Of a stretch of 64,000 bases of DNA, positions 1 through 64,000 are shown in pieces. How positions within the stretch are numbered: the first letter of the stretch is position 1; each line of letters starts with the position of its first letter. The notes beneath the pieces are model-generated. The model saw only the letters and a program-made list of their open reading frames with translations. It was not told the origin of the DNA and made no database searches. The stretch comes from an uncultured Alphaproteobacteria bacterium. Lineage in GTDB: Bacteria; Pseudomonadota; Alphaproteobacteria; Rs-D84. The position numbers and the translations under genes were made by a program. The stretch is from positions 248,617 to 312,616 of the forward strand of contig CANSHD010000001.1 in the NCBI GenBank assembly GCA_947646585.1, given 5' to 3'.

Positions 1-365
1 TCCAGCGTGCGAACGTTCTGGATAAATTGGGCATCGGCGACGTTGTCCGCGGCCAGGCCCAGACGGTTCTGTTCTTCCGCAATCCGGCGGCGGACGCAAA
101 CGATTACGCGCACTGGAATTTGAATCCGCTGGAAATGGCGTTCATTCAGGGCAAGGCGTATCCGAATTTAAAGCGCGCGGTGTTGCTGTCGCGGCCCGTG
201 ACGGGTGAATCCGTTATTTTGAATACGGAACTGGGGGGCTTGGGCAATCTGCTGCGTCTGTTTGAATCCGGACGCTCGTCGGTGCTGCTGGCCGAAGAGC
301 TATATAAAATGTACGGTACAAATTTCGTATCGGAATATCTAAAACGTCAAGGCGGCGATGTATAA
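1..365 (+). CDS. hypothetical protein, probably 5'-truncated by the window edge (frame open from nt 3; first in-window start is TTG at 27)
   Basis: ORF open to the window start; no recognisable motif; 3' end overlaps the next ORF by 8 nt. Confidence 0.35.
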   Translation, partial: QRANVLDKLGIGDVVRGQAQTVLFFRNPAADANDYAHWNLNPLEMAFIQGKAYPNLKRAVLLSRPVTGESVILNTELGGLGNLLRLFESGRSSVLLAEELYKMYGTNFVSEYLKRQGGDV

Positions 366-975
366 GGCTCTGTTTCTTTGTTTTCTGTGCATGGTGCTGC
401 CGAACGCGGCGCGCGGCGAAGACGACTGCATGGCATATAAAATCCGGCCGCGAATAACGGTGTCCGCCCCGGAATGGACCAAGCAGGTGGTGCAGCCGTT
501 AAAAGAAATGGATTTGCTGCACGGTGACGTGATTGCGACGCTGGTTGACAATTACGACATAACAGGCGACGTCACAGGGATAGAGGACGGATTCTGCGTG
601 TCTTTGAAATCCGTGGCCGCAACCGTCGGGTACAGTGATTTCTTGGTTCAGATTGACATGCGTCATGTACCCGGCACGTGCACATACAATGCCGTTTTAT
701 CGCACGAGGACGAGCATATCCGTGCATACATGTCCATCATCAATGATTTTCAGACGGAACTGCACGATGCGATTTATGCGGCGGCGGATTCGGTAATGCC
801 CGTCTTTGTTCGCAATGAAGAGGATATAGACACCGCACTGGACACGTTGAACAAGAATCTGCAGTCGCACCCCGACGTTATTTTGGTGAAGCAAAAGATT
901 CGCGCGGCCGAGGAAATAAGGAACAAGCGCGTGGATGAAAACGACGACGGCGCGCGTCTGAAGCAGTGCATGTAA
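358..975 (+). CDS. secreted hypothetical protein with HExxH motif (SHEDEH); putative small metallopeptidase-like protein
   Basis: N-terminal hydrophobic signal-like segment MYKALFLCFLCMVLPNAARG; HEDEH motif; 205 aa. Confidence 0.5.
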   Translation: MYKALFLCFLCMVLPNAARGEDDCMAYKIRPRITVSAPEWTKQVVQPLKEMDLLHGDVIATLVDNYDITGDVTGIEDGFCVSLKSVAATVGYSDFLVQIDMRHVPGTCTYNAVLSHEDEHIRAYMSIINDFQTELHDAIYAAADSVMPVFVRNEEDIDTALDTLNKNLQSHPDVILVKQKIRAAEEIRNKRVDENDDGARLKQCM

Positions 976-978
976 TTT

Positions 979-1644
979 TTGCGCATGAAAGACATATTCA
1001 AGAAAGTTTTATTGTGGTTTTTCTCGGTCATAATATGCGGTATTTTGGTTGGCATACTGGGCAACCGGGTATATTACGAATATTTTGAAAAGACAAATCT
1101 GGCATACGCCAGCGAGACTTTCCGCATGGCGTACAAAGACAGCCAGATGCGCAAAAATCTTAAAATCACAATCAACGGCAAAAATGTGAACGAGCTCTAT
1201 ATTACAACCGTGACTTTGGTTAACAATGGAAACGCAACGTTGTCCCGCCCCGATTTCAAGGCCGAGACCGACCCCCTGCGCATAGAGGGCAAGCACATGG
1301 AAAGCGTTTTCGTGGACAAGATAAACACAACCGCAAATTCGCGTATCGCACTGGTAAAGCGCCGCGGCGGCATGCGCGTTAATTTCAAATGGATAAATCC
1401 CGGCGACAAGATTGTGTTAAAGGTCGTGCACCAGCGGCCATCCGACAACATTCGGGTGCGCGGTTCGTTTCACGGCATTTCGCGCATAACGCGAATGGAC
1501 GACGATTACAACAAACTGGCATACACGCGTCGGCACATAATATGTGTCGGCATTGTCACGGCAATCGGCACGATACTGTTGATTGCGGCGGTGATTGGCG
1601 GCGTGCTGTTAATGCACCGCGGCCGGATTTCTAAAACAAAGTAA
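979..1644 (+). CDS. hypothetical membrane protein (N- and C-terminal TM helices)
   Basis: TM segments LLWFFSVIICGILVGILG and IICVGIVTAIGTILLIAAVIGGVLL; 4-nt gap from upstream ORF. Confidence 0.5.
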   Translation: MRMKDIFKKVLLWFFSVIICGILVGILGNRVYYEYFEKTNLAYASETFRMAYKDSQMRKNLKITINGKNVNELYITTVTLVNNGNATLSRPDFKAETDPLRIEGKHMESVFVDKINTTANSRIALVKRRGGMRVNFKWINPGDKIVLKVVHQRPSDNIRVRGSFHGISRITRMDDDYNKLAYTRRHIICVGIVTAIGTILLIAAVIGGVLLMHRGRISKTK

Positions 1645-2311
1645 ATTTATTACGGAACGCTTCGCGCAGGGCGTGGTCGGTTTCCTGACGGCTCATGCCG
1701 CTTTCATGCAGATATTGAATCTGCGGTGAGGTCGGCGAATACAGCGACGCACTGTGTCCCGCGGACAATGGCACGGCCGATATGTACTGTGCCGGCATAA
1801 ATTCAACGCGCGCGCCCGCATCGCACATTGCACAGAATGTTATGTCGGATATGCAGTCGGCGGCGCCGCGTTCAATAACCGCGGCACCGGACAGTTTTGA
1901 TTTGCTGCCCCCCCCCGCGATAATGTTTGTTTGAACCAAAATGCCGGTGTTTTCGGCCCCGTGAACACCGCGGCAATCAAATTCCAATTCGCTATGGTTT
2001 TCCAACAAAACATGTCCGCGAATTTCAGAATTTTTCCCGGTGTTTTTGATAAAAATGTTAAAAAAGGCCGGCTTTTTGTTTTTTACGTTAACATCCAAAA
2101 ACACCGGCTGATTTTCAGCGTTGATTTCAATATTCAGCTCGTTTTTCCCGGCGATTTCACCAATATATATGATATGTACCGGCAAGTCGTAATGGGTGTC
2201 AATCGGGGCGCACGGCAGTGTTGATAAATCTGCGCAATATACGCCGTCGCGATAGACAATCGTCTCCGCGGCAAAGGTTTTTATATTGAATTCGTCCCAC
2301 ATGTATGACAT
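1631..2311 (-). CDS. SufB/SufD-family Fe-S assembly protein, C-terminal domain only (short, possibly a remnant)
   Basis: C-terminus IQYLHESGMSRQETDHALREAF resembles the conserved SufB/SufD tail (..LFYLrSRGi.eeAr.LLv.aF); 226 aa vs ~430 typical; no sufBC nearby. Confidence 0.4.
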   Translation of the reverse strand: MSYMWDEFNIKTFAAETIVYRDGVYCADLSTLPCAPIDTHYDLPVHIIYIGEIAGKNELNIEINAENQPVFLDVNVKNKKPAFFNIFIKNTGKNSEIRGHVLLENHSELEFDCRGVHGAENTGILVQTNIIAGGGSKSKLSGAAVIERGAADCISDITFCAMCDAGARVEFMPAQYISAVPLSAGHSASLYSPTSPQIQYLHESGMSRQETDHALREAFRNKFTLF

Positions 2312-2338
2312 ATTGTCACCATTATAAAGGATTTATAA

Positions 2339-3418
2339 ATGGGATTCAATTGTGGAATTGTGGGCCTGCCGAACGTGGGCAAATCAACATTGTTTAACGC
2401 ATTGACGCAATCGGCGGCGGCCGACGCACAGAATTATCCGTTCTGTACGATTGAGCCGAACACCGGACGCGTGGTTGTGCCCGACGCAACGCTGCATAAT
2501 CTGGCGGGCGTGTCCGGCGCGGCGCGCATTATTCCGACACAGCTGGAAATTGTGGATATCGCCGGGTTGGTAAAGGGCGCCTCTGCGGGCGAGGGACTGG
2601 GGAACAAATTCCTTGGCAACATATTGTCAACCGACGCGATAATTCATGTGGTGCGCTGCTTTGAAAATGATGACATTGTGCACGTTAACGGGCGAATAGA
2701 CCCGCTGGGCGACATTGATACGATTGAAACGGAATTGATGCTGGCCGATATGGAAAGCCTGGACAAGCAGATAAAGAATCTGGAGAAAAAGGCCCGCGGT
2801 CTGGACAAGGACGCGGCAAAGATGTTGGCCGACGCAAACGCATTGCGTGATGCGCTGGCGTCCGGTACACCGGCGCGTTTGTCCGGCATAGACGCGTCGC
2901 CGTTTAATCTGTTGACGGCAAAGCCCGTGATTTACGTATGCAACGTGGACGAGGTGTCGGCCGCAACCGGAAACGCGTTTTCAAACGCCGTGCGCGAAAA
3001 GTTCGGTGCGACAAATCCGGTGCTGGTCATATCTTCAAAGATAGAAATGGAAATTTCACAAATCGTGGACCCGGCGGAACGCAAAATGTTCTTGGACGAT
3101 TTGGGCCTGTCGGAATCCGGCCTGGACCAGGTTATAAAGACCGGATATGCGACGCTGGGCCTGCAGACGTTTTACACCATCGGCCCGAAAGAGGCGCATG
3201 CCTGGACAATAACCAAAGGGTGCACAGCGCCTCAGGCGGCGGGAAAAATCCACACCGATTTTGAAAAGGGGTTTATCCGCGCCGAAATAATATCCCCGGC
3301 CGATTACATTGAACTGGGGGGCGAGGTTGCCGTCAAAGAAGCCGGCCGCATGCGTCTGGTCGGGCGTGATTACGTCATGAACGAAGGCGACATATGCCAC
3401 TTTTTGTTCAACAATTAA
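2339..3418 (+). CDS. ychF: ribosome-binding ATPase YchF
   Basis: MGFNCGIVGLPNVGKSTLFNALT P-loop N-terminus; TGS-domain tail ..MNEGDICHFLFNN; 359 aa. Confidence 0.92.
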   Translation: MGFNCGIVGLPNVGKSTLFNALTQSAAADAQNYPFCTIEPNTGRVVVPDATLHNLAGVSGAARIIPTQLEIVDIAGLVKGASAGEGLGNKFLGNILSTDAIIHVVRCFENDDIVHVNGRIDPLGDIDTIETELMLADMESLDKQIKNLEKKARGLDKDAAKMLADANALRDALASGTPARLSGIDASPFNLLTAKPVIYVCNVDEVSAATGNAFSNAVREKFGATNPVLVISSKIEMEISQIVDPAERKMFLDDLGLSESGLDQVIKTGYATLGLQTFYTIGPKEAHAWTITKGCTAPQAAGKIHTDFEKGFIRAEIISPADYIELGGEVAVKEAGRMRLVGRDYVMNEGDICHFLFNN

Positions 3419-3511
3419 AAATGTTAAAAAACACCGGCACCCGGGCCCTGCAAAAATCACAAAGATTTTTGTGGGTGGTGATTTGCCGGCGTTTTTTATA
3501 GGTATTTTTCC

Positions 3512-3546
3512 AAAAAAAATCCCCCGTTCGGGGGGGATTTTTTTAT
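3512..3546. terminator. bidirectional rho-independent terminator (ychF / TPR gene)
   Basis: aaaaaaaatcccccgttcgggggggattttttt: GC stem flanked by A-run and T-run. Confidence 0.8.
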
Positions 3547-4595
3547 TCCGTAACGGTTTGGGTTTCCGTAACCTCGGTCACCTGGACCGGGGCCGGCGCC
3601 GTCACATTGTCCAGGTCGCGAATCAGACCCTGCAGACGTTCAACACTTTCCGTGTCGTTCAGTGCGGCCGCGATTGTCATCGACGATTCCAAATCGCTGC
3701 GCGCGGCGTCCATGTTGCCAATCTTTAAATTCAGCGCGGCGGACTTTTCAAAATAGCTCATCGCGCGTGACGACAGGGATTCGCGTTCGTCCGCGGACGT
3801 CGCACCCTGAATCTGTTCGGATATTACGCGAACGGCGCTACTGTAGTCATTGATTGCGGCGGCATAGCTGCCCAGTGCGGTCAACGCCTCGGCGCGTTCC
3901 GCATAAACGTTCGGCGATACCACGCCGTCCGGCAGTGCCAGCGAGTTTGTATAGTCGGCAATCGCCCCTTCCCAGTTTTTCAACCACAGGTTCAACTGGC
4001 CGCGGCGCGCATACAAGTCACGCATCTGCAGAACATTGTTCGGACGCGCGGTGCGTGCGGCCAGTGCGCTGTTGATGTCGTTCAATGCGGCCGTATAATT
4101 TTCCATGCGCGTGTTTACCAGCGCACGGTCGTAATATGCGATGGAGTTCTGGCTGTCTTTTTCCAGTGCGGCGTTAAAGTCGTCCATTGCCGCGGCATAG
4201 TTGCCGGCCTGCATATATGCCTCGCCACGCAGAACCAATGCGTCGATGTTGTCGTCGGCGGCCTCTACGGCGGCGGTCAAATCCGCAACCGCGGCGTCGA
4301 TATCGCCGGACAGCAATTTTGTTTTTCCGCTTTCATAATAATCGCCGGATTGCAACAAGGCCTCTTCCGTGATTTCGACATTGTTGTTTTCAGACGGTGT
4401 AATGCCGCCGTGGCTGCGTCCCAGAATATAGAACGTTGCCGCGATGAAAAACAGGATGATGAACCAGTAAATATAAATCGACAGCGACCACGCCGAGCCG
4501 GATTTCTTTTCAACAGGCGTTGCGCGAACCTGCGCTTTTGCCGGATTTGCAGCCTTTTTGGCGGGTGCAGTTTTCTTTGCAGGTGTTTTTTTCAT
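3543..4595 (-). CDS. membrane-anchored TPR-repeat protein
   Basis: Lys/Ala-rich N-terminus, one TM (IYIYWFIILFFIAATFYIL), then repeated A/Y/N-rich TPR-like units (AYMQAGNYAAA, AYYDRALVN..). Confidence 0.65.
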   Translation of the reverse strand: MKKTPAKKTAPAKKAANPAKAQVRATPVEKKSGSAWSLSIYIYWFIILFFIAATFYILGRSHGGITPSENNNVEITEEALLQSGDYYESGKTKLLSGDIDAAVADLTAAVEAADDNIDALVLRGEAYMQAGNYAAAMDDFNAALEKDSQNSIAYYDRALVNTRMENYTAALNDINSALAARTARPNNVLQMRDLYARRGQLNLWLKNWEGAIADYTNSLALPDGVVSPNVYAERAEALTALGSYAAAINDYSSAVRVISEQIQGATSADERESLSSRAMSYFEKSAALNLKIGNMDAARSDLESSMTIAAALNDTESVERLQGLIRDLDNVTAPAPVQVTEVTETQTVTE

Positions 4596-4624
4596 GTATA
4601 AATCTCCCTTCCTTGTATTGAATA

Positions 4625-5326
4625 TTAGAGAGATTTTAACATTTCGTCAATGGTTTTCTGCGGCACCTGTCTTATTTGTCCGGGCGCCAGATTTCCAAGC
4701 GTTATCGGCCCAAAGGAAATACGCCGCAAATGATGCACCGACGCGCGGCATGCACGCAGTACAATTCGCACCTCGTTCTTTTTCCCCTCGGTCACGACGA
4801 CGCGCAGATTATTGTCGTCCAAAACGTCAATCTGCATCGGACGGTATTTTACGCCGTCCACCGTAATCCCGCGCCGCGCCGCATCCAGATGGGAAAAATC
4901 GTTCCCGTTGACGGTCGCGATATATGTGCGCGGAATGTGCGACGACGGCAGTGTTAAACGCCGCGCCAGTTCCCCGTCATCGGTCAGAAGCAGCAACCCC
5001 GTCGTCTTGTAATCCAGGCGGCCCACATATTTTAAACCCCTGTATTCCGGCGCCAGACAGTCGTACACCGTTTTACGCCCCGCCGGGTCGCGTACGGTTG
5101 TCATTGTGTTGATGGGTTTATGAAACGCGTACAGGTGTGACGCACTGCGCGGCTTTACGATTTTTCCGTCAATGGAAACGGTGTCAGTTTCGGGATTTAC
5201 AAAGCATACGGGTGTTTGCACAACATTGCCGTTTATTGCCACGCGCCCGGATAAAATCATAGCCTCCGCCTCGCGTCGCGATGCGACGCCGGCGTCTGCG
5301 ATGAATTTTGCGATGCGCAGTGTCAT
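4625..5326 (-). CDS. rRNA pseudouridine synthase, RsuA/RluB family (S4 domain + PseudoU_synth_2)
   Basis: MTLRIAKFIADAGVASRREAEAMILSGRVAING S4-like N-terminus; LYAFHKP..GRLD catalytic Asp region; ATGA overlap with rsmE. Confidence 0.8.
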   Translation of the reverse strand: MTLRIAKFIADAGVASRREAEAMILSGRVAINGNVVQTPVCFVNPETDTVSIDGKIVKPRSASHLYAFHKPINTMTTVRDPAGRKTVYDCLAPEYRGLKYVGRLDYKTTGLLLLTDDGELARRLTLPSSHIPRTYIATVNGNDFSHLDAARRGITVDGVKYRPMQIDVLDDNNLRVVVTEGKKNEVRIVLRACRASVHHLRRISFGPITLGNLAPGQIRQVPQKTIDEMLKSL

Positions 5327-5979
5327 TTCATGCCAATCCTTGAAATTGCGACGACGGCGGCAACCTCGGCCCGCAGGATTGTCGCCCCCAGTGATATTCC
5401 GCGCGCCCCGGCCGCGTCCAGTGCGGCGAATTCGTCGTCTGAAAATCCGCCCTCCGGCCCGATTAAGACGGATTTTGCCGAGACGCTGCCATTGACATTG
5501 CCGCCGTGCGCGGCGCGCTCGTCTGCGAATACAACGCCCGACAAATCCAAATCTGAAAACTTTATCACGGGCATTATTTCCGGCACGCTGTTGCGGTTGG
5601 ACTGCTCGGCCGCCTCAGCCGCGATTTTACGCATCCGGTCCCAGTTTATATGCGCCGCGTTTGTGCGTGCGGTGATTACGGGCTGAAAACGTGCGACGCC
5701 CATCTGGGTCGCCATGTTGATTAAATCGTCCGTGCGCTTTATCGGTGCAAACATCAGTGTTATGTCACCGGCCGGGTCGGCGTGCGCGGTTTTTTCGCCG
5801 ATTGTAATGCTTTTCCCGTCGGGTGACAGATGCGCCGCAAATTCCACCCCGCTGTTAAATACCAGAAAATCGTTCGTGCGCATGACGCGCGTCAAATAAT
5901 GCGCCGTGTCGCGCGGTGCCGGAATAATATCGCCGGATTTTATAGGGGTATTTATAAAAATGCGCGGAATGTTTTTCAT
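5323..5979 (-). CDS. rsmE: 16S rRNA (uracil1498-N3)-methyltransferase RsmE
   Basis: MKNIPRIFI.. N-terminus typical of RsmE; C-terminal ..ISLGATILRAEVAAVVAIS SPOUT motif; start taken at the internal MKNIPRIF (ORF extends to 6012). Confidence 0.8.
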   Translation of the reverse strand: MKNIPRIFINTPIKSGDIIPAPRDTAHYLTRVMRTNDFLVFNSGVEFAAHLSPDGKSITIGEKTAHADPAGDITLMFAPIKRTDDLINMATQMGVARFQPVITARTNAAHINWDRMRKIAAEAAEQSNRNSVPEIMPVIKFSDLDLSGVVFADERAAHGGNVNGSVSAKSVLIGPEGGFSDDEFAALDAAGARGISLGATILRAEVAAVVAISRIGMK

Positions 5980-6011
5980 TTTATGTTTTTTTCTGATATA
6001 ATCATAACACA

Positions 6012-8210
6012 ATGGCAGAGAAGTTCAAGATTTTATCGGCCGGCGGTTCGTCCAAGGGCCTCAATATTTTCAAGTCCAGCGCCTATAAAGAGCACGAGCG
6101 TAAACCGTTCGCGTCACTGTTCTGGTCGTTGCGCTGGGCGATTGGAATATGGCTGGCGTGCGCGCTGGCGTTCGGATTATCGTTTATTGCCGAGCATTTC
6201 TGGCGGTACGGTTTTTCGCCCGCGTCTTGGCGCTGGATGTGGATATATTTAGGTAATGCGGCATCGACATTGGGGCTGTCGGTGGTGGCGGAAATTCCTG
6301 CATGGATTACGCGTTGCGTTGCGCGGCCCGACATGGCGTGTATGGCGCCGCTGTTGCCGGTGGTGGCGTACTTTTTCCTGGCCGATGCGACATTGGTCAA
6401 AGAATTTAATCCGTACGGCAACGACAAATTTGCAGAAAAATCTTCAAACAAGGCCACAAAAGAAGACATTGAAAAAATGGGCCTGCTTAACGGATTTATG
6501 ATGGTGCTGGGGTACTTTAAGAAAAAGCCGTTGATGATGGACGAATGCCTGTCGGCGTTGTGCGTGGCGCCTCCCGGGACCGGTAAGACCCAGGGTGTCG
6601 TTCTGCCGACAATTTTCGACTGTCCCCAGGTGTCGATGATTATCAACGACCCGAAACCGGAATTAAAGCAGAAATCCAGCGCATACCGCGCGACCATCGG
6701 GCCGGTGTTCATTATGAACTGGGCGGGCCAGGACGACCCGGAAAGGGGTATTTATTATCCGTCTTGGAATCCGCTGTCGCCCGAGCACGTACCCTTTAAT
6801 ACCGAGCAGCGCGATTTGTATATCGATTCCATCTGCAATGTTTTGGTTGCGGAAAAGGCGTCGTCGTCCGCGGACCCGCACTGGACGATATCCGGTCGTG
6901 CGGCGCTGTCCGGATTGATTCAGTTTATCGTGTCCAAGGTGGAGCGCGCCAAGGCCGACGACTATTTTTACTCGCGCATTGCCAGCGGCACGTTTGACGC
7001 CGAAGATGCGGCCGTTTTGTCGGATTATTATCTGTCGATGATAAACGACCCGAACGCCTATGCGGCCAGTGCGATTTTACAGCGCGGCGAATTGAACGCG
7101 ATGAACTATGTCCATATCGGAACATGGGAAAACATACCCGACGCATGGAAGGGCAAAGAAGCGTCGCTGTCGATGATTCTGGACTGGCTGAACGCGTCCC
7201 AGATTGCGATTGCCCAGGACCTTGAAAACCGCCGCCGCCAGGGCGACCAGATGGTAATGATGGCGGACCCGATGAAGGACTTGTTCCTGGGCGCGGTTGA
7301 AGAGGCGCGCCGTTATGCATATGCGCATCGTGCGATTCTGGAATTGACCCAGCTGGCCAACACCCCGGACAAGGAACGCGGCAGTATCCTGTCAACCGTG
7401 ATGGCGGGCCTGTCGATATTCCGTAATGCGGCGGTGCGGAACCGGACCAGCCATTCGGACTTCCATTTCTCTGACATGCGCGGCCTGCGCGACCCGCGCG
7501 ACGGCAAGATTAAGCCGGTCACGGTATATCTCTCAATCAACATGGTTGATGCCGAGGCATTGAATCCGATTACCGGAATATTTATAGAATTGATGTCGTC
7601 ATACCTGCTGGCCAACGCGCCCGAGGGCGTGCGCGACGGCCAGAAACTGGGGCCGTATCCTGTACTGTTCCTGTTGGACGAAATGCCGAAAATGCAAAAG
7701 CTGCAGGCGGTGATTCAGGGACCGGACCTGGGACGCGGACAAAAGATATCGTACCTGATTATCGGCCAGGATATTCACCAGATTGCGGAAAAATACGGCC
7801 AGGACGCGGCGGCGACGATTATATCCACAACCGCGGCAAAAATTGTTCTGCGCCAGAACGACCCGGACACTGCAAAGCGCTTTTCCGACATGATGGGTTA
7901 CAAGATGAAGATAAAGACGGACAAGGACGGCAAGGAATCCACCGGCGAGGAATTGCTGTACACGCCGATGGATATTATGAAGCTGGACAAGAAAAAGCAG
8001 CTGGTCATATTCCAGGGGTATTACAACCGCCCGATTGAGGCCGACCACCAGGAAGCATGGCAGGACCCGCGTTTGTCGGGATACATGGCGATGGGCGAAT
8101 CGTCGCCGCTGCCGGAATTTTTAATACCGTCGCACCATGCGGCCATGGGGTACGGCGGCGCGCCGCGCATATATAATCCCCAAACGCACGAGGTTAAGAT
8201 TTTGGCATAA
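6012..8210 (+). CDS. virD4: type IV secretion coupling protein, VirD4/TraG/TraD family ATPase
   Basis: N-terminal TM helices; Walker A VAPPGTGKTQGVVLPT; Walker B-like VLFLLDEMPKM; conserved IIGQDIHQI..TAAKIVLRQND region; 732 aa. Confidence 0.8.
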   Translation: MAEKFKILSAGGSSKGLNIFKSSAYKEHERKPFASLFWSLRWAIGIWLACALAFGLSFIAEHFWRYGFSPASWRWMWIYLGNAASTLGLSVVAEIPAWITRCVARPDMACMAPLLPVVAYFFLADATLVKEFNPYGNDKFAEKSSNKATKEDIEKMGLLNGFMMVLGYFKKKPLMMDECLSALCVAPPGTGKTQGVVLPTIFDCPQVSMIINDPKPELKQKSSAYRATIGPVFIMNWAGQDDPERGIYYPSWNPLSPEHVPFNTEQRDLYIDSICNVLVAEKASSSADPHWTISGRAALSGLIQFIVSKVERAKADDYFYSRIASGTFDAEDAAVLSDYYLSMINDPNAYAASAILQRGELNAMNYVHIGTWENIPDAWKGKEASLSMILDWLNASQIAIAQDLENRRRQGDQMVMMADPMKDLFLGAVEEARRYAYAHRAILELTQLANTPDKERGSILSTVMAGLSIFRNAAVRNRTSHSDFHFSDMRGLRDPRDGKIKPVTVYLSINMVDAEALNPITGIFIELMSSYLLANAPEGVRDGQKLGPYPVLFLLDEMPKMQKLQAVIQGPDLGRGQKISYLIIGQDIHQIAEKYGQDAAATIISTTAAKIVLRQNDPDTAKRFSDMMGYKMKIKTDKDGKESTGEELLYTPMDIMKLDKKKQLVIFQGYYNRPIEADHQEAWQDPRLSGYMAMGESSPLPEFLIPSHHAAMGYGGAPRIYNPQTHEVKILA

Positions 8211-8240
8211 AAAACACCGGGTTTTCCCGGTGTTTTTATG
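8209..8240. terminator. bidirectional rho-independent terminator (virD4 / ybaB)
   Basis: aaaacaccgggttttcccggtgttttt. Confidence 0.8.
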
Positions 8241-8253
8241 TGTTTTTTACGCC

Positions 8254-8553
8254 CTATTCCGGCATCGGCATGCCGGCCGTTGCGTCGCCCATAATCTTGT
8301 CGATTGTGGCGTCGGCCTTTGCTTTTGCGTCACGAAACGCGGCGGTAACGGCCGCGGCGATTGCATCCGCACCGGCGGCCGCCAGCGCGTCGCTGATTTT
8401 GAAATCCTTTAAATCGTATTTGCCGGTCATCGTCACAATGCATGCGCCGCCGTCCGCGATTCCGCGAACCGTTGTCTTGTCCAGCAAATCCTGCGCGGCG
8501 GATACCCTGTCCTGCAGTTCGCGCGCCTGTGCCATAAATGATTCCATATCCAT
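8254..8553 (-). CDS. ybaB: nucleoid-associated protein YbaB/EbfC
   Basis: MDMESFMAQARELQDRVSAAQDLL..GGACIVTMTGKYDLKDFKI matches YbaB family; start set at internal MDMESF. Confidence 0.8.
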   Translation of the reverse strand: MDMESFMAQARELQDRVSAAQDLLDKTTVRGIADGGACIVTMTGKYDLKDFKISDALAAAGADAIAAAVTAAFRDAKAKADATIDKIMGDATAGMPMPE

Positions 8554-8607
8554 TTTATTCCCCTCGCATTTTTTTTGCCGCCGGAATAATCCGGCGGCAT
8601 GTGTCAC

Positions 8608-10782
8608 TTATTCGGCCTTGGCCGCCTCGGCACCCGTTTTCTGGTCAATGCCGACCATGGACATGCGGGTCTTGCCGCGCTTGTCCGCGCCCAGGTATTT
8701 TACAAACACCTTGTCGCCTTCCTTGTATCCGGCGTCTTCTATTTTTTCCAGACGTTTGCCGGTGATTTCGGAAATGTGAACCATCGATTCAAATCCGTTC
8801 ATGATTTTTACGAACAGACCGAAATCCTTGACCCCCGACACCGTGCCGGCGTAAATCTGGCCGACCTCAGGCTCGGCGACGATTTCCTTGATGCGGCGGA
8901 TTGCCTCATCCGCATCTTCTTTTGCGACCGCCATAATCTTGACTGTGCCGTCGTCTTCCAGGTCAATGGTTGTGTTCGTTTCGCGTGTCAATGCCTGAAT
9001 CACGACGCCGCCTTTGCCGATAACCTCGCGGACCTTGTCCGGATTGATTTTCATCGTGTACATCTGGGGTGCGTATTCGGACACTTTCTCGCGCGGGGCG
9101 GAAATTGCCGCATTGATTTTGCCCAGAATGTGCATACGGCCGGCCTTTGCCTGTTCCAATGCCTTTTCCATGATTTCGAACGTTATGGACGTGATTTTGA
9201 TATCCATCTGCAGGGCCGTGATACCGCGGTCGGTACCGGTTACCTTAAAGTCCATGTCGCCCAGGTGGTCTTCGTCACCCAGAATGTCGGTCAATACCGC
9301 GTAATCGTCGCCTTCTTTAATCAGGCCCATCGCGATACCCGCAACCGGACGCGTCAACGGAACGCCGCCGTCCATCATGGCCAGCGTCGCGCCGCATGTC
9401 GTCGCCATGGACGAAGAACCGTTGGATTCCAGAATGTCCGATACAACGCGGATTACATAGTCAAACTGTTCGCGCGTCGGCACCATCGGGTGCAGTGCGC
9501 GCCATGCCAGGTTGCCGTGGCCCAGTTCGCGGCGCGACGGGGATTTCAGACCCTTGCATTCGCCGACGGAATAACCCGGGAAGTTATAGTTCAGGAAGAA
9601 GTCCTTTTCCTCCGCCCCGTCCAGACTTTCAATCGGCAGCGCGTCCTTGCCTCCGCCCAGTGTCAGCGACACCAGCGCCTGCGTTTCACCGCGTGTGAAC
9701 AGTGCTGAGCCGTGTGCGCGTGGCAAAACGCCCAGTTCGATTTCAATCGGACGAACCGTTTTTGTGTCGCGGCCGTCGATACGGGGTTTGCCCGCCAGAA
9801 TATTGCCGCGCATGATGCGTGCGGTGATGTTTTCAACAATTTCGTCCGCAAACGATTCCAGTGTGGATGTGGCGACGGTTGTATCCGGGAACAGTTCCGG
9901 TATCATCGCCTTGGCCGCGGCGTGGATTTCGGCCAAAGTATCCAGACGAACCAGCTTTTCCTTTATCGCCAGCGCCGCCTCGATATCGCCGGCGAATTTT
10001 TCAAACGCGGATTCCATTTCAATGTATTCCGCAGACTTTTCCGGTGTCGCCCAGCGTTCTTTGCCCGCCTTCTCGGCCAGTTCGTTGATTGCGCCAATCA
10101 CCGCCTGCTGTGCGTCGAATCCGAACTTTACCGCGCCCAGTGTCGTTGCCTCGTCCAGTTCGCCGATTTCAGATTCAACCATCAGAACGCCGTCCTTGGT
10201 CGCCGCGACAACCAAATCCATTTCGGAATCTTCCGTGAATTTGCGTGACGGGTTCAAAACGTATTTTCCATCCGCGTATCCGACACGTGCCGCCCCAATC
10301 GGACCCTGGAACGGAACGCCCGACAACGCCAGCGCCGCGCTGGACGCAATCATCGCCAGAATATCCGGCTGGTTCTTTTTATCGTACGAAAATACCTGGG
10401 CGATAATCTGAACCTTGTTCTTAAACGTTTCCGGGAACAGCGGGCGAATCGGGCGGTCAATCAAACGCGCCGTCAATGTTTCGGCGGTTGACGCCTTGCC
10501 CTCGCGGCGGTCGCGGGAACCCGGAATGCGGCCGGCCGACGCATACTTTTCCTGATAGTCGACGGTCAACGGAAAGAAATCCTGGCCCTCTACCGCGGAT
10601 TTTTCCGCGCATACGGTCGCCAGCACCATTGTGCCGCCCATCGTCGCCAGAACGGCGCCGTTCGCCTGTTTCGCCAGGCGGCCCGTCTCCAGACGCAGTG
10701 TCTCGTCCCCATACGGGATTTCAACCACGACCGGGTTGTTTAATTTATGGGTCTGCTGACCCTTTTCGTCTTTGTTAAACAT
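8608..10782 (-). CDS. pnp: polynucleotide phosphorylase
   Basis: RNase PH domains, KH and C-terminal S1 (GQIYAGTVSGVKDFGLFVKI); ~725 aa; start at MFNKDE. Confidence 0.95.
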   Translation of the reverse strand: MFNKDEKGQQTHKLNNPVVVEIPYGDETLRLETGRLAKQANGAVLATMGGTMVLATVCAEKSAVEGQDFFPLTVDYQEKYASAGRIPGSRDRREGKASTAETLTARLIDRPIRPLFPETFKNKVQIIAQVFSYDKKNQPDILAMIASSAALALSGVPFQGPIGAARVGYADGKYVLNPSRKFTEDSEMDLVVAATKDGVLMVESEIGELDEATTLGAVKFGFDAQQAVIGAINELAEKAGKERWATPEKSAEYIEMESAFEKFAGDIEAALAIKEKLVRLDTLAEIHAAAKAMIPELFPDTTVATSTLESFADEIVENITARIMRGNILAGKPRIDGRDTKTVRPIEIELGVLPRAHGSALFTRGETQALVSLTLGGGKDALPIESLDGAEEKDFFLNYNFPGYSVGECKGLKSPSRRELGHGNLAWRALHPMVPTREQFDYVIRVVSDILESNGSSSMATTCGATLAMMDGGVPLTRPVAGIAMGLIKEGDDYAVLTDILGDEDHLGDMDFKVTGTDRGITALQMDIKITSITFEIMEKALEQAKAGRMHILGKINAAISAPREKVSEYAPQMYTMKINPDKVREVIGKGGVVIQALTRETNTTIDLEDDGTVKIMAVAKEDADEAIRRIKEIVAEPEVGQIYAGTVSGVKDFGLFVKIMNGFESMVHISEITGKRLEKIEDAGYKEGDKVFVKYLGADKRGKTRMSMVGIDQKTGAEAAKAE

Positions 10783-10924
10783 TCCAAACAACATATTTTT
10801 TCTCCATGTTATTGTTGATTTTTGTGCGGAGAAAAATCATTCGTTTCTGCGTTCGCGGCGCTTTAAACGCACAAAAGAATAATTTTCAACCCCGCACATG
10901 TTGATTATAGATTATATTTGAACC

Positions 10925-10960
10925 AATGCAAATAAAATAAGCGGCCGTTGCCGCCGCTTA
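10925..10960 (-). terminator. rho-independent terminator downstream of APH-like gene
   Basis: taagcggccgttgccgccgctta hairpin followed by a T-run on the minus strand; overlaps the stop codon. Confidence 0.65.
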
Positions 10961-11692
10961 TTCATTCGCCGCCTGGTACAGGCGAATATATTCAAATACC
11001 GTTTTCATAATCAGACTGCCCGCGCCGCGCTTGTTTAAAAATTTCAGTGCGGCCATCAAATCCGTGTGCATGTCGCAAAACGCCGCACTTTCCCAGTCGA
11101 TAAACGTCACAATGTCGCCCGTGTCGGGGTTTATTGCAAAGTTTCCGCCGATATCGTTGTGGCACCATCCATAGAACATTCCGGGTTTTGCGCCGGCTGG
11201 CTTTAAACTGCGTATGGATTCTGGGTCGGAGCGCCCTATTTCGAACAAAAACGCGGCCAGCTGGGCTGCAATCTTATCCTCGTGCCGCAGGATTGTTTTC
11301 GTATCCAAATCGGCCAGTGTTTTTCCCGGAAAGAATTCGTATTTCAGCACGTCCATTCCGTTAAACCGGCGCAGTTCCATTTTTGGAATGCGCACAGGTG
11401 AAATATCACGAAACGCGTCCGCAAACATTTTTTCGCGCCGCGGTGTTTCGGCCTTGGCAGCTACCAGCGGGAATTTATATCCGATTTCATCGTCCAGAAC
11501 GACGATAATCTTTTTCATTCCTCCGTGGCCCGAATAAGTTCGAACGCGGGCGTTCGGACGCCCGGCGTCACGCCGCGCGTAATCTATGTATTGATTGATA
11601 TTGTAATTCAGGCGCGTGCGCACGCGGTGGCGCACTTTTTTATCCGGTATAAATCCGCATACAATGTTTGCCGCCGTCTGTTTTATGCCCAT
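10958..11692 (-). CDS. phosphotransferase (APH / choline-kinase-like fold) family protein
   Basis: Brenner/catalytic motif GWCHNDIGGNFAINPDTGDIVTFIDWESAAFCD; start overlaps sspB stop (TAATG). Confidence 0.6.
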   Translation of the reverse strand: MGIKQTAANIVCGFIPDKKVRHRVRTRLNYNINQYIDYARRDAGRPNARVRTYSGHGGMKKIIVVLDDEIGYKFPLVAAKAETPRREKMFADAFRDISPVRIPKMELRRFNGMDVLKYEFFPGKTLADLDTKTILRHEDKIAAQLAAFLFEIGRSDPESIRSLKPAGAKPGMFYGWCHNDIGGNFAINPDTGDIVTFIDWESAAFCDMHTDLMAALKFLNKRGAGSLIMKTVFEYIRLYQAANE

Positions 11693-12156
11693 TATTTGTT
11701 CCTGTTTTTGCGAAATTCATCCAAAGACACAACGCGGCCCGGGTCTGCGACGGTGCCGGGTTTTTCCTCCAGCGGCAGTTCCATGTCGTTGTCGGCCGCG
11801 GGCGTCGCCTTTGGGTGGAACGACAGCATAAAGTCAACGGACGGGTCTTTGAATTCGACCAGTGCGGAAAACGGCACGCGTATGAAGAACGGCCGCCCGT
11901 CAAATGTTAATTGGACACCGAATTCCTTGTCCGACACATGCAGGTTGTTATAGGAATACTGCAACACAATCGTCATTATGTCCGGATAGCGTATGCGCAG
12001 GAAATCCGGCAAAACAACACCCGCATCGCGTGTTTTGAACGTAATGAAAAAATGCGTCCCGTCGCCCAGGCCGTTAATCTGGGCATGAACCAAAGCGTCT
12101 TTGACAACGGTTTTCAGCGCGTTGTCCAACAATGTTTGATAGTCTATCTTGCTCAT
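11692..12156 (-). CDS. sspB: ClpXP adaptor SspB (alphaproteobacterial SspB-alpha-like)
   Basis: HFFITFKTRDAGVVLPDFLRIRYPDIMTIVLQYSYNNLHVSDKEFGVQLTFDGRPFFIRVPFSALVEFKDPSV follows the SspB substrate-binding domain pattern; acidic/flexible tail. Confidence 0.55.
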   Translation of the reverse strand: MSKIDYQTLLDNALKTVVKDALVHAQINGLGDGTHFFITFKTRDAGVVLPDFLRIRYPDIMTIVLQYSYNNLHVSDKEFGVQLTFDGRPFFIRVPFSALVEFKDPSVDFMLSFHPKATPAADNDMELPLEEKPGTVADPGRVVSLDEFRKNRNK

Positions 12157-12168
12157 GTTCCATAAATC

Positions 12169-13236
12169 CTATTGCACCAGTATATTATTTATTTCGCCAT
12201 CCGCGCAAGCGACAAATGCCGCGTCGCCGATATCTGCGAACACCGCCGCGTCCAGACCGGTCGCCCAAACCTGGGCGTCGGCCGCGGACAGGGCCGCAAA
12301 CAGGCGCGTGCGCGCCGCCGCGTCCAGATGCGCGGCCGCCTCGTCCAGCAGTATTATCGGACGCATGGATGTCTTTGCATGCATCAGCCGCGCATGCGCC
12401 AAAATTAAATCCAGTAAAACGGATTTTTGCTGGCCGGTGCTGGTCAAATGCGCCGGCAGGCCCAATGTGTTATTAAACACGCCAAAGTCCGATTTGTGCG
12501 GTCCGTCCAGGACCATTTTGTCGCCCTGTAACATTCTGTTCTCGTGCAGGTATGCCAGATATTTTGCCTCGGCCCCCGGGCCGTCCGTTAAAACCATGTT
12601 TTCAACCAATCCGGACACGGACACGGCGGCGGATTGTAAAAAATAATTAACCTCGCCCGCGTATTGAATGCGCGCGGCGGCGATTGCGACAGCCACGGCG
12701 GCAATCTGGGTGTCCAGCGCGTCAATCCAGCGCGCGTCACCGCCGTTTTTCAATGCCGCCGCTCGTTCCGACATTAATTTTGAAAATCGCGCCACGCGCC
12801 CGGAATGGTGGCCGTCAAACGCGGCGGCCAAGCGGTCGAAAAACGCGCGCCGTTCGGCGGCAGCATCCACAAACAGGCGGTCTTCGCGCGGGGTAATCCA
12901 CACCACACGCAGCCGCGCCCCCAAATCCGGCAGGCGCGCCGCATCGCCGTCGATGCGCGCGCGTCTGTTGGCGTCGCCTGCCGCGTATGTGACGGCAATT
13001 TCCGTATCATCACTCAATACCGCATGTGCGGAAAATCCGTTTGTTCCAAACCGCGCGATATCAGACATTGCCGCGCCGCGCATTCCGCGGTCCCCGGCCA
13101 GCATTGACACCGCCTCTAAAATGGCGGTTTTTCCCGCGCCGTTCGGGCCGGTAATAATAATATTGCGCCGACCACCGGTCTCTATTCGTCCCAGTGCATG
13201 ATTTCTAAAATCAGTTAAGGTCAGCCTTTCTATCAT
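12169..13236 (-). CDS. recF: DNA replication and repair protein RecF
   Basis: MIERLTLTDFRNH..IIITGPNGAGKTAILEAV Walker A; C-terminal signature/D-loop; start at internal MIERL. Confidence 0.9.
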   Translation of the reverse strand: MIERLTLTDFRNHALGRIETGGRRNIIITGPNGAGKTAILEAVSMLAGDRGMRGAAMSDIARFGTNGFSAHAVLSDDTEIAVTYAAGDANRRARIDGDAARLPDLGARLRVVWITPREDRLFVDAAAERRAFFDRLAAAFDGHHSGRVARFSKLMSERAAALKNGGDARWIDALDTQIAAVAVAIAAARIQYAGEVNYFLQSAAVSVSGLVENMVLTDGPGAEAKYLAYLHENRMLQGDKMVLDGPHKSDFGVFNNTLGLPAHLTSTGQQKSVLLDLILAHARLMHAKTSMRPIILLDEAAAHLDAAARTRLFAALSAADAQVWATGLDAAVFADIGDAAFVACADGEINNILVQ

Positions 13237-13297
13237 CGGCCCGATATTACAAGTATTTTTTGAAAAAAACAAGGCCGGTAATTCCGGCCCTGTGTCT

Positions 13298-14434
<1,137 letters not shown>

Positions 14435-14472
14435 TTATTTGACTATTCGGATATTGTGGTAATATTGGCGCC

Positions 14473-14808
14473 ATGAGAAACACCATAAAGCAGCATCAGC
14501 ATTTTTTAATGGCCGAAACAGACGAAACGGCGCGCAGTTCTTTTTTTCTTATCCGTATGCGCGCGGCGCGTCTGCCGGACGACCCGCAGTACGGTCTGGT
14601 CGTGACAAAGCGCATGTTTAAACACGCCGTCGACCGCAACCGGGCAAAGCGTCTGCTGCGTGACTGGATTGCGTTTAACGAGAAATGGATGCGGCCCGAC
14701 CGCGACTATATATTCATTGTCCGCCGCGATATTTTAAAGGCCACGCGCACAGACGGCCGCGTCGCGATGAAAAAAGCATTGCGGTATTTAAGCAAACTTG
14801 ATGTCTAA
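14473..14808 (+). CDS. rnpA: RNase P protein component
   Basis: RNR motif region [13 protein letters not shown]; basic 111-aa protein; immediately followed by yidD. Confidence 0.8.
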
Positions 14809-15016
14809 AATCGCCGTCGCCCTTATCCGGTTTTACCAGAAATGCATATCGCCCGTAATCGGCGGCCGCGCGGCATGCCGTTTTACCCCGTCGTGCAGTG
14901 AATACACCCGCATCGCGATAGAGCGCTATGGCGTCATTCGTGGCTGCGCAATGGGCGCGCGCCGCATTTTGCGGTGTCGGCCGGGCGGCGGGTGCGGATA
15001 CGACCCGGTGCCTTGA
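14798..15016 (+). CDS. yidD: membrane protein insertion efficiency factor YidD
   Basis: [41 protein letters not shown] is the YidD/DUF37 signature. Confidence 0.85.
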
Positions 15017-15040
15017 CAAGTTTGTCGTTTGTGGTAAAAT
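15013..15040 (+). promoter_or_regulatory. sigma70-type promoter for accBC (TTGACA-16-TAAAAT)
   Basis: ttgaca at 15013-18, taaaat at 15035-40, ~38 nt upstream of accB ATG. Confidence 0.55.
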
Positions 15041-15078
15041 TCCACCAAGATTAAAACAAAAACCATAAGGATTTTAAA

Positions 15079-15528
15079 ATGTCTTTTCGTGCAAACGTAG
15101 AAAACATGTCTAAAATAATGGACGACATGGGTATTACGGAGCTGGATTTGGAACGTCAGTTCTTATTTGGCGTTTATCGCAAACACATTCATTTGTCCAA
15201 GCAGCAGGCTGCGACCGCGGTCGCGATGCCGAATTTCCCGGTTGCGGCCGACGCAAAACAGACCAACAGCGCGCCCGCAGAAAACACCGTTACCGGATAT
15301 GCGCTGAAATCGCCGATGGTCGGCGTCGCATACCTGGCGCCGGAGCCGGGGGCGAAACCCTTTACAACGGTCGGCGCGCATATCAAAGCGGGCGATACCG
15401 TCGCATTGGTTGAGGCCATGAAGACGTTCAATCCGATTAAGTCCGACAAGGATGGTGTTGTTAAGGAAATCTTGGTCACGGACGGCGCGGCCGTTGAATT
15501 TGACCAGCCGCTGATTGTAATCGAATAA
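15079..15528 (+). CDS. accB: acetyl-CoA carboxylase biotin carboxyl carrier protein
   Basis: biotinylation motif EAMKTFNPI; Pro/Ala linker; 149 aa. Confidence 0.88.
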
Positions 15529-15536
15529 TAAAAGCC

Positions 15537-16922
15537 ATGTCACAGATAAAGAAAGTTTTAATCGCGAACCGCGGGGAAATCGCCCTGCGCATAATTCGCG
15601 CATGCCGCGACATGGGCATACGAACCGTCGCGGTGTATTCGACCGTTGATAAAAACGCAATGCATGTGCAGTTGGCCGATGAATCGGTATGCATCGGGCC
15701 GGGCCCGTCGCGCGATTCTTATTTGAATGAATCGGCGATTTTGACGGCGGCGCTGCTGACCAACGCAGACGCGATTCATCCCGGATACGGATTTTTGTCG
15801 GAGCGTGCGGACTTTGCGCGCAAGGTGGCCCTGCACGGCTTGATTTGGATTGGGCCCGACGCCGACATGATTGAACGCATGGGCGACAAGGTTAATGCAA
15901 AGCGCACGGCGATTGAATGCGGCCTGCCGGTGGTGCCGGGCTCCGACGGGGCGGTGGATTCTTTGGAATCCGCACTGGCGTGGGGCGAAAAAATCGGATA
16001 TCCGGTAATGCTCAAGGCCTCTGCCGGCGGCGGCGGTCGCGGTATGCGCCCCGTTCACAATGCAGACGAGATGGCAGAGGCTTTCCAGATTACAAAACAG
16101 GAGGCGAAATCCGGCTTTGGCGATGACACGCTGTATATGGAAAAGCTGTTGCTGCATCCGCGCCACATTGAATTTCAGGTACTGGGGGACAAACACGGCA
16201 ACGTTGTGATTTTTGGCGAGCGCGACTGTTCGCTGCAGCGTAAAAACCAAAAGGTTATGGAGGAATGTCCGGCCGCGGCACTGACACAAAAACAGCGCGA
16301 CGACATGATAGAGGTCTGCAAAACGGCGGCGAAAAAGATGGGATACACCAACGCCGGCACGTTTGAGTTCATGTTTGAGGATGGAAAATTCTATTTCCTG
16401 GAAATGAACACGCGTCTTCAGGTGGAACACCCCGTGACCGAAATGGTTTACGGCGTTGATTTGGTGCGCGAGCAGATTCGCGTTGCGGCGGGCGAAAAGC
16501 TGGGCTATACCCAGTCGAACGTTGTTCCGCACGGTCATGCGATTGAATTCCGCATCAATGCCGAAGACCCCGACAACTTTACGCCGAACCCGGGCAAGAT
16601 AACGCTGTACGCGCCATCGGGTGGCCTTGGCGTGCGTGTGGACAGTGCGGTTTACACCGGATACACAATTCCGCCGACATATGATTCCATGATTGCGAAA
16701 CTGATTGTTCATGCACAGTCCCGTCCGGCATGCATCATGCGTGCCCAGCGTGCGTTGGACGAATTCGTGATAGAGGGGGTCAAAACAACAATCCCTCTGC
16801 AGCGCAGATTGCTTAACAACGGCGATGTTCGGAAATTGAAATTTGACAACCACTGGCTGGAAGAATATTTGAAATCGGACGCCGCGAAAAAAGATGCCGA
16901 GGTAAAATCGGACGAAGAATAA
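15537..16922 (+). CDS. accC: acetyl-CoA carboxylase biotin carboxylase subunit
   Basis: [28 protein letters not shown]; ATP-grasp motifs; 461 aa. Confidence 0.95.
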
Positions 16923-16943
16923 AAAAACACCGACAATAACCAC

Positions 16944-16980
16944 CCGCAAAAATATTTATTTTTGCGGGGTTCTATTTTAC
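16944..16980 (+). terminator. rho-independent terminator after accC
   Basis: cccgcaaaaatatttatttttgcggg + T-rich tail. Confidence 0.75.
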
Positions 16981-17060
16981 GTTCGTGGTGACAAAGGTGT
17001 GTAATTGTTTGCTTCGTCCCAATTGTCACCGCGAGCGCAGCGTGGCGGTCCAGTAAATAT

Positions 17061-17088
17061 TTGCAAAGTGCAACTTTTCTGTTATAAT
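17061..17088 (+). promoter_or_regulatory. sigma70-like promoter TTGCAA-16-TATAAT (closely resembles the tRNA-Val promoter)
   Basis: ttgcaaagtgcaacttttctgttataat vs ttgcaatccgatttttctttgttataat at 36435. Confidence 0.4.
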
Positions 17089-17158
17089 TCCCAATGCATC
17101 GGGTGATACCCGGTGTGAGGTGTCATAACCTCTGAAAACATTAAAACTCCACGATTGG

Positions 17159-17169
17159 TTGGAGGCCTG
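17159..17169. repeat. direct repeat TTGGAGGCCTG = copy of tRNA-Cys 3' end (putative att site of a mini-island)
   Basis: identical 11-mer at 17569-17579, which is the acceptor/CCA end of tRNA-Cys. Confidence 0.6.
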
Positions 17170-17259
17170 TGATATATTTGAATAAACAGGACTATCGTTT
17201 TCGTAGTTATGAACCTCCAACCGCCCTTCATCAAGGCGGTGTTTTTAATTTAAAAACAA

Positions 17260-17538
17260 ATGGAGGCAAAAATGAAAAGAATAGATGAAACGGCCGGCCG
17301 TATTGGTGCGGCAATGCGGCACGCCAGAAACACATGTCACCTGCATCAGGATGACATGGCGGTGCTGTTGCGGATAACGCCGGCCGAGCTATACGCATAT
17401 GAGCGCGGTACATTAAAGATACCCCAGGACGTGCTGGAACGGGTTATTCTGATGGGCTTTAAGATGATACACGTACACAGGCTGGAGCGCCTGTACCGAT
17501 GGCGGCGGGATTTGTTTGAAAAATTAAACAACAATTAA
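17260..17538 (+). CDS. small XRE-family helix-turn-helix transcriptional regulator
   Basis: HTH-like segment DDMAVLLRITPAELYAYERGTLKIP; 92 aa; lies inside the DR-bounded segment beside tRNA-Cys. Confidence 0.5.
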   Translation: MEAKMKRIDETAGRIGAAMRHARNTCHLHQDDMAVLLRITPAELYAYERGTLKIPQDVLERVILMGFKMIHVHRLERLYRWRRDLFEKLNNN

Positions 17539-17569
17539 AAAACACCGGTCAATGCCGGTGTTTTTATTT
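17537..17569. terminator. bidirectional terminator (XRE gene / tRNA-Cys)
   Basis: aaaaaacaccggtcaatgccggtgtttttatttt. Confidence 0.75.
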
Positions 17570-17643
17570 TGGAGGCCTGGGTCGGAATCGAACCGGCATA
17601 CAAGGATTTGCAGTCCTCTGCATAACCACTCTGCCACCAGGCC
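17570..17643 (-). tRNA. tRNA-Cys (anticodon GCA)
   Basis: reverse complement folds as GGCCUGG acceptor, GGUUAUG D-loop, anticodon loop CUGCAAA, T-arm GGUUCGAUUCC, discriminator U + CCA; 74 nt. Confidence 0.9.
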
Positions 17644-17743
17644 GCGTGCCACCATACTAGGCAAAAAATAAATCCAATTCAACATAAAATTTCGCGAGTT
17701 TCCCATTTTATGATATAATCCGCTCAGGAAGAGAGTCAAATAC

Positions 17744-19084
17744 ATGAAAAAAATAGCTTTATTGGCATGCGTAATGCCTTTTTCGGCGTGGGCTGCAAAC
17801 GATTGTTTGAACCGCCAGACGGTGCCGGACGGCCCGATGTCACTGCAAGAGGTAATAGAGTTGGGACTGTGCCGCAATCCGACAACTACATCCGCATATT
17901 TGGCGGCCGAATCCGCCCGATTTGCGAAAAATGCGGGCTATGCGAACTATTTGCCCAGTGTTAACGCCGGGGCCAGTGCCGGTATTGATTACCGCAACAA
18001 GGAATGGGGTGACTGGAATTATGGCGCGTCGTTGTCGGCGTCTTATTTGATATTTGATTTTGGAAAGCGCTTGGCCGACCTGAATGCATTGGCGGCGACG
18101 TGGCGTGCAACCGGTTTTGATTATGACGAAAGCGTTCAGAATTACGTTTATGGTGTTATCGGTGCGTATTATGCATTGTTGAATGCAGACGCGGACGTGA
18201 CGTCGGCGGAAAAACTGCGCGAGGTGGCGCAGTCCGCGCGCGACATGGCGCAAAAGAAGTACAAGGCGGGTTCTGTCGCCAAGGCCGATGTGCTGAAGGC
18301 GGACACAACCCTGGCCAGTCGTGACGTCGCACTGGAACGTGCAAAAAACAACCGCGAGATTGCAAAGGGCACCCTGCTCTCAAAATTGTCTTTCCCGGCG
18401 GACCAGAACATAGAGATTATGGACATGCCGTCCGATTTCGGACGCAGCACGGAAAACAAGAGCGTTGACGAGTTAATAGAGGCCGCGCGCAAATCCCGCC
18501 CGGATTTGCTGCGTGCGACTGCGAACAAGGACGCCGCATGGCATCGCCGCAACAGTGCGTTTTTAAAAAATCTGCCGAGTATTTCGGCCACGGGCTCCAT
18601 TAACTGGAACGACACGGAATGGAATTCGTTCGCCAACGACAGCTACAAGGTGACGGGCAGCGTCGGTATCCGCGCATCCATGCCGATATTTGCGGGCTTT
18701 GCCAATTATTACGGCGTCCGCAGTGCCGAGGCGAACTATGACCGTGCCAAAGAGTCTGAGCGCGCCGCCGCAGATAACGCCGTTTTAGATATCTTTACGG
18801 CATACCAGAACTATAAAACCGCACAAAAGGTTTTATCGCAGACTGAAACGCTGCTTAAATCCGCGACCGAAAGTGAAAAGGTAACCGCCGGTATGTACAA
18901 GGTGGGGCGGGCGACCATGCTGGACTGGCAGACGGCGCAGTCCGAACTGGTTGACGCGCAAAAGCAGCATAATGCGGCCAAATACGATTTGTTTACCAGC
19001 CGCGCGTCGGTTGCGCTGGCCATCGGCGACATAAAGGCCGAACTGGATAAAGAGAGGGAGAAAAACAATGAAAAGCAAGATTAA
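17744..19084 (+). CDS. tolC: TolC-family outer membrane efflux protein (outer membrane factor)
   Basis: signal peptide MKKIALLACVMPFSAWA; duplicated OEP repeats with ..QKKYKAGSVAKADVL.. and ..YKVGRATMLDWQTAQSEL.. Confidence 0.8.
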   Translation: MKKIALLACVMPFSAWAANDCLNRQTVPDGPMSLQEVIELGLCRNPTTTSAYLAAESARFAKNAGYANYLPSVNAGASAGIDYRNKEWGDWNYGASLSASYLIFDFGKRLADLNALAATWRATGFDYDESVQNYVYGVIGAYYALLNADADVTSAEKLREVAQSARDMAQKKYKAGSVAKADVLKADTTLASRDVALERAKNNREIAKGTLLSKLSFPADQNIEIMDMPSDFGRSTENKSVDELIEAARKSRPDLLRATANKDAAWHRRNSAFLKNLPSISATGSINWNDTEWNSFANDSYKVTGSVGIRASMPIFAGFANYYGVRSAEANYDRAKESERAAADNAVLDIFTAYQNYKTAQKVLSQTETLLKSATESEKVTAGMYKVGRATMLDWQTAQSELVDAQKQHNAAKYDLFTSRASVALAIGDIKAELDKEREKNNEKQD

Positions 19085-20243
19085 ATCCTTAATCAAATGG
19101 GTTTGGCGTAAAAAGTGGTGGTTTTTGATTTTGGCTGTGGTAATTGTTGTCCCGATGCTGATATTCGGCGGCGGCAAATCCAAAAAATCCGAATATGTTA
19201 CATTGCAAATCGGGCGCGGTAACCTGCGCCAGGTTGTGACGGCCACCGGCGAGATTCAGCCTGTGAACACGGTCAGCGTCGGCTCCCAGGTGTCGGGAAC
19301 GATTGACGCGCTGTACGTCGATTATAATTCCAAGGTAAAAAAGGGCGACCTGTTGTTAACGATAGAGCCGTCGGTATTGCAAGCGTCCGTGGACGAGGCC
19401 AAGGCGTCCCTTGATTCCGCGATTTCCCAGCGTAATTATGCGCAAAACGAATATAAACGAAACAAGGAATTGTATGCGTCCGATTTTATTGCGCGCGCGG
19501 AACTGGAACAGTCGCAAACCACGTATGAACAGGCCGAGCAGTCTGTAAAACGCGCCCAGTCGCAATATGACCGCGCGGTGACGAATCTGGGCTATGCAAC
19601 GATTACGTCCCCGGTTGACGGGACCGTTATTTCGCGCAAGGTTGACAAGGGCCAGACGGTCGCGGCATCTTTCCAGACGCCCGATTTGTTTGAAATTGCC
19701 GAAGATTTGACGCGCATGCAGATTGAAACGTCCGTATCGGAGGCCGACATCGGCGTCATCAAAGAAGGCCAGGCGGTGACGTTCACCGTCGATGCGTATC
19801 CGACCCAGACGTTCGATGGCGTCGTGCGCCAGATTCGCCTGTCGCCGACAACAACGTCAAACGTTGTCGTTTATACGGTTGTAATCGACGTTGACAACAC
19901 GGATTTGCGCTTGATGCCGGGTATGACCGCGTTTGTGACGATTATCGTTTCTGAAAAGAACGACGTATGGAAAGTGCAGAACGCCGCCCTGCTTGTTCGT
20001 TCGTTCGACGGAATTATCGAGAATGCGGGCGATGCAACGCCGAAGACCCATCTGGCGATAAAGCGTGGCGAGGAAATCAGTCTGGTACCGTATGAAAAGG
20101 GGCTGGTAACCGCGACGGAAACGGAAATCATATCCGACGGCATTGCAGAGGGCGACCTTATCGTCGTCGGCAAGGTCGGCCAGGCGTCAAGCGCCAAATC
20201 CGGCAACAATCAGCAGCGTCGCGGCCCCGGCGGCCCAATGTAA
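19068..20243 (+). CDS. macA: HlyD/MacA-family periplasmic adaptor (membrane fusion protein)
   Basis: N-terminal TM, coiled coil, lipoyl/beta-barrel motifs (TGEIQPVNTVSVGSQVSGTI, ITSPVDGTVISRKV). Confidence 0.85.
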   Translation: MKSKIKSLIKWVWRKKWWFLILAVVIVVPMLIFGGGKSKKSEYVTLQIGRGNLRQVVTATGEIQPVNTVSVGSQVSGTIDALYVDYNSKVKKGDLLLTIEPSVLQASVDEAKASLDSAISQRNYAQNEYKRNKELYASDFIARAELEQSQTTYEQAEQSVKRAQSQYDRAVTNLGYATITSPVDGTVISRKVDKGQTVAASFQTPDLFEIAEDLTRMQIETSVSEADIGVIKEGQAVTFTVDAYPTQTFDGVVRQIRLSPTTTSNVVVYTVVIDVDNTDLRLMPGMTAFVTIIVSEKNDVWKVQNAALLVRSFDGIIENAGDATPKTHLAIKRGEEISLVPYEKGLVTATETEIISDGIAEGDLIVVGKVGQASSAKSGNNQQRRGPGGPM

Positions 20244-21022
20244 TGGGGGCGATAATGAAAAAGGCGCAGACGGCAAAAAAGCCGGAGACGATAATATCTC
20301 TAAAAGATATAACAAAAAAGTTCCCCTTGGAAATGGGGGGCGAGCAGCAGGTTCTGTTCGACATAACATTTGACGTTCATGCCGGCGAATTTGTTGCGGT
20401 CATGGGCCCGTCGGGCAGTGGCAAATCCACATGCATGAACATAATCGGCGCGCTGGACACGCCGTCGGGCGGCACGTATGAACTATACGGGCGGAATATT
20501 ACCGGCCTGTCGCCGGACGAACTGGCCGTGATTCGAAACGAATATATCGGATTTGTTTTTCAGCAGTTTAATCTGCTCTCAAAGCGCACGGTGCTGGACA
20601 ACGTTATGCTGCCGCTGATGTATCGCGGTCTGCCCATGTCCGAACGCGTGCGGCGTGCGCGCGAAATGCTGCGCCGCGTGGGGCTGGAAAAATTCGAAAG
20701 TTACCTGCCGACGCAGCTCTCGGGCGGTATGAAGCAGCGCGTGGCGATTGCGCGCGCGCTTGCGGGCGACCCGAAACTGATTCTGGCGGACGAACCGACC
20801 GGCGCGCTGGACAGTAAAATGGGGAACGAAATTCTGAAATTTTTAAAGGAACTGAACAAGACCCAGGGCATCACGATTGTAATGATAACCCACGAGTTTG
20901 AAATTGCGCGTTATGCAAACCGCCTTATCCATATTTACGACGGTCATATAACGTATGACGGACCGGTTCCGAATACAGAGGCGGCGCTGATAAAATCTGA
21001 ATCCAAAGGACGCAAGAAATGA
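20243..21022 (+). CDS. macB: MacB/LolD-type ABC transporter ATP-binding protein
   Basis: Walker A VMGPSGSGKST; signature LSGGMKQRVAIARAL; Walker B LILADEPTGALD; alternative start at 20255. Confidence 0.9.
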   Translation: MGAIMKKAQTAKKPETIISLKDITKKFPLEMGGEQQVLFDITFDVHAGEFVAVMGPSGSGKSTCMNIIGALDTPSGGTYELYGRNITGLSPDELAVIRNEYIGFVFQQFNLLSKRTVLDNVMLPLMYRGLPMSERVRRAREMLRRVGLEKFESYLPTQLSGGMKQRVAIARALAGDPKLILADEPTGALDSKMGNEILKFLKELNKTQGITIVMITHEFEIARYANRLIHIYDGHITYDGPVPNTEAALIKSESKGRKK

Positions 21023-22236
21023 CCTTTAACGATATTTTCAAGGAATCATGGCTGTCGGTGTCCGGGAACAAAATGCGCTCGTTTTTGACGGTTCTGGGTA
21101 TTGTTATCGGTGTTATGGCGGTGGTTATAATGGTTGCCGTCGGCGAAACGGTCGAGCGCCAGATTACGGACCAGTTTTCGGCACTGGGCACCAATACGAT
21201 TATGATTCGCGCCGGCGCGGCCCAGACGGGCGGTGTTCGCACCGGAAACCGCCAGACGTTGACGATTGACGACGCGGAATATATCGGCCGCCTGCCCGAC
21301 GTTATGGCGGTGTCGCCGGTGCAAAGCAGCGGCGCTCAGATAGTATACGGAAACAAAAACTGGTCATCGGTTATGTACGGCGTATACCCCGATTATACGA
21401 CTGTTCAAAACATTGAAATGGACAAGGGTACGTTTTTTGACCAGGCGGCTGTTCGTAATGCGTCCACATACGCGGTAATCGGCCCCACGACGGCAAAAGA
21501 GCTGGACTTGCCCGCTGACCCCGTGGGCCAGGTAATCCGCGTCCAGAATGTTCCTTTTGTTATTATTGGCATGACCAAGGAAAAGGGCGATTCCGGAATG
21601 GGGTCCCAGGACGATATGTTGCTTGTACCGATTACCACGCTGAAAAAGCGCGTCCAGGGCAGTCGATTCCCCAACGCGGTCAGTACGATTGGCATGAAAC
21701 TGTACCCCGATGCGGACAACACCGTTGTCACGAATCAGATAACCGCCCTGTTGCGCGACCGTCATAAATTAAAGGACGACGCGGCCGACGACTTTCAAAT
21801 CATGGATATGAAACAGGTGATGGAGACGATGAGCACCGTCACCGGATACATGAAAATGCTGTTGATTGCGATTGCGGCGGTCTCGTTGCTGGTGGGCTCC
21901 ATCGGCATTATGAACATGATGCTGGTGTCCGTTGCGGAACGTACGCGTGAAATCGGCGTGCGCAAGGCCATCGGCGCGCGCGAGCGTCAGATAATCATTC
22001 AGTTCCTGTCCGAATCGATATTTATATCGTTTATCGGCTCTATGGCGGGATTGTTGCTGGGTGTCGGCCTGTCCCAGGGTGTGGGGCGCTTTATCATGGG
22101 CTATAACGTGCCGTTTTCGGCCTGGCCGGTTGTGCTATCGGTATCGGTTGCGGTAATTGTTGGCCTGGCGTCCGGTGTTATGCCTGCATTAAAGGCGGCA
22201 AAGCTGAACCCGATTGACAGTCTGCGCTATGAATAA
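21019..22236 (+). CDS. MacB/FtsX-type ABC transporter permease
   Basis: N-terminal TM + large periplasmic domain + C-terminal FtsX-like 3-TM bundle (..RKAIGARERQII..). Confidence 0.88.
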   Translation: MTFNDIFKESWLSVSGNKMRSFLTVLGIVIGVMAVVIMVAVGETVERQITDQFSALGTNTIMIRAGAAQTGGVRTGNRQTLTIDDAEYIGRLPDVMAVSPVQSSGAQIVYGNKNWSSVMYGVYPDYTTVQNIEMDKGTFFDQAAVRNASTYAVIGPTTAKELDLPADPVGQVIRVQNVPFVIIGMTKEKGDSGMGSQDDMLLVPITTLKKRVQGSRFPNAVSTIGMKLYPDADNTVVTNQITALLRDRHKLKDDAADDFQIMDMKQVMETMSTVTGYMKMLLIAIAAVSLLVGSIGIMNMMLVSVAERTREIGVRKAIGARERQIIIQFLSESIFISFIGSMAGLLLGVGLSQGVGRFIMGYNVPFSAWPVVLSVSVAVIVGLASGVMPALKAAKLNPIDSLRYE

Positions 22237-22268
22237 AAAACGGCGGATATTCCGCCGTTTTTATTTTA
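22237..22268. terminator. bidirectional terminator (macB permease / Cys-rich gene)
   Basis: aaaaaacggcggatattccgccgtttttatttt. Confidence 0.8.
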
Positions 22269-22773
22269 CATAATGACATTTGTCGGTGTATGTAAATCTG
22301 CCCCCGGCGTCTGTCCCGGTTGTCCCCGCCGGCAGATAGCATTCCGTTATTGATGCCGCGCCGGTTGAATCCGTCGTGCCGGCAACGCCGCCGGATCTCG
22401 GGCACGCGGTGCATGATGCGGCCGCGGCGGCATTGTTATATCTCCCCTGGGCGCATGGCTTGCATGACGTCAATGTGTTGTCCGCCGCCGAATAGTACCC
22501 CGCCCCGCACGCATTGCACGTGCATGTGGATGTATTGCCGCTGGATTTGTATCCGGCATTGCATTTGCATCGATATGATGTTGTCGCGGTCGGACAGCAG
22601 AGTGTCGTGGTGTTGATGCCGTCGCATTTGGGGCAGTGTTTTGATTGGCGCACGCCGTTGCTGATTGGGCTCCACATATCCATCCAGTCGTTGTTAAGTG
22701 CCGCCAATGCCGGGCATGCGTTCGGCCACGCCGCCGCGCCGATACATATGCATGTGATGATTGATTTTCTCAT
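22261..22773 (-). CDS. secreted cysteine-rich repeat protein (ephrin-receptor-like / GCC2_GCC3-like CxxCxxGxY...CxxCP units); paralog of 47228-47835
   Basis: signal peptide; ~20 Cys; C-terminal block CTACPRSGG..ITECYLPAGT..FTYTDKCHYVK aligns with CTRCPSSGG..ITSCYIPSGT..TYTGDCYYKN of 47557 ORF. Confidence 0.6.
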   Translation of the reverse strand: MRKSIITCICIGAAAWPNACPALAALNNDWMDMWSPISNGVRQSKHCPKCDGINTTTLCCPTATTSYRCKCNAGYKSSGNTSTCTCNACGAGYYSAADNTLTSCKPCAQGRYNNAAAAASCTACPRSGGVAGTTDSTGAASITECYLPAGTTGTDAGGRFTYTDKCHYVK

Positions 22774-22796
22774 GATTTCAATTCCCTTTTGTTTTT

Positions 22797-22827
22797 GTTA
22801 AACAAAAACCGCCGTTGGAATTGGCGG
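22797..22827 (-). terminator. hairpin + U-run in the 5' leader of the Cys-rich gene (attenuator-like)
   Basis: minus-strand ccgccaattccaacggcgg followed by tttttgttt; ~20 nt upstream of SD/ATG. Confidence 0.4.
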
Positions 22828-23111
22828 TCGGGGATTGAAAAAATCATATATAGAAATGACCCTGCGATTTTCGGGCGTGCCCTGTTGTATAATCGCAGAC
22901 CCCCGACCGGTTTGGTCGGGTTGCAAAAAACAGCGGTGCCAATGCACCGACGTTTTTAGTCGGATTTACAATGCAAACATGTGTTCGCACCGTCTCTATA
23001 AAGGATTTTTCAAGTCCCGAAGCCACATCCGTTGTGTCTTCGAACAAATTGTTGCAAACACGACACCTTTTTACAAGAAAAAACATTTGTGTATTGACAA
23101 AAAGATATTAT

Positions 23112-23140
23112 GTGCTACCTTTTTGATAAAAAGGTAGCAC
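23112..23140 (+). promoter_or_regulatory. near-perfect 13-bp-arm palindrome abutting the radical-SAM start codon
   Basis: gtgctaccttttt-gat-aaaaaggtagcac ends 1 nt before ATG 23141; candidate operator or RBS-sequestering hairpin. Confidence 0.5.
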
Positions 23141-24133
23141 ATGAATTTTATGCCGATTTATCAAAAATATTTGGCGTGGCGCGACCGCCATTTCCCCATG
23201 GGGAACATACTGCGTCATACGCAGTATGTATTGGTGTTCAAAACAACAAATTATTGTTGGTACCGGTGCCCGCATTGCTGTGAATGTTCGGGGCCGAATA
23301 ATCCGCGGACATTTATTCCGGTCCGTACCATATGCTCTTATTTGGACCAGGCGCATGCCGACCCGTCATTTTCAAACAACGTTGTGTTTACAGGCGGGGA
23401 AATCATGTCGGCATACCGCTTTGGGCCGGCCGATTACGTGCCGACATTATTGAATCACAGTCTGGATTTGGGCATCGGTACGGATATAAAGACCAATGCC
23501 GCATGGGTGCGCGCCGGATTTGGCGAGGGGATATTTCAGGATTTGCATCACGTAATATCGTCACATAAACCGTATTCGTTGCAGATATCGCTGTCGCTGG
23601 ACAGGTATCATAAAAATGCGTTGGAAAACAACGCCGCGGTGATATCGCGCCTGGCCAAAATGCCAAACACAAACGCCATCGTCCATGTATCCGGATTTAA
23701 TAACCATGTTGACATGTTTCCGGCATTGTTGGAGCGGATTAAAGCAAACGGTCTGAAAATAGATGAGGTTTTATGCGGCTCTGCTGGAAAAATTTTACCG
23801 CGTGTCGGCGGCCGGATTTTGTTGCAGTATTCAAAGGGAACGCTGTTTGACGGCGGGCGTGCGCGCGACATGGAATGGGCGCATCATTCGGAATTTCCGC
23901 AGTTTCAGTTTTTAACCGCCGACGGCATGTCTTTGATTGCGTTTGACAGCGCGGGTCGTGTAACGCTTGGCGAAAATTCAGGCCGCAAAATATCGACATC
24001 TTTTTTGATGCGTAAGAATTTTAATGTATATCTGAAAAATTTGTATCATATTCGCGCCGATTTGGTTAAGGCCACATGGCGCGAGGAGACGCGCGCCCGC
24101 CTGCTGGATGGCTGGCGTTTTAACGAGCGATAA
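23141..24133 (+). CDS. radical SAM domain protein of unknown function (no SPASM/twitch Cys cluster)
   Basis: CxxxCxxC at TTNYCWYRCPHCC; glycine-rich SAM motif VVFTGGE; IKTNA motif; 330 aa. Confidence 0.7.
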   Translation: MNFMPIYQKYLAWRDRHFPMGNILRHTQYVLVFKTTNYCWYRCPHCCECSGPNNPRTFIPVRTICSYLDQAHADPSFSNNVVFTGGEIMSAYRFGPADYVPTLLNHSLDLGIGTDIKTNAAWVRAGFGEGIFQDLHHVISSHKPYSLQISLSLDRYHKNALENNAAVISRLAKMPNTNAIVHVSGFNNHVDMFPALLERIKANGLKIDEVLCGSAGKILPRVGGRILLQYSKGTLFDGGRARDMEWAHHSEFPQFQFLTADGMSLIAFDSAGRVTLGENSGRKISTSFLMRKNFNVYLKNLYHIRADLVKATWREETRARLLDGWRFNER

Positions 24134-24160
24134 AAAACGCCCATTTGGGCGTTTTTTATT
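24133..24160. terminator. bidirectional terminator (radical SAM gene / infC)
   Basis: taaaaaacgcccatttgggcgttttttattt. Confidence 0.8.
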
Positions 24161-24710
24161 TGGCTTTTACCGGCGCGACAATAATTGATTTTGTGCGCTC
24201 GTCCGGTTTCGACTTGCTTTCCAGCGTACCGCGCTCGCCGACCAGTTCCATGATTCGCGCAAACAGTTCCGGTACCGCGTCCTTGCCGCGCGCCAGCACT
24301 TTTTTAGAGCCGCGCGTCATAACCGCAATCTTTACCTTGTTCCCGCCGTCCAGGAATTCGAAAACCTTTTTCATTTTGATGTTCAAATCGTTTTCTTCAA
24401 TAAAAGGCTTTACCCATACTTCCTTCATTTCGACCATTTTCTGGTTCTTGCGTGCCTCGTTCGCGCGCTTTTTCTGGTCGTATTTGAATTTGCCGTAATC
24501 CATGATTTTTACAATCGGCGGGGTATTGTTGGCATTGATTTCAACCAGGTCCAATCCGGCGTCGCCCGCCATGGCCAATGCCTGGGCCGTCGGCATAATG
24601 CCAAGATTTTGGCCTGTTTCACTAATTACCTGAACTGATTTTGCAAAAATCCGATTATTCATACGCGGGCCCATATCGCGGCGCGCATCACGGTTAAATG
24701 GTGGTCTAAT
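24156..24710 (-). CDS. infC: translation initiation factor IF-3, predicted AUU start codon
   Basis: ..VEINANNTPPIVKIMDYGKFKYDQKK.. ; N-terminal extension IRPPFNRDARRD.. in-frame from ATT at 24708-24710 with GGAG 6 nt upstream. Confidence 0.88.
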   Translation of the reverse strand: MRPPFNRDARRDMGPRMNNRIFAKSVQVISETGQNLGIMPTAQALAMAGDAGLDLVEINANNTPPIVKIMDYGKFKYDQKKRANEARKNQKMVEMKEVWVKPFIEENDLNIKMKKVFEFLDGGNKVKIAVMTRGSKKVLARGKDAVPELFARIMELVGERGTLESKSKPDERTKSIIVAPVKAK

Positions 24711-24753
24711 GGTATGCTCCTTTTATTGATACGTTTGAAATTATTATTTATTT

Positions 24754-25557
24754 TTAGGCGTTTTTCAACATATTTTGAACGGCCTGTAATGCGTTCCACG
24801 CGTCGCGCTTTGCCGCCGGTTTCAGCAGCAGGTAATTCGGATGAAATATCGGCATAACCGTGCGTCCCGCGATTTCCGTGGCGACGCCGTGGCTTTTTGC
24901 CAAATCCGCATGCGCGATTTCCGTCGCGGCCAGTGTTCCCATCGTGATAATGACGCGCGGCGCCAACAAATCCACCATATGGTCGACAAACGGCCGGCAC
25001 AAATCCAGTTCGCCCCGCGACGGCGCGCGGCCGCCCGGCGTGCGCCAGAACAGCACGGGCATAATTGACACGTTTTCGCGCGACATTCCGATTGCGCCGA
25101 TCATCTTGTCCAACAGTTCCCCCGCCCCGCCGGTCAGGATTTTTCCCGCCATATCGTCATCTGCGCCCGGAATGTCGGTTATAATCAGCAGTCCGTTCGG
25201 ATTTTTCGCCACATGTGGCAAAACGGTGTTGTGCGCCGTCGCGCGCAGCGGATGGTTGAATTCCGATATCATGCGCAGCATTGCGTCCGTATCGGTCGGG
25301 CGCGCCGCGGCCGCCGCGGCCGTTTCAACGGATATCGGCGCGATACGCGGCACGACAACGGGCCCCGATGAATATACGGGGGTGCGGGCGCTGTCTGGAA
25401 TCTGAATGTCATCGGCGGCGGTTTTTGGCGCGGCCGGCGCGATTTTTGCCGCCTCTCGCTCTGCGGCGGCCAATGCCACGGCGGCCGCCGTGGGCAATTC
25501 GGTAATTTCCCACTGAACCCCCGCCAGACTTAAATCACGCAGTGCATCGTTGTACAT
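24754..25557 (-). CDS. uracil-DNA glycosylase, family 4 type, with Ala/Pro-rich N-terminal extension
   Basis: LLIITDIPGADDDMAG..GGAGELLDKM..CRPFVDHMVDLLAPRVIITMG..HPNYLLLKP match UDG family-4 motifs. Confidence 0.72.
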   Translation of the reverse strand: MYNDALRDLSLAGVQWEITELPTAAAVALAAAEREAAKIAPAAPKTAADDIQIPDSARTPVYSSGPVVVPRIAPISVETAAAAAARPTDTDAMLRMISEFNHPLRATAHNTVLPHVAKNPNGLLIITDIPGADDDMAGKILTGGAGELLDKMIGAIGMSRENVSIMPVLFWRTPGGRAPSRGELDLCRPFVDHMVDLLAPRVIITMGTLAATEIAHADLAKSHGVATEIAGRTVMPIFHPNYLLLKPAAKRDAWNALQAVQNMLKNA

Positions 25558-25632
25558 GTGTTTTTCCTTGATTTTTCGAATGTTTTATTATAGACTAGAC
25601 CACGAGCAACAGAAACTCAAGGGAGTATTTTC

Positions 25633-26052
25633 ATGAAAATTAAAAACTTTGCTATGCTGGCGGGCGTTGCAGGCTTGTTGGCTGCTTGCGGTGGTTCTTC
25701 CAAAATCACAGAACCGGCCGATTTGAATGACCAGCGCGTATTCTTCGCGTTCAATTCCTCGGAAATTTCCGAAGATGCGAAAAACAACCTGCTGGGCCAG
25801 GCTCTGTACATGAAGAATCACGAAGATGTTAAGATTCAGATTGCCGGTAACTGCGACGAACGCGGTTCCACAGACTACAACTTGGCTTTGGGCGCACGTC
25901 GTGCCAACGCGGCCAAGGAAGTCATCGTAAAAGACGGCATTGACGCAAAACGTATTTCCACGATTTCCTATGGCAAGGAACGTCCGTTGGTTCAGGGCAG
26001 CGGCGAATCCGTATGGAAATGGAACCGTAATGCAACAACAACTGTTAAATAA
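25633..26052 (+). CDS. pal: peptidoglycan-associated lipoprotein (OmpA-family)
   Basis: lipobox LLAACG; OmpA-like domain NCDERGSTDYNLALGARRANAAKEVI. Confidence 0.85.
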   Translation: MKIKNFAMLAGVAGLLAACGGSSKITEPADLNDQRVFFAFNSSEISEDAKNNLLGQALYMKNHEDVKIQIAGNCDERGSTDYNLALGARRANAAKEVIVKDGIDAKRISTISYGKERPLVQGSGESVWKWNRNATTTVK

Positions 26053-26082
26053 TAACAGTCTGTTGAGTTATAGTGATTGTTT

Positions 26083-26112
26083 GAAAACACCGGCGATTGC
26101 CGGTGTTTTTTC
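26083..26112 (+). terminator. rho-independent terminator after pal
   Basis: aaacaccggcgattgccggtgtttttt. Confidence 0.8.
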
Positions 26113-26126
26113 ATTCCGGTATTAAA

Positions 26127-26210
26127 CTGGATTGCCACGGTCGTTTCACTCCCTCGCAATGACAGCGAGCCTGGAACGATTGTCATTGCGAACGAAGTGA
26201 AGCAATCCAG
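26127..26210. repeat. MITE/REP-like nested palindromic element, copy A
   Basis: outer IR ctggattgc/gcaatccag; inner IR ctcgcaatgacag/ttgtcattgcga. Confidence 0.8.
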
Positions 26211-26237
26211 TAAATGATGAACATCGCCGCTTTATTC

Positions 26238-26341
26238 GGAATTGCCGCGTCGGCGTAATCGCCTCCTCGCAATGACAGTGGCGGGTAATGTTGCAATTTA
26301 TCTCCATTGTCATTGCGAGCCCCAACGGGGCGTGGCAATCC
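26238..26341. repeat. MITE/REP-like nested palindromic element, copy B (tandem to A)
   Basis: ggaattgcc..cctcgcaatgacag..ttgtcattgcgag..ggcaatcc. Confidence 0.8.
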
Positions 26342-26343
26342 AT

Positions 26344-26376
26344 AAAAAAGACCGGCATTTGCCGGCCTTTTTTATG
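26344..26376. terminator. bidirectional terminator downstream of parB
   Basis: aaaaaagaccggcatttgccggccttttttatg. Confidence 0.7.
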
Positions 26377-26379
26377 TTT

Positions 26380-27258
26380 TTATTTGCAGATTTTATCGAC
26401 GATTTCCTGCATTTGGGTGCGTGTTGAAAACGACAGCACAATCTGCCCCGCCCCGCCGCGTCGTTCGGTTATTTTCGCCGCCGTGCCCAGGGCGGATTTT
26501 ATGCGCGCCTCTATATCGCGGCGCATGTCCGCATCCATATTGTTTGATGAAAAAGCCCGGCTTTTCCCGGCGCGCGGCCCCTGCTTTACCATTGTGGCAA
26601 TCTGTGCCACCGGTATCTTTTCGTTCACGATTTTATGGGCCAGTTCTTCCTGATTCTCGGCCACGGCAATAGTACGCGCCGCCGACGCGGACAGTTCGCC
26701 CCGCTCCACCATCGCCTTTACGGAATCGGCCAGGTTTGTTAAACGCATTATGTTTCGGATATAGCTTTCCGATTTCCCAATCAGGCGCACGACGTCGGCC
26801 AAATCGTATCCGCATTTTTCCATTAAGTTCTGGTATGCGGCGGCCTCTTCCATCGGGTTTAAATTTTCACGCTGAACATTTTCAATCAATGCGATTTCCA
26901 TCGCGTTTTCATCGTTCAGTGTTTTTACCAACGCCGGAATTTCGGTCAGCCCCGCCAGCTTGCTGGCGCGATAGCGGCGCTCGCCCGCGACGATTTCGTA
27001 CATATGCGCACGTCCCGAAACGGCGCGCAATAAAATCGGCTGTAATACGCCCTTTTCCTTGATTGACGCGGCCAGCTCCTGTAACTCCGCATCGGTAAAT
27101 GTTTTACGCGGCTGGTCCGGGTTCGCACCGATTTGTGCCAACGGGATTTGTTTTACCACAACACGTTCGGCCCCGGTTAATATGGAAAAGTCCGGAACTT
27201 GTCCACGTTCTGATTGTAATTCGGCCCATCCTTTGCCAAGTCCAAATTTTGAAGACAT
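26380..27258 (-). CDS. parB: chromosome partitioning protein ParB
   Basis: ParB box IVAGERRYRASKLAG..IPALVKTLNDENAMEIALIENVQREN; 292 aa. Confidence 0.92.
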   Translation of the reverse strand: MSSKFGLGKGWAELQSERGQVPDFSILTGAERVVVKQIPLAQIGANPDQPRKTFTDAELQELAASIKEKGVLQPILLRAVSGRAHMYEIVAGERRYRASKLAGLTEIPALVKTLNDENAMEIALIENVQRENLNPMEEAAAYQNLMEKCGYDLADVVRLIGKSESYIRNIMRLTNLADSVKAMVERGELSASAARTIAVAENQEELAHKIVNEKIPVAQIATMVKQGPRAGKSRAFSSNNMDADMRRDIEARIKSALGTAAKITERRGGAGQIVLSFSTRTQMQEIVDKICK

Positions 27259-27261
27259 GCC

Positions 27262-28035
27262 CTATTCTCCTTGTTCTGTGCGTTCTACAACCTCGGTCGC
27301 GACACGCAGATACGCCTGGGCGCCGGGGGAATTAAAGTCATAAAACAATGCCGGTTTGCCGTGGCTGGGGGCCTCGGACACGCGGACATTGCGCGGGATT
27401 ACCGTCTTGAATGTTTTGTCGCCGAATGTGTTGCGGATTTCATCCTCTACCGCGCGCGTTAAACTCTGGCGGCGGTCGTACATTGTTAATAATACGCCCA
27501 GGATGTCGATATTCGGGTTTAATTCGCGGCGCACACCCTCGATTGTGTTAATTAATTGCTGAACACCTTCCAATGAATAAAATTCGCACTGCATCGGGAT
27601 GATAACGCCGTCGGCGGCCGCCAGTGCGTTTGCGGTAATGTTTCCCATCGCGGGCGGACAGTCCAGCAATATGTAATCATAATAATCGCGCACGGGCACC
27701 AATGCATCGCGCAGACGATAGAATCGGTTGTCTTCGGTGTACAGCTCAACCTCGGCCGCGGCCAGCTGTTGGGTCGACGGCATGATATGCAGATTCGGCA
27801 CCGCCGTTGTTAAAATATTGTCAGCGGCCGTCGCCGTGCCCTTTAACACGCCGTAGACGCTTTGGCGGTGTGACGAGCGCACAAACCCCAGACCTGTTCC
27901 GGCGTTGCCCTGTTGGTCCAAATCAATCAGCAGCACGCGCTTTTTAATCGCGGCCAGGGATGCACCGATATTTATCGCGGTTGTGGTTTTGCCCACGCCG
28001 CCTTTTTGGTTTGCAAATGCTATTATTTTTGTCAT
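27262..28035 (-). CDS. parA: chromosome partitioning ATPase ParA
   Basis: deviant Walker A FANQKGGVGKTTTAIN; 257 aa. Confidence 0.95.
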   Translation of the reverse strand: MTKIIAFANQKGGVGKTTTAINIGASLAAIKKRVLLIDLDQQGNAGTGLGFVRSSHRQSVYGVLKGTATAADNILTTAVPNLHIMPSTQQLAAAEVELYTEDNRFYRLRDALVPVRDYYDYILLDCPPAMGNITANALAAADGVIIPMQCEFYSLEGVQQLINTIEGVRRELNPNIDILGVLLTMYDRRQSLTRAVEDEIRNTFGDKTFKTVIPRNVRVSEAPSHGKPALFYDFNSPGAQAYLRVATEVVERTEQGE

Positions 28036-28152
28036 TCTTTTTCCCGATATTTACCGGCCTTTATGGTATAAAATCATGTCGTTTCAGTCAAGATATTTAA
28101 ATATAATAAGTTTTGTTGTTAAAAAATCGTTAAAAATCAATATATTGTTAAT

Positions 28153-28168
28153 AATTTCATGTGAAATA
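28153..28168. promoter_or_regulatory. parS-like site (imperfect) AATTTCATGTGAAATA, inside a 27-bp repeat upstream of parA
   Basis: core TTTCA(T/C)GTGAAA matches parS consensus tGTTTCACGTGAAACa core. Confidence 0.5.
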
Positions 28169-28244
28169 ATACGTTTTGTCGATTTTTTGACAAATGGTAC
28201 GTTCTGTGTTATAATATATAATCTGTGTAATATGGAGGGTAATT

Positions 28245-29231
28245 GTGAAGTTTAAGAAATTACTTACTTTGTCTGCAGGCTTAAGCGTGCTGCTGGGCAC
28301 GTCTATCGGCTGTGCGGTATGGGGGGGGGCGTCTGATAATAAAACGCCAGACAAGGCGGTTAAAACGATTCGTTTTAAGCCATTGCCTGATTTGAAAACC
28401 GCAACTGACACTTTATATTTTACAAACGAAAATTTTGATGCGAAATACGCGCATGCCGCGGCGGGGCAGTTTATACCGGGTACGAACACCGTTCGTGTCT
28501 CGTATTTTATGTATGACGACACGGCCAATGCGCGCGTGCGTTTAAATTGTGACAACGCGAATGAATCGGTTGAGGTTGTTCGTCGTCACGAGATGGAGCA
28601 TGCGCGCAAGGCGAATGTCGTTCAGGATGTGATGGGATTGTCGCCGTGGGACCGGGCACGCCTGGCGGTTATGAATGAATCCATGGCGCCCGGCGGCGAG
28701 ATTATCGAGGCGGTGGAGTATCATATCAAAACCGGCGAGCGTTATCCGCAGAACCGCGCGTTTCTGTGGCACGCCGACAGTTTGATTATGGCGCGTCACA
28801 ATGAAAAGAATTTCGGGTTCGGTGACGGTGTTCCGGTTGATTTTTCGGACCCTGTTATCGCCGATATTGTTTTGGAAAGCGCTGTCGATAAATTTGCCAG
28901 GGATCACAAGCGCGGTTTTTATCACACAAAAATAAGGAGTGAATTAAAAGGGGTTAAACGTTCGAAATACAAGCCGCACAATCAGTGTGATTTAAAGCCG
29001 AATATGTCGAACTATTTTCCGATGGCGAATCAGTGGGGGATATTGTGGACATATGATGTCACTTCTCCGTGGACGATTTTGAAAAAGAGACAGGTTGATG
29101 TTTGGAATTGTGCCAGTGAAACAACGCGCCGCCGCGTGATAAACAAGGTTGATTCGATTGTGAAAACGGATATGGCTGCCGGCCAAATGTTAATGTTGAA
29201 AACTTTTAAATATCCGCACTCAAATCAATAA
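28245..29231 (+). CDS. lipoprotein / secreted protein with HExxH zinc-metallopeptidase motif (RRHEMEHAR), unknown family
   Basis: signal peptide with Cys (LLGTSIGC); HEMEH; AT-rich own promoter (gttataatatataat); flanked by 27-bp direct repeats. Confidence 0.6.
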   Translation: MKFKKLLTLSAGLSVLLGTSIGCAVWGGASDNKTPDKAVKTIRFKPLPDLKTATDTLYFTNENFDAKYAHAAAGQFIPGTNTVRVSYFMYDDTANARVRLNCDNANESVEVVRRHEMEHARKANVVQDVMGLSPWDRARLAVMNESMAPGGEIIEAVEYHIKTGERYPQNRAFLWHADSLIMARHNEKNFGFGDGVPVDFSDPVIADIVLESAVDKFARDHKRGFYHTKIRSELKGVKRSKYKPHNQCDLKPNMSNYFPMANQWGILWTYDVTSPWTILKKRQVDVWNCASETTRRRVINKVDSIVKTDMAAGQMLMLKTFKYPHSNQ

Positions 29232-29240
29232 ATTGTTAAT

Positions 29241-29256
29241 AATTTCACGTGAAATT
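29241..29256. promoter_or_regulatory. parS-like perfect 16-bp palindrome AATTTCACGTGAAATT at rsmG 3' end
   Basis: 12-bp core identical to parS core TTTCACGTGAAA; overlaps the rsmG stop codon. Confidence 0.55.
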
Positions 29257-29815
29257 ACCGGTGTTTTTCGATAATTATAATATTGCCGTCGCCGGTCTTG
29301 GATGGAACAAGTCTGTAATCGAATTTATATTTTGTTTTAGCGGTGGCGACCTCGCTCTCAATCTCCCGGCCTTTTAATAAAAAAAGCCGGCATTTTGTTC
29401 GGGCGACATAATCCAAAATCTTTATCAGCGGTGCAAACGCGCGCGCCGTAAATACGGTTGTGTCGGGATTTACCGGTGTTTTTTTAATAAAATCTTCGAC
29501 GCGGCCGTGATAAACGGTTAAATTGTCCAGTTTCAGCTGTTCTTTTACCTCTGTTAAAAAGGCGGTTTTTTTGCCAATGGATTCAATGCATGTCACGTTA
29601 AAGCCAAGTATTGCCAGAACGACGCCCGGGAATCCGGCCCCGCTGCCCAAATCTATTACGTTTACGCCCGCGGGTAAAATGTCGGCCAGCTGGGCGCTGT
29701 CGGCAAAGTGGCGGTTTTCTATGTCGGCCAGTGTGCTGGGGGCGACCAGATTCATTTTTTTTGACCATTCGCGCAACAGGCGCCCGTACAATTCAAATTT
29801 GTCTTTATTATTCAT
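29255..29815 (-). CDS. rsmG: 16S rRNA (guanine527-N7)-methyltransferase RsmG (GidB)
   Basis: SAM motif VIDLGSGAGFPGVVLAI; 186 aa; rsmG-parA-parB order. Confidence 0.85.
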   Translation of the reverse strand: MNNKDKFELYGRLLREWSKKMNLVAPSTLADIENRHFADSAQLADILPAGVNVIDLGSGAGFPGVVLAILGFNVTCIESIGKKTAFLTEVKEQLKLDNLTVYHGRVEDFIKKTPVNPDTTVFTARAFAPLIKILDYVARTKCRLFLLKGREIESEVATAKTKYKFDYRLVPSKTGDGNIIIIEKHR

Positions 29816-29841
29816 AAGGAATATTGTAGCATAAACTTGTC

Positions 29842-31458
29842 ATGAGAAAAACAGAAACTTTATTTATAGGTGCGGGCCTGGTCGCCGCGTTGGTTGTGTC
29901 GGGTGTTGTCGCGTGGCGTGCGTTTACGCCCGCGTCCGACGATGCGTCGCATCAGTATCCGACCACAAAATACGGCGCTTTTTTGGCGGCCCAGCATGCG
30001 ATTTATATCAATGATTTTGAACGTGCGGCCGAATTCGGGCGCACGCTGGACAATATCGAATACGCCGTTGTGTATAACACGCGGATGCTGTCCGAATTTT
30101 TAAGCGGTCGCCTGCCCGGCGACGCAAAATTGATGCGTGATGAAAAGAACGCCGCCGCGCGCATGATTTATGACGCCTATCTGGTCGACCAGGGTCATTG
30201 GGACGAACTGTACAAACGTCATAAAAAAGACACATCCGCGCTGTCGGCGCCGTTGCGCATATGGTCGTCGGTTGCGACAAAGCACAGCGGGGATGCGATA
30301 AAGTTCATTTCGAAACTGCCGACAAACGAATCATGGAAGGCGTTCACACGCGGCCAGATTTATGCCCAGGCGGGCGATGTCGCCGCGGCCGAGAAAGAGT
30401 TTGCGGCCGTTTCCGCGGACTTTATGAATATCAACGACTATCTGTATGTAATGTCGTTTTACCGCGCCAATGACTTGAACGGCGCGGCGGCAAAACTGCG
30501 CGAAGATTTTACCTCCAAACCCGGCGGGATGTACATGCTGGGCTATGACACGGTGCCGGATTGGTCCGTGTATGCGGGGAATAAAAACGCGCTGGCGTTC
30601 AGTCTGATTCAAAATGTATCGCATACCCAGATTATGATGTATTCGGATTTGTCGCTGCTGCTGTTGCGTTTCGCTCAGATAACGGGTTCCGATTTTGCGG
30701 CGAACAACGATGCGATAAACTATTACCTGGGCCAGTATTTTTATAACAATGCCGGCGATTGCGGGAAATACTTCGGCGCAATATCACAGAACAGTCCGTT
30801 CTATCTGTTCGGGGTTCTGCGCATGGCGGACAAGACGAATGATTTTGCAGCGCTTTCCGCCGCGATGGAGGCCTCGCCCCTGTTCGTGCCGGGCGCCACG
30901 CGGCTAATTGCGCATTATGTCGCCAATGGCGACCGTCGCGCCGCTTTGCGCGTTGTGGAACGGGCGCTGGCCGATGACAATATTACGCCGCAGGGGCGCG
31001 GATACTTTTTAAAGAGCAGGGCGCAAATCAATTTTGCATTCGGCGATTTGGACGCGGCGCAGAGTGATATTCGCGCGGCCTCGGACGAGCTGCCTATTGA
31101 CGGCGAAATTTTGGCGCTGCAGTCCAAGATATGGGCGATGCAGAACCGAGAGCTGGAAAATGCGTACGAATATGCGATGGGATTGGTTCGCCAGAATCCG
31201 ACGGATGTTTTTGCGTGGGACGTTCTGGGGCGTGTCGTCGCCGTTCGTGAAAGCGACGATGCCGCGTTGGAGTTGATAGAGCGTGTCGGCGAGGTTTCCA
31301 ACAGCTGCTCTTCATTGTTCGAACAGCTGGGCGATTTATATGCCACGCGCGGTGATGCCAAGCGTGCGCGCGACGCGTATTTGCGTGCGATTGAATTGGC
31401 CGATGACGGGTTGGTTGTCATACCGTTGGTTGAAAAGAAGATAAGGAAATTAAAATGA
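29842..31458 (+). CDS. membrane-anchored TPR-repeat protein
   Basis: N-terminal TM LFIGAGLVAALVVSGVVAW; multiple TPR-like A/Y/L repeats (..YAQAGDVAAAEKEF.., ..LGDLYATRGDAKRARDAYLRAIEL..). Confidence 0.6.
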   Translation: MRKTETLFIGAGLVAALVVSGVVAWRAFTPASDDASHQYPTTKYGAFLAAQHAIYINDFERAAEFGRTLDNIEYAVVYNTRMLSEFLSGRLPGDAKLMRDEKNAAARMIYDAYLVDQGHWDELYKRHKKDTSALSAPLRIWSSVATKHSGDAIKFISKLPTNESWKAFTRGQIYAQAGDVAAAEKEFAAVSADFMNINDYLYVMSFYRANDLNGAAAKLREDFTSKPGGMYMLGYDTVPDWSVYAGNKNALAFSLIQNVSHTQIMMYSDLSLLLLRFAQITGSDFAANNDAINYYLGQYFYNNAGDCGKYFGAISQNSPFYLFGVLRMADKTNDFAALSAAMEASPLFVPGATRLIAHYVANGDRRAALRVVERALADDNITPQGRGYFLKSRAQINFAFGDLDAAQSDIRAASDELPIDGEILALQSKIWAMQNRELENAYEYAMGLVRQNPTDVFAWDVLGRVVAVRESDDAALELIERVGEVSNSCSSLFEQLGDLYATRGDAKRARDAYLRAIELADDGLVVIPLVEKKIRKLK

Positions 31459-32315
31459 TTGTTGGTGTTGTCGGCGCCGGTGCATGGGGCACGGCGCTTG
31501 CCGTTACGGCGGCGCGCGGCGGGGCGGATGTTGTGTTGTGGTCTTATGACGGCGGGGCAAAGGAATTTGACGGCATCGCGATGCCGGCGTGCGTGCGTTT
31601 AACGCGCGACATGGCGGATTTGCGCGGTGCGGACGTATGGCTTGTCGTGACGCCGGCCGCATATTTCCGCGAGACTGTGCGCGCCGCCCGCGATTATTAC
31701 AACGGTGTGCCGGTGATAATATGCACCAAGGGGGCCGAGTATTCGACAGGGTGCTTTATGTCAGAAATACTGCGTACGGAGTTGCCGGCATGCAATGATT
31801 TCGGCGTTTTGTCCGGGCCCCAGTTCGCGGCCGAGGTTGCCGCCGGCGTGCCCACGGGCTCCACTTTGGCGGGAACGCCGCTGGCGCGCCGTGTCGGGGC
31901 CGCGGCGCTGAACAAACTGTACATCAGCGAAAGCGACGACGTAATCGGCGCCGAGATGTGCGGCGTCGGCAAGAATGCGGTCGCGCTTATTTGCGGATAT
32001 ACCAGTATAAAATCCGGCGAGAACGAGCGCGCGATGATTTTCACCCGCGCCTGGGGCGAGGTTGTGAAAATCGGCATGGCGCTGGGGGCGAAAGAGGGCA
32101 CGTTCTTGGACTTGTGCGGAATCGGCGATTTGTTCCTGTCGGCGACGTCGGCAACGTCGCGCAACTTTGCCGCCGGCATGGCGATTGCAGAGGGGCGTCC
32201 GATACAGGGCACCGTTGAGGGTATCTTTGCATTGTCCGGCATACTGTCGCGTGCGGAAAGTTTGGGGATAGGGACGCCCGTGCTGTCCGAAATGCGGCGC
32301 ACGCTGAAATTGTAA
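31455..32315 (+). CDS. gpsA: NAD(P)H-dependent glycerol-3-phosphate dehydrogenase (short form)
   Basis: MIVGVVGAGAWGTALA Rossmann; ICTKGAE..; GPQFAAEVAAGVPT; 286 aa vs ~330 typical. Confidence 0.78.
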   Translation: MIVGVVGAGAWGTALAVTAARGGADVVLWSYDGGAKEFDGIAMPACVRLTRDMADLRGADVWLVVTPAAYFRETVRAARDYYNGVPVIICTKGAEYSTGCFMSEILRTELPACNDFGVLSGPQFAAEVAAGVPTGSTLAGTPLARRVGAAALNKLYISESDDVIGAEMCGVGKNAVALICGYTSIKSGENERAMIFTRAWGEVVKIGMALGAKEGTFLDLCGIGDLFLSATSATSRNFAAGMAIAEGRPIQGTVEGIFALSGILSRAESLGIGTPVLSEMRRTLKL

Positions 32316-32318
32316 TTG

Positions 32319-32346
32319 AAAACCGGCAAACGCCGGTTTTTTTATA
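32319..32346 (+). terminator. rho-independent terminator after gpsA
   Basis: aaaaccggcaaacgccggtttttttat. Confidence 0.8.
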
Positions 32347-32427
32347 TGCCTTTTACCGGCAATATTTATTGATTTTCGGTTTTTTATCTTGTATCGTGAA
32401 ACTCGTGAAAAGAAAGGTGTTTTAACA

Positions 32428-32628
32428 ATGGAATCCGAGAAATTATCCTTTGAAGATGCTTATAAACAGTTGATGGAATTGGTTCGTAAAATGGAAAGCG
32501 GTGAATTGCCGCTGGCGGCGTCGGTTGAGGCGTACGAGCAGGGGATAAAATTAAAGGCGTATTGCGAGCAGCTGTTAAAAGAGGCTGAGCTGAAAATTGA
32601 AACGCTGAAAGTCGGCACAAACCAGTAA
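32428..32628 (+). CDS. xseB: exodeoxyribonuclease VII small subunit
   Basis: MESEKLSFEDAYKQLMELVRKMESGELPL..EAYEQGIKLKAYCEQLLKEAELKIE; 66 aa. Confidence 0.8.
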   Translation: MESEKLSFEDAYKQLMELVRKMESGELPLAASVEAYEQGIKLKAYCEQLLKEAELKIETLKVGTNQ

Positions 32629-32650
32629 TTTTTATCAAACGGATATAACA

Positions 32651-35221
32651 GTGGCGGATAAAAGCAAATTAAGCCCGGTCATGCAGCAATATGTTGACAT
32701 GAAGGCCGAGAATCCCGATGCCTTGCTAATGTTTCGGCTGGGCGATTTTTATGAGGCGTTTTTTGACGACGCCCGTCAGATTAGTGATGCGTTAAGCCTG
32801 GTTCTGACACAGCGCGGAACCGACGCGTCGGGTGAAAACATTCCGATGTGCGGAATCCCATGGCATGCGGCGGACAATTATTTCGGCCGTCTGGTACGTG
32901 CCGGGTACAAGGTTGCACTGGTTGAGCAGATGGAAACCCCCGCCCAGGCCAAGGCCCGCGGGCACAAGTATATCGAGCGCAAGGTTATCCGCGTTTTAAC
33001 GCCGGGAACATTGACGGATGAAAATCTGCTGTCGCCGAAAAATTCCAATTTTTTAGTGGCGATAATGCCGGCCGGCGGCGTTTATCATATCGCCGGCTGT
33101 GACATATCCACGGGCGAGTTTTTTATCGGCCAAAGCGCGAATCCCGTCGACGACATGGTTCGCGTGGCGCCGGCCGAATTGATATACCCGGCCGCCGTGG
33201 CCGAAACGGAAACAATAATGCGTCTGCGCGATACGTTCAAGACGACGCCCGTGTATGAAAAACTGTACCTGCGCGCGGATATAGACATGATTGTTTCGCG
33301 CGTGTTTGGCGGCGCGGTCCCGGACGGCGTATCCGCCGCCACTGGCGACAGTGCGGTCGCTTTGCTGGCGGGGTACTTGTTTAATACCCAGCGCGGGGCG
33401 AACATAACGTTTCGCGCGGCGCGCCGGTTTAATTCCGGGGCGCAGTTGTTGATTGATTCCGCCACATGGAAAAGTCTGGAAATCGATTCCGCAATAAACG
33501 ACGGCGGCACATGTCTGCTGGATGTGTTGGACAATACGAAAACGGCGGCCGGGGCGCGCCGCCTGCGCGGATATCTGCGCACCTTAACAGGCGACATGGG
33601 CGAAATTATGGCGCGCCAGGAGCATATCGGGCACTTAATGCTAAACACCGACATTATGGGGGCGCTGGCGGCGGCATTGGGGGCGGTTCCCGATGTCGGG
33701 CGCAGTCTGTCGCGCCTGCTCTCAAATCGCGGCAGTCCGCGTGATTTGCGTCATATATCGGACTTTTTGATTGAGCTGCCGAATGTAAAGATGATGGGGA
33801 TGCGTCTGGACCGGACACTGGCCGACCGGTTTGCGGCGATTGATACTCACGACGCGTTTGCCAGTCGCCTGCGCAGTGCGCTGGCCGACAGTCTGCCGAC
33901 ATTTTTCCGCGACGGCGGCACAATCCGCGACGGATTTGATGCGGCGCTGGACAATATGCGGGGGCTTGCCCACGGGGCCAAAGAAACGATTGCCGCGCTG
34001 CAGGCCGAATATGCCGCCACCACGGGCGTCGCCACGCTTAAGATTAAGTACAACAATATTTTGGGATATTTCATAGAGGTGCCCAGCGCCCGCGCCGATG
34101 CGTTAATGCAGCCCGAAAGCGGATTTATCCATCGCCAGACAATGGCGGGCAACATGCGCTTTACAACGGCGCGCTTGATTGATTTGGACAACGATGTGCG
34201 CAGTGCCGCCGACCGCGCCGCCGGTATCGAGGCCGAGATAATAGACACCCTTATCGAAAATATCAGACAGATTGCGGATTCGTTGCTTTCCGCGGCCGAA
34301 CTGATTGCAGATGCCGACGTTTGGTATTCTTTGGCGACGGTTGCGGGGCGCTATAACTGGACGCGGCCCGTCATAACCGACGGCGGGGATTTTGACGTCG
34401 TGGGCGCGCGCCACCCGGTAATAGAGCATGTTCTGCGTTCGCGCGCGGACAATTTTGTGAAAAACGACTGTAATCTGGATGCGCGTCCCATTTCATTGTT
34501 AACAGGACCGAATATGGCCGGTAAATCGACATACCTGCGCCAGAACGCGTTACTGGTGGTGCTGGCCCATATGGGGTCGTTTGTGCCCGCCACGCGCGCG
34601 CAAATCGGCATTTGCGACCAGTTGTTCAGCCGTGTCGGCGCGTCGGACAATTTAGCGGCGGGCCAGTCCACGTTTATGGTCGAAATGTCGGAAACCGCAA
34701 ATATATTGCAGCGTGCGACAAACCGCTCGTTCATTATCTTTGACGAAATAGGGCGCGGCACCGCGACATACGACGGTATGGCAATCGCCCAGGCGGTATT
34801 GGAATATTTAAACGATTTGGGCGCGCGTGCACTGTTCGCAACGCATTATCATGAATTGACCGCGCTGTCGGCCGATACGTCGGGGCCGCTGCAGAATGTG
34901 TCGTGTTTAACCATTGACGTGCGCGAGCATAATAATGAAATCGTATTCATGCACAAGATAATTCCGGGCGTCGCCAACCGCTCTTACGGTATTCAGGTTG
35001 CGCGCATGGCCGGCATGCCGGCATCCGTTGTGGCGCGTGCCGATGCGGTCTTGGCCGCACTGGAGGAAACGCGCAATGTGGCGCCGACCCCACAGGTTGC
35101 ACCAAACGCGTCCGTGCCGGCATCCGCGCCCGATACACCGCCCGCACCGTCCGCGTCGCCGCGCCCGTCGCGTGTGGCGGAGCCTAAAAAGGACACACCA
35201 CAACTTAGCTTATTCGGATAA
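32651..35221 (+). CDS. mutS: DNA mismatch repair protein MutS
   Basis: N-terminal mismatch-binding motif RLGDFYEAFFDDA; Walker A GPNMAGKSTYLRQ; 856 aa; Pro/Ala-rich C-terminal tail. Confidence 0.95.
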   Translation: MADKSKLSPVMQQYVDMKAENPDALLMFRLGDFYEAFFDDARQISDALSLVLTQRGTDASGENIPMCGIPWHAADNYFGRLVRAGYKVALVEQMETPAQAKARGHKYIERKVIRVLTPGTLTDENLLSPKNSNFLVAIMPAGGVYHIAGCDISTGEFFIGQSANPVDDMVRVAPAELIYPAAVAETETIMRLRDTFKTTPVYEKLYLRADIDMIVSRVFGGAVPDGVSAATGDSAVALLAGYLFNTQRGANITFRAARRFNSGAQLLIDSATWKSLEIDSAINDGGTCLLDVLDNTKTAAGARRLRGYLRTLTGDMGEIMARQEHIGHLMLNTDIMGALAAALGAVPDVGRSLSRLLSNRGSPRDLRHISDFLIELPNVKMMGMRLDRTLADRFAAIDTHDAFASRLRSALADSLPTFFRDGGTIRDGFDAALDNMRGLAHGAKETIAALQAEYAATTGVATLKIKYNNILGYFIEVPSARADALMQPESGFIHRQTMAGNMRFTTARLIDLDNDVRSAADRAAGIEAEIIDTLIENIRQIADSLLSAAELIADADVWYSLATVAGRYNWTRPVITDGGDFDVVGARHPVIEHVLRSRADNFVKNDCNLDARPISLLTGPNMAGKSTYLRQNALLVVLAHMGSFVPATRAQIGICDQLFSRVGASDNLAAGQSTFMVEMSETANILQRATNRSFIIFDEIGRGTATYDGMAIAQAVLEYLNDLGARALFATHYHELTALSADTSGPLQNVSCLTIDVREHNNEIVFMHKIIPGVANRSYGIQVARMAGMPASVVARADAVLAALEETRNVAPTPQVAPNASVPASAPDTPPAPSASPRPSRVAEPKKDTPQLSLFG

Positions 35222-35223
35222 AC

Positions 35224-36096
35224 ATGGCGAACGGCTGGATTATTTTGGACAAGGCACCCGGATTGTTCTCCCGCACGGCGGGGGGGCGCGTGGCGCGAAT
35301 GTTTGGAATAAAAAAGTTCGGTCATATCGGCACGCTGGACCCGATGGCGTCTGGCGTTTTGCCGATTGCGATTGGCGACGCAACAAAAATGATTCCGTTC
35401 GTCGAGAATGCGCACAGCCCCATCAAAGAATATCTTTTTTCCATGCAGTTCGGCTTTGAAACGGATTCATTGGATATAACCGGACGCGTTACGCGCCGCG
35501 ATGATTTTGTGCCGGATAATTCGGCCGTGACGGCGGCATGCGAAAAATTTACGGGCAATATAATGCAGACGCCGCCCGCGTATTCCGCCGTGCATGTGGA
35601 CGGCCGCCGCGCATACGAATTGGCGCGCCGCGGCGCCGCGCCCGATATTCCGCCGCGGCCCGTGACGATTTATGAGTTGGAATACGTCGGCCGTGACGGG
35701 CCGTCGTGGCATTTTCGCACGCGGTGCAGCCGCGGCACATATGTGCGAAGCTTAGCGCGCGATATCGCCGCCGCCGCAGGCGGAATCGCGACCGTTGACA
35801 TGATACGCCGGACGGAAACAAACGGTTTTACCCTTAAATCCGCGGTGACACTTGATTTTTTGGAAAATCTGTTTAATAATGGGGGCGACGTTGGAAAATA
35901 TCTGATGTCGGCGGACTATGGACTGGGGGACATTCCGGTCTGTCGTCTGGCGGATAATGACGCGCGTTTTTATATAAACGGCGGCTTTATCGAAACAGGT
36001 GGGACGGACGGCCTGCGTCGTGTTTATAACGGTGATAATTTTATCGGCGTTGGAAATGTGACCGGCGGCGTACTGCGCCCAAAAAGGACTATTTAA
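35224..36096 (+). CDS. truB: tRNA pseudouridine(55) synthase TruB
   Basis: GWIILDKAPGLFS..KFGHIGTLDPMASGVLPIAIG catalytic Asp motif. Confidence 0.9.
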   Translation: MANGWIILDKAPGLFSRTAGGRVARMFGIKKFGHIGTLDPMASGVLPIAIGDATKMIPFVENAHSPIKEYLFSMQFGFETDSLDITGRVTRRDDFVPDNSAVTAACEKFTGNIMQTPPAYSAVHVDGRRAYELARRGAAPDIPPRPVTIYELEYVGRDGPSWHFRTRCSRGTYVRSLARDIAAAAGGIATVDMIRRTETNGFTLKSAVTLDFLENLFNNGGDVGKYLMSADYGLGDIPVCRLADNDARFYINGGFIETGGTDGLRRVYNGDNFIGVGNVTGGVLRPKRTI

Positions 36097-36116
36097 AAAA
36101 CAAAAAAGGAAAAACA

Positions 36117-36389
36117 ATGTCCATTACAAAAGAAAAGACAGCGGAACTGGTACAATCATACAAGACGACCAATACTGACAACGGCGGCAGTGCCGAGGCT
36201 CAGGTTGCAATCTTGACCGAACGTATCCGCAACTTGACGGAACATATGAAGGCCAACCACAAGGACCAGCATTCAAAACGCGGTCTGTTGTTAATGGTTA
36301 ACCGCCGCAAGAAATTGCTGGCGTACATCAAGAAAAACGATGTGGCCAAATACGAAGAACTGATTAAGAAATTGGGTCTGCGTAAATAA
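36117..36389 (+). CDS. rpsO: 30S ribosomal protein S15
   Basis: TERIRNLTEHMKANHKDQHSKRGLLLMVNRRKKLLAYI; 90 aa. Confidence 0.95.
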   Translation: MSITKEKTAELVQSYKTTNTDNGGSAEAQVAILTERIRNLTEHMKANHKDQHSKRGLLLMVNRRKKLLAYIKKNDVAKYEELIKKLGLRK

Positions 36390-36392
36390 TAA

Positions 36393-36420
36393 AAACCGCC
36401 CCGCGTGGGCGGTTTTTTAA
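36393..36420 (+). terminator. rho-independent terminator after rpsO
   Basis: aaaaaccgccccgcgtgggcggtttttt. Confidence 0.85.
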
Positions 36421-36434
36421 TAGTGATTTTAATA

Positions 36435-36462
36435 TTGCAATCCGATTTTTCTTTGTTATAAT
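36435..36462 (+). promoter_or_regulatory. sigma70-like promoter of tRNA-Val (TTGCAA-16-TATAAT)
   Basis: ttgcaa 36435-40, tataat 36457-62, tRNA starts 36474. Confidence 0.55.
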
Positions 36463-36473
36463 CGGGGGCGAAT

Positions 36474-36550
36474 GGATGTGTAGCTCAGTTGGTTAGAGTA
36501 TCTCCTTGACATGGAGGGGGTCGTTGGTTCGAGTCCAATCACATCCACCA
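36474..36550 (+). tRNA. tRNA-Val (anticodon GAC)
   Basis: GGATGTG acceptor, D-arm TAGCTCAGTTGGTTAGAGT, anticodon loop CUUGACAUG, T-arm GGTTCGAGTCC, ..CACATCC-A-CCA; 77 nt. Confidence 0.9.
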
Positions 36551-36555
36551 GATTT

Positions 36556-36590
36556 AACAGACGTGACGCCCATCGGCGTCTGTTTTTATA
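36556..36590 (+). terminator. hairpin + T-run after tRNA-Val, 20 nt before metG
   Basis: acagacgtgacgcccatcggcgtctgtttttat. Confidence 0.65.
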
Positions 36591-36608
36591 TAAAGCGGGG
36601 ATTTTGAC

Positions 36609-38591
36609 ATGGCTGAAAAATATTTGATTACGTCTGCTTTGCCGTATGTGAACGGGGAATTGCACCTGGGGCATTTGGTGGGCTGCTGGCTGCCCAGCGA
36701 CGTGTATGCGCGCTTTTGTCGTGCACGTGGTCGCGACGTGCTGTATGTATGCGGCGCGGACGAGCATGGAACCCCCGCAGTGGTCGGTGCCGCGAAAGAG
36801 GGCGTGCCGGTCATCGAATACAACAACAAGTATTATGAAAAGCATCTGCGCGCGGTGCGCGACTTTAACCTGTCGTTTGACCTGTACGGCCGCACGCACA
36901 CCGAATTGCAGGAAAAACTGATACATGATTTGTTCACGCGCCTGGACGAACGTGGATTGATAGAAGAGCGCGAAACAATTCAGCCGTTTTCAGTCGATGA
37001 CAACATGTTTTTGGCCGACCGACAACTGGTCGGAACATGTCCAAAATGCGGATATGAAAAAGCCCGCGGTGACCAGTGCGACCGGTGCAGCGCCACGTAC
37101 GAGGCGACCGAGCTTGTTAATCCGCGCAGCACGATTTCCGGGTCTGATAAAATTGAAATGCGCCCGACGAAAAATCTGTTTTTTCGTGCATCGCGTGTGC
37201 AGGACGCGTGGCGCGAATGGTTAAAAACAGCCGCCCCGAAATGGTCGAAAACCGCCGGTGCAATCGCAATGGGGTGGGCAAATGATGAGCTGTTTGATAC
37301 ATCCATCACGCGCGATTTGCCGTGGGGCATTCCGGTAAATAAACCCGGGTACGAGGACAAGGTGTTTTATGTCTGGTTCGATGCGCCGTGGGGTTATGTT
37401 TCAATCTCTCAGGCGGCAAATCCGGACTGGGCGTCATGGTGGAAGAATCCGAAAACCCATTATGCACAGTTCATGGGCAAGGATAACGTGAAATTCCACG
37501 CTGTATTTTTCCCGGAGCAGCAGCTGGCCGTGGACGACGGCTGGAAAACGGTCGACATGCTTAAATCCATGAATTTCTTAAATTTTGAAGGCGGCAAGTT
37601 TTCCAAGTCTGAGAAACGCGGAATCTTCCTGGATGCGGCGATTGATGTCGCGCCCGCCGACGCATGGCGTTATGCGCTGATGGCATCGGCACCCGAAACA
37701 GACGACACGGATTTCACAATCGAGCGCTTTGCCGATATCGTGAACAAGGATTTGAACGGCATGCTGGGCAACTTTGTGTCGCGTGCAACCAAATTGACCG
37801 AGAAAAATTTCGGTTCCGTCGTCCCGGCGGCGGGCGAATTGGACACAAAACTTGCCGCGGCTGTAAATGAAAAGATTACGGAATTGACCGCCGCGCTGGA
37901 TGCGTGCGAATTTCGCGCCGCCATTGTCGCGTTGCGCGGCCTGTATGCAATCGGCAACGAATACATGACGGAAAAGGCACCGTGGACGCTGGTTAAAAAT
38001 GGCGATTTGGCCGCTGCGGGCGCTGTGCTGAACAACTGTTTCCAGTTGATTGATTTATATGCACGTGTCAGTGCCCCGTTTATCCCGGACGCCGCGGAAA
38101 AAATCCGTGGTGTTTTTGCGGCAGACCATGACCTGACGTGGCCAGACGCGTTTGACCGCCGCGTTGCCGACGGGGAAACGTTCACGGTTCCCGAAAACCT
38201 GTTCGAACGGATTGATGATGCGCGCGTCGCGGAATTGACCGAAAAATTCGCGCCGAAAAAAGATGACGCACCGCGACCGGTTGTTGCGAAAATTGTGGCG
38301 GCGACGCCGCATCCGACGCGTGACGGGTTGCAGATTTTAACCGTGGACAACGGCACGGAAAAATTGCAAATCGTATGCGCGGCGCCGAATGCGCGTGCGG
38401 GTCTGGTATCTGTTTTGGCGCCGGTCGGCTGTAAATTGCCGGGTGTCAAAAAGCCGATATCACAGCGTACCGTCGCCGGCACGGAGTCGTTCGGCATGAT
38501 GTGCAGCGCGGCCGAATTGGGTCATGGCGACGCGGCGGATAAAATCATTGAATTGGACGCGGATGCGCAAATCGGTGCGGAATATAAATAA
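36609..38591 (+). CDS. metG: methionyl-tRNA synthetase with C-terminal EMAP/tRNA-binding domain
   Basis: HLGH (HIGH) and KFSKS (KMSKS) motifs; Zn-knuckle CPKCG..CDRC; C-terminal OB domain; 660 aa. Confidence 0.95.
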   Translation: MAEKYLITSALPYVNGELHLGHLVGCWLPSDVYARFCRARGRDVLYVCGADEHGTPAVVGAAKEGVPVIEYNNKYYEKHLRAVRDFNLSFDLYGRTHTELQEKLIHDLFTRLDERGLIEERETIQPFSVDDNMFLADRQLVGTCPKCGYEKARGDQCDRCSATYEATELVNPRSTISGSDKIEMRPTKNLFFRASRVQDAWREWLKTAAPKWSKTAGAIAMGWANDELFDTSITRDLPWGIPVNKPGYEDKVFYVWFDAPWGYVSISQAANPDWASWWKNPKTHYAQFMGKDNVKFHAVFFPEQQLAVDDGWKTVDMLKSMNFLNFEGGKFSKSEKRGIFLDAAIDVAPADAWRYALMASAPETDDTDFTIERFADIVNKDLNGMLGNFVSRATKLTEKNFGSVVPAAGELDTKLAAAVNEKITELTAALDACEFRAAIVALRGLYAIGNEYMTEKAPWTLVKNGDLAAAGAVLNNCFQLIDLYARVSAPFIPDAAEKIRGVFAADHDLTWPDAFDRRVADGETFTVPENLFERIDDARVAELTEKFAPKKDDAPRPVVAKIVAATPHPTRDGLQILTVDNGTEKLQIVCAAPNARAGLVSVLAPVGCKLPGVKKPISQRTVAGTESFGMMCSAAELGHGDAADKIIELDADAQIGAEYK

Positions 38592-39155
38592 ATGAAACTG
38601 GTTCTGGTATCTTGTTGCGCGCCGTGCAGCGCGGGCGCAATAAAACAATTGGCGGACGGGCAAATCCCGGACGTCGATGATTTTGTCGTGCTGTTTTTCA
38701 ACCCGAATATTTTTCCTGCGTCCGAATATCAAAAGCGCATGGCGGAACAGATAAAATACTGTGACACGCTTGGCGTAAAACACGTGGAATTGGAATACGA
38801 CCACGCCGCATGGCGCGATGCGGTGGCGGGGCTGGAATCCGAACCCGAACGCGGTGCGCGGTGCAGTGCGTGTTTTGAGTTTCGTTTTGCACGCGCGGCC
38901 CGTTTCGCCCGTGAAAACGGTTATGATGCGGTGGCGTCGGTTCTGGGCGTGTCACGACATAAAGACCAGACCCAGGTTGACTGTGCGGCGTCCGCGGTAT
39001 GCGGTAACGTAAAATATTTACCGATAAAGTGGGACGAAGCGCTGCGTCAACAAATCGGCCGTGCATCCGACTTTTACCGCCAGAATTATTGCGGTTGTGA
39101 ATTTTCTATACGCAAAGCAGCGGCATTGATTCCGGATACCATTCAAACAGCGTGA
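38592..39155 (+). CDS. queH: epoxyqueuosine reductase QueH (DUF208)
   Basis: LVSCCAPCS motif and downstream Cys pairs (CSAC, CGC); 187 aa. Confidence 0.72.
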   Translation: MKLVLVSCCAPCSAGAIKQLADGQIPDVDDFVVLFFNPNIFPASEYQKRMAEQIKYCDTLGVKHVELEYDHAAWRDAVAGLESEPERGARCSACFEFRFARAARFARENGYDAVASVLGVSRHKDQTQVDCAASAVCGNVKYLPIKWDEALRQQIGRASDFYRQNYCGCEFSIRKAAALIPDTIQTA

Positions 39156-39548
39156 ATATCATTATTTGCTGATATACGCTTGGCTTTTTATTTTTTGCGA
39201 TAATTGAATTATATTCAGACTCGGTTTCCAAATCCATTGCATTGCACATAATGTATATCGGTATGTCGGCATGGATTCTGGCGGCCTCTATGCGTTGCCC
39301 GGTCAGCATCTGAATTCCCCCGTGATTTTATAAAGAAAAAACCATCGGAATAAAATTCAGATGGCTGGAGGTTCACTACTATAATCAGCTATAGCGTCGC
39401 TTATTCAATATATTCGCGACCCTCCAGCCAGTGGTTGGAGATTTTCTGTTTTTTACAAACAGGCTGAAAAGGGGTAGCGAACCCCGCCCACGGAATACCC
39501 GCCGGCAAATATATTATATATTGAATAAAAACAATTTGCAAATAATTA

Positions 39549-39651
39549 CTGGATTGCTTCGGCATTCGCCTCGCAATGACAAAGGCGCGGAATGTTGCGC
39601 TTCATCACTCTTGTCATTGCGAGGAGGGCATAGCCCGACGTGGCAATCCAG
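39549..39651. repeat. MITE/REP-like nested palindromic element, copy C
   Basis: ctggattgc..cctcgcaatgaca..ttgtcattgcgagg..ggcaatccag; same family as 26127-26341. Confidence 0.8.
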
Positions 39652-39728
39652 TCAATGATGTATACGATTTATTTGCGATTGCAAATTTTTATGTCTATAA
39701 TTTACCCGTGATTTATTAAGGAGGACGT

Positions 39729-40604
39729 ATGTCATCTGTATTTGTATTCCCGGGCCAGGGCGCGCAGAGCGTCGGCATGGGCCGCGAATTGTATGAAACA
39801 AACCCGGCCGCCCGCGCCGTGTTTGATGAGGTGGACGCGGCATTGGGTGAAAAATTGACGGATATTATATTTAACGGTCCGGCGGACGATTTGACGTTAA
39901 CGCGCAATGTTCAGCCTGCGATTATGGCCACGTCCATTGCGATGCTGCGCGCGTCGGGTGCCGAATTGCCGGAATATGTGGCCGGCCATTCTTTGGGCGA
40001 ATATACGGCGCTGTGTGCGTCGGGTGCATTGTCTGTGGGCGATGCGGCGCGTCTGTTGCGTGCGCGCGGCGACGCAATGCAAAGCGCGGCCCCGGCCGGA
40101 ACCGGGTTAACCGCGGTTATTATCGGTATGGATATTGATGCGCTGCGCGGGCTGTGCGATGGCACGGATGCGGATGTTGCAAACGACAACTGCCCGGGCC
40201 AGGTTGTGATTTCCGGTGCCAAAGACGCGGTTGAATGCGTCATGGCCGCGGCAAAAGAGGCGGGTGCCCGTCGTGCAATGCCGCTGGCGCTGTCGGTGCC
40301 GGTTCATTGCCGTATGCAGGCCCCGGCCGCGGACGCCATGCGCGCCGCGTTGGAGCAGGTGGAGATTAAAAAGCCGTCGGCGACATTTATCGCGAACAAG
40401 ACCGCCGATGTCATGATGGACCCGGCCGAAATAAAGGAAGAATTGATTTATCAAATGACGCATGGTGTGCGCTGGCGCGAAAGTGTTCTGCGTATGCATG
40501 CGCTGGGTATTACGGAAATGACAGAGGTCGGCCCCGGCAACGTTTTAACGGGCCTGTGCGGCAGAATTTGTTCTGAAATTAACGCAAAAAAATTGGAGAT
40601 ATAA
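39729..40604 (+). CDS. fabD: malonyl-CoA:ACP transacylase
   Basis: FVFPGQGAQSVGMG; active-site GHSLGEYTAL. Confidence 0.9.
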   Translation: MSSVFVFPGQGAQSVGMGRELYETNPAARAVFDEVDAALGEKLTDIIFNGPADDLTLTRNVQPAIMATSIAMLRASGAELPEYVAGHSLGEYTALCASGALSVGDAARLLRARGDAMQSAAPAGTGLTAVIIGMDIDALRGLCDGTDADVANDNCPGQVVISGAKDAVECVMAAAKEAGARRAMPLALSVPVHCRMQAPAADAMRAALEQVEIKKPSATFIANKTADVMMDPAEIKEELIYQMTHGVRWRESVLRMHALGITEMTEVGPGNVLTGLCGRICSEINAKKLEI

Positions 40605-40606
40605 AC

Positions 40607-41335
40607 ATGTTTGATTTAACAGGACGGGTTGCATTGATAACAGGCGCGACCGGCGGCATCGGCGGCGCGATTGCAAAAAAGATGAAAGAGGCCGGCGCCA
40701 CGGTTGTGGTCACGGGCCGCAATATTGCGAAATTGAACGCGGAATTCGGCGATGAGTTTATTAAGATTCCGTGTGATCTGGCCGCGGACGGCGGGGCGGT
40801 CGAACTGGTCATGAACACCATAGAGGCCGCGGGCAAAATCGACATTGTTGTCAACAACGCCGGTATTACAAAAGATACTTTGTTAATGCGCATGACGGAC
40901 GAGCAGTTTGACGACGTTATCAACACAAATCTGCGTTCCACATTCAAGATTTGCCGCGCATGCGTTATGCCGATGATGAAAAACAGATACGGCCGCATTA
41001 TCAACATGGCGTCCATTATCGGCGTTATCGGCGGCCCGGGCCAGGCGAACTATGCGGCGTCCAAGGGCGGCATGATTGCCATGACGAAATCCATCGCGGC
41101 CGAGGTTGCATCCCGCGGCATTACCGCGAACTGCATCGCGCCGGGCTTTATCAAGACACCGATGACGGACGTGTTAAGCGATGATTTGAAAAAGGCGTAT
41201 CTGGCGCAAATTCCGGCCGGCCGTTTCGGTGAACCGGATGATATCGCAAATACGTGTGTGTTCTTGGCCAGTAGCGAGGCCGGCTATATCAACGGCCAGA
41301 CAATCAATGTCAACGGCGGTATGGGACGTTTTTAA
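40607..41335 (+). CDS. fabG: 3-oxoacyl-ACP reductase
   Basis: ALITGATGGIGGAIA; NNAGI; SDR catalytic YAASKGG; 242 aa. Confidence 0.9.
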   Translation: MFDLTGRVALITGATGGIGGAIAKKMKEAGATVVVTGRNIAKLNAEFGDEFIKIPCDLAADGGAVELVMNTIEAAGKIDIVVNNAGITKDTLLMRMTDEQFDDVINTNLRSTFKICRACVMPMMKNRYGRIINMASIIGVIGGPGQANYAASKGGMIAMTKSIAAEVASRGITANCIAPGFIKTPMTDVLSDDLKKAYLAQIPAGRFGEPDDIANTCVFLASSEAGYINGQTINVNGGMGRF

Positions 41336-41338
41336 TAA

Positions 41339-42985
41339 ATGACACAGTTTGATGTAATCGTTATCGGCGGCGGTCATGCCGGGGTAGAGGCCGCGGCGGC
41401 ATCCGCCCGCCGGGGGGCGAAAACTTTGCTGGTCACAATGCGCGAAAGCGATATCGGTGCGATGTCGTGCAATCCGTCAATCGGCGGCCCTGGCAAATCC
41501 CAGATGGTTGCCGAAATCGACGCATTGGGCGGTGTTATGCCGCGCGCGGCGGACGCCGCCGGCATCCATTTCCGTATGCTGAACGCATCGCATGGCGCGG
41601 CCACGCGCGCCTTGCGCGCCCAGATTGACCGCGCGCTGTATCACGACGCGGTTATGAGCATTTTAAACGATACGTCAAATTTGACCGTTGTATATGAAAC
41701 GGTTGAAAGTCTGGATATTGAAAATAAAACCGTTAACAACAAATATCGGGCAAAATCGATTGTTATAACCACGGGTACTTTCCTGCGCGGCCTGGTCACG
41801 CGCGGTGCGGAAAAAATCCCGTCCGGGCGTTTAATGGACAACGGCGAATATCAGGCCCCCGATGCGCATATATCGGACGCACTGCGCGCGGCCGGGTTTG
41901 AATTGATGCGTTTAAAAACCGGCACGCCCGCGCGAATATATCGCGACAGTATCGATTTTTCCGTATGCGAGGCACAGGCCCCCGACACCCCGCACGAATG
42001 GTTTTCCATGCCGAATGCGGACAACGATTACAGTGCGATGTGCTTTATCACGCATACGACCGGCGAAACGCATGACATAATACGTCAAAACATAAAAAAC
42101 GCGCCCATGTATAACGGCGATATCGAAGGGACAGGGCCGCGTTACTGCCCGTCGTTGGAAGACAAGGTTATGCGTTTTGAGAGCCATTCGTCGCACCATG
42201 TGTTTTTAGAGCCCGAGGGCCTAAACAGCGATTTGATTTATCCCAACGGCATTTCGACCAGTTTCGGCGCCGATATCCAGGACATGTGGATTCGCACAAT
42301 CCCGGGGCTGGAAAACGCGCGTATTGCACGATACGGATACGCGATTGAATATGACGCGATTGACGCTCGCAAATTGATGCACACGTTGGAGGCCAAAGAT
42401 ATCCCGGGCCTGTTCTTTGCCGGGCAAATCAACGGCACGTCCGGTTATGAAGAGGCCGCCGCCCAGGGCATGGTCGCCGGCGCAAACGCCGCGGCGTACG
42501 CATTGGGTGCGCCGACGCTGGATTTGGACCGTACAAATTCAATGATTGGTGTTTTGATTGACGATATAACGACGCTGGGGGTGGACGAACCATACCGCAT
42601 GTTTTCATCGCGCGCGGAATACCGCCTGCACCTGCGTGCGGATAATGCGGTCCGGCGCCTTGGGAAAACGGGCGTTGATTTGGGACTGATATCCGCGGCG
42701 GAATATGAAAAAAAATGCGCGTACCGTGACGCGGCGGCAACGGAAAACGATAAATTCTATGCCGGGTATATTGCGCGCGCCATGCGCGAAATGGAAAGCT
42801 ATCGCCGCGATATGGAATTAAAAATTCCGAAAAATTTTGAATATTCGAATCTGCCGGGATTAACGAACGAGCTGGTTGAAAAATTAACCGCGACGCGTCC
42901 GGAAAACGTTGCCGCGGCGACGCGCATTCCGGGCATGACACCGGCCGGAATAATGGTTGTTTTGCGTCGCATACGGAATAATTAA
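41339..42985 (+). CDS. mnmG: tRNA uridine-5-carboxymethylaminomethyl synthesis enzyme MnmG (GidA), compact form
   Basis: [16 protein letters not shown]; MSCNPSIGG; [21 protein letters not shown]; [12 protein letters not shown]; 548 aa. Confidence 0.88.
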
Positions 42986-43063
42986 GCGTCGGACGAATAT
43001 TGGTGTGTTTATGCGAATTTTATACTGGAAATTTGCGAAAACATATATTATTATGGGCGCATT

Positions 43064-43139
43064 GCCGGTGTAGCTCAGCTGGTAGAGCATCTCATTCGTA
43101 ATGAGGGGGTCGTAGGTTCAAGTCCTATCACCGGCACCA
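43064..43139 (+). tRNA. tRNA-Thr (anticodon CGU)
   Basis: GCCGGTG acceptor, TAGCTCAGCTGGTAGAGC D-arm, anticodon loop UUCGUAA, T-arm GGTTCAAGTCC, CACCGGC-A-CCA; 76 nt. Confidence 0.88.
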
Positions 43140-43204
43140 GAATTAAAAAATGATGAACAAGTCGATAATCATTATTAAATAAAACGGCACTGCGCTTTGG
43201 CGGT

Positions 43205-43236
43205 GGCCCGGGCGCGTATGGCGCCCGTTTTTATTT
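43205..43236 (+). terminator. hairpin + T-run after tRNA-Thr, ~22 nt before ileS
   Basis: ggcccgggcgcgtatggcgcccgtttttattt. Confidence 0.7.
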
Positions 43237-43257
43237 AAAAAACAAAAGGCAAAACAA

Positions 43258-46200
43258 ATGGCATACCCGAAAACCGACCCGCGTGCTGATTTTCCAAAGC
43301 TGGAACAGGAAATACTGGCGTTCTGGCGCGCAGACGATACATTCCACAAAACATTGGAAAAGACCAAACAGGGGCATCCGTTTTCGTTCTTTGACGGGCC
43401 GCCGTTTGGAAACGGTCTGCCGCACTGGGGGCATTTGGGCGTGTCGGCGGTAAAGGATATGGTCTGCCGGTATCAGACGATGAAGGGTCGCTTTGTCCGG
43501 CGCGAACTGGGGTGGGATTGCCACGGCCTGCCTGCGGAAAACAGTGTCGAGAAAAAGCAAAACCGCACCGCGCGTGAAATCGTGGCCGCCGACGGAATAT
43601 CGGCATTCTGCGAAATGTGCCGGTCGGACGTTATGACGTACACCACGGAATGGGAAAAATTTATTGCGCGTATCGGCCGCTGGGTCGATGTCGGTGACGG
43701 ATACGGGTACCGGACCATGGATAAAAATTATATGGAATCCATGCTGTGGACGTTAAAGTCGCTGTATGACAAGGGCCTGCTGTACAAGGATTACAGCGTG
43801 AACCCGTTCGACTGGGTCAACGGCACGGTCGTATCCAATTCAGAGGCGTCCCAGGATTACCGTGACGTTGTTGACGATGCGCTGACCGTGTGGTTTGAGC
43901 TGGAAAACGGCGACCGTGTGATGGCGTGGACGACAACACCGTGGACATTGCCGGCGAACAGTGCGCTGGCCGTAAATCCGGATATGAAATACGTCCGTAT
44001 GCGCGACGCCGACGGCCATGTTTATGTTATCGCCGAATCCAGATTAAAGGCATATGAAAAACAGTTGTCCGCGGCCGAAAAAGTGGGCGAGGTTATGGGT
44101 CGCGACCTGGCGGGATTAAAGTATGCGCCGTTGTTTGACTATTATGCCGGCACGTCCGATTTGCTGTATCGTGTGATTCCGGCCGATTACGTATCCGACA
44201 GCGACGGTACCGGTATCGTTCATATTGCCCCCGCTTTCGGTGCGGATGATTTCTGGGCGGCGAAAAATATCGACCCGAAATTCCCGGTTCTGCTAAACGT
44301 CGATAACTATGGCAATTTTGACGACAGCGTGCGCGACTTTGCGGGCCAAAACATATTCGCGGCCAATGCATCTGTTATGGATTTGTTAAAATCCCGCGGT
44401 CATGTGGTAAAAAAGGAACAGTACAAGCACAGTTATCCCTACGGCGACCGTTCAAAGGAAAAGCTGATTTATCGTGCGACGGATTCATGGTATATCGACG
44501 TTCCAAAAATCCGCGAAAAATTGATAGAGAACAACAAACAGGTCAACTGGACCTCTGCGGGCGAACGTTTCCGCAGCTGGATTGAAAACGCGCGTCCGTG
44601 GTCTATATCGCGCAACCGTTTCTGGGGGACGCCGCTGCCGATTTGGGAGCGCGACGGCGAATACAAGGTGTTCGGTTCAATCGCGGAACTGGAAGAATTC
44701 TTTGGCACAAAAATAAACGATTTGCATCGCCCGACGCTGGATGCGTTAACAAAAGACGGCTGGACACGCATTCCGGACGTTCTGGACTGCTGGGTTGAAT
44801 CCGGTTCCATGCCGTGGGCGTCGCTGCATTATCCGTTTGAAAACAAGGACCGTTTCAGCGCGACATTCCCCGCCGATTATATTATCGAGGGCCAGGACCA
44901 GACCCGCGGATGGTTCTATGCGCTGATGGTACTGGCGACCGCCATGTGGGACAGCCCGGCGTTCCGTACGGTATCCGCGAACGGAATGGTTGTGGATGAA
45001 AACAAGAAAAAGTTTTCAAAATCACTGAAAAATTTCGTGAATCCGGAGGCTCAGATAGAGCAGTTTGGCGCGGACAGCATTCGCCTGTTTATATTGGGCT
45101 CGAATTTCATGAAGGCCGAACCCGTTCCCGTCGATAAAGAGGGCAAGGTTTTCTCCGAAACCGCAAAGACAATCTTAACCCCGTTGTGGAACGCATATCA
45201 TTTCTTTACACTGTACGCGAACGCGGGGGGCATCACGGCAACGGACAATGTGTCGGACAATGCGCTGGATAAATATATCGTTGCGGAATTGAACGAATTG
45301 ATTCAGACGACCGACCGCGCGCTTGCCGAATACAAACCCGACAGTGCGATAAAGGAATTCGTGCGTTTTCTGGATATCTTAAACAACTGGTATATCCGTC
45401 GCAGCCGTGCGCGTTTCTGGGATGAAGAGCAGGCCGCATTCGACACCCTGCACACCGTTTTGACGACGTTAACGCGCGTAATGGCGCCGTTCGCGCCGTT
45501 TGTCACGGAATATATCTATCGTAATTTGACGGGCGGCGAATCCGTGCATTTGACGGATTTCCCGACGGCAATGCCGTATGATGAAAAAATTGTCGCCGAC
45601 ATGCGCCGCGTCCAGATGGTTGTGTCGGCCGGAAAACAGTTGCGTGAAAATTATCGCCTGCGCAACCGCCTGCCGCTGAACAAATTGACCGTGGCCGGCG
45701 CGAACATGCCCCAGTACGCCGATATTATTAAGGAAGAGCTGAACGTTAAATCCGTTGAATTCGCCGACAGTGTTGACGGTGTCGCGGACAAATTTGTGTA
45801 TTTAATTACGCCGCGCATCGGCGCGCGTCTGGGCGGTGCATTAAAAGAAATAATCCCGGCGGTAAAGCGCGGCGATTATACGGTCGCGGGCGATACTCTG
45901 GTTGCCGCGGGTCATACGTTGAATGCGGACGAATTTGAAAGCCGCTTGACCGTAAAGCCGGGTGTTGCGGGCGCGGCCCTGCCGGACAATACGGCGGTTG
46001 TCGTTCTGGATACGGAAATAAATTCGGAATTGGTGGCCGAGGGGCTGGCAAATGACGCCCTGCGCTTTATCCAGGATACGCGCAAGGCGGCAAACTTTGA
46101 CGTGTCCGATCGTATCCGTCTGACATACAGTGCCGACCCGGCATTGGCCATGGCGTTGGACGCGCATAAAAAACGCATCATGCGTGACGCACTGATAACC

Positions 46201-46281
46201 GAAATGTCAGCCGGCATCGGCGGCGAATATGAAACCGAGATAGAGGGTTATTCCCTGTCCGTATCTGTGGAAAAGGCCTAA
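43258..46281 (+). CDS. ileS: isoleucyl-tRNA synthetase, type 2 (eukaryote-like N-terminal signature)
   Basis: FFDGPPFGNGLPHWGHL (HIGH region); KFSKSL (KMSKS); 1007 aa. Confidence 0.95.
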   Translation: MAYPKTDPRADFPKLEQEILAFWRADDTFHKTLEKTKQGHPFSFFDGPPFGNGLPHWGHLGVSAVKDMVCRYQTMKGRFVRRELGWDCHGLPAENSVEKKQNRTAREIVAADGISAFCEMCRSDVMTYTTEWEKFIARIGRWVDVGDGYGYRTMDKNYMESMLWTLKSLYDKGLLYKDYSVNPFDWVNGTVVSNSEASQDYRDVVDDALTVWFELENGDRVMAWTTTPWTLPANSALAVNPDMKYVRMRDADGHVYVIAESRLKAYEKQLSAAEKVGEVMGRDLAGLKYAPLFDYYAGTSDLLYRVIPADYVSDSDGTGIVHIAPAFGADDFWAAKNIDPKFPVLLNVDNYGNFDDSVRDFAGQNIFAANASVMDLLKSRGHVVKKEQYKHSYPYGDRSKEKLIYRATDSWYIDVPKIREKLIENNKQVNWTSAGERFRSWIENARPWSISRNRFWGTPLPIWERDGEYKVFGSIAELEEFFGTKINDLHRPTLDALTKDGWTRIPDVLDCWVESGSMPWASLHYPFENKDRFSATFPADYIIEGQDQTRGWFYALMVLATAMWDSPAFRTVSANGMVVDENKKKFSKSLKNFVNPEAQIEQFGADSIRLFILGSNFMKAEPVPVDKEGKVFSETAKTILTPLWNAYHFFTLYANAGGITATDNVSDNALDKYIVAELNELIQTTDRALAEYKPDSAIKEFVRFLDILNNWYIRRSRARFWDEEQAAFDTLHTVLTTLTRVMAPFAPFVTEYIYRNLTGGESVHLTDFPTAMPYDEKIVADMRRVQMVVSAGKQLRENYRLRNRLPLNKLTVAGANMPQYADIIKEELNVKSVEFADSVDGVADKFVYLITPRIGARLGGALKEIIPAVKRGDYTVAGDTLVAAGHTLNADEFESRLTVKPGVAGAALPDNTAVVVLDTEINSELVAEGLANDALRFIQDTRKAANFDVSDRIRLTYSADPALAMALDAHKKRIMRDALITEMSAGIGGEYETEIEGYSLSVSVEKA

Positions 46282-46284
46282 AAA

Positions 46285-46944
46285 ATGATGACACCGGACC
46301 AGTATTTTACCGCCGTACCCGCAACCGTGGATATGAATATCCGCTCGGAACTGTATTCCACCAATGAATTCACGTTCGCGGTGGCGGTAATACTGTCGGC
46401 CCAGGCGACGGATAAAAAAGTGAACGAGGTCACGCCCGACTTGTTCCGTGTGGCGCCCACGCCCGCAAAAATGATTGCGTTGGGCGAAGACGGGTTAAAG
46501 GCGCATATAAAGGTCTTGTCGTTCTTTAACAACAAGGCCAAAAGCATTATGGGCCTGGCGGCGCGTTTAATGGATGAAGAGGGCGCCACAAACACCGATT
46601 ATAAATTCCCGGCAAAATTTCATGACCGCGATGCTTTGATGAAACTGCCCGGCATCGGCCAAAAAACAGCGAATGTTATTATGAATGTTCTGTGGGGCGC
46701 GCCGAATATCGGCGTTGATACGCACGTTTTCCGCAACGCGCACCGTTACGGGTGGGTTGGCGACGACGCGAACACACCGGAAAAGGTTGAGGCGGCGTTG
46801 CTGTCCAAAATCCCCGCCAAATACCACGGTATTGTAAATCATGTAATGGTTTTGCACGGGCGATATATATGCCGGGCACTGCGTCCCAAATGCGCCGATT
46901 GCCCGGTGGCGCATATCTGCACCGCCCCAGACAAGACGGTTTAA
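46285..46944 (+). CDS. nth: endonuclease III
   Basis: HhH-GPD LMKLPGIGQKTANVI; 4Fe-4S cluster CRALRPKCADCPVAHIC. Confidence 0.9.
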   Translation: MMTPDQYFTAVPATVDMNIRSELYSTNEFTFAVAVILSAQATDKKVNEVTPDLFRVAPTPAKMIALGEDGLKAHIKVLSFFNNKAKSIMGLAARLMDEEGATNTDYKFPAKFHDRDALMKLPGIGQKTANVIMNVLWGAPNIGVDTHVFRNAHRYGWVGDDANTPEKVEAALLSKIPAKYHGIVNHVMVLHGRYICRALRPKCADCPVAHICTAPDKTV

Positions 46945-47051
46945 AAAATAACTGGCAAAAATTCTTACCATGCTATATACTTTTTATGTCGCGGCGTGTT
47001 GCCGTGATGAGGCCTGATAACCTCGTTTACATGCGTCGGAATAAGTACCTG

Positions 47052-47075
47052 TTGGCGCGGCGCGCCATTTTTATT
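47052..47075 (+). terminator. probable terminator downstream of nth
   Basis: tggcgcggcgcgcca palindrome followed by tttttatt. Confidence 0.5.
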
Positions 47076-47093
47076 ACGACGTTAAATATACAG

Positions 47094-47113
47094 CTCCTGA
47101 CCCGGGTCAGGAG
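47094..47113. promoter_or_regulatory. 20-bp perfect palindrome CTCCTGACCCGGGTCAGGAG upstream of the Cys-rich operon
   Basis: perfect dyad; CCTCCTGACC half repeated at 47164-47173. Confidence 0.45.
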
Positions 47114-47227
47114 GGTTGCGAATATATTGAATAAGCACGCAATTCATGTAAATTGTTATCAGCCTCCTGACCACCAAAATTTGGTGGTTTTTTGTTTCAC
47201 ACAAACAAAAACCAAGGAGGTTTGAAA

Positions 47228-47560
47228 ATGAAACGTCTTTTAGCCATCGGAGCTTTTCTTATCCCGATATCGGGGGCGGATGCGGCTTTTGTATTGTGTC
47301 AGGACTCGTCATCGTGCATTAAGCTCACAACAACGGCCAAGCCGTATTGCTGCAAATCGGGAACCGCAAAAACATGTCCGTACGGATGGATCGCATCGGG
47401 CAGCACATGCACACGTGCCAGCACCACAGGCAGCGATACATACGGATATTATACCCAGACATATGGCACCTGTGCCGCGACCGAGAAACAGTGCTACGAG
47501 GCCAGCAGCAACGGCTACAATTCAGATGGAACCGCATGTTTTAGGAGGGTAGATATATGA
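47228..47560 (+). CDS. secreted cysteine-rich protein (paralog family with 22261-22773 and 47557-47835)
   Basis: SD aaggagg 8 nt upstream; signal peptide MKRLLAIGAFLIPISGADA; 13 Cys, T/G/S/Y-rich; CC..G....C..G[YW] pattern shared with 22261 ORF. Confidence 0.55.
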   Translation: MKRLLAIGAFLIPISGADAAFVLCQDSSSCIKLTTTAKPYCCKSGTAKTCPYGWIASGSTCTRASTTGSDTYGYYTQTYGTCAATEKQCYEASSNGYNSDGTACFRRVDI

Positions 47561-47835
47561 AAAAGATAATCCTTGTCGCGGTCGTAGTGTCTGTAATGGC
47601 GCCACAGTGTTACGCGGCCTGTACGGCGAACGCAAAAACATACACCGCATGCAAGCCGGGATATTATTTGAATAGTGGCAAATGTACCCGCTGTCCATCC
47701 TCCGGCGGAACATATAGGACGACTGTTGATAATAACACCGGCGGCATAACGTCATGTTATATCCCGTCCGGAACGTCTTTTTCCGACACGTCCGGCGCCG
47801 GGACATATACCGGAGATTGTTATTATAAAAATTGA
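47557..47835 (+). CDS. secreted cysteine-rich ephrin-receptor-like repeat protein
   Basis: ATGA overlap with upstream ORF; signal peptide; CKPGYYLNSGKCTRCPSSGGTYRT..SCYIPSGT..CYYKN aligns with C-terminus of 22261 ORF. Confidence 0.6.
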   Translation: MKKIILVAVVVSVMAPQCYAACTANAKTYTACKPGYYLNSGKCTRCPSSGGTYRTTVDNNTGGITSCYIPSGTSFSDTSGAGTYTGDCYYKN

Positions 47836-47866
47836 ATCAAAGCCCCGACCGGGGCTTGATTTTATA
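47836..47866 (+). terminator. rho-independent terminator after the Cys-rich operon
   Basis: atcaaagccccgaccggggcttgatttt. Confidence 0.8.
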
Positions 47867-48023
47867 ACCTAATCATATATCCGCATGCCAGTATGGCGAT
47901 AACCGTTACCGCGAATACAACCCGGTTTGACGCCGACAATGTACAATGCGGTAAACAAAGGGCTGTTTTCCTTAGGCATATGTTTTTAGCTCTCTTATAG
48001 CATAAATCACGCTTTTTTCAAAT

Positions 48024-48058
48024 AAAAAAGGCCGGCGTTTGCCGGCCGGCTTTTTATT
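48024..48058. terminator. bidirectional terminator downstream of pheT
   Basis: aaaaaaggccggcgtttgccggccggctttttatttg. Confidence 0.75.
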
Positions 48059-50360
48059 TGTCGCGGATTTTTGCCCCGCATTTTTTCTCAACCGCAGAAA
48101 TCACGGCGTTCTGTATTTCCATTAAATCTGCATCCGTCATGTTTTTATCCGGGCAGATGGTGATGGTAAATGCAATTGATTTTTCATTTTGCGACAAATC
48201 GAATGCATCAAATACAACCGCGTCGGTGATAAGCCTGCTGGCCGACATCGCGGTGCCGACTATATTTGCCGCCGGTGTCGCGCTGTCCGTGATAAAGGCA
48301 AAATCACGCGTTATCGGTGGAAATTCCGCCGCCGGCGTATATTTGGCGATATGACGGGCTGGAATATTGTTTATATCGTCCACAATTGCCACACACACGC
48401 GCGTTTTTATGCGCAGCGCACGTGCGACAATCGGCGACAGTTCCCCGAACTCTGCGATGACTTTTTTGCCCTGCATGATGCGGCCGTATCTGTACGGGTG
48501 CGCCCATCGCGGCGCGTTGTCTGTCGCGACGGTAAAACGCTGGCCCGCCAACAGGGACACAATATCCGCCTTGACGTCGTATATGTCCACGCCACGCGTA
48601 CGCCCGGCCCAGTGACGCGGCCCGGTCATGCCCGTTCGTACCAACGTCATCGCCGTGCGCTGGGCGCCGGGGATGTCGCCGTCGAATACGGTGCCGACCT
48701 CGAACAGATTTAAATCGGGATATCCGCGTTTTTCGTTGTTGGACACCGCCATCAATAATCCGCCCAGCAAATCCCCGCGCGCCGTATCCAAATCGGACAC
48801 AATCGGGTTTGCAACCGGTACGGACCGGTGGTCGGTCAGCAGTTCTTCGGTTTTCGAGTTTCCAAAGGCATAGCTGCGGCATTCGTTTAACCCCCGCGCC
48901 GCCAACGCCCGCTTTATATCCAGCGCATGGTCCGCATGCGGCGCCACCGGATTGCACGGTCTGTGCGTGGCGGTCGCGGCGATTTTATCGTATCCGTAAA
49001 TGCGCGCGATATCGGCGATTACCGTTTCCGGAATCTCTATATCCACGCGGCGTACCGGCGGTGTTAATGCCCAGGCACCGCCGCGCACGGCAATGTCGTA
49101 CCCCAGGGATTTTAAAATGTTCATTTGCGTATCCGCCGGAACATCGATTCCCATTTTGCGGGCGAACATGTCGGGCGTGTATTTTATTTTTATATCGCGC
49201 ACTGGGTTCTTGCCGGACGTTGTTGCGCCGACGATGTCGCCGCCGCATACGGACGTGATTATCCGCGCCGCCGTGGCCAGTGCAGGGCCGGTCAGCGTCG
49301 GGTCTATTCCGCGTTCATAGCGGTATGATGCATCTGTGGAAATCCCGGCACGCTTTGCGCTTTTGCGGACCGATACCGGGTCAAAATACGCACTTTCCAG
49401 CAGGATATTTTTTGTCGCGTCCGTCGTCATGCCGCGTGCGCCGCCGACAACACCCGCCAATGCCAAAATACCCGCATCGTCCGCGATGACAATGTCGGCC
49501 GTCGTTAATTTATGGGCCGTCCCGAACAGGTCGGTAAATTCTTCGCTCTCTGTGGCCATGCGTACGGTTATGTCGCCCACGATTTCATCTGCATCGAAAC
49601 AGTGCATAGGCTGGCCCATGTCAAAGCAGACATAATTTGTCGCGTCAATCGGCGCGTTTTTAGGGTTGATTCCAATCGCGCGCAGACGACGTGCAATCAC
49701 GTCATTGGACGCGGCCATTTTTATCCCGCGAATCTCCATTAAACGGTAAACCGGGCACTTTTCAGTCAAAATGTTCACGCCGCGTGACGCCGGGCACTCG
49801 GGCAGGGCGGGCGCGTCATGCGACGTGTATTCGCCGATGCCGGCCGCCGCCAGGTCTTGCGCAATGCCGCGCACCGCCAGATAGTCCGGACGGTTCGGTG
49901 TAATTCCGGCTTCAAATACAGTCTCTGTCGACATTACAGGTGCACCGATAACAGTGTCCGCCGGCAATTCGATAATGCCGTCATGATTGTCAGATATCCC
50001 CAGCTCTTTTTCGCTGCACATCATGCCGTTGGACATTACGCCGCGCAGTTTGCCGCTTTGTATTTCATGCCCGTCAATTACACATCCCGGCAGGGCCAGC
50101 GCCGATATCAGTCCCACACGTGCATTGGGTGCGCCGCATACAACCTGGCGCGGTGCGCCGCGGCCGTCGTTTACCTGTAAAATGTGCAGATGGTCGCTGC
50201 CCGGCAACGGTTCGCATTCAATAATCTGGGCCGCAATCGGGGTAACGGGTGCAAATACATCGTCGATTTCCAAGCCTGTCCGCGTCAGCGTGTCCGCAAT
50301 CGCATCCGCCGTCGCATCGGTTTTCAGATAGTCTTTTAACCAATCATATGTCCATTTCAT
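48054..50360 (-). CDS. pheT: phenylalanyl-tRNA synthetase beta subunit
   Basis: N-terminal tRNA-binding OB domain, B3/4, B5, FDX-ACB C-terminal domain; 768 aa. Confidence 0.95.
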   Translation of the reverse strand: MKWTYDWLKDYLKTDATADAIADTLTRTGLEIDDVFAPVTPIAAQIIECEPLPGSDHLHILQVNDGRGAPRQVVCGAPNARVGLISALALPGCVIDGHEIQSGKLRGVMSNGMMCSEKELGISDNHDGIIELPADTVIGAPVMSTETVFEAGITPNRPDYLAVRGIAQDLAAAGIGEYTSHDAPALPECPASRGVNILTEKCPVYRLMEIRGIKMAASNDVIARRLRAIGINPKNAPIDATNYVCFDMGQPMHCFDADEIVGDITVRMATESEEFTDLFGTAHKLTTADIVIADDAGILALAGVVGGARGMTTDATKNILLESAYFDPVSVRKSAKRAGISTDASYRYERGIDPTLTGPALATAARIITSVCGGDIVGATTSGKNPVRDIKIKYTPDMFARKMGIDVPADTQMNILKSLGYDIAVRGGAWALTPPVRRVDIEIPETVIADIARIYGYDKIAATATHRPCNPVAPHADHALDIKRALAARGLNECRSYAFGNSKTEELLTDHRSVPVANPIVSDLDTARGDLLGGLLMAVSNNEKRGYPDLNLFEVGTVFDGDIPGAQRTAMTLVRTGMTGPRHWAGRTRGVDIYDVKADIVSLLAGQRFTVATDNAPRWAHPYRYGRIMQGKKVIAEFGELSPIVARALRIKTRVCVAIVDDINNIPARHIAKYTPAAEFPPITRDFAFITDSATPAANIVGTAMSASRLITDAVVFDAFDLSQNEKSIAFTITICPDKNMTDADLMEIQNAVISAVEKKCGAKIRDK

Positions 50361-50376
50361 TTTTTATTTCCCCGCA

Positions 50377-51324
50377 TTAAAATCCATACCGGCGCAGCCA
50401 GCGCACATCATTGCCATATAATTCACGCAAATCAGGCAGGCCGTATTTCAGCATGGCCAGTCTGTCCCATCCGAAACCGAATGCAAAGCCCTGGTATTCG
50501 TCCGGATTTACGCCACAGTTGCGCAACACGTTCGGGTGCACCATTCCGGCCCCCATGATTTCCAGCCATTTGTCGCCCCGGAATTTCATGTCTATTTCAA
50601 TACTGGGGTCGGTAAACGGAAAGTACGACGGGCGGATGCGCAGCTCCACATTGTCAACTTCGAAAAAGCGGGCCAGAAACGCGCGAATGTCGCCGATTAA
50701 ATCCGACATGGTGACATTGCGGTCAATGTAGAGCCCCTCTATCTGGCCGAACATGGGGCCGTGCGTGGCGTCCATTTCCTTGCGGTATGTGGCACCGACG
50801 CCGAACATTTTAATCGGCACGCCGTTTTCTTCCATGGCGCGAATCTGTATCGCCGAAGTCTGGGTGCGCAGGACATTGCCGTTCGGTAAAAAGAACGTGT
50901 CCTGCATGTCGCGGGCCGGATGGTGCGCCGGTGTGTTCAGCGCGGTAAAGTTATGCCAGTCGTCTTCAACCTCAGGTCCCGTGTGCATTGTGTATCCGAA
51001 TGATTCCAGAATACCTGATACCTCAGCCAGCGCCTGTGACAGCGGGTGGATTGTTCCCTTGTTTTCCGGTGCCGCGTCCAAGGTCGGGTCCAGTCTTTCT
51101 CCCGCCAATTTTTCCATCAGTGCAGCATTTTCCAATTCCGCCTGGCGCGTCTTGAACAATTCACGCAGGGTCGTGTTTTCCGTGTTCAGTGCCGCGCGCG
51201 CGTCGTTATCCAGATTTTTCATTTCCTTTAAGCGCGCCGTCATCGTGCCGTTTTTGCCAAACACGGACGCGTATAATGCCTGCAACTCTTCCAATGAATT
51301 TATGTTTTTTATCTGTTCTTGCAT
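50377..51324 (-). CDS. pheS: phenylalanyl-tRNA synthetase alpha subunit
   Basis: class II motifs ..FPFTDPSIEIDM.., GAGMVHPNVL..GFAFGFGWDRLAML. Confidence 0.95.
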   Translation of the reverse strand: MQEQIKNINSLEELQALYASVFGKNGTMTARLKEMKNLDNDARAALNTENTTLRELFKTRQAELENAALMEKLAGERLDPTLDAAPENKGTIHPLSQALAEVSGILESFGYTMHTGPEVEDDWHNFTALNTPAHHPARDMQDTFFLPNGNVLRTQTSAIQIRAMEENGVPIKMFGVGATYRKEMDATHGPMFGQIEGLYIDRNVTMSDLIGDIRAFLARFFEVDNVELRIRPSYFPFTDPSIEIDMKFRGDKWLEIMGAGMVHPNVLRNCGVNPDEYQGFAFGFGWDRLAMLKYGLPDLRELYGNDVRWLRRYGF

Positions 51325-51401
51325 AACTTTTCCTTAAAATGAATAAAAGCCGTCGCTTGGACGGCTTTTATTATGACAAAACAATCAACCACCGCCAAGC
51401 G

Positions 51402-51770
51402 TTATTTGGATTCGGCGCTGTTAAATCGTTTTGCGGTTTCAACCAATTTTGCAAAGTTTGCATCCGCACTATAGGCCATTTCCGCCAGAACCTTGCGGTC
51501 CAGGGCAACGCCCGCCTTTTTGAGCCCCGCCATAAACTGGCTGTAGCTGATGCCGTTCATGCGGCATGCGGCGTTGATGCGTACAATCCACAAACCGCGG
51601 AATTCGCGCTTTTTAACGCGACGGTCGCGATATGCGTACTGACCTGCTTTCTCGGTCTTTTCACGCGCGGCGCGGTATGTCGAATGATGACGGCCCAGGT
51701 AACCCTTGGCACGCGCCAATATTTTGCTGTGTTTCTGTTTTACGGTTGTTCCGCGTTTTACTCTTGCCAT
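51402..51770 (-). CDS. rplT: 50S ribosomal protein L20
   Basis: [24 protein letters not shown].. Confidence 0.95.
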
Positions 51771-51786
51771 TTTGTGTTACCCCCAA

Positions 51787-51990
51787 TTATTTCAAACCAT
51801 ACGGGGCCAAGATTTTCGCCTGACCAACCATGTTTTCATTCAGATACTGCGGCTTGGACCCGGCGTTGTTTGCACGCGCGGATTTTTTGCGTAACAGTTT
51901 CTTGTGGGCGTTTCTGGCAACACGGATTTTGCCGGTTGCAGTCATGGATGCGCGCTTTTTCAAGTACGACTTTGTTTTCAGTTTTGGCAT
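51787..51990 (-). CDS. rpmI: 50S ribosomal protein L35
   Basis: MPKLKTKSYLKKRASMTATGKIRVARNAHKKLL; start at internal MPKLKT. Confidence 0.9.
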   Translation of the reverse strand: MPKLKTKSYLKKRASMTATGKIRVARNAHKKLLRKKSARANNAGSKPQYLNENMVGQAKILAPYGLK

Positions 51991-52125
51991 TTTACTATCC
52001 TTTTTACTTTTTCCTGGTGGCAATGCCTTGCCACTTTGGATATGCGGGGCTATTCTGACACAATTAAACGAAAAATCAAGTTTTTATTGAATGTTGCCTT
52101 TTTAAAGGGTAAAGTGTGCCCCGAC

Positions 52126-52962
52126 ATGAATCAAAAAAAACTGACATCGCGTGTATATTCGGTCGCAAAGGCGGCCGCCGCAGCGGCAGTATTGCCGGTA
52201 TTTTTCATATATATTATGGTTGCCAAGCCCGATTACCGCATCATGAATGCCGCGGCCCATGTGGTGCTGCCCGTGGCGGGCGTGGTCGGCGACGTGATAA
52301 CATGGCCGTTTCGTGCCGTGAGTGGCGTGGTCGCCAATGTGCGGGAGCTGTCGGGTCTGCGTCGTGAAAACGCCATGCTGCGTGAGGAGCTCGACGCCAT
52401 GCGCCTGCGCGGCGGCGAATGTGACGTCGCCATTGCGGAGGTTCAGAAATTATCGCGCGAACTGGACATCGTCCGCGCAACCCCGTCGTCCGTTGCGGCC
52501 GACGTCGTGCATGATAATGCTGCCCTGCATCACAATACCTATATGATATCCAAGGGCGCGCGCGACGGCATAGAACCGGGCCAGGTTGCGGTGACGTTTG
52601 ACGGAATGCTGGCGGGGGTCGTGATTGACGCGGCGCCGGGCTTTGCGCGCGTGCGTGCGCTGACCGATGCGGATACGAATATCGCGGTGCGCGTCGTCGG
52701 GTCCGAGGTGTATGGTTTTATGCGCGGCACGGGCGGCCGCCGCCCGGTCATGGGATTTTTCAGCGACCCCGAATTTCAGCCGACCGCCGGAATCAAACTG
52801 GTCACCAGCGGCATCAGCGGCGTCCTGCCCGAAGGGATAATGGTCGGCACCATGGAGAACGAGTCTGATGTGCGGATAAAGTCGCCCGGCGATTTAAGCC
52901 GCGTGATGATATTAAAGTTTGGCGCCGCGGGGCGGTATTCCGATGGACAGAAAGATAATTGA
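52126..52962 (+). CDS. mreC: rod-shape-determining protein MreC
   Basis: N-terminal TM, coiled coil (LRRENAMLREELDAMR), beta-rich periplasmic domain; start at MNQKKLT. Confidence 0.8.
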   Translation: MNQKKLTSRVYSVAKAAAAAAVLPVFFIYIMVAKPDYRIMNAAAHVVLPVAGVVGDVITWPFRAVSGVVANVRELSGLRRENAMLREELDAMRLRGGECDVAIAEVQKLSRELDIVRATPSSVAADVVHDNAALHHNTYMISKGARDGIEPGQVAVTFDGMLAGVVIDAAPGFARVRALTDADTNIAVRVVGSEVYGFMRGTGGRRPVMGFFSDPEFQPTAGIKLVTSGISGVLPEGIMVGTMENESDVRIKSPGDLSRVMILKFGAAGRYSDGQKDN

Positions 52963-53401
52963 TTTTTTTCGCGCGGCCTTTCCGTTCGCTCTGACGCTGT
53001 TTTTATGGCGCGGGGCGTTGGGGTGGATAAATCCGGCGGGGCTGCTGGCGCTGGTGCCGGTGTTTTTCTGTACGTTCATCCGCCCGACGCCGTGGTTTGT
53101 GCCGTTCGGTGTCGTTATGTGCTTTCTGGTGGATTATCGCGCGGACACAATGCTGTTCTGGACGTCGGTTTATTGCCTGTGCTATGCGGTGTACGGTTTT
53201 CAAAACGTTGTCGATTTGACGCGCGCGGACAATGACGGCATCGCCGTGTTCGTATTGTTCTTTGGCGGGGGGGCGCTGGTTTTGTCCCTGCCGCATTTTG
53301 TTAATTTTACAAACGTTTTTCGTTTGGTTTGGACCGTCGCATGGGAATGCGCAATGTATCTGCCGATTGCATGGCTGTTAAAAAGGGTCGCCCATGATTG
53401 A
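52943..53401 (+). CDS. mreD: rod-shape-determining protein MreD
   Basis: small polytopic membrane protein between mreC and mrdA; 4-5 TM. Confidence 0.65.
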   Translation: MDRKIIDFFRAAFPFALTLFLWRGALGWINPAGLLALVPVFFCTFIRPTPWFVPFGVVMCFLVDYRADTMLFWTSVYCLCYAVYGFQNVVDLTRADNDGIAVFVLFFGGGALVLSLPHFVNFTNVFRLVWTVAWECAMYLPIAWLLKRVAHD

Positions 53402-55169
53402 TACCGAGGTTTCACGTCTTTTCGACCGCCGGTCCGCATTGTTTTTTTCCGCGGGCGCCATACTGACGTCGGTGCTTGTGCTGCGCATGCTGCAGATGCA
53501 GGTGTTTTCTTATCGCGAGTACAAACGCAAGAGCGAGAACAATTCTTTTCGCATTCAGATAAACATGCCCGAACGCGGCAAGATTTTATCTGCATCCGGC
53601 ACGCCAATTTCGCGTGACGCGCGCGTCTACAGAATATATATCGTGCCGGAGGAAACGGACGATTTGGATGGGTTGCTCTCGATTGTCTCGGCGGATTTGT
53701 CGTTAAGCGCAAAGGCGTTGAAGCGAATTCGCACGCGCATAAAAAAGCAGCAGAAGTTTCAGCCCGTGCTTGTCAGTGAAAATACCGACTGGACGCGTCT
53801 GGCGGGTCTGCAGGCGAAAAATCTGCCGGGGCTGCATGTTGAAAACGGATTTGCGCGCGTTTATGAAATGGGGCCTGCCGGCGCCCAGATTTTCGGATAT
53901 GTCGGCGCCCCGGACAAGCCTGTGGCAGGCGCGCCGTTCTTTACCGCAGGTGTTACGGGGCTGGAGCGGCGGTTTAACGACGCCCTGGCCGGGCGCCCCG
54001 GCCAGACGGTGATGATAACCAACGCCGTCGGTCGCGTAACGGGCGAGGACAAGTCCCAGTACGAGGCGCCCGTTGTCGGCGACAATGTTCCGACCACCAT
54101 CAATGACGCGGCGCAGCGCGCGCTGTATGACGCACTGGAATCGCATCGTGCCGGGTGCGGCGTGGCATTGGATATAGAAACGGGCGACGTTCTGGCGATG
54201 GTTTCCACCCCCAGCTTTGACCCGAATATTTTCAGTGCGGACGACGCCGACGAATATATTGCGGGCCTGCGTGCGGATTTTGCAAAGCCGTTTATGAACA
54301 AGCCGCTGGAGGGGTTGTATCCCCCGGGCTCTACGTTTAAGATAATCGTCGCACTGGCCGCGTTAGAGGCCGGCGCCATTTCCCCAAAAGACAAAGTGTT
54401 TTGCCCGGGTTACTGGGATTACGGCGACCGCCGCTATCACTGCTGGGAGGCAAAGGGTCATGGCCACGTTGATTTAGCCGGCGCGCTTAAACATTCCTGT
54501 GACATTTATTTTTATCAGCTGGCGCTGAAAATCGGAATTGACGCGATTAAATCCATGGCGCTGAAACTGGGGCTATCTCAGGAATACTTGTCGGATATTT
54601 TTGCGCGCCAGATGACGGGCGTTATCCCGGACCGAAAGTGGAAGGAAAAAAATGTCGGCGTTCGCTGGGTTCACGGCGACACGGTAATATCCGGCATCGG
54701 CCAGGGGTTTATTTTGACAAACTGCATGCAGTTGGCCGTCATGATGGCGCGCGTCGCATCAAATCGCGAGGTGTCGCCCCGCCTGATAAAGGTGGACGCA
54801 CGGCCGTCTTTCCCGTCGCTGGGGCTGCAGAAACAAAATATCGAATACGTGTTCCGCGGCCTGGAAGAGGTGACGCGTCCCGGCGGTACGGCGTCCGGTT
54901 CCGCGATAAATGTGGCGGGGAAAAAAATGGGCGGTAAAACCGGCACCTCTCAGGTGCGCAGCATTTCCAAGGCCGAGCGCCTATCCGGCGTTCTGACCAA
55001 CGACCAGTTGAAATGGAACATGCGCAACCATGGTCTGTTTGTGGGCTATGCGCCGACGGACAATCCGAAATACGCGGTATGCGTCGTGACCGAGCACAGC
55101 GGCGGCAGCGGTCCCGCCGCCCGCAGCGCCGCCGCCGTAATGCGTACGTTGTTAAAGGGGGAAAAATAA
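53394..55169 (+). CDS. mrdA: penicillin-binding protein 2 (peptidoglycan D,D-transpeptidase MrdA)
   Basis: SxxK STFK, SxN-like and KTGT (GKTGTSQV) transpeptidase motifs; N-terminal TM. Confidence 0.9.
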   Translation: MIDTEVSRLFDRRSALFFSAGAILTSVLVLRMLQMQVFSYREYKRKSENNSFRIQINMPERGKILSASGTPISRDARVYRIYIVPEETDDLDGLLSIVSADLSLSAKALKRIRTRIKKQQKFQPVLVSENTDWTRLAGLQAKNLPGLHVENGFARVYEMGPAGAQIFGYVGAPDKPVAGAPFFTAGVTGLERRFNDALAGRPGQTVMITNAVGRVTGEDKSQYEAPVVGDNVPTTINDAAQRALYDALESHRAGCGVALDIETGDVLAMVSTPSFDPNIFSADDADEYIAGLRADFAKPFMNKPLEGLYPPGSTFKIIVALAALEAGAISPKDKVFCPGYWDYGDRRYHCWEAKGHGHVDLAGALKHSCDIYFYQLALKIGIDAIKSMALKLGLSQEYLSDIFARQMTGVIPDRKWKEKNVGVRWVHGDTVISGIGQGFILTNCMQLAVMMARVASNREVSPRLIKVDARPSFPSLGLQKQNIEYVFRGLEEVTRPGGTASGSAINVAGKKMGGKTGTSQVRSISKAERLSGVLTNDQLKWNMRNHGLFVGYAPTDNPKYAVCVVTEHSGGSGPAARSAAAVMRTLLKGEK

Positions 55170-55170
55170 C

Positions 55171-56316
55171 ATGGCACGCCAGACACGCGTTTCAAATGCG
55201 TCGATGATGACGTTCTCTGAAAAGCTGGAGCGCTTTTCATGGGCGCTGTTCGTGCCAATGTGTATTGTCCTGGCGATATCCATTGTCGTTTTGTATTCGG
55301 CCGGCCACGGCGCATGGCAACCGTTCGCCCTGTCCCAGGCGGCAAAGATTATGGTCGGATTCGTGATATTTTTCATCGCCGCGTTTTCCAATATCAAAAC
55401 ATGGATTAAGTCCGCGTATGTTATATATGCCGTTGCGCTGATAATGATAATATTGGTTACCTTTGTCGGGCATACCGGCATGGGGGCGCAAAGATGGTTG
55501 AATCTTGGCTTTGTTCATATCCAGCCGTCGGAGTTGATAAAGATTGCGCTGGTTCTGGCGCTGGCGCGTTATTTTGCGTGGATGAATTCGGTCGAACTGT
55601 CCCAGTTTAAAAATTACATAATTCCGGCGGCGATGCTGCTGGTGCCGTTCGGCTTGATTGTGGCGCAGCCTGACTTGGGGACGGCGCTGTCGCTGGCGAT
55701 GATTACGACGGGCGTGTTCTATATCGTGGGCGCAAATAAAAAGTGGTTTGTTATCGGCGCCGTTTTGGCGCTGTGCGCGGCGCCGGTTGTATGGTACGGC
55801 GGCCTGCACGATTACCAGCGCCAGCGTATCATAACATTCGTCAATCCCGACTATGACGCGCGCGGCGCAGGCTACCAGATAAACCAGGCAAAAATCGCAT
55901 TCGGCAGCGGCGGCCTTATCGGCAAGGGATACATGAAGGGCAGTCAGTCGCAGCAGTCTTTCCTGCCGGAAAAGCAGACAGACTTTATATTCACCATGCT
56001 GGGTGAAGAGTTCGGATTTCTGGGTGCGTTTGGTTTAATCGGCCTTTACAGCATGATAATCATGGTCCTGTTCTGGTGCGCAAAAACATGCAGGAACAGA
56101 TTCGGCCAGCTGATTTGCTTTGGTTTTATGTTGAACTTTTTCATTTATTATTTTATAAATATTTCCATGGTTCTGGGGCTGATGCCGACGGTGGGTGTGC
56201 CGCTGCCTTTGATGTCTTTTGGCGGCAGCAGTCTTATCGCGCTTATGTTTGGATTCGGTCTGGCCCAGAATGCGCATATTCACAAAGACCAGCAATTGTC
56301 TGCAAAGGGAAGCTGA
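55171..56316 (+). CDS. rodA: peptidoglycan glycosyltransferase RodA (SEDS family)
   Basis: 10-TM SEDS protein immediately after mrdA; ..GQSQQSFLPEKQTDFIFTMLGEEFGFLG.. Confidence 0.9.
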   Translation: MARQTRVSNASMMTFSEKLERFSWALFVPMCIVLAISIVVLYSAGHGAWQPFALSQAAKIMVGFVIFFIAAFSNIKTWIKSAYVIYAVALIMIILVTFVGHTGMGAQRWLNLGFVHIQPSELIKIALVLALARYFAWMNSVELSQFKNYIIPAAMLLVPFGLIVAQPDLGTALSLAMITTGVFYIVGANKKWFVIGAVLALCAAPVVWYGGLHDYQRQRIITFVNPDYDARGAGYQINQAKIAFGSGGLIGKGYMKGSQSQQSFLPEKQTDFIFTMLGEEFGFLGAFGLIGLYSMIIMVLFWCAKTCRNRFGQLICFGFMLNFFIYYFINISMVLGLMPTVGVPLPLMSFGGSSLIALMFGFGLAQNAHIHKDQQLSAKGS

Positions 56317-56319
56317 AAA

Positions 56320-58581
56320 ATGAACTTACTTATCGTCGAATCACCGTCCAAGGCCAAAACAATCGAAAAATATTTGGGCAAGGGCTGGCGCGTTATCGCG
56401 TCGGTCGGCCATGTGCGTGATTTGGTCCCCGAAAACGGCAGTGTCGATACGGAAAACAATTTTGCAATGCGCTGGCAGATTATGCCCGGCAAAGAGCGCC
56501 AGATAAAGTTGATAACGGACGAGGTTAAAAAGGCCGACGCGGTGTATTTGGCATCGGACCCTGACCGCGAGGGAGAGGCCATCGCCTGGCACATATTGGA
56601 TATTTTGCGCGCGAAAAAACTGCTGGCCGGGAAAAAGGTTTACCGCGTCGCGTTTCATGAAATTACCAAAAAGGCCGTTCTGGCCGCCATCGAGTCGCCG
56701 CGTGAAATCGACCAGAATCTGGTTGATGCGTACCTGGTGCGCCGCGCGCTGGATTATCTGATCGGGTTTGGCATATCGCCGTTGTTGTGGCGTCGAAATT
56801 TGGGAAAATCGGCCGGCCGCGTTCAGTCTGTGGCGGTAAAGCTGGTTGTTGACCGCGAGCGCGAGATAGAGGCGTTCCGCCCGGTTGAATATTGGTCTTT
56901 AGGCGCGGAAATGATGCGTGGCGCCGACGGCTTTACGGCCGCATTATCCGTGTTCCGGGGCGAGAAAATAGAAAAAATGACAATCGGCAACCGCGCCCGC
57001 ATGGACGAAATTTTGTCCGGTATCGGCACGCCCGTTATCGATGCGACGGTTGCGGCGATTGAAAAGAAAAAGACGACCCGTCGTGCGGCGGCGCCGTTCA
57101 CGACATCAACGCTTCAGCAGGAGGCCGCGCGCAAACTGTATTTCTCGTCAAAGCGCACAATGGCCACAGCGCAAAAATTGTACGAGCAGGGGTTGATTAC
57201 ATACATGCGTACGGACGCGACAAACCTGTCGGCAGAGGCGGTCGGTGCAATACGCGAATATATCGCCGCAACGTATGGCGACCGCTTTGTTCCGAAAACG
57301 CCGAACGTGTATGTTACAAAATCCAAAAACGCCCAGGAAGCGCACGAGGCGATTCGCCCCACGCACTTTGACGCCGCCGCGCCGGACCTGTCCGGGGACG
57401 AGGCAAAGCTCTACGATTTAATCTGGAAACGCACCATCGCGTGCCAGATGACGAATGCCGAATTTGACAGTGTCGCGGCCGACATTGAAACGGCGGACCA
57501 TGCGGCGGTATTCCATGCAGTCGGCACGACACGCACGTTTGACGGATTTATGAAGGTTTATACCGAGGGACGCGATGACGCGGACGCGTCGGCGGAATCC
57601 AAGCTGCCGGTGCTGAGTGTCGGTGATGCCGTACAGATTACGGATTTGCAGCCCGAACAGCATTTCACCCAGCCGCCCGCCAGATATACCGAGGCTTCGC
57701 TGGTTAAAAAATTGGAGGAATTGGGAATCGGCCGCCCGTCGACATATGCCACGATTATGTCAACAATCGTTGACCGCAAGTATGTAGAGCAGGACAAGCA
57801 GCGTCGTTTTCATCCCACCCCCGGCGGATGGGTTATTGCGGCATACCTGTCGAAATATTTCGCTGATTTGGTTGACGTCAACTTTACCGCCAAGACAGAG
57901 GATACTTTGGACGACGTGTCGAACGGCCGCGCGGACAAGGTACGGTCACTGCAGGCTTTCTGGACGCCGACGGACGCAATGATAGAGGCCGCCCGCGGTG
58001 TCAAGACAACGGAAATAATAGATTCCATTAACGAAATAATGCATACGCATCTGTTCGGCGAAGACGGCGGCAAATGTCCCAAATGCGGCGGACAGCTTGG
58101 GATAAAGCTGTCAAAGTACGGCGCATTTGTGGGATGTGCGAATTATCCGGAATGCGATTATACGCAGCGTTTAACCGCACAGGATGCGCTGGCCGAATCC
58201 GAGGCCGCCGCGCAGGCCCAGGCAAACAATGTCGATTTGGGCGACGGGATATCGTTCAAGGTCGGCCGGTTTGGCCCGTATGTGACGGACGGAAAAAAGA
58301 ACGCGTCCGCAAAACAATATACGGCGGATACAATCACGCTGGACGTGGCGCGCGAACTGTTGGCCGGCGGCCCGAAAAAGGCGGACCCGATAGAGCTGGG
58401 CGAAAACCCAGCCACGGGCAAGATGATTTATTATTATCCGACCGGACGGTACGGCGCGTATATTTCATCGAACAAGGTTAACGTTTCCGTCAAAGAGCAG
58501 CCGGACCTGGCCACCGCCGCGGAATTGATAAACAACAAAAAGCCCGCTGCGCGTCGCGGCTTTGCAAAGAAAACAAAATAA
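56320..58581 (+). CDS. topA: DNA topoisomerase I
   Basis: TOPRIM N-terminus MNLLIVESPSKAKTIEKYLG; active-site Tyr region; Zn ribbon CPKCGGQL..CANYPECDY; 753 aa. Confidence 0.95.
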   Translation: MNLLIVESPSKAKTIEKYLGKGWRVIASVGHVRDLVPENGSVDTENNFAMRWQIMPGKERQIKLITDEVKKADAVYLASDPDREGEAIAWHILDILRAKKLLAGKKVYRVAFHEITKKAVLAAIESPREIDQNLVDAYLVRRALDYLIGFGISPLLWRRNLGKSAGRVQSVAVKLVVDREREIEAFRPVEYWSLGAEMMRGADGFTAALSVFRGEKIEKMTIGNRARMDEILSGIGTPVIDATVAAIEKKKTTRRAAAPFTTSTLQQEAARKLYFSSKRTMATAQKLYEQGLITYMRTDATNLSAEAVGAIREYIAATYGDRFVPKTPNVYVTKSKNAQEAHEAIRPTHFDAAAPDLSGDEAKLYDLIWKRTIACQMTNAEFDSVAADIETADHAAVFHAVGTTRTFDGFMKVYTEGRDDADASAESKLPVLSVGDAVQITDLQPEQHFTQPPARYTEASLVKKLEELGIGRPSTYATIMSTIVDRKYVEQDKQRRFHPTPGGWVIAAYLSKYFADLVDVNFTAKTEDTLDDVSNGRADKVRSLQAFWTPTDAMIEAARGVKTTEIIDSINEIMHTHLFGEDGGKCPKCGGQLGIKLSKYGAFVGCANYPECDYTQRLTAQDALAESEAAAQAQANNVDLGDGISFKVGRFGPYVTDGKKNASAKQYTADTITLDVARELLAGGPKKADPIELGENPATGKMIYYYPTGRYGAYISSNKVNVSVKEQPDLATAAELINNKKPAARRGFAKKTK

Positions 58582-60194
58582 TGGCGTCATACGACCGTAA
58601 TTTTACCGACGAGCTGCGTACACGACTGTCCATTGTCGATGTCGTGGGGCGTCGCGTGCCGCTGGTGCGCAAGGGGCAAAATTACTGGGGCTGCTGTCCG
58701 TTTCATAATGAAAAGACGCCCAGCTTTTCCGTGAACGAGGAAAAAGGTTTTTACCACTGTTTCGGATGCGGGGAGCATGGCGACATAATTTCGTTCACGA
58801 TGAAGACGAACAATATGGATTTCCGTGCGGCGATTACGGAGCTGGCGGCCCAGGCGGGGGTAAAGATGCCCGATTACAAACCGCGCGACCCCGCCGCAGT
58901 CGCGCGCGAGGAATCGTATGTCGGCATTACCGACCGCGCGGCCGCACTGTATCAGGCAAAGCTGTTCGAGCCGTCGGGTGCCGTCGCCCTGGAATATGTT
59001 CGCCGCCGCGGTTTTACCGACGATATGATAAAAAAGTATCGCATCGGATATGCGCCGAAAAACAATTTGATTGCGAACACCTTTGCCAATACGAAACAGG
59101 ACGCTTTGATTGGAACCGGGCTGTGCCGTCGCGGCGATTACGGCATGTATGATTTTTTTCGGGATAAATTGATGTTCCCGATATTTAACGCCCGCGGCCA
59201 GATTGTGGCCTTTTCCGGGCGCAGTCTTGACGGGTCGGAGCCGAAATATATCAACACCACCGACACCGAAATGTTTCATAAGCGCAAGACGGTGTTCGGC
59301 TTGAACTTTGCGCGTGACGCGATATACCGCGCCGGCCGCAGCATCGTGGTAGAGGGCCAGATAGACGCCATTCAGATGCAGTGCCACGGCTTTGGCGAAA
59401 CGGTCGCACCGCTGGGCACCGCACTGACCGAGGACCATATCGCCATACTGTGCAAATCAAACCGGAATATAACATTCTGCTTTGACGGCGACGGCGCCGG
59501 GCAAAAGGCCGCGGCGCGCGCCGCATCAATCGTGATGCCGTTTTTGCGCGATACGTCCGATGTGCGCTTTGCGTTTGTCACCGGGGGCAAAGACCCGGAC
59601 GAGGTGTTAAAGACCGGCGGCGCCGACGCCATGCGCCGGATAATCGACGGCGCGATGGATTTGACGGATTTCCTGTGGGAGATTGCAAATAAAAACTATG
59701 TGACGTCCACCCCCGGCGGCCAGGCCCAGGCCGAGAAGTTTTTATCCGCCGAGATAGAAAAGATAAAGGACGAGGGGCTGCGCCGCGCATACGAGAAAGA
59801 ATACAATTCGCGCAAGTTCAATCAGTGGAGCCGCTGGACCCGCAAGAAAAAAGAGGCCGCGGTCGCATTGCCGTCGGTTGATGAAATAACGCGCGGCACA
59901 TTGGTTTATATCGTGAATACGTTCCCGGAATTGGTGGAACGCTATGGCGACTTTTTGGCGACGTTAAATGTGGATTATGACGGCGTACCGGCGGCGGCCC
60001 AGATGGACGCGACAATGGCGGAACGCTATATCGTGTCGTTGAAACTGCAAAAGTATATGGAACGCCTTGCGGCCGAGAAAAAAGAATGCATGGCGCAAAT
60101 GCTGTCCGGTGCGGATGTGAAAGAGCGTATCGCGGCCATTGATTCCGAAATGGAAAAGGTTCGCGCCAAACAGGATATGTTGGTTGCGGAATAG
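58581..60194 (+). CDS. dnaG: DNA primase
   Basis: Zn-binding CCPFHNEKTPSFSVNEEKGFYHCFGCGEHGD; TOPRIM (VVEGQIDAIQ); 537 aa. Confidence 0.92.
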   Translation: MASYDRNFTDELRTRLSIVDVVGRRVPLVRKGQNYWGCCPFHNEKTPSFSVNEEKGFYHCFGCGEHGDIISFTMKTNNMDFRAAITELAAQAGVKMPDYKPRDPAAVAREESYVGITDRAAALYQAKLFEPSGAVALEYVRRRGFTDDMIKKYRIGYAPKNNLIANTFANTKQDALIGTGLCRRGDYGMYDFFRDKLMFPIFNARGQIVAFSGRSLDGSEPKYINTTDTEMFHKRKTVFGLNFARDAIYRAGRSIVVEGQIDAIQMQCHGFGETVAPLGTALTEDHIAILCKSNRNITFCFDGDGAGQKAAARAASIVMPFLRDTSDVRFAFVTGGKDPDEVLKTGGADAMRRIIDGAMDLTDFLWEIANKNYVTSTPGGQAQAEKFLSAEIEKIKDEGLRRAYEKEYNSRKFNQWSRWTRKKKEAAVALPSVDEITRGTLVYIVNTFPELVERYGDFLATLNVDYDGVPAAAQMDATMAERYIVSLKLQKYMERLAAEKKECMAQMLSGADVKERIAAIDSEMEKVRAKQDMLVAE

Positions 60195-60199
60195 GCCGG

Positions 60200-60232
60200 C
60201 GCAAAAAAACGCCCCGTGGGGCGTTTTTTTAT
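60200..60232. terminator. bidirectional terminator (dnaG / bamB-like)
   Basis: gcaaaaaaacgccccgtggggcgttttttta. Confidence 0.85.
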
Positions 60233-60954
60233 ATAGTCTTGCCTGTGGCGGCGTTTATTTTTGTTTTACATGCCACGACGACCTGATTTTCATAGCTTAT
60301 TTTGTTGCATTTGCCAATGTCCGCCTGCCAGTAAATGGCGCCGTCACTGGTCCGAACCGCATACAATGTGCCGTTCGTTCCCGCAACAAACGCCGCCGGA
60401 CCCGCAATAACGAACGGGGCGGAAACGCTGATTGGCGCGCACCATTTCTTTTTGCCGTTGCCGAGGTTTATGCGACAAAACGCCTCGCCCATGCCGCCGG
60501 CATACACCGCGTCGCCGTCGATTACAATCGGTGCGACAATGTCCAGAACGGACGCGCCGCCGGTCATGTTGCTGGGGCGGAATACGTCCGCAATCCATTC
60601 GACATGGCGGTTGGCCGGATTTACCTTAACCACCTCGCCCGTGGTTAAACCCGCGATAACATATTTGCCCGCGCATACGGGTGATTGGCTGCTTTTTACG
60701 GAATTGTTTGTCGGGAATCCGCTGAAAATCTTTTTGTCGCCGTTGCGGATTGTGTTGGACGCGTCCTGGGTGTACGGACATTCCGCGTCGCTTTTTCCCA
60801 CCGCCGTCATCGGCAGGTTTTCAATCGCGCCGCCGATAATGGTGGGCGCGCTTTCTTCAAAAATCGCCGTGCGCTGTCCCGGCAGTATGGGGTCGTGTTT
60901 CGTGCATCCCGCCGCCAGGATTAACGCGGCCGTCGCCGCCGCAATCTTACGCAT
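60229..60954 (-). CDS. PQQ-repeat beta-propeller lipoprotein, BamB-like but short (241 aa)
   Basis: lipobox ILAAGC; PQQ-like repeats (DGDAVYAGGMGEAFCRINLGNGKKKW, GTNGTLYAVRTSDGAIYW); follows a YfgM-like gene as bamB does. Confidence 0.55.
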   Translation of the reverse strand: MRKIAAATAALILAAGCTKHDPILPGQRTAIFEESAPTIIGGAIENLPMTAVGKSDAECPYTQDASNTIRNGDKKIFSGFPTNNSVKSSQSPVCAGKYVIAGLTTGEVVKVNPANRHVEWIADVFRPSNMTGGASVLDIVAPIVIDGDAVYAGGMGEAFCRINLGNGKKKWCAPISVSAPFVIAGPAAFVAGTNGTLYAVRTSDGAIYWQADIGKCNKISYENQVVVACKTKINAATGKTI

Positions 60955-60968
60955 GTTTTTGCCTTATG

Positions 60969-61619
60969 TTATCTTAACGCCGCCGCATTTGCCGATATGG
61001 TCGCAGGTGCGTTTTTATCGTTAATAATTTTATCCAGCCATTTGTTCGCCGTGGTTTTGTCCCCCTCGGCCAAGTATTTCTGGGCCACCGTCAGCGCGCC
61101 CATGTAATAATACGGCGAAGACTTTGTATTCAGCGGCGCCAGATATTTCTCCACCTCGCGGGCGGTCATTTTGTCACCGCGGATTCCGATAACGTGCAGG
61201 CGTGCCAGGTCACGGAAATCGCGGGTGTTCCCCTTGTCCGCCAGCTGTTCTATTTTCGCCGCGTCCTTGTCCAGCATGTATGCCTGGAACAGCGCCAAAT
61301 CCGCCGTCGCGCCGCTGCCATGTGACCCGATTGCCGCCAGTGCTGTCGCATCCGCGTTTTCCACCGCCGTTTCATAGTTTGTCGCCGCCGCGATTTTTGC
61401 GTCGCGATGCATGCGCAGGCCAATCTGAACCGATGTCGCGACAATCATTATAACCAGCGCGCCCGCCACGATATAGCGGTAATATTTCTTAACAAAGCGC
61501 TTGGTCTTTTCATTGTTCACCTCTTCCCAAACCTCGCGGTACAGGGCGTCTTCGGCGTATTCTTCACGCGTTTTTTTCTGAACTTTTACGTTTTTGTTTC
61601 GCTCCAAAATAGATGCCAT
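60969..61619 (-). CDS. YfgM-like membrane-anchored TPR-like protein (UPF0070)
   Basis: basic N-terminus, single TM YYRYIVAGALVIMIVA, TPR-like helical C-domain; conserved yfgM-bamB adjacency. Confidence 0.55.
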   Translation of the reverse strand: MASILERNKNVKVQKKTREEYAEDALYREVWEEVNNEKTKRFVKKYYRYIVAGALVIMIVATSVQIGLRMHRDAKIAAATNYETAVENADATALAAIGSHGSGATADLALFQAYMLDKDAAKIEQLADKGNTRDFRDLARLHVIGIRGDKMTAREVEKYLAPLNTKSSPYYYMGALTVAQKYLAEGDKTTANKWLDKIINDKNAPATISANAAALR

Positions 61620-61647
61620 GGAAAATCTCCCTTGTCTGTGGCGGCTC

Positions 61648-61675
61648 TTGATAAATCTTATTTTATTGCTATACT
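61648..61675 (+). promoter_or_regulatory. sigma70-like promoter of rpoH (TTGATA-16-TATACT)
   Basis: ttgata 61648-53, tatact 61670-75, ATG at 61685. Confidence 0.5.
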
Positions 61676-61684
61676 ATAATTGTT

Positions 61685-62590
61685 ATGAAAAAGCAAATCA
61701 AGAACGCTTTACCGGCAGTGCAGACCGGCTCGCTTATCGCGGGTGCGGGCGACAGTTTGACGCGCTATATCCAAGAGATTCAAAAGTTCCCCGTACTGTC
61801 CGCCAGCCAGGAATACGAATACGCCACCCGCTGGGCGCGCGACAAGGATATGTCCGCGGGCGAGGCATTGGTCGCCAGCCATCTGCGCCTGGTGGTGTCC
61901 GTCGCGTACGATTTCAAGAATTACGGCGTGCCGGTCGCGGACTTGATTGCCAGCGGGAACATGGGCCTGATGCAGGCGCTCCAGAAATTCGACCCGGAAA
62001 AGGGGTTTCGTTTTTCCACATACGCCATGTTCTGGATAAAGGCCGAAATTTACGAGAACATATTAAACAACTGGTCCATTGTAAAGATTGGCACGTCCGC
62101 AAACCAAAAGCGCGTTTTCTTTAATCTGGCGCGCGCGAAAAGGGCGCTGGGGATTATGGACGGAAACATGTCCGACGACCAGACGCGCGCGGTTGCCCAG
62201 TATCTGGGCGTGCCCGAAGGCGACGTCCGCCGCATGGCGACGCGCATCGGCGCGCGCGACGTGTCGTTAAATGCGCCGGCGCATTCCGATGATGCGGGCG
62301 GCATGGACATTTTGTCGAACATGACAGATTCACGCGACAACATTGCGGATATTGTAGAGGGCTCGGAGGCGCGTCGTCGCGGCTACGAAATGCTGCGCCG
62401 TCACTTGGGGGAATTAAAGGACCGCGACCGTGAAATTTTGGTCGCGCGGCGCTTGTCCGATCCGGTGGTGACTCTGGAGGCTTTGTCGAAAAAATACGGC
62501 ATTTCGCGCGAGCGGGTGCGCCAGATAGAAGAACGCGCATACGTCAAACTGCGTGATGCGATTTTACAGGAATCAGGAGAGGGAAAATGA
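61685..62590 (+). CDS. rpoH: RNA polymerase sigma-32 factor
   Basis: RpoH box QKRVFFNLARAKR; region 2.4 and 4.2 HTH (..ISRERVRQIEERA..). Confidence 0.85.
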   Translation: MKKQIKNALPAVQTGSLIAGAGDSLTRYIQEIQKFPVLSASQEYEYATRWARDKDMSAGEALVASHLRLVVSVAYDFKNYGVPVADLIASGNMGLMQALQKFDPEKGFRFSTYAMFWIKAEIYENILNNWSIVKIGTSANQKRVFFNLARAKRALGIMDGNMSDDQTRAVAQYLGVPEGDVRRMATRIGARDVSLNAPAHSDDAGGMDILSNMTDSRDNIADIVEGSEARRRGYEMLRRHLGELKDRDREILVARRLSDPVVTLEALSKKYGISRERVRQIEERAYVKLRDAILQESGEGK

Positions 62591-63603
62591 ACCCTAAAAT
62601 ACTTTTGTTGGCCGCCGCAGCGATTGCGGCCCCGTCATGCGCCCGTGCAATCGGATGGGAATCGAACGGATATGCATTAAACGTCAGCGGATACGGCACG
62701 GCCGGCATGATTGACGCGGACGATGAAAAGCCGGATTTCTTAGGCGACTGGCGTATCCGTGGCGAGGCGCGTCGTGACATGGCCGCATCGCGCCTGGGGC
62801 TGGTATATGCGATTGACGCCCAGACCGTTGACAGCGACGAATATATCGACGATTTGTTCCTGTTCTGGCAGTCGCGCCGCTATGGCCGCATGGAAATCGG
62901 AATGACGGAATCTGCGGCGGGTAAACTGGGGCTGGGGCTGCCGGATGTCGGCGCGCTGCGCGTGAATGACAATCCGCTGTTTTATAAAAAGATAAATCCG
63001 GACGGGCCCGTCGTCGCCGACGGCACGATTGACAGCGGGGACCAGTCCCTGCGTTTAAATCTGGTGACAAATCCCATTGGCGGGGTGCAATACGGCCTGT
63101 CTGTTGCAACGCTGGCGGATGGTTTTGATTATGCTGTCGATGCGGGCTTAAAAATCCGCCGGCCATCGGGAAAGGTAAAGACGGCCGTGTCATTTGGGGC
63201 GTCGTTCATCGATAATCCAGACAATTTCTCCGCGGACCCGTATGCGCCGAATTTGACGGCCGAATGGCGCGCGCAGATGGCGGCAGGCCTGAATGTGCAG
63301 TACAACAGCTGGATTGTTGGAATAAACGCGCGCGCGGTATATGACCGCGACGCTATATCGCCCGCATCGGACGGTGTTTCCGCCGGCGCCGGGGTCAGTT
63401 ATGACTTGTTGAATTACAGCCTGTCGCTGTCGTACATAATATCGTCGGTCGGCATATGGCACGACGGGGACAGACGTTACACGAACAACACCGTTCTGGG
63501 CTCTTTCCGGTATAAGTACAGTGCCAATGTCGATGGCTGGACCTCGATTGGTGTGGCCAGCAAGACGCCGTTTGTATCGGCCGGTCTGCGACTGACGTTT
63601 TAA
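62587..63603 (+). CDS. outer membrane beta-barrel protein (porin-like), unknown family
   Basis: signal peptide MNPKILLLAAAAIAAPSCARA; alternating amphipathic strands; C-terminal ..AGLRLTF with terminal Phe; ATGA overlap with rpoH. Confidence 0.55.
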   Translation: MNPKILLLAAAAIAAPSCARAIGWESNGYALNVSGYGTAGMIDADDEKPDFLGDWRIRGEARRDMAASRLGLVYAIDAQTVDSDEYIDDLFLFWQSRRYGRMEIGMTESAAGKLGLGLPDVGALRVNDNPLFYKKINPDGPVVADGTIDSGDQSLRLNLVTNPIGGVQYGLSVATLADGFDYAVDAGLKIRRPSGKVKTAVSFGASFIDNPDNFSADPYAPNLTAEWRAQMAAGLNVQYNSWIVGINARAVYDRDAISPASDGVSAGAGVSYDLLNYSLSLSYIISSVGIWHDGDRRYTNNTVLGSFRYKYSANVDGWTSIGVASKTPFVSAGLRLTF

Positions 63604-63605
63604 TA

Positions 63606-63636
63606 AAAGAAAAACGGGGTGGCGCCCCGTTTTTTA
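63606..63636. terminator. bidirectional terminator after OMP gene
   Basis: aaaaacggggtggcgccccgttttttac. Confidence 0.85.
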
Positions 63637-63649
63637 CATTGCGTTTTTT

Positions 63650-64000
63650 TTACATTAAACACGCCAACGTCGCGCCCGCATTTTTCAGCATGAACCACCC
63701 AATTCGGTAATCCGTGGCGTAAACGGTAATCATAAACAGTGCAAATATTGCGATGACGGCGATTACATTGCCGCGGCGCCCGCGCATGCAGTACAGCGCG
63801 ATATTATAAAACAAAAACAGAATGTATGCATCGACGGCGATACTGATAATCCACATGGATGTGCAGTTAAAGGCCAGCGCGTTCAACACCAGCACCACCG
63901 GATAAATAAAGAACACCGACGCCAGCCCCTTTATCGCGATTTCCCAGTCGCGTTCGCCGCCCGTGATTTCCGAGACCAGCATCATCAGTCCCCCCATCAC
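63650..64000 (-). CDS. hypothetical polytopic membrane protein, N-terminus outside window
   Basis: several hydrophobic helices; ORF open to window end. Confidence 0.4.
   Translation of the reverse strand: MMGGLMMLVSEITGGERDWEIAIKGLASVFFIYPVVLVLNALAFNCTSMWIISIAVDAYILFLFYNIALYCMRGRRGNVIAVIAIFALFMITVYATDYRIGWFMLKNAGATLACLM

Follow-up and report, generated by a model that had tools for sequence, protein, structure and literature searches.

A conserved VirD4/TraG-family coupling ATPase and a separate virB3-virB4 operon in the gut alphaproteobacterium Candidatus Enterousia

The coupling ATPase and its locus

The window (the whole 64-kb stretch of DNA that was analyzed) carries a gene for a 732-aa protein on the plus strand, referred to here as T4CP, the coupling protein of a type IV secretion system (T4SS). 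The DNA comes from Candidatus Enterousia (order Rs-D84), an alphaproteobacterium of the gut that is uncultured and has a genome of <1 Mb. The features are listed in Table 1. The housekeeping flanks described in the earlier note are present, with rsmE divergent and upstream of T4CP and ybaB-pnp convergent and downstream. The terminator that had been claimed corresponds to a terminator-like G+C-rich hairpin followed by a T-run. The automatic NCBI annotation of the protein already reads [quoted passage not shown].

Table 1. Features at the left end of the window; positions are counted from its first nucleotide.
Feature	Position	Strand	Basis
virB4 3' end, last 120 codons and stop (coding 3-362)	1..365	+	tblastn and HMM matches to VirB4 seeds; identity to L090
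orf205, signal peptide, invariant HExxH, four invariant Cys	358..975	+	comparison of genomes
orf219, hydrophobic segment at each end, final gene of the virB3-virB4 operon here	988..1644	+	close relatives only
Promoter-like site TTTTCA, 18-nt spacer, TG-TATAAT, upstream of T4CP start	5973..6002	+	consensus scan, 10/12 matches, extended -10; pattern match only
T4CP (VirD4/TraG-family coupling ATPase), 732 aa	6012..8210	+	Pfam, AF2, Foldseek, orthologue alignment, dN/dS
N-terminal membrane anchor, hydrophobic aa 34-64 and 106-130, ~40-residue loop between	6111..6401	+	hydropathy; AF2
Walker A APPGTGKT, aa 186-193	6567..6590	+	invariant, 81 orthologues
All-alpha domain within ATPase core, ~aa 289-480	6876..7451	+	PF10412 TrwB_AAD_bind; AF2
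Walker B LLDE, aa 554-557	7671..7682	+	invariant, 81 orthologues
Bidirectional intrinsic-terminator-like hairpin between convergent T4CP and ybaB	8210..8237		12-bp stem, 6 G-C pairs, A/T runs both sides

By every sequence and fold hallmark, the product is a genuine VirD4/TraG-family T4CP, as the earlier note had proposed. It matches three Pfam families: PF02534 (1.7e-48; 166 bits against a gathering score of 20.1), PF12696 (2.1e-19; 70 against 22), and PF10412 (6.3e-18; 65 against 20.5). The transmembrane helices and both Walker motifs previously read from the sequence were confirmed. The two hydrophobic segments correspond to helices 31-66 and 108-123 at the predicted membrane anchor in the AF2 model (pLDDT 83.6). 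The catalytic residues K192 and D556 are unchanged across 39 diverse clade members, which include relatives at 22-94% identity. Residues 289-478 are purely helical in the model.

A phmmer search of PDB sequences with T4CP returned nothing at E<1e-3, so that a comparison of folds was needed. The best Foldseek matches of the model are Cagbeta (PDB ID: 8DOL; 5e-19) and TrwB (1e-13; TM-score 0.72-0.75). HerA, DotL, and VirB4 are weaker, at 1e-6 to 1e-7, with TM-scores of 0.3-0.4 for HerA, and FtsK is absent among the best 50 matches. With TrwB (R388) and Cagbeta (H. pylori), the protein has in common a RecA-like domain for nucleotide binding into which an all-alpha domain is inserted (target-normalized TM-score 0.65-0.75). 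However, sequence identity to them is 13-15%, and the all-alpha domain of the Enterousia protein is larger (~190 residues).

Could an FtsK/HerA-type or defence ATPase have been wrongly labelled as a T4CP? The empty PDB sequence search would fit such an error, as would the scores against the curated NCBIfam subfamily models, every cutoff of which lies far above both T4CP and VirB4. The VirD4 equivalogs PRK13897 and PRK13850 give 95.6 bits (cutoff 728) and 60.3 bits (cutoff 681). The conjugative subfamilies (IncP/Ti TraG, F TraD, CD1115, SXT TraD, and Bacteroides MobC) are likewise missed, by T4CP and by outgroup clade members; the best score of T4CP is 137.6 bits for CD1115 against a cutoff of 250, and the rest are far lower. 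Yet the Pfam T4CP families are matched well over their gathering thresholds, Cagbeta and TrwB outrank HerA by 6-12 orders of magnitude in the fold search, and an all-alpha domain together with a two-TM anchor is typical of T4CPs. The protein does not group with FtsK/HerA; a grouping with FtsK or other ATPases had been named in the earlier note as grounds for refutation. The Pfam scores and the fold ranking refute the mislabelling, to which we give next to no credence.

T4CP is full length and intact in 81/81 copies, of which 80 are from related species-level genomes at 72-94% amino acid identity. It is under purifying selection of housekeeping level: dN/dS is 0.04-0.07, comparable to pnp (0.04-0.06), with rluX at 0.12-0.15. 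The block rsmE-rluX-TPR adjoins T4CP in all 80 loci despite heavy rearrangement elsewhere, the divergent rsmE being the upstream neighbour in 80/80. The GC content resembles that of the host. No integrase, repeat, or tRNA boundaries adjoin the gene, and no VirB8-11 gene was found within 10 kb on either side (80 loci). No relaxase was found in the 64-kb window, in agreement with the earlier note.

These data bear on the suggestion that the gene is what remains of a conjugative element or ICE that has decayed. Among annotated relatives, the nearest are T4CPs of conjugative megaplasmids with a MobA/MobL relaxase, and the missing relaxase would also suit a relic. Against this stand the intact copies with invariant catalytic motifs, the low dN/dS, a flank fixed across at least 80 species, the host-like composition, and the lack of element boundaries. 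The conservation of the gene refutes decay, and we hold this origin to be barely conceivable.

Two candidates for partners beside T4CP were rejected. A gene that apparently travels with it, "hyp463" (15558-16949, minus), is an antisense artefact of accC (plus). A 420-429-aa lipoprotein gene and an LpoB-like gene lie directly 3' of T4CP in 17/80 loci and in an outgroup at 71%. As outer-membrane parts of a T4SS they fail, having no profile similarity to VirB families, and the second passes the LpoB equivalog cutoff.

The virB3-virB4 operon and the search for further components

The earlier note had described the coupling protein as standing alone, with no VirB or Tra component within 64 kb. This is incorrect: the window opens inside virB4, followed by two further genes of the same operon (Table 1). 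Because the virB4 fragment by itself has no Pfam match, it is unrecognizable without related sequences. Its amino acid sequence is 100% identical to the C-terminal end of the full-length VirB4 (805 aa) on L090, a 96.9%-identical contig. The virB4 gene starts ~2.06 kb to the left of the window, after virB3. The operon virB3-virB4-orf205-orf219 ends 4.4 kb upstream of T4CP. The operon and T4CP are found on the same contig, not adjacent, in L090-92, in L003, and in the window itself. In most Enterousia genomes they are >10 kb apart, and co-regulation is therefore not evident.

VirB4 contains the domains PF27097 and PF03135 and scores 357 bits against TIGR00929, under the cutoff of 643. It is 60-93% identical across 65 metagenome loci, is conserved as strongly as T4CP, and has kept its Walker A motif in 55/55. 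VirB3 matches PF05101 at 25.7 bits, over the gathering score of 23.9.

The start of orf205 overlaps the stop of virB4 by 8 nt, and the gene is linked to virB4 in every genome examined. It has no Pfam or NCBIfam match; orf219 has no Pfam match, and hhalign found no profile similarity of either to VirB2-11. A single-sequence structure model of orf205 was unusable (pLDDT 37). Since orf205 is co-operonic with virB4 and has a signal peptide, a periplasmic or secreted accessory protein is more likely than an effector recruited by T4CP, the role that the earlier note had proposed for Cys-rich or HExxH proteins. The unmatched DNA that follows orf205 in many genomes was also considered as a source of T4SS parts and is variable cargo instead (serine recombinases, methyltransferases, and rfb genes).

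The search for virB2-virB11 homologues that the earlier note had called for was run with HMMs of five operons and with phmmer queries from two closer operons. In 149 Enterousia loci (2.7 Mb in all), it detected no VirB2, B5, B6, B8, B9, B10, or B11 and no relaxase; these loci sample ~116 recurrent gene families, or ~14% of the ~850 genes. A database-wide search with the VirB11 of the closest operon gave no Enterousia-like matches; this negative result has no weight, because the matching positive control, the VirB4 fragment of that operon, recovered none of the known Enterousia VirB4s. Weak "VirB11" matches from tblastn and HMMs in L067, L069, L075, and others are to a 545-aa GspE/PilB-like type IVb pilus ATPase. 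This ATPase belongs to a conserved module (PilO-PilP-GspE/PilB-like ATPase-GspF-like, with pilin-like ORFs), which in many genomes lies at a distance of 2-9 kb from virB4. The Enterousia loci sampled showed no secretin.

The machine may have been reduced to an inner-membrane core of VirB3-VirB4 and VirD4 that lost VirB6-11 and works with orf205/orf219, with the nearby type IVb pilus machinery, or with both to span the envelope. The missing VirB6/8/9/10/11 and the proximity of the pilus module agree with this, as does the constant coupling of orf205 to virB4. In addition, a homologue of secretin lies within the virB cluster of the closest complete relatives (L161 and L163). However, the absences are based on ~14% of the gene complement, Enterousia itself has shown no secretin, and neither orf205 nor orf219 resembles any VirB family. 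In a genome of ~0.8 Mb, moreover, the proximity of pilus genes could be due to chance. We consider such a reduced machine unlikely. A bolder proposal, which we regard as quite doubtful, is a hybrid T4SS/T4P apparatus in Enterousia and its relatives. In it, VirB3-VirB4 and VirD4 would act together with proteins specific to the lineage, and the canonical outer-membrane complex of VirB7/9/10 would be replaced by a type IVb pilus or secretin-type conduit, for exchange of material with a partner cell.

Relatives and common origin

All matches to T4CP among the 120 listed in a homologue search are from the same genus, and an exhaustive search of representatives was therefore needed. The nearest relatives of T4CP and of VirB4 form the same ranked series, all of them complete VirB...B11-T4CP operons. 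Identity to L161 is 40-49% for T4CP and 45% for VirB4, to L163 it is 37% and 36%, and to plasmids of Erythrobacter, Microvirga, and Sphingosinicella it is 30-31% and 32%. In a T4CP tree, made by neighbour joining only, the Enterousia clade has 99% bootstrap support and its sister is the T4SS-linked pair L161 and L163, with 67% support at the sister node. Because the two proteins share their nearest relatives, and these are complete VirB/D4 operons, T4CP and VirB4 descend from one ancestral VirB/D4 system that is now fragmented.

L161 and L163, from uncultured Alphaproteobacteria, are the closest T4SS-linked relatives. The relatives of their VirB11 are labelled Holosporales, Dongiaceae, and Telmatospirillum. 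L163 is chromosomal, like the Enterousia genes, and is flanked by lon, gyrB, and ccmF. Both keep virB8-virB9-(secretin-like)-virB10-virB11-T4CP together, whereas Enterousia does not. The best annotated matches, the T4CPs of sphingomonad and Microvirga megaplasmids (for example WP_115418087.1 of Erythrobacter aureus), have the same domain layout. They lie in complete MobA/MobL-VirB2...B11-T4CP-TopoIII-primase transfer regions, in contrast to the Enterousia T4CP, which is chromosomal and part of a fragmented set with no relaxase nearby.

Scattered vir genes have a precedent in alphaproteobacteria with reduced genomes (PMC2653234). The genes of the rvh T4SS of Rickettsiales lie in several conserved "islets" that are dispersed between housekeeping genes, and purifying selection acts on them (PMC2653234). 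The Enterousia genes resemble the rvh T4SS and its RvhD4 in being chromosomal, of VirB/D4 type, and in a reduced-genome alphaproteobacterium. The arrangement differs: virD4 of Rickettsia is arrayed with virB8-virB11 (PMC2653234), whereas the Enterousia T4CP is alone beside rsmE, and only VirB3, VirB4, and VirD4 have been found so far. Judged by the NCBIfam cutoffs and the gene arrangement, this T4CP is probably not an rvh-type VirD4. The earlier suggestion that T4SS genes are scattered in a reduced alphaproteobacterial genome fits the data, with a conserved virB3-virB4 in the same chromosome that has its ancestry in common with T4CP.

Other alphaproteobacteria, too, have related T4CPs that are orphans, which leaves room for a role outside a T4SS. 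The fold might have been recruited as a membrane-anchored translocase (e.g., for DNA handling at the membrane) that needs no channel. At least two related clades, in addition to that of Enterousia, do stand alone among housekeeping genes. In three outgroup loci, which fall into two clades of the tree, T4CP is paired with a pentapeptide-repeat protein and not with VirB genes. The C-terminus, where the earlier note had suggested looking for an effector-recognition tail, is predicted by the AF2 model to be folded and is not an acidic disordered tail. On the other side, virB3-virB4 is retained in the same genomes, is equally conserved, and shares the ancestry of T4CP. No alternative conserved partner adjoins T4CP, the lipoprotein and LpoB pair being envelope housekeeping and present in a minority of loci. 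As a candidate partner, the recurrent pentapeptide-repeat protein was rejected; it is absent beside the Enterousia T4CP, and the T4CPs that it accompanies are separate clades. We judge a role independent of a T4SS to be improbable.

A probable dispersed VirB/VirD4-type system

This is not a new kind of system. T4CP is probably the VirD4-type ATPase of a chromosomal, vertically inherited VirB/VirD4-type system in Candidatus Enterousia, whose genes have been dispersed by rearrangement. It may still be a complete machine with a canonical outer-membrane core (VirB7/9/10), given that ~14% of the gene complement was sampled. In such a system, T4CP would form a hexamer in the inner membrane, bind substrates in the cytoplasm, and pass them to a channel energized by VirB4. 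The T4SS would most likely deliver proteins (or DNA) into a partner cell or exchange them with it, because most biosynthesis has been lost in this bacterium, for which dependence on a partner is predicted.

Rs-D84 genomes are <1 Mb, are without respiration and biosynthesis, and are predicted to belong to obligate symbionts or parasites (PMC12306168). This genome survey names only "hypothetical membrane-bound proteins" and mentions no T4SS (PMC12306168), and our literature search yielded no publication on secretion systems in Enterousia or Rs-D84. Candidatus Enterousia is a widespread gut lineage, occurring in humans, ruminants, horses, and poultry. The VirD4-type ATPase and the VirB3-VirB4 module are core genes under selection of housekeeping level, which makes them a testable candidate for the interface with a partner cell. 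The VirB/D4 descent common to both and the nearby type IVb pilus module also support such a candidate interface. The locus would also represent another chromosomally fixed, fragmented T4SS in a reduced alphaproteobacterial genome, outside Rickettsiales.

Identity and fold of the coupling protein

The 732-aa ORF matches T4SS-DNA_transf (PF02534, 1.7e-48), TraG-D_C (PF12696, 2.1e-19) and TrwB_AAD_bind (PF10412, 6.3e-18), the three defining Pfam families of type IV coupling proteins (T4CPs). It falls far under every cutoff of the NCBI curated subfamily models; the top model is CD1115 with 138 bits (cutoff 250), and the two VirD4 equivalog models in NCBIfam give 96 bits (cutoff 728) and 60 bits (cutoff 681). 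Judged by these profiles, the protein is thus a T4CP belonging to no named subfamily. NCBI already carries an automatic annotation of the gene as a T4SS DNA-transfer family protein. Hydrophobic segments at residues 34-64 and 106-130 are predicted to form the usual two-helix anchor.

An AlphaFold2 model, for which 39 diverse clade members were aligned, has high confidence (pLDDT 83.6, pTM 0.73). The best match in a fold search is the solved coupling protein Cagbeta (8DOL, E 5e-19). TrwB, also a solved coupling protein, is found at E ~1e-13 with a TM-score on target of 0.72-0.75; HerA, DotL and VirB4 reach only 1e-6 to 1e-7. The earlier note had called this gene a coupling ATPase and asked whether it might group with FtsK or other ATPases. 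The structural ranking therefore speaks against such a grouping and, with the Pfam matches, bears out the original call; a mis-assigned ATPase is scarcely credible. The same note had proposed a search for a C-terminal effector-recognition tail. Residues 686-732 are non-acidic and folded in the prediction, and so no obvious DotL- or TraD-like tail is seen.

The rsmE call at 5323-6012 (-), which starts from a TTG at 6012, is an artefact. The likeliest start is the ATG at 5978, and the gap between rsmE and the T4CP gene is then most likely 33 nt. A 463-aa ORF at 15558-16949 (-) was rejected as an artefact antisense to accC (15537-16922, +), although tblastn gave it 43-66% "identity" across genomes.

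Positions of the T4CP gene, its signals and associated features (L-numbers denote fetched loci)
Feature	Locus	Position	Strand	Basis or remark
T4CP ORF, 732 aa	window	6012-8210	+	ORF call
Promoter-like TTTTCA-18-TGnTATAAT	window	5973-6002		sequence pattern
12-bp hairpin flanked by A/T runs, between T4CP and convergent ybaB	window	8210-8237		sequence
Walker A APPGTGKT	T4CP	aa 186-193	+	sequence
Walker B LLDE	T4CP	aa 554-557	+	sequence
orf205	window	358-975	+
orf205 tandem paralogue (example)	L131	13018-13692
Variable region downstream of orf205	L145; L131; L119; L129	13052-21366; 14117-18871; 13219-18459; 13066-18928
Cys-rich protein, 170 aa	window	22261-22773	-	PF07699, 9e-09
Larger relative of the Cys-rich protein	L129	16895-18928
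Lipoprotein and LpoB (examples)	L013; L165	12204-14258; 5159-6963
Secretin homologue adjoining virB9	L163	13410-14741	-	Pfam, PF00263
Secretin homologue between virB9 and virB10	L161	6011-7264	+	matches L163 gene at 6.5e-14
Pentapeptide-repeat gene directly upstream of orphan T4CP	L083; L084; L085	8772-10001; 4227-5429; 8747-9988
Type IVb-pilus-like module	L090; L075; L100	321-1583; 16660-21368; 17385-22092	-; +; +
ORFs with type IV pilin-like N-termini	L061; L027; L040	3752-4216; 4410-5645; 443-1804

Conservation of the gene in Enterousia

With each GTDB species represented by a single genome, a scan returned 299 T4CP relatives, and the best 80 were taken. These are full-length and 72-94% identical, and every one comes from a gut MAG whose name is Candidatus Enterousia, uncultured Alphaproteobacteria or Rickettsiales; the set includes closed chromosomes (716,531 and 958,618 bp). 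Enterousia belongs to GTDB order Rs-D84, whose genomes are below 1 Mb. [quoted passage not shown] That survey does not mention a T4SS, and our literature search found no paper mentioning one in Enterousia or Rs-D84.

A relic of a decayed element was one possibility raised in the earlier note. It is intact, with invariant catalytic motifs, in 81 of 81 copies (the window and the 80 loci). In comparisons with the four closest species, dN/dS comes to 0.04-0.07 (dS 0.8-1.0), on par with pnp (0.04-0.06) and ychF (0.03) and tighter than the adjoining rluX (0.12-0.15). Genus-wide, its identity exceeds that of the neighbouring rsmE, rluX and TPR genes (~55-70%). Every locus retains the block TPR-rluX-rsmE<->T4CP, though Enterousia genomes are heavily rearranged, and the GC content equals that of the surroundings. 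Intactness, selection, the fixed block and base composition all argue against decay, and we regard a relic as highly improbable.

The downstream side varies, always with housekeeping genes (e.g. infB, nusA, lptFG, lptD, lpxD, dnaX, der). In 17 of the 80 loci and in a 71%-identical outgroup, T4CP is followed on the same strand by a lipoprotein gene (393-429 aa; gap 3 to ~80 nt) and then LpoB. The lipoprotein has no family match; the LpoB gene passes the TIGR02722 cutoff. This order is probably ancestral, and the pair was probably lost in the window's genome, where ybaB-pnp stands instead. Across L001-L157 generally, gene order changes greatly from one species to the next, blocks of 3-8 genes having been inverted and moved about, while gene content and sequences are conserved despite this. 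Frozen synteny is typical of many long-term endosymbionts, unlike Enterousia.

The virB3-virB4 operon and its shared history with T4CP

Pfam searches on every sizeable window ORF returned nothing beyond housekeeping genes and some unknowns. Among annotated T4CP relatives, the closest (30-31% identity) lie on megaplasmids of Erythrobacter aureus, Sphingosinicella and Microvirga, where they end complete MobA/MobL-VirB2-B3-B4-B5-B6-B8-B9-B10-B11-T4CP regions. The VirB proteins of these megaplasmids were used as seeds against all fetched loci and the window. They matched a full-length VirB4 in the Enterousia contig L003 (31% over 800 aa, 4e-123) and, second, window positions 3-344. A contig extending to the left, 96.9% identical to the window in nucleotides, encodes VirB3 (98 aa, PF05101) and VirB4 (805 aa, PF27097 and PF03135). 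The first 362 bases of the window encode the last 120 residues of this VirB4 with 100% amino-acid identity; the tail had been overlooked because by itself it has no Pfam match. The full order is ABC-F, virB3-virB4-orf205-orf219, sufBD-like, ychF, TPR, rluX, rsmE, T4CP. The virB4 gene overlaps the start of orf205 by 8 nt and ends at 365, 5.6 kb upstream of T4CP, and the last gene of the operon ends at 1644, 4.4 kb upstream. The description of T4CP as stand-alone in the earlier note does not hold.

A metagenome scan with Enterousia VirB4 gave 65 loci at 60-93% identity, full length where the contig allowed, and all 55 full-length copies keep Walker A. The module sufBD-like/virB3/virB4/orf205 is found throughout these loci, orf219 in close relatives only. 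VirB4, like T4CP, is a core gene of Enterousia. The two lie more than 10 kb apart in most species, and their proximity is specific to the window's species and L003.

In every genome virB4 is followed by orf205. Its product carries a signal peptide and contains an H-E-x-x-H motif and four cysteines that never vary; searches of Pfam, NCBIfam and the VirB profiles gave no match. The HExxH protein that had been taken for an effector is probably this one, and the Cys-rich protein is probably the 170-aa product with an ephrin-receptor-like repeat. Some genomes carry a tandem orf205 paralogue. Downstream of orf205, the cargo differs by genome (serine recombinases, DNA methyltransferases, rhamnose-biosynthesis genes, a 1584-aa protein or a 677-aa Cys-rich protein), and this region may be a preferred site of integration in a genome that is minimal elsewhere.

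T4CP and VirB4 rank their relatives identically. The closest are L161 and L163, complete VirB/D4 clusters of uncultured Alphaproteobacteria: the L161 operon (VirB4...B8-B9-secretin-like-B10-B11-T4CP; T4CP 40-49%, VirB4 45%), then the L163 chromosomal island (37% and 36%), and then the three megaplasmids (VirB4 32%). In a neighbour-joining T4CP tree (645 columns, 100 bootstraps), Enterousia and three other detached T4CPs (P0121, P0123, P0124) form one clade with 99% support. This clade is sister to the T4SS-linked L161 and L163 (67%), and the plasmid T4CPs join next (93%). Read most simply, both proteins would go back to a single ancestral VirB/D4 system, its genes since separated by rearrangement.

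L161 and L163 each hold a secretin homologue, which to our knowledge is unusual inside a virB cluster. Other uncultured alphaproteobacteria carry orphan T4CPs, 31-40% identical to that of the window and in clades separate from Enterousia, in housekeeping surroundings. Each is preceded by a homologous pentapeptide-repeat protein of ~400-413 aa, at a gap of at most 13 nt or with overlap. No VirB genes lie within 10 kb of these pairs in L083, L084 and L085, and we found no description of this recurrent two-gene module in the literature.

Remaining components and proposed function

HMMs from five VirB operons, run against all ORFs of at least 60 aa in 149 Enterousia loci (2.7 Mb), gave genuine matches only to T4CP, VirB4 and VirB3, and phmmer searches seeded from the closer L161 and L163 clusters recovered the same three. 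A reduced or hybrid core with non-canonical partners would fit such a result, and we consider it unlikely, if worth keeping in mind. The loci cover ~116 recurrent gene families, roughly 14% of the Enterousia gene complement, so that absence from them is weak evidence. Searching the whole database with the VirB11 of L161 gave no Enterousia-signature match; a control with an L161 VirB4 fragment also missed the known Enterousia VirB4s. This word-indexed search missed 45%-identity orthologues with a 245-aa fragment query, and its negatives there do not amount to absence.

Apparent VirB11 matches in the Enterousia loci are really a 545-aa GspE/PilB-like pilus ATPase. It belongs to a type IVb-pilus-like module that also encodes a PilO-like protein (PF06864), a ~230-aa protein and a platform protein of the GspF/PilC-like kind. 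In many genomes 2-9 kb separate this module from virB3-virB4, and its surroundings showed no secretin. In the published Rs-D84 survey, type IV pili are described from a different lineage only (PMC12306168).

T4CP has the fold of a coupling protein and is a P-loop ATPase with a predicted membrane anchor; selection on it is strongly purifying, and it shares both genome and ancestry with VirB3-VirB4. It is likely to be a functional coupling protein of a fragmented VirB/D4-type system; beside this evidence, a T4SS-independent role appears improbable. By descent, the nearest systems are L161 and L163, followed by the sphingomonad megaplasmid conjugative systems. Judged from its published gene arrangement, the rvh system of Rickettsiales is the known case that comes closest in genome organisation and function: its vir genes are dispersed over a reduced chromosome in conserved islets, although there virD4 stays with virB8-virB11 (PMC2653234). 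The Enterousia protein is under both VirD4 equivalog cutoffs.

New here are the status of T4CP as a core gene, the connection with virB3-virB4 and what these imply for the biology of Enterousia; no description of any of them was found in the literature. By analogy with VirD4/TrwB-type proteins, T4CP would assemble as an inner-membrane hexamer, recruit substrates and hand them to a VirB4-energised channel. Because the host is predicted to depend on a partner cell, the most plausible use of such a system would be the delivery of proteins or DNA to that cell.

Follow-up and report, generated by a model that had tools for sequence, protein, structure and literature searches.

Does a perfect 11-bp repeat of the 3′ end of a tRNA gene, with a strain-variable regulatory gene between its two copies, mark the place where an integrative element entered a genome? 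Elements that target tRNA genes include tyrosine-integrase islands and prophages, whose att repeats cover the tRNA 3′ end. The DNA analyzed here (a 64-kb stretch from an uncultured alphaproteobacterium, referred to in its entirety as the window) contains such an arrangement, since TTGGAGGCCTG is found at the end of a tRNA-Cys gene and again on the far side of a gene for a small helix-turn-helix (HTH) protein. The initial annotation considered these copies to be the attL and attR sites of a mini-island at tRNA-Cys (17159–17579).

The reading that we favor, with a probability of roughly 0.7, is that the pair of 11-mers is a coincidence between the end of tRNA-Cys and the stem of a leader RNA, and that the real feature is an inserted module in which a two-state leader precedes the HTH gene. 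This module comprises a REP-like remnant, a promoter, a ~155-nt leader with an intrinsic terminator and a gene for an 88-amino-acid XRE-type HTH protein; in this strain it separates the stop codon of accC from the terminator of that gene, beside tRNA-Cys, and it is one of a large family of modules in Candidatus Enterousia (order Rs-D84). What is notable about this locus is a putative RNA switch, or bistable leader family, rather than an att site.

The repeat and the tRNA-Cys gene

The 11-mer occurs exactly where it had been reported, at 17159–17169 and 17569–17579 (coordinates refer to the forward strand unless stated otherwise), and it is not frequent, as these are its only two copies in the window and no other was found there when one mismatch was tolerated. 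ARAGORN and Rfam both place tRNA-Cys(GCA) at 17570–17643 on the minus strand; therefore, 10 of the 11 nt of copy 2 come from the tRNA 3′ end (CAGGCC-U-CCA) and the remaining one from its flank. These 10 nt (17570–17579) are the reverse complement of the acceptor 3′ strand, the discriminator U and CCA. Apart from the flanking base, this agrees with the earlier assignment of copy 2 to the acceptor/CCA end of the tRNA. There are 109 direct 11-mer pairs spaced by <600 bp in the window, so repeats of such a kind are common in this DNA. When shuffled sequences were used to ask how often an 11-mer of the 23-nt tRNA-Cys end has a second copy in the surrounding ±1.5 kb, the probability was 0.007, and the ends of the other two tRNAs in the window produced matches of only 7–8 nt in the same analysis. 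The match to the tRNA end is unusual, but not overwhelming.

Boundaries of the inserted segment

The AccB protein of the window is encoded in identical form on many public contigs. On contigs L010–L015, accC is followed by a terminator, a 56–58 bp spacer, tRNA-Cys and an OEP gene, with an intergenic region of ~265 bp and no HTH gene, so an empty tRNA-Cys site does exist in relatives. The arrangement of the window was also found on L001 and L016–L019, which come from other samples, and it is therefore not an assembly artefact. To map the junctions, a gap-tolerant alignment of the window with empty-site contig L012 was used, which yielded three blocks: window 16890–16921 equals L012 11812–11843, 17537–17563 equals 11844–11870 (26/27 identical) and 17564–17620 equals 11927–11983 (57/57 identical). 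These blocks define the inserted DNA as 16922–17536, a 615-bp segment that is missing from the conspecific empty-site contigs and whose position is ambiguous by 11 bp, the length of a repeat (AAAAAACACCG) that flanks it. The left copy of this junction repeat is at 16922–16932; the right copy (17537–17547) is the 5′ half of a terminator that matches the accC terminator of the empty site. The insertion thus lies between the accC stop codon (16920–16922) and the ancestral accC terminator, and it is accompanied by a 56-bp deletion, relative to L012, between the accC-type terminator and the tRNA. The right junction is inside the accC terminator and not in the tRNA, as tRNA-Cys and its 3′ flank are unaltered from the empty site (57/57).

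Within these boundaries, copy 1 of the 11-mer lies 237 bp inside the insertion, and the promoter of the HTH gene (17061–17088) and the 5′ part of its leader are to the left of copy 1. The segment therefore does have the promoter (TTGCAA-16-TATAAT) that the initial annotation ascribed to it, but this promoter is outside the island that was proposed. The insertion also imported a terminator-like hairpin (16943–16968) that is now directly downstream of accC, plus a degenerate REP/MITE-like element (GTCACCGCGAG...CGTGGCGGTCC, 16985–17058) that abuts the promoter, in an arrangement like that upstream of a paralogous module described below (W2). A bidirectional terminator hairpin follows the HTH gene (17538–17565; 26/27 identical to the accC terminator of L012) and the leader has a terminator hairpin of its own (17220–17246), so the claim that the segment carries a terminator was borne out. 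No recombinase or integrase was found by Pfam annotation within ~10 kb on either side in syntenic contigs, and 10 further ORFs of the window that were tested contained no recombinase. The lower GC content ascribed to the ~400 bp between the repeats was confirmed (0.459, compared to 0.533 for the window), but this deficit derives from the non-coding leader (0.427) and not from the coding sequence (0.506), so an argument for foreign origin from GC content was dropped.

Thus, comparison with the empty-site contigs upholds the view that the HTH gene is on a strain-variable insertion, with its boundaries moved to 16922–17536, and on the same alignments the assignment of the 11-mers as attL and attR is rejected: copy 1 is internal, the junctions are in the accC stop codon and terminator, and copy 1 is part of an RNA helix (below). 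The locus resembles the elements that target tRNA genes in having a direct repeat with the tRNA-Cys 3′ end, a strain-variable gene and a conspecific empty site. It differs from them in that the junctions are elsewhere, the distal repeat is inside the insertion and inside an RNA helix, an integrase is missing, the tRNA flank is unchanged and the repeat copy moves to tRNA-free sites. Of the four features of att elements that were tested, the empty site was found, and the other three (repeats that coincide with the ends, crossover in the tRNA and an integrase) were not.

The HTH protein

An ORF of 92 amino acids, the length given initially for the HTH protein, extends from 17260 to 17538, but its homologues have 88 amino acids and begin at the ATG at 17272, behind GGAGG (17262–17266), which makes this ATG the likely start and the likely gene 17272–17538. 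The matches of the window protein itself to HTH_31 (E=1.7e-5, 25.5 bits, cut-off 27) and HTH_3 are both below the Pfam gathering cut-offs. Among 22 members of the family, 14 match HTH_31 and 10 match HTH_3 (best 6e-13), and a family profile matches PDB chains, the best being 8tac (DBP48, 1.6e-9) and others being named Xre-family regulators (for example, 7t8i at 4e-7). Therefore, the HTH assignment holds at the level of the family, as judged by these profile matches. Only two clusters of close homologues were found among 5.8 billion proteins, and these served to locate other contexts of the gene, not to assign its function.

A family of structured leader RNAs

The HTH gene is preceded by a σ70-type promoter with a TG extension (TTGCAA-16-(TG)TTATAAT, 17061–17088), the −10 region of which is conserved at four other loci (L002, L075, L139 and L141), and by a leader RNA of ~155 nt (W1, 17094–17250) that folds far better than shuffled versions of the same segment (z = −4.8). 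In W1, a 5′ strand that we call Alt (17117–17129) and a short element called box1 (CTCCA, 17147–17151) are followed by helix P1 (17157–17165/17214–17222, 5′ strand GGTTGGAGG), which encloses P2 (17166–17190, 5′ strand CCTGT at 17166–17170, loop GATATATTTGAATAA) and P3 (17191–17207). The leader ends in a terminator stem (17220–17225/17235–17240) and a U-run (17242–17246); this hairpin was read from the sequence and folded, and the terminator scan did not list it. Copy 1 of TTGGAGGCCTG spans the boundary between two helices: its first 7 nt end the 5′ strand of P1 (GGUUGGAGG) and its other 4 nt begin that of P2.

Three further copies of this leader are present in the window. Module W2 (39106–39660, minus strand) contains a REP-like element (39545–39660), a promoter, a leader (39443–39331) with P1 GGCTGGAGG/CCTCCAGCC and a gene for a 67-amino-acid protein of the HTH family (39309–39106), whereas in module W3 (46985–47560) the leader (47092–47198), with P1 GGTCAGGAGG/CCTCCTGACC, precedes a gene for a 110-amino-acid secreted Cys-rich protein (47228–47560). 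A divergent module, W4 (22241–23091, minus strand), has its leader at 22922–22798 and encodes a 170-amino-acid Cys-rich (Ephrin_rec_like) protein (22773–22261). REP-like palindromes adjoin the promoters of W1 and W2, and the same was seen in several relatives. When species-representative genomes were scanned with a sequence pattern, at least 119 loci were obtained; nearly all of those listed belong to Candidatus Enterousia or to unnamed gut Alphaproteobacteria/Rickettsiales MAGs, and one genome contributes several. A covariance model found 116 copies in 100 of the loci listed and a further 28 in the rest, so that there are >140 copies in Enterousia/Rs-D84 genomes. Members of Enterousia, in the order Rs-D84, have genomes that are mostly <1 Mb (PMC12306168). 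The retention of four leader copies per 64 kb in a reduced genome implies strong selection.

A three-way junction, with a P1 of 9–10 bp, a P2 of 5 bp and a P3 of ~7 bp, was derived from five sequences in which 11 of the 22 P1/P2/P3 pairs exhibit compensatory changes. The P2 loop has 15 nt and the consensus GAWWWWWUUGAAUAA, though the invariance of this loop and of the GGAGG/CCTCC core is partly circular, as the search pattern itself specified both, and the covariation lies outside both. In the alignment of 116 copies, 93.6% of the cells are paired in this fold (State 1), compared to 79% after shuffling and ~40% when partners are slid, and there are 332 double-change cells versus 114. The abundance of G-U pairs indicates that the structure is one of RNA on the leader strand. 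An integron attC site was considered for the palindrome formed by GGTTGGAGG...CCTCCAACC and was rejected, as the order of the core sites is reversed on both strands and the abundant G-U pairs denote RNA and not a DNA structure.

A scan of the whole window at Rfam gathering thresholds reported three tRNAs and nothing else, E-value scans of W1, W2 and W3 placed the leader in no Rfam family at threshold, and in the literature on Enterousia/Rs-D84 we found no title or abstract that concerns such a leader RNA.

Two alternative folds of the leader

Two folds that exclude each other are open to the leader, and covariation in the aligned sequences supports each of them. The terminator stem starts within the P1 3′ strand, with an overlap of at least 3 nt in 85 of the 87 leaders listed. 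Box1 is a copy of the P1 3′ strand that covaries with it (shared run of 6.65 nt for a leader's own pair versus 5.41 for swapped pairs, sd 0.125), and it is therefore able to sequester the P1 5′ strand. The partner of the Alt strand is a stretch that runs from the P3 3′ strand through the junction into the P1 3′ strand (17206–17217 in W1), and the Alt duplex is predicted to be more stable for a leader's own partner than for swapped ones (−13.4 versus −9.2 kcal/mol, sd 0.22). Covariation in this second fold (State 2) was scored on a MAFFT alignment of 71 leaders that used sequence only: in the Alt helix, double changes occur at 8 of 12 pairs and the paired cells amount to 88.9%, and for all 17 State 2 pairs (Alt helix plus box1) the paired fraction is 91.4%, compared to 35–60% when partners are slid. 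The predicted energies of the Alt fold with a full terminator and of the leader with P1 enforced and the terminator disrupted are −54.3 and −52.7 kcal/mol for W1, −65.3 and −56.4 kcal/mol for W2, and −85.1 and −68.3 kcal/mol for W3; by this measure, W1 has two states of almost equal energy.

These folds lead to a model for control of the downstream gene. In State 1, the P1/P2/P3 three-way junction forms and the P1 3′ strand captures 3–4 nt of the terminator 5′ arm, which predicts read-through (ON). In State 2, Alt occupies the P3 3′ strand, junction and P1 3′ strand, box1 holds the 5′ strand of P1 and the terminator is complete, which predicts transcription termination before the gene (OFF). 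A candidate factor (a ligand, protein or RNA) that stabilizes the junction, possibly via the 15-nt P2 loop, might select between the states, so we infer that the leader could act as a transcriptional ON switch that needs such a factor. Conservation of the junction and of the loop hints at a binding pocket; no pairing partner for the conserved P2 loop was found.

Like known terminator/antiterminator riboswitches, the leader has exclusive helices, a P1 that overlaps the terminator 5′ arm, upstream competitor strands and covariation in both states, and it has in common with riboswitches and attenuators a covarying, conserved structure and, in the predicted folds, alternative pairings for a terminator and an anti-terminator, each excluding the other, immediately ahead of an ORF. 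Unlike these systems, it lies outside Rfam families and is present many times over in a genome of <1 Mb, and whereas riboswitches control metabolic or transport genes, this family precedes genes for small XRE regulators and secreted Cys-rich proteins. A tentative extension, which we regard as possible but not as the probable outcome, is that the leader represents a new bistable, riboswitch-like class, built on a three-way junction with a conserved 15-nt loop, that gates in a co-ordinated way dozens of strain-variable Enterousia/Rs-D84 cassettes in response to a signal.

An attenuation peptide was also considered, encoded by a leaderless 13-codon mini-ORF at 17094–17135, and was rejected because its start is not conserved (it is ACG in L139 and absent in W2).

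An independent, trans-acting sRNA that ends at the terminator, with the downstream genes expressed separately and the two folds serving maturation or target pairing, is the strongest of the other explanations, though it is unlikely. It would account for the presence of a dedicated promoter and a predicted strong intrinsic terminator, and for the retention of the terminator in the minimum free energy fold, which is State 2. In addition, the architecture of W1 weakly resembles that of sRNA-Xcc1 (26.5 bits). However, no separate promoter was detected in the ~15–20 nt between the W1 terminator and the ribosome binding site, the start codon is at a fixed distance of ~20 nt in most of the 99 cases among the leaders listed, and an overlap of P1 with the terminator, together with box1 and Alt as competitors, is typical of expression platforms.

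The sRNA-Xcc1 family is an integron- or transposon-borne sRNA of Xanthomonas and other proteobacteria that, like the present leader, is tied to mobile gene cassettes (background from PMC2996969 and the Rfam description). The likeness of W1 to this family (RF02221) consists of a 9-bp closing stem, two internal hairpins, a joining strand of ~6 nt and a CCCUU tail, whereas the taxon differs and sRNA-Xcc1 is without a documented terminator switch. W1 scores 26.5 bits where the gathering threshold is 53, and neither W2 nor W3 has a match at E<=10; membership was therefore rejected, as it would depend on one weak W1 match that is not repeated in the paralogs.

The module at other loci

Several contigs illustrate that the module occupies different sites. 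L002 (GCA_029060095.1) is collinear with window positions 32128–19248 at 88–93% identity, except that the promoter-leader-HTH-terminator unit sits between parB and ompA; its leader retains TTGGAGGCCTG, and a search of the 12-kb L002 locus detected no tRNA. In the conspecific contigs L003–L007 and L013, the module is also beside ompA and is only ~90% identical to the window module, whereas the flanking genes are 96–98% identical to those of the window. The parB–ompA intergenic site (26112–26340) therefore has three alternative contents: REP-like repeats in the window, the HTH module in L002–L007 and L013, and another leader-gene module in L012. In another species (L075, L141 and L142), whose HTH protein is 41–44% identical, the module is ~100 bp downstream of an identical tRNA-Cys (74/74 in L141 and L142) and in the same orientation, so that in this tandem arrangement the two 11-mers are an inverted and not a direct repeat. 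In a further context (L139), no tRNA was found in ~3 kb upstream.

Variability extends to W4, as this block (22241–23091) is missing from L012 and L013. The contigs obtained with the W3 flanks all break inside the leader. A scan of metagenomes for relatives of the HTH gene produced 4 loci only. Matches to viral contigs were also seen, and these look like provirus calls that include host flank and were given no weight. As to how the module reached its site beside tRNA-Cys, the most likely route is recombination, illegitimate or based on short homology, at terminators or runs of A, and not the action of a tRNA-targeting integrase.

Origin of the match to tRNA-Cys

The family-wide comparison places most of copy 1 in a conserved element, as TTGGAGG (7 of the 11 bases of TTGGAGGCCTG) is the conserved RNA stem of the leaders and is common to 72 of the 121 listed. 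The bases that follow it differ between leaders (GTTG, GCGG, GTCG and others), and among the leaders listed, CCTG after GGAGG is found only in those of HTH orthologs. In the L040 ortholog (GGAGGGCUGU...ACAGC, or GCUGU...ACAGC in RNA), a change at the copy-1 site is compensated in the P2 partner. Leaders of the L034/L077 type contain CAGGCCUCCAACC, which is the same 11-mer in the opposite sense and derives from the junction plus the P1 3′ strand. Together, the CCTG clade and the independent L034/L077 11-mer indicate that four-base extensions of the core that match the tRNA-Cys end recur.

Perfect complementarity over 10 nt to the tRNA-Cys end (CAGGCCUCCA-3′) is found in the leaders of the window, L002, L075, L139, L141 and L142. 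The only leader clade with this complementarity adjoins tRNA-Cys, and does so in two arrangements. Pure chance is not a comfortable explanation for this adjacency (p ~0.007). The possible explanations can be ranked as chance, followed by local homogenization through template switching, followed by functional pairing.

The second of these, in which the identity is a neutral by-product, is improbable, and slightly more so than the sRNA explanation above. It holds that a 7-nt similarity (TGGAGG) grew to 11 by template switching or gene conversion and was followed by compensation in P2; the extension would have occurred between the arms of a quasi-palindrome while the module was just downstream of tRNA-Cys (as in L075), and would then have been inherited by all HTH-type leaders. 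The restriction of CCTG to the HTH-ortholog clade among the leaders listed, the adjacency of this clade to tRNA-Cys in two arrangements and the maintenance of P2 pairing (CCUGY/RCAGG) are all as expected from such a history. However, the history is purely inferential, with no intermediate states seen, and the similar 11-mer of opposite sense in L034/L077 leaders keeps chance in play.

Functional pairing has a much lower probability. Here, UUGGAGGCCUG of the leader would pair with tRNA-Cys, uncharged or in its precursor form, at the 3′ end, much as a T-box or primer-binding site does, and P1 would be displaced so that the leader switches; in a bolder form, the HTH-type leader may read the tRNA-Cys 3′ end in addition to another signal. 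The 10-nt complementarity in six leaders is irrespective of DNA orientation, UGGA could pair with UCCA as it does in T-box antiterminators, the leader is itself a predicted terminator/antiterminator switch, the module adjoins tRNA-Cys in two arrangements and the possible 5′ mini-ORF has a Cys codon. Against this, 6 of the 10 tRNA bases are buried in the acceptor stem, only UUGGAGG is found family-wide, with other members having CAGGAGG or GGUCGGGG and being unable to pair with a CCA end, and the change at the L040 site is compensated in the P2 partner. T-box leaders (RF00230) share with this one a terminator/antiterminator organization and a UGGA able to pair with UCCA-3′ of tRNA-Cys, but the Stem I, specifier loop and T-box sequence are absent here and the complementary stretch is P1, which is not family-conserved; the RF00230 covariance model has no match at E<=10 in W1, W2 or W3, and no other Rfam family reached its threshold. 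A T-box or primer-binding site was therefore rejected as a feature of the family, because P1 varies and L040 is compensated.

Least credible of all is an islet that integrated at the tRNA-Cys 3′ end and decayed to a regulator, with the 11-mers as attL/attR: it would explain an exact 11-bp direct repeat that covers the tRNA 3′ end, a strain-variable segment with an empty site and the adjacency of the HTH module to tRNA-Cys in a second species, but the empty-site junctions map to 16922 and 17536/17547 and not to the 11-mers, it leaves the promoter and 5′ leader to the left of copy 1, and it has to accommodate a copy 1 that is constrained by RNA pairing and travels with the module to loci without an adjacent tRNA (parB–ompA in L002; L139), a repeat that is inverted in the tandem arrangement (L075, L141 and L142), and a lack of any detected integrase or excisionase (~10 kb on each side; 10 further ORFs). 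The locus illustrates a caution for island hunting, as a perfect tRNA-end repeat, a variable segment and an empty site are found together, yet there is no att footprint. The tests that the initial annotation itself named, of 11-mer frequency and of the empty site, would have passed the att reading; the error was exposed by mapping the junctions and by RNA covariation.

Genes downstream of the leaders

The start codon is ~20 nt past the leader in most of 99 ORFs (among the leaders listed), and these ORFs encode members of the small XRE-type HTH family, including the 88- and 67-amino-acid proteins of the window (35/99), proteins with a signal peptide that are Cys-rich (35/99), proteins with a signal peptide only (12/99) and other small proteins (17/99). 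In matching HTH_31, HTH_3 and HTH_19, the 88-amino-acid product and 34 others encoded behind leaders resemble XRE/Cro-C1 regulators (HTH_3/HTH_31), but they are very small (60–95 amino acids).

The leader RNA marks variable gene content of Enterousia/Rs-D84, in the form of small HTH regulators and Cys-rich secreted proteins, and the family is a candidate orphan riboswitch or attenuator, abundant and lineage-specific, from an uncultured alphaproteobacterium of the gut whose genome is reduced. If the tentative proposal of a signal-gated class were true, the leader RNA would be a master switch for a variable repertoire of host-interaction functions, composed of small XRE regulators and secreted Cys-rich proteins. 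When the type of P1 was compared with the type of ribosome binding site, the longest shared substring was 4.26 versus 4.11 (p=0.001), a difference that is confounded by module ancestry and was given no weight.

Modules in the window and their insertion points

The same 64 kb that holds W1, the module in which a structured two-state RNA leader precedes an HTH gene between accC and tRNA-Cys, contains three more pairings of such a leader with a small gene. These encode a 67-aa HTH-family protein (W2, 39106-39660, minus strand), a 110-aa secreted Cys-rich protein (W3, 46985-47560, plus strand) and a 170-aa Ephrin_rec_like Cys-rich protein (W4, 22241-23091, minus strand), the last in a block that the conspecific contigs L012 and L013 lack. 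Both mapped module insertions start directly 3' of a stop codon, at a GAATAA/AAAA junction (accC, 16917-16922; macB, 22231-22240). The conserved P2 loop of the leader also ends in UUGAAUAA, a resemblance to this insertion context that may be coincidental.

Palindromic repeats of REP/MITE-like type, composed of GGATTGCCACG...CTCGCAATGACA...TGTCATTGCGAG...CGTGGCAATCC, occur at 26112-26340 and 39545-39660, with a degenerate copy at 16985-17058. They lie immediately 5' of the leader promoters of W1 and W2, as well as those of the related loci L074, L026, L070 and L039, and elsewhere they fill a site that holds a module in relatives. Possible roles for these repeats are as hotspots of recombination or as operators. 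At the parB-ompA hotspot, the conspecific strain represented by L012 carries a different cassette (19620-20317, minus strand), in which the leader P1 strands are GGTCAGGAGG/CCTCCTGACC and the gene product is a 192-aa secreted Cys-rich protein; the cassette makes use of the same ompA-side terminator.

Variation among leaders

A further leader subclass (L034, ~2981, minus strand; L077, ~6213, plus strand) carries 5'-CAGGCCUCCAACC, the tRNA-Cys 3'-end sequence in sense orientation, built from the junction plus the P1 3' strand. The W1 leader contains a candidate leaderless mini-ORF of 13 codons (MHRVIPGVRCHNL, 17094-17135), one of them for Cys, which starts at the predicted TSS and extends across the 5' Alt strand. 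The ATG start persists in L002, L075 and L141/142; L040 has GTG in its place, L139 has ACG, and W2 lacks it.

Leaders in assemblies and in contigs classed as viral

Short-read (Logan) contigs from many samples (L001, L003-L009, L016-L019, L148-L151) break within the leader, for example at window positions ~17104-17122 and ~47131. Such ends are expected if leader copies or co-existing strains share exact words of at least 31 nt, and metagenome assemblies will systematically fragment these modules. Five contigs classed as viral (IMG/VR, L143-L147) contain the leader motif, which in L144 lies ~4 kb from P2-like tail genes; these are probably provirus calls with host flank included.

The window also encodes a VirD4/TraG-type T4SS coupling protein (6012-8210, plus strand; Pfam T4SS-DNA_transf and TrwB_AAD_bind in syntenic contigs), in a lineage with genomes below 1 Mb.

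Follow-up and report, generated by a model that had tools for sequence, protein, structure and literature searches.

A leader RNA related to sRNA-Xcc1 as a probable cis-acting transcription attenuator upstream of a Cys-rich secreted-protein gene in an uncultured Alphaproteobacteria bacterium

Members of the sRNA-Xcc1 family occur in Xanthomonas, Xylella, EHEC and Stx phages, and APSE. In Xanthomonas campestris the RNA was described as a small RNA that is encoded in an integron and acts in trans; its fold is a three-way junction of helices P1, P2, and P3, of which P2 has an inner hairpin and an AUACAA internal loop. A second group of described systems is formed by phage immunity modules, i.e., P4 CI (seqA/seqC), P1/P7 c4 (a1b1/a2b2), and Gifsy-1 IsrK with STnc1160, the C4 family (mechanism summarized in PMC4825925), where an upstream leader, ended by a terminator of its own, contains two short complements to two sites in a structured RNA farther down the same transcript, and the module precedes an anti-repressor operon. 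Moreover, in ON riboswitches and the zipper-type pLS20 cATT, a distant upstream strand pairs with the 5' side of an intrinsic terminator, so that the terminator and a large closed structure exclude each other (PMC13401043).

Within the window, i.e., the whole stretch of 64,000 nucleotides analysed here, a preliminary description had presented the spacer upstream of a Cys-rich gene as densely structured from 22774 to 23140. Structured RNA was indeed found, at ~22800-23041, whereas 23043-23140 contains the leader-RNA promoter and the promoter and palindrome of a divergent radical-SAM gene. All the hairpins that had been listed belong to one minus-strand RNA of ~245 nt, from ~23041 to 22800, and we consider it probable that this region is a cis-acting transcription attenuator leader of the Cys-rich secreted-protein gene, in the absence of transcript or expression data and with its trigger unknown. 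The features are as follows, in the 5' to 3' direction of the RNA:

23048..23076, minus strand: leader-RNA promoter, predicted; -35 TTGTAA at 23076-23071, 17-nt spacer, -10 AACAAT at 23053-23048
23019..23041, minus strand: H1, first hairpin of the RNA; GAAGACAC / GUGGCUUC
23003..23018, minus strand: H1b, hairpin GGA/UCC, with address segment PK2a as its loop (UUGAAAAA, 23013-23006)
22994..23000, minus strand: address segment PK1a, UAUAGAG, which complements the P3 loop
22968..22993, minus strand: H2, hairpin; ACGGUGCGAA / UUUGCAUUGU
22925..22949, minus strand: T1, first terminator-like element; CGGUGC-AUUG-GCACCG at 22949-22934, followed by CUGUUUUUU at 22933-22925
22914..22920, minus strand: 5' strand of H3, CCCGACC (anti-P1), which duplicates the P1 3' strand and pairs with the P1 5' strand
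22826..22908, minus strand: sRNA-Xcc1-like three-way junction, Rfam RF02221 match over the full model
22908-22899 / 22835-22826, minus strand: P1, closing helix
22898-22891 / 22869-22862, minus strand: P2, with conserved AUACAACAG and an inner hairpin at 22882-22873
22861-22842, minus strand: P3, with loop PK1b at 22853-22847
22842-22835, minus strand: J3/1 (PK2b), UUUUUCAA
22800..22829, minus strand: T2, intrinsic terminator; GACCGCC-AAUUCCAAC-GGCGGUU followed by UUUGUUU
22261..22788, minus strand: Cys-rich gene; Shine-Dalgarno AAGGGA at 22788-22783, ATG at 22773; 170-aa secreted protein, Pfam Ephrin_rec_like

The four structures reported earlier were all recovered on the minus strand at their sites. 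The gene-proximal GC hairpin with its U-run corresponds to T2 and lies at 22829-22800 instead of 22797-22827; the second hairpin with a T-run is T1, and the two further stems are CUGCGAUU/AAUCGCAG, which forms P2, and CCCGACC/GGUCGGG, whose strands lie at 22920-22914 and 22908-22902. The leader (187 nt, minus strand) folds at -68.4 kcal/mol, against -45.7 +/- 4.3 kcal/mol for shuffled sequences (z = -5.3; 0/200 equal), and the whole 367 nt reach z = -7.3. Furthermore, a terminator scan of 22100-23400 returned nine terminator-like sites, where 2.5 +/- 1.5 were expected. In the related loci L075 and L081 the RNA block is 98-100% identical at the nucleotide level, while the Cys gene is 92-95% and the radical-SAM gene 71-92% identical; conservation breaks sharply at ~23042, upstream of which identity is only 83-85%. 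A lack of stable structure or of conservation, by which the preliminary description would have been refuted, is thus excluded by these z values (-5 to -7) and identities together with covariation in relatives. An 857-bp insertion showed no evident direct repeats at its borders in a comparison with L012 and L013.

When the spacer was compared by blastn against 63 related loci, only L022 and L020 matched, and L056, L039, and L078 were found only via nhmmer and a covariance model. The covariance model built here gave 98 matches, corresponding to 82 distinct copies, mostly metagenomic. Since portions of P1 and the AUACAACAG loop were prescribed by the pattern used to search metagenomes, this sample is biased towards the present subfamily. 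A scan of viral contigs produced one pattern match (L189), unconfirmed by the covariance model, and a weak model match at 39363-39429 of the window was dismissed because it lacks the conserved loop of the family and has a different structure.

The promoter-like sequence TTGTAA-N17-AACAAT comes to an end 6 nt upstream of the first conserved hairpin, and the leader RNA is inferred to start at G 23041, no transcript data being available. At the equivalent place L022 and L020 carry TTGCAA-N17/18-CATAAT, and a sigma-70-like promoter ending 6-7 nt before H1 is present in 39/60 family members. These computed positions agree with the earlier proposal that the promoter of the Cys-rich gene lies upstream of a terminator. 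Conversely, a promoter between 22774 and 22797, which would have refuted that proposal, is not supported computationally, since the gap of 26 nt between the end of the T2 U-run and the ATG holds no usable promoter.

In the 5' domain, the family form of H1 is GAAUCCAAA-GGGA-UUUGGGUUC, which in a structure-agnostic alignment is 87% paired with compensatory changes at 3/7 pairs; H2 is 94.9% paired, and all six of its six pairs show compensatory changes. The hairpin equivalent to T1 is 82.6% paired across the family (6/6 pairs compensatory), and in L022 a U-A pair is replaced by C-G, which is a compensatory change. T1 consists in the window of this hairpin and U6, and would yield a short isoform of ~117 nt, the stop itself being inferred. 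A U-run also occurs here in 6/6 phage copies, but a run of at least five U follows the hairpin in only 16/77 metagenomic members; hence the two terminators in series announced by the preliminary description hold for this lineage, but a true U-run at T1 is not general among its metagenomic relatives. When a trp-style attenuator (1:2/2:3/3:4) was considered for T1, the cross-pairings H2-3':T1-5' and H2-5':T1-3' were possible in 78-81% of cells, which is not above column-shuffle controls.

The 3' half of the leader matches RF02221 over model positions 1-87 of 87 with 48.3 bits (E = 1.8e-7 for 701 nt; 1.7e-5 for the whole window and 4227 families). The window copy does not meet the family cut-off of 53 bits and is therefore absent from a scan at gathering thresholds; elsewhere, L152 scores 49.2 bits and phage copies 86.1 and 79.6 bits, and none of 20 metagenomic relatives tested reached the cut-off. 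The minimum-energy fold of 22790-22912 gives the same structure as the Rfam model. Moreover, among 75 distinct members aligned by fitting to the model, the core is 94.4% paired, with compensatory changes at 20/24 pairs and no match among 500 shuffles. Judged from sequence and predicted structure, the leader RNA is a larger relative of sRNA-Xcc1. The suggestion that a small RNA might be encoded here is consequently borne out as far as computation shows, the Rfam comparison of the region having given this sub-threshold junction match; sRNA-Xcc1 was the sole significant match there, with no riboswitch family among the Rfam matches, and no leader peptide is present in the leader RNA.

The two halves are connected by complementarity, as the loop of H1b and the linker adjacent to its 3' side complement J3/1 and the P3 loop of the core, respectively. 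In the window, PK1a (UAUAGAG) faces the P3 loop CUAUAUA with one G·A mismatch, whereas L075 and L081 carry CUCUAUA; other lineages have UAUUGUG/CACAAUA, AUUCGUC/GACGAAU, or CAGAAAC/GUUUCUG at this place. PK1 is 84% paired with compensatory changes at 6/6 pairs, and PK2 (UUGAAAAA with UUUUUCAA) is 89.8% paired with compensatory changes at 5/8 pairs and was recovered by RNAalifold unaided. Both pairings, jointly and at the correct spacing, are found in 68/77 members against 21/1540 mismatched controls. Their sequences are highly diverse, with 60 distinct P3 loops and 60 and 39 distinct versions of the two long-range helices. From a MAFFT alignment blind to structure, RNAalifold recovers PK1, PK2, H2, T1, H3, P2, and T2, and all helices are better than 500/500 shuffles and every slid control. 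The six canonical phage sRNA-Xcc1 copies likewise carry the 5' domain, both complementarities, and a U-run terminator after the 5' domain. This two-part design, present in ~80 metagenomic relatives and six phages, is previously undescribed: neither the Rfam model nor the searchable papers, restricted to the 87-nt core, make any mention of the 5' domain, H3, or the terminator overlap.

With respect to termination, T2 begins with GACC, the same 4 nt with which the P1 3' strand ends. Of the 82 members, 80 have a terminator, and in 79/82 it begins 2-5 nt inside P1; T2 is 99.6% paired, and one of its pairs covaries between GC and AU. H3, the alternative partner of the P1 5' strand, reaches at least 7 contiguous pairs in 56/77 members compared with 17/154 control windows, and is 88.9% paired (alignment A10); its covariation evidence is weak because change is mostly one-sided (C to U) and the partner strand is nearly invariant. 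In the window the fold with H3 and T2 has -41.7 kcal/mol and the fold with P1 has -40.4 kcal/mol, a gap of 1.3 kcal/mol. Therefore, as far as can be computed, the attenuator architecture suspected in the preliminary description is sustained, as the gene-proximal terminator shares 4 nt with P1, and the alternative pairing for which folding of the minus-strand leader had been proposed exists in the form of the conserved H3.

In the mechanism that we propose, the leader of ~245 nt would be transcribed from its own promoter (start ~23041) to T2 (end 22800), its 5' half (23041-22925) providing two address segments, the H1b loop and the linker just 3' of it, and ending in T1, and its 3' half (22908-22826) forming the sRNA-Xcc1-related junction, the P3 loop and J3/1 of which would receive the address segments. 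Two folds may then compete. When the P1 5' strand pairs with the P1 3' strand, T2 would lose 4 nt and be left as a 3-bp stump; when it pairs with the upstream copy H3, T2 would remain intact. RNA polymerase would thus read the gene only if P1 closes, such read-through, like regulated termination itself, being inferred. The choice between folds may depend on whether the address domain of the 5' half pairs with the core, either in cis or in trans by the T1-terminated isoform. Since base pairing by the address domain can continue as far as the CCC in the P1 3' strand, it probably favours termination, although the direction of the effect is likewise an inference. As for the signal, also a matter of inference, the sole candidate partner found for the trigger is the leader RNA's own 5' domain.

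The position of coding sequences was examined across the family. An ORF of at least 60 aa preceded by a Shine-Dalgarno sequence begins within 60 nt of the core in 46/76 members and at 61-160 nt in a further 16, a median of 30 nt separating the terminator stem and the start codon. Products of downstream genes are signal-peptide-like in 48/63 cases, Pfam families comprise Chlam_PMP, GT2, Ephrin_rec_like, OMP, and YadA, and the functions include autotransporters, glycosyltransferases, pilins, phage anti-repressors, and symE. Canonical sRNA-Xcc1 is also located upstream of a co-oriented gene, namely symE in Xanthomonas cassettes and ORF6N in APSE, and in 6/6 canonical phage copies a co-oriented ant or KilA-N gene follows.

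Four other readings were weighed against an attenuator leader. According to the published view of sRNA-Xcc1, the region would be a free-standing gene for a trans-acting small RNA with distant mRNA targets, and the downstream gene would be incidental or served by leaky read-through. The Xanthomonas member was observed by Northern blots and RACE as an RNA of ~88-100 nt, mapped as 88 nt starting at P1 (PMC2996969), and in EHEC the family member is abundant with little ribosome coverage (PMC5331693); both observations fit a stable small RNA. T2 is a strong terminator, L020 keeps the leader RNA without T2 or a downstream ORF (a decaying remnant would look alike), and the highly variable address sequences resemble specificity determinants of RNA-RNA recognition. 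Nevertheless, the variable segments find their partners within the same transcript and not elsewhere, no space is left for a separate promoter of the downstream gene, and a co-oriented start codon at a median of 30 nt past the terminator stem, in 62/76 members and 6/6 phages, is unlike an incidental neighbour. We thus regard this view as quite unlikely, while noting its compatibility with the attenuator leader, which once terminated or processed might have a role in trans as well; both processing and trans action are inferred.

An ON riboswitch, with the pseudoknotted junction as aptamer for a small molecule or second messenger that closes P1 and blocks T2, appears unlikely to us, as 60 and 39 helix sequences suit an address code more than a binding pocket, and the expression platform is unlike between phage and alphaproteobacterial members, T2 of the phage copies having no U-run. 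Such a switch would nonetheless suit the large multi-helix pseudoknotted fold with its conserved unpaired nucleotides (AUACAACAG, the GGGA loop, and AAUCCG), the P1/terminator overlap, as in known ON switches, and the near-equal energies of the two folds. Downstream genes have mostly surface or envelope functions, and regulons of this type are known for cyclic-dinucleotide riboswitches, but the diversity of functions, from autotransporters to symE, suggests no one metabolite. That the RNA would modify RNA polymerase to pass downstream terminators, as the processive-antitermination elements HK022 put and Bacillus EAR do, is very improbable: although the element heads operons of surface and polysaccharide genes, and its Aaphi23 copy lies directly after the Q antiterminator gene, the overlap of P1 with the very next terminator and its alternative partner H3 indicate a local structural switch, and an Rfam match to such elements was not found in the region. 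We give practically no credence to a set of unrelated hairpins, i.e., terminators working in both directions and stems arisen by chance in an AT/GC-patchy spacer of divergent genes. The T1 hairpin is legible as a terminator on the plus strand too; however, folding z values of -5 to -7, identity of 98-100%, which exceeds the values of the flanking coding genes, and covariation in 82 relatives speak against this reading, which is refuted by conservation, covariation, and long-range pairing counts.

Compared with described systems, the attenuator leader proposed here has the three-way junction of sRNA-Xcc1, including the AUACAA internal loop and inner hairpin of P2, and canonical members of that family carry the 5' domain with both complementarities and have a co-oriented gene downstream. 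The window copy differs in scoring below the family cut-off, and this lineage in possessing the U-run terminator T2 after P1 and surface-protein cargo; the expression platform is not uniform in the family, since phage copies are without the T2 U-run. In our best reading, which is by analogy, the leader would be laid out like the phage P4 CI, P1 c4, and IsrK modules, with which it shares an upstream leader with its own terminator, two short complements to a downstream structured RNA within one transcript, and pairing sequences that are element-specific, like heteroimmunity determinants. On the other hand, the core fold is unlike theirs, the cargo of the window is a chromosomal surface-protein gene instead of an anti-repressor operon, and the Xcc1-type family gives only a weak signal for a second target at or near the ribosome-binding site (a2b2 or seqC). 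Downstream stretches of 6 nt or more that complement the P3 loop occur in 17% of members and 6% of controls, and a downstream complement to J3/1 in 32% and 20%, the latter difference being one that base composition could explain. With ON riboswitches and pLS20 cATT the window RNA shares the mutually exclusive folds, but it has two extra covarying long-range pairings and the anti-P1 copy H3, no sequence relationship to them, and no known ligand.

As a broader hypothesis, which we advance only tentatively, all sRNA-Xcc1 RNAs may be no free-standing small RNAs but the 3' half of a widespread two-part switch, a third structural class of P4-CI/P1-c4-type immunity module that phages use for anti-repressors and that gut Alphaproteobacteria have adopted for many variable surface-protein genes, each copy having a private pairing code without cross-talk between copies in one cell. 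Termination ahead of the next gene would then be governed by two element-specific sequences of a promoter-proximal address RNA, often ended by its own terminator, that pair with the three-way junction. If this were true, an Rfam family that for 15 years has borne the annotation of a virulence-linked small RNA acting in trans would need reinterpretation as one portion of a leader that works in cis, and its model would be missing over half of the conserved structure as well as a large alphaproteobacterial subfamily (0/20 loci tested at the cut-off). Uncultured gut Alphaproteobacteria (Enterousia-like) would share an RNA control upstream of genes for adhesins, autotransporters, O-antigen-type glycosyltransferases, pilins, and Cys-rich secreted proteins, with a bearing on surface variation in the gut. 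Likewise, the phage copies before anti-repressor genes, including those of the experimentally tractable Stx-converting phages, would allow direct testing and would bear on prophage induction.

Some minor observations concern the terminator and its surroundings. The overlap between P1 and T2 in the window is small, only 4 nt. A pairing of the T2 loop with the Shine-Dalgarno region (CAAUUCC:GGAAUUG) occurs in the window, L022, and L152, and was rejected as a general feature, the family showing no enrichment (33% vs 30%); a pairing between the H1 loop (GGGA) and the T2 loop (UCCC), at 22% vs 13.5%, was unconvincing. An RNase P-type RCCA follows P1 in only 31/82 members, which is suggestive at most. 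Regarding the phage modules, neither C4 (RF01695) nor isrK (RF01394) gave a match up to E = 10 in 22600-23300, while both were found in the Stx phage P13374, where an isrK-C4 module and a 5'-domain/Xcc1 module occur in one region.

The leader RNA (about 245 nt, minus strand, ~23041-22800) precedes the gene for the Cys-rich secreted protein, and the structured region is bordered by two divergent genes of the window:

22261-22773, minus strand, Cys-rich gene
23141-24133, plus strand, radical-SAM-like gene

The preliminary description had regarded this interval as a divergent control region with attenuator-like hairpins, a reading that holds up well, and the finding is real; all of the stems that it listed are present between the Cys-rich and radical-SAM-like genes. 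Chance is an unlikely source of these hairpins: the 187 nt before the ATG on the minus strand folded at -68.4 kcal/mol, versus -45.7 +/- 4.3 for shuffles (z = -5.3), folding of the full 367-nt region gave z = -7.3 against shuffles, and terminator-like sites occurred at about 3.6 times the shuffle frequency in a scan of the region. The sole significant match of a permissive Rfam scan was sRNA-Xcc1 (RF02221), at 22908-22818 on the minus strand, which spans the full model with 48.3 bits (curated cut-off, 53); its E-value was 1.8e-7 when 701 nt were searched and 1.7e-5 over the whole window. At the curated cut-off, the Rfam scan did not report RF02221 for the window. The Rfam three-way junction (closing helix P1, with P2 and P3) was reproduced by the minimum-energy fold of 22790-22912. 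The window element belongs to the sRNA-Xcc1 family with a score below threshold; the previously noted stem at 22863-22898 corresponds to P2 of the junction, and that at 22901-22920 to an alternative partner of the P1 5' strand.

Homologues of the radical-SAM protein were found in uncultured gut Alphaproteobacteria near Candidatus Enterousia, and in most relatives macB is followed by the radical-SAM gene, most commonly after ~55 bp. In the window, a patchily present insertion was identified:

22237-23093, 857-bp block with a terminator, the Cys-rich gene, the RNA and the RNA promoter

This block is carried by the window and identical strains, and by the relatives' loci L075, L081 and L022, the last with two Cys-rich genes, while L020 has the RNA alone. 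Identity with L075 and L081 was 98-100% over 22774-23042, 92-95% over the Cys-rich gene, 83-85% over 23043-23140, and 71-92% over the radical-SAM gene. Conservation thus changes sharply at ~23042, and a promoter-like site falls at this boundary (TTGTAA-N17-AACAAT in the window, TTGCAA-N17/18-CATAAT in L022 and L020). The macB/radical-SAM junction is an insertion hot spot, with 925 bp in L019, 183 in L024, 1825 in L028 and in L030, and 2070 in L055; no RNA copies were detected in these gaps by covariance model search. Additionally, tRNA genes lie 0.2-2 kb from the RNA in 5 of 20 metagenomic loci scanned (L141, L130, L104, L140 and L166), and a tRNA-Cys lies ~5 kb from it in the window; they may denote island integration sites or coincidence.

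Regarding the 5' half of the RNA, a folding alignment of the window, L075, L022 and L020 predicted a long-range helix (23018-22994 with 22853-22835), with compensatory changes between UAUAGAG/CUCUAUA (L075) and UAUUGUG/CACAAUA, and one G·A mismatch in the window, whose own strand is CUAUAUA. Full-length copies were recovered by profile search in three more loci (L056, L039 and L078), each with its own sequences at both pairing sites, and with a clear promoter in L056 (TTTACA-N18-TATAAT). The L078 copy (718-880, minus strand) is compact, with both address pairings and without the H2/T1 region, and is located in an efflux operon, inside the macA/ABC-gene spacer; the ORF that follows it (67 aa) has no signal peptide.

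A degenerate-pattern scan of metagenome contigs returned 107 loci, where the core covariance model confirmed 98 matches, representing 82 distinct copies; the Rfam cut-off for RF02221 was reached by none of the 20 loci tested. Core helices were 94.4% paired, with 20 of 24 pairs compensatory and none of 500 shuffles as good, in an alignment that had been fitted to the covariance model. The pairings of the address segments with the P3 loop (PK1) and with J3/1 (PK2) recurred in most copies, with 60 distinct P3-loop sequences across the family.

Features of the RNA copies
P3-loop complement of at least 6 nt, ~70-90 nt (or ~30 nt) upstream of P1: 62/77, versus 14% of mismatched controls
J3/1 complement of at least 6 nt, 1-14 nt 5' of the P3-loop site: 67/77, versus 19% of controls
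Both sites with the right spacing: 68/77, versus 21/1540 controls
H3, which repeats the P1 3' strand (CCCYGAC) at most 30 nt upstream and forms at least 7 bp with the P1 5' strand: 56/77, versus 17/154 controls
Intrinsic terminator after the core: 80/82, overlapping the P1 3' strand by 2-5 nt in 79
Sigma-70-like promoter ending 6-7 nt before hairpin H1: 39/60

Furthermore, from 39 full-length members aligned by MAFFT with no structure as reference, RNAalifold found both long-range helices unaided, plus H2, the T1 hairpin, H3, P2 and T2. In this alignment, PK2 was 89.8% paired (5/8 pairs compensatory), PK1 84%, H2 95% and the T1 hairpin 83% (6/6 compensatory in each), P1 96%, and T2 99.6%; taken together, the helices surpassed 500 of 500 shuffles and all slid controls. 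Our analysis shows that an undescribed 5' half is conserved in the sRNA-Xcc1 family, as is a terminator-overlap switch, and that surface-protein genes of gut Alphaproteobacteria are preceded by the members of a large subfamily. Some assemblies contain two or three copies with differing address sequences and different genes behind them (OIZA01, L100 and L121; OJAW01, L089 and L129; ERZ777306, L084, L091 and L146; ERZ808259, L115 and L141), which fits several non-cross-reacting copies per genome, the same-genome origin of the contigs not being established.

Downstream of the RNA, 46 of 76 copies have an ORF of 60 aa or more, preceded by an SD, that begins no further than 60 nt away, and in another 16 it begins at 61-160 nt. 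A signal-peptide-like N-terminus was seen in 48 of 63 distinct products with a crude hydrophobicity test. The Pfam families found are mostly of surface or envelope functions:

Chlam_PMP autotransporters, 8
Family-2 glycosyltransferases, 4
Ephrin_rec_like Cys-rich proteins, 3, the type of the window's product
Listeria-Bacteroides repeats, 3
Further: OMP beta-barrels, Opacity porins, YadA anchor, WbsX, RgpF, PAP2

Several of the Cys-rich secreted proteins (window 22264-22340, minus strand; L022 2448-2744; L152, L144, L085 and L084) share the C-terminal motif CY(I/L)PxG(T/S)xGxDxxGxFxYxxxC(Y/H)Y, and differ in the remainder.

The 5'-domain design is shared by canonical sRNA-Xcc1 members. Six phage copies matching the Rfam consensus were compared, two of which were re-scored above the cut-off (Aaphi23, 86.1 bits; Stx phage P13374, 79.6 bits), the others being from Acinetobacter 4316, Moraxella Mcat15, E. 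coli PA28 and Pasteurella Pmp3. In all six, a co-oriented gene follows 40-90 nt downstream (in Mcat15 it encodes an unnamed hypothetical protein, and in the other five it is ant or KilA-N), and 60-130 nt upstream there is a hairpin loop with an adjoining strand complementary to J3/1 and the P3 loop, e.g., GCUCAAAA:UUUUGAGC with GCAAGUAG:CUACUUGC, or ACUAGA:UCUAGU with CUUCAAAG:CUUUGAAG, as well as a hairpin followed by a U-run. These complementarities were equalled by 0-5 of 200 shuffles. The phage copies differ in having no T2 U-run. The RNA also lies ahead of symE, in the same orientation, in Xanthomonas integron cassettes, and ahead of an ORF6N gene in APSE. In four of the six phage copies (L190-L195), the T1-terminator loop has a CCCG-type motif (e.g., cacccgtcagac, cgcccgacagac), which resembles the anti-P1 strand (CCCGAC) of alphaproteobacterial copies.

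Searchable papers treat sRNA-Xcc1 as a trans-acting small RNA, and contain no description of its 5' domain, of long-range pairings or of a role as attenuator, although their coverage is incomplete and an earlier description is not excluded. A free-standing small RNA would leave unexplained the constant co-orientation and spacing to the start codon, and why the partners of the variable segments sit in the same transcript; trans action of a terminated or processed product may still be compatible. A small-molecule riboswitch is possible, given the large pseudoknotted fold, conserved unpaired nucleotides and ON-switch geometry, but fits poorly with the heterogeneous cargo and address-like variability; processive antitermination is unlikely.

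In the sequence, two partners are available to the P1 5' strand (22908-22899): the P1 3' strand (22835-22826), which leaves T2 (22829-22800) as a 3-bp stump, or H3 (22920-22914), which leaves T2 with a 7-bp stem and U-run. For the 128-nt 3' segment, the energies of these alternatives lie 1.3 kcal/mol apart (-40.4 for P1 versus -41.7 for H3 + T2). The 26-nt gap from T2 to the ATG has no usable promoter, the sole promoter-like match having its -10 box over the start codon. We infer that the Cys-rich gene is expressed by T2 read-through, which would require P1 closure. The 5' domain cannot act in cis on T1 (22949-22925), because its partners are transcribed later, and can affect T2; PK2 can extend into GGG:CCC of the P1 3' strand (invariant in 39/39 members), which would favour H3 + T2, i.e., termination. 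Since T1 is a real hairpin with U6 in the window's lineage, a short RNA of ~117 nt with both address segments is expected, for which read-through transcripts could be targets in trans. The same layout is found in the P4 CI/seqA, P1 c4/a1b1 and Gifsy-1 IsrK/STnc1160 modules (P4 CI, P1 c4 and Gifsy-1 IsrK layout, PMC4825925), and phage P13374 has an isrK-C4 pair and a 5'-domain/Xcc1 pair side by side. Every mechanistic step past structure and position, including direction of control, processing and trigger, is inference.

Another three-way-junction-like structure (39350-39440, minus strand; CUGGCUGGAGG ... CCUCCAGCCA around two hairpins, then a U-run) weakly matched the core covariance model (E = 0.04), and was rejected as the same RNA family because it lacks the AUACAACAG loop.

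The radical-SAM-like gene encodes a CX3CX2C motif with a weak PF04055 match. It is a local hypervariable gene or recombination patch, with 71% nucleotide identity to L081 3001-3981, where flanking genes have 91-99%. The stretch 23094-23144 (plus strand) contains a promoter-like TTGACA-N16-TACCTT for this gene, whose -10 box, SD and ATG are spanned by a palindrome of 17 bp without mismatch (23108-23144, plus strand); this palindrome is outside the leader RNA and looks like an operator or a hairpin sequestering the translation start. The arrangement is kept in L012, L013 and L014, all without the RNA insertion. Within the 5' end of the coding region, there is also a perfect 11-bp inverted repeat, ACATACTGCGT-CAT-ACGCAGTATGT (23205-23229, plus strand).

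Follow-up and report, generated by a model that had tools for sequence, protein, structure and literature searches.

In the insertion sequences IS10 and IS50, transcripts that arrive from outside pair a segment upstream of the element's own start with the ribosome-binding site of the transposase gene and are left untranslated. Transcription from the element's own promoter begins within that upstream segment or beyond it, and the resulting RNA can be translated. This fold-back inhibition of read-through transcripts was reportedly described by Davis, Simons & Kleckner in 1985, Krebs & Reznikoff in 1986 and Schulz & Reznikoff in 1991. The left end of IS200 carries both a terminator against impinging transcription and a hairpin that sequesters the Shine-Dalgarno (SD) sequence (PMC4513863).

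Here we analyse an inverted repeat that abuts the start codon of a radical-SAM gene in a 64,000-nucleotide stretch of DNA from an uncultured alphaproteobacterium (hereafter the window). Comparison with orthologous loci leads us to read the dyad as a fold-back element that would act on incoming transcripts and exempt the mRNA made from the gene's own promoter, a reading about which we are evenly balanced between confidence and doubt.

Results

The core of the dyad is a perfect inverted repeat, GTGCTACCTTTTT (23112-23124), GAT and AAAAAGGTAGCAC (23128-23140), and pairing extends outwards to perfect 15-nt arms, ATGTGCTACCTTTTT and AAAAAGGTAGCACAT (Table 1). A sequence-only reading of the same DNA had described a near-perfect dyad with 13-bp arms that ends one nucleotide before the start codon. 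The dyad is present, but it is perfect rather than near-perfect and its arms measure 15 nt; the 13-nt version directly touches the ATG at 23141, with zero nucleotides between, and the 15-nt version takes in the A and T of the start codon. The same reading had correctly recognized that the 3' arm holds the only SD-like motif of the gene, AAGG at 23131-23134, 6 nt 5' of the ATG. The position of this ATG is supported by the N-termini of close relatives (MNF...).

The dyad is not a chance product; in 64 kb of simulated first-order Markov sequence, 0.03 inverted repeats with perfect 13-nt arms and a loop of 0-10 nt are expected. As RNA it folds with -18.1 kcal/mol (about -18 to -19), with z = -8.7 against shuffled sequences. 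Four more inverted repeats in the window are perfect over at least 13 nt, and all are built like bidirectional terminators (A-tract, G+C stem, T-tract); the dyad is arranged the other way round, with T5 and A5 tracts beside its loop.

Table 1. Features of the radical-SAM locus, in window coordinates.
Feature	Position	Strand	Remarks
Canonical bidirectional terminator	22236..22262		Between macB (+) and the inserted 170-aa gene (-)
Second anti-SD copy, ACCTTTTTA	23066..23074	+	Complementary to 23127-23135; window-specific
-35 hexamer, TTGACA	23094..23099	+	16-nt spacer (23100-23115) to the -10 hexamer
Left arm	23110..23124	+	ATGTGCTACCTTTTT
Extended -10	23111..23121	+	TGTG (23111-23114), C, hexamer TACCTT (23116-23121); within the left arm
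Loop, GAT	23125..23127	+	Promoter positions -3 to -1; sequence and length vary among orthologs
Predicted transcription start	23128	+	Putative; 7 nt past the last T of the -10 hexamer
Right arm, AAAAAGGTAGCACAT	23128..23142	+	Whole predicted 13-nt 5'UTR (23128-23140) plus A and T of the start codon
Radical-SAM gene, 330 aa, divergent	23141..24133	+	CxxxCxxC at C39, C43 and C46
U-rich tail, ATTTTATG	23144..23151	+	After the extended stem; codons 2-4 AAT TTT ATG

The 330-aa product falls below the Pfam Radical_SAM threshold (E = 0.004) and has 154 relatives at E <= 0.001, the named ones nearly all from uncultured gut Alphaproteobacteria, many of them labelled Candidatus Enterousia. Its AlphaFold model (pLDDT 91) most resembles the peptide epimerase EpeE/YydG, along with other radical-SAM enzymes that modify peptides (TM about 0.53). 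A search of 22900-23140 for a small peptide gene, a possible radical-SAM precursor, gave no convincing ORF. Upstream lie tolC-macA-macB (17744-22236) and then a 170-aa gene on the opposite strand (22261-22773); downstream are infC, a UDG-family gene, an OmpA-family gene and parB. We also considered a small + strand RNA starting from a TATAAT near 22886 and rejected it, because the minus strand has an sRNA-Xcc1-like RNA there and the motif is complementary to a conserved part of it.

To place the dyad relative to the gene's promoter, 66 orthologous loci were collected and the upstream regions of 62 were aligned on the start codon. Nearly all 62 carry a near-consensus sigma-70 promoter, TTGACA-N16/17-(TGTGn)TAnnnT, with an extended -10 of the TRTG type. 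An automatic scan (at most one mismatch, correct spacing) placed the -35 in 56 of the 62 loci; four of these assignments were incorrect, and inspection by eye shows the element in most of the remaining loci. The motif TTGTGnTAnnnT is kept throughout the family, even where orthologs are leaderless and lack a right arm. The hexamer of the window, TACCTT, recurs in lineages L054, L063, L065, L015 and L016; with only 3 of 6 positions in common with TATAAT, it goes uncalled in a generic promoter scan. An antisense promoter was also considered, formed by the mirror image of the extended -10 on the opposite strand (TACCTT, 23136 to 23131), and discarded, since there is no -35 at 16-18 nt and the scan does not report it either.

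The distance from hexamer to start codon separates two kinds of ortholog. In 22 orthologs the ATG follows the -10 hexamer by 6-7 nt and in six more by 8-10 nt, and these genes are apparently leaderless, as judged from their sequences. This short distance would fix where the promoter starts. In the clade that carries the dyad, the ATG lies 16-22 nt after the hexamer, and the 19 nt of the window equal the leaderless 6-nt spacing plus the 13-nt right arm. By this alignment the left arm, at -18 to -4 of the predicted promoter, is the putative extended -10 element plus discriminator, and the predicted +1 coincides with the first base of the right arm, which would thus form the complete leader.

The placement of the promoter determines which RNAs can fold. 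The ribosome-binding region is complementary to a segment upstream of the predicted own transcription start. Opening -13..+3 costs 20.6 kcal/mol in a read-through RNA that starts 90 nt upstream and 0.1 kcal/mol in the own-promoter RNA; the opening cost in the window is the top outlier of 56 gene starts (median 4.6, next highest 12.3 kcal/mol). In ten lineages in which macB is adjacent to the gene, the corresponding costs are 12.6-19.4 kcal/mol for read-through RNA versus 0.1-5.2 kcal/mol for own-promoter RNA. In distant leadered orthologs (L014-L046) read-through RNA opens at 3-10 kcal/mol, within the background of the window, and strong fold-back is therefore specific to one clade. It had been proposed, before the left arm was recognized as the gene's putative extended -10, that the dyad, as RNA, would sequester the ribosome-binding region. 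This is borne out for RNA with both arms, in which SD and AUG are buried, and not for own-promoter mRNA; sequestration should be limited to transcripts entering from upstream because the gene's own transcript should contain the right arm only.

The same folding energies could instead be read as a hairpin in the gene's own 5'UTR that represses translation at all times or, in the manner of a thermometer or a switch opened by a factor, under certain conditions only. Such a hairpin would also bury SD and AUG, and its U5/A5-GG pairing loosely resembles that of fourU-type thermometers. It would need a transcription start upstream of 23110, however, and a promoter scan of 22774-23093 found no + strand promoter; the conserved promoter puts the predicted +1 inside the dyad. 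To our knowledge, -18 kcal/mol and 15 perfect pairs are far beyond the stability of known thermometers. Rfam gave no family at its gathering score near the dyad, and a relaxed threshold added only chance-level matches to hairpins of the microRNA-precursor type. We regard this alternative as very unlikely.

We then examined how the helix has changed among relatives, using a clade set of 16 distinct upstream sequences with protein identity of at least 58%. The sequence-only reading had named comparison with orthologous loci as a check, with lack of conservation counting against it; the dyad is conserved across this clade and shows compensatory changes. Pairing persists in lineages with as little as 58-60% protein identity, and perfect 12-13-nt dyads occur in L054/L055, L063 and L065. 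L059/L060 carry GTGCTACTCTTTT / AAAAGAGTAGCAC, two double compensatory changes relative to the window, and U-A stands in L056, L061 and L066 where other lineages have C-G. With arm-only constructs, 92% of cells are paired and three pairs are changed on both sides, and partners slid by 1-3 columns are 45-66% paired. The covariation score was 0.211, compared with 0.170 in shuffles, of which 2 of 500 reached the observed score.

Several details of this alignment bear on what is being conserved. First, one-sided changes produce U-G on the + strand (19 cells), a bias that is partly expected regardless of structure, as the -10 element favours T and the SD favours G. Second, the 15 unpaired cells all fall in five lineages without adjacent macB; one of them, in L058, is C-A. 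Third, across ten lineages the SD-AUG spacer TAGCAC is 89% conserved, compared with 55% for the -35/-10 spacer; an SD-AUG spacer is normally unconstrained in sequence. Lastly, the geometry is loose: the span from GTG to CAC is 28, 29, 30 or 31 nt among mismatch-free lineages, the T and A tracts are often unequal (T4 versus A7 in L063, for example), and loops of 4-5 nt occur in relatives.

These details weigh on two readings of the dyad as DNA. Extrusion of the palindrome as a cruciform under negative supercoiling would take the -10 out of the duplex and make the promoter sensitive to supercoiling, and the 15-nt perfect arms, 3-nt loop and A/T centre would favour it. The G-U pairs that orthologs tolerate on one strand would, however, be A-C mismatches in the other cruciform arm, and the longer loops and unequal tracts of relatives also count against extrusion; with nothing in the data specifically in favour, we find it scarcely credible.

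The other is an operator. Palindromic repressor operators that overlap the -10 and +1, such as TetR-, LacI- or LexA-type sites, are well known, and the dyad had been put forward as a strong candidate operator for a dimeric regulator. On this reading the double-stranded palindrome (-18 to +15) would be bound by a dimeric repressor that blocks RNA polymerase. The perfect dyad lies exactly over -10 and +1, the classical place for a repressor, and two half-sites read by one protein would also be conserved and covary. The variable GTG-to-CAC span nevertheless argues against a dimeric operator, as a loop tolerates what a dimer usually does not: the outer half-site spacing varies by up to 3 bp. In addition, perfect arms of 15 nt are longer than the half-sites that proteins typically read, and almost every one-sided change remains compatible with G-U pairing on one strand. 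Leaderless orthologs without a right half-site conserve the left one just as well.

Searches for a regulator or for further sites were negative. No regulator gene is adjacent to the locus in about 20 clade loci or in the window, and only the two arms match when the window is searched for a second half-site with up to two mismatches. In 152 kb of clade DNA, each locus has a single degenerate dyad (up to three mismatches), which always sits at the radical-SAM start; together these scans covered only 64 kb of the genome and 152 kb of the clade, which leaves some room for an operator with sites elsewhere. A metagenome scan with TGTGYTAYNTTTN{2,10}AAANRTARCACA returned 109 loci from soil, marine and other samples, with G+C of 22 to 64%; all are unrelated palindromes, none followed by a radical-SAM gene, and by a rough estimate the count is about what general palindrome density predicts and hence uninformative. 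None of the consensus sites for LexA, Fur, CRP/FNR, NrdR, Rex, IscR, CIRCE, parS and BirA fits the dyad; BirA-type sites resemble it in their TGT...ACC / GGT...ACA outline, but its spacing varies and the gene product is a protein other than BioB. The proposed operator thus found no positive support. It is possible but unsupported because of the variable spacing, the missing regulator, the single copy, the left half-site in leaderless orthologs and the metagenome scan, and we consider it unlikely.

The fold-back reading draws on the genes that lie upstream. In ten lineages (L001, L002, L003, L054, L056, L059, L062, L063, L064 and L065) 50-56 nt separate the macB stop codon from the ATG, and they contain nothing but the promoter and the dyad, with no terminator besides. 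All ten have hairpins of -15.4 to -19.7 kcal/mol. Five clade members have other upstream contexts: macB is followed by a canonical terminator in L057, another gene lies upstream in L066, and the 170-aa insert and its terminators are present in L050, L058 and L061. Their hairpins have decayed to -3.1 to -11.7 kcal/mol, with opening costs of 3.1-7.8 kcal/mol. This association between an adjacent macB and a strong hairpin rests on few independent events, as L050, L058 and L061 share one upstream segment. Outgroups with adjacent macB (L006, L007 and L010) are leaderless and have no hairpin; in their read-through RNA the AUG would be internal and lack an SD. The sequences of these contexts suggest a common logic, in which the radical-SAM protein would be made from its own promoter only.

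The position of the hairpin raised the question of whether it could also end transcripts. It does not stand at the 3' end of a transcription unit in the window, and it does in the ten relatives, where it is the sole hairpin downstream of macB. A lenient terminator scan (at least 5 T in 8) flags the stem 23108-23144 with the tail ATTTTATG, which passes only if the stem is credited with two further pairs, one being G-T. After the ATG, AAT TTT is found in 14 of 16 clade lineages (ATT TTT in L054), although genome usage is 58% AAC and 39% TTC. A role as a weak terminator or 3'-end hairpin for macB transcripts is plausible from these sequences because of the lenient scan flag and the retention of AAT TTT despite common AAC and TTC. 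The stem is not G+C-rich, however, with 5 G-C pairs of 15-17 and five A-U pairs beside the loop, and the genome's clear terminators are G+C-rich. Terminator activity is doubtful given a stem that is A/U-rich at its centre and a non-canonical U-tract.

The window itself departs from this pattern. It contains no co-directional upstream unit that reads into the gene: macB is followed by its own terminator, which is predicted to block macB read-through in this genome, and the next gene lies on the opposite strand. The dyad is perfect here, yet the three other sampled lineages with the insert (L050, L058 and L061) have decayed copies. Comparison with L050 localizes the difference. Identity is 97-100% over 22728-23028 and 100% over 23128-23622, and it drops to 84% over 23028-23128; the locus is a recombination mosaic. 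Wherever the left arm differs from that of L050, a U-G or G-G has been replaced by a Watson-Crick pair and the T run is longer. A second changed patch (23056-23072) creates the anti-SD copy ACCTTTTTA, at whose site L050, L058 and L061 have AATATTTTA or AATGTTTTA.

The perfection of the dyad in the window fits a short imported recombination tract or a template switch in a quasipalindrome, a documented mutational route to perfect palindromes (PMC7202029), as far as its sequence tells. The dyad could be a functionless leftover in this genome of the inverted duplication that made the leader, perfected by either route. That the drop in identity is confined to 23028-23128, that the left-arm differences all improve pairing, that there is no upstream co-directional unit, that the other three insert-bearing copies have decayed and that the locus is mosaic all agree with this. 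The mismatch-free helix with compensatory changes in ten other lineages, however, needs selection or very frequent correction. The change also weakens the -10 match (from TATGTT to TACCTT) and is not obviously neutral, and the second patch is untemplated by the arm beyond 9 nt. We consider a functionless leftover rather unlikely. Even on the fold-back reading, the local copy may be idle or have little to do in this genome because macB has its own terminator and the 170-aa opposite-strand gene has been inserted.

Discussion

From the sequence of the dyad, its conservation and covariation, its thermodynamics and its link with the upstream context, we infer a start site inside the dyad, read-through from upstream and an effect on translation or termination. 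In our model an RNA fold-back element would be organized around the promoter of the radical-SAM gene throughout the clade, and the dyad of the window would be its local copy. The mRNA from that promoter would lack the left arm and leave the ribosome-binding site open. RNA arriving from upstream, in most relatives from the tolC-macA-macB operon that ends 50-56 nt away, would contain both arms, and the hairpin that they form (about -15 to -20 kcal/mol) would bury SD and AUG. Together with the following AAUUUUAU, the hairpin might possibly also act as a weak intrinsic terminator or 3'-end hairpin. As a result, radical-SAM expression would be insulated from the upstream operon. Apart from the operator and the functionless leftover, the remaining alternatives weighed above are improbable even when taken together.

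The leader probably originated by inverted duplication of the -10 region in a leaderless ancestor. Removing the 13-nt right arm restores the 6-nt hexamer-ATG spacing of the family. A more specific history, which we offer tentatively and hold to be doubtful, is that the SD leader was gained in one step by self-templated inverted duplication of the -10 (TACCTTTTT to AAAAAGGTA), that the hairpin was then selected as an insulator or terminator against the efflux operon, and that its arms were repeatedly re-perfected by template switching. If the one-step duplication is true, it would provide a concrete, datable path from leaderless to SD-led translation.

If the fold-back reading holds, a single 33-nt element would combine the -10, the start site, the whole leader, the ribosome-binding site and a hairpin against read-through. 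It would illustrate how independent expression is possible for a gene that follows an efflux operon by 50 nt, and how an SD leader can be acquired by a leaderless gene. It would then be a compact chromosomal case of a device so far described mainly for insertion sequences. The locus also carries a warning for annotation, as a perfect palindrome over a promoter is not necessarily an operator. The gene that would be guarded, an uncharacterised and strain-hypervariable radical-SAM enzyme with an EpeE/YydG-like fold, may merit its own study.

Comparison with described systems

The element does not qualify as a canonical intrinsic terminator, matches no described RNA family and makes no convincing operator. 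Like intrinsic terminators, it has a stem-loop followed by a U-rich stretch and, in relatives, stands at the end of the upstream operon. Unlike them, it has a G+C-poor stem with A/T tracts at the loop instead of the base, and its U-tract is interrupted (AUUUUAU) and lies within coding sequence. With TetR-, LacI- or LexA-type operators it shares dyad symmetry near +1 and coverage of the -10, but it differs in its variable half-site spacing, its very long arms, its tolerance of G-U on one strand and the lack of a regulator or second site in the DNA searched.

The clustered changes in one arm that make an imperfect repeat perfect, as seen between L050 and the window, are like those of quasipalindrome template switching (PMC7202029). 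Template switching is a mutational mechanism, however, and may explain the origin of the element and its perfection here, not its long-term upkeep in ten lineages.

Two further likenesses, drawn by analogy, are to insertion sequences. As in IS200, protection from incoming transcription would be combined with masking of the SD by a stem-loop. IS200 has two separate inverted repeats and its SD hairpin lies in its own 5'UTR, whereas here a single hairpin would serve both roles and would be absent from the predicted own mRNA. As in IS10 and IS50, the ribosome-binding region can pair with a segment upstream of the predicted own start, here the left arm of the dyad. Unlike in those elements, the gene that would be guarded is a chromosomal radical-SAM gene rather than a transposase gene, and the arms themselves would be the extended -10 upstream and the complete 13-nt leader downstream.

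Variation in and around the radical-SAM gene

Among otherwise near-identical strains, the radical-SAM gene (23141-24133) was hypervariable, especially over 23522-24113. Between the window and L061, one of three loci from other lineages that also carry the inserted 170-aa gene, the 3' half of the radical-SAM gene was only 50–78% identical, while the flanks were 95–99% identical. Between the window and L050, a second such locus, identity within the gene was 100%, falling to 75–94% in the final third. These alignments suggest allele exchange or diversifying selection.

The ~280-nt non-coding stretch at 22774-23050 showed 94–100% identity between the window and L050, L058 and L061, whereas the genes flanking it were only 72–90% identical between the window and L058. 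Such a pattern reflects either very strong constraint or recent exchange of the stretch as a cassette along with the 170-aa gene. The presence of this gene between macB and the radical-SAM gene was patchy. Within the same stretch, Rfam sRNA-Xcc1 was matched over its full length (E ~1e-7) at 48.3 bits, slightly below the gathering score of 53. Downstream of this minus-strand match lie a terminator-like hairpin and, after it, the Ephrin_rec_like gene of 170 aa (22773 to 22261).

Upstream regions of the orthologs and palindromic elements

In the orthologs at L004-L049, the majority of upstream regions contained TTGACA-N16-(TGTGn)TAnnnT followed by 6–7 nt to the ATG, and from their sequence the majority of these genes look leaderless. 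Short SD-bearing leaders of 12–20 nt were found in several separate ortholog lineages of this set.

Codons 6–9 of the radical-SAM gene contain TTTATCAAAAA (23157-23167), perfectly complementary to TTTTTGATAAA (23120-23130) at the centre of the dyad that runs two bases into the start codon. This pairing was found in the window alone because the loop of the dyad differs in relatives, and may be due to chance in A/T-rich sequence.

Elsewhere in the window, the core TCGCAATGACA / TGTCATTGCGA is common to three inverted-repeat pairs (as in CCTCGCAATGACAA ... TTGTCATTGCGAGG), which look like a dispersed palindromic repeat family.

Positions of the inverted repeats and the RNA match in the window
Feature	Position	Strand	Basis
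Inverted-repeat pair with shared core	26154-26191		
Inverted-repeat pair with shared core	26266-26319		
Inverted-repeat pair with shared core	39569-39624		
sRNA-Xcc1-like RNA	22818-22908	minus	Rfam RF02221, 48.3 bits, below gathering score

The 27-nt palindrome TGTGCTATCTTTGnCAAACGTAGCACA occurred in successive copies ~41 nt apart at five metagenome loci (L107, L111, L143, L153 and L156). L111 and L156 each contained two pattern matches, and the flanking sequence at all five loci contained additional near-copies. These loci are unrelated to the window and turned up solely through matching the dyad search pattern.

The radical-SAM protein family

The radical-SAM protein scores below the Pfam threshold and belongs to an uncharacterised family that is apparently largely confined to gut Alphaproteobacteria; the usual site of the family's gene is immediately after tolC-macA-macB. 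In the family alignment (A1), only Cys39, 43, 46 and 47 were invariant, and no second cluster motif was present. PADLOC returned a weak viperin match (3e-6), and the best fold match was the peptide epimerase EpeE/YydG.
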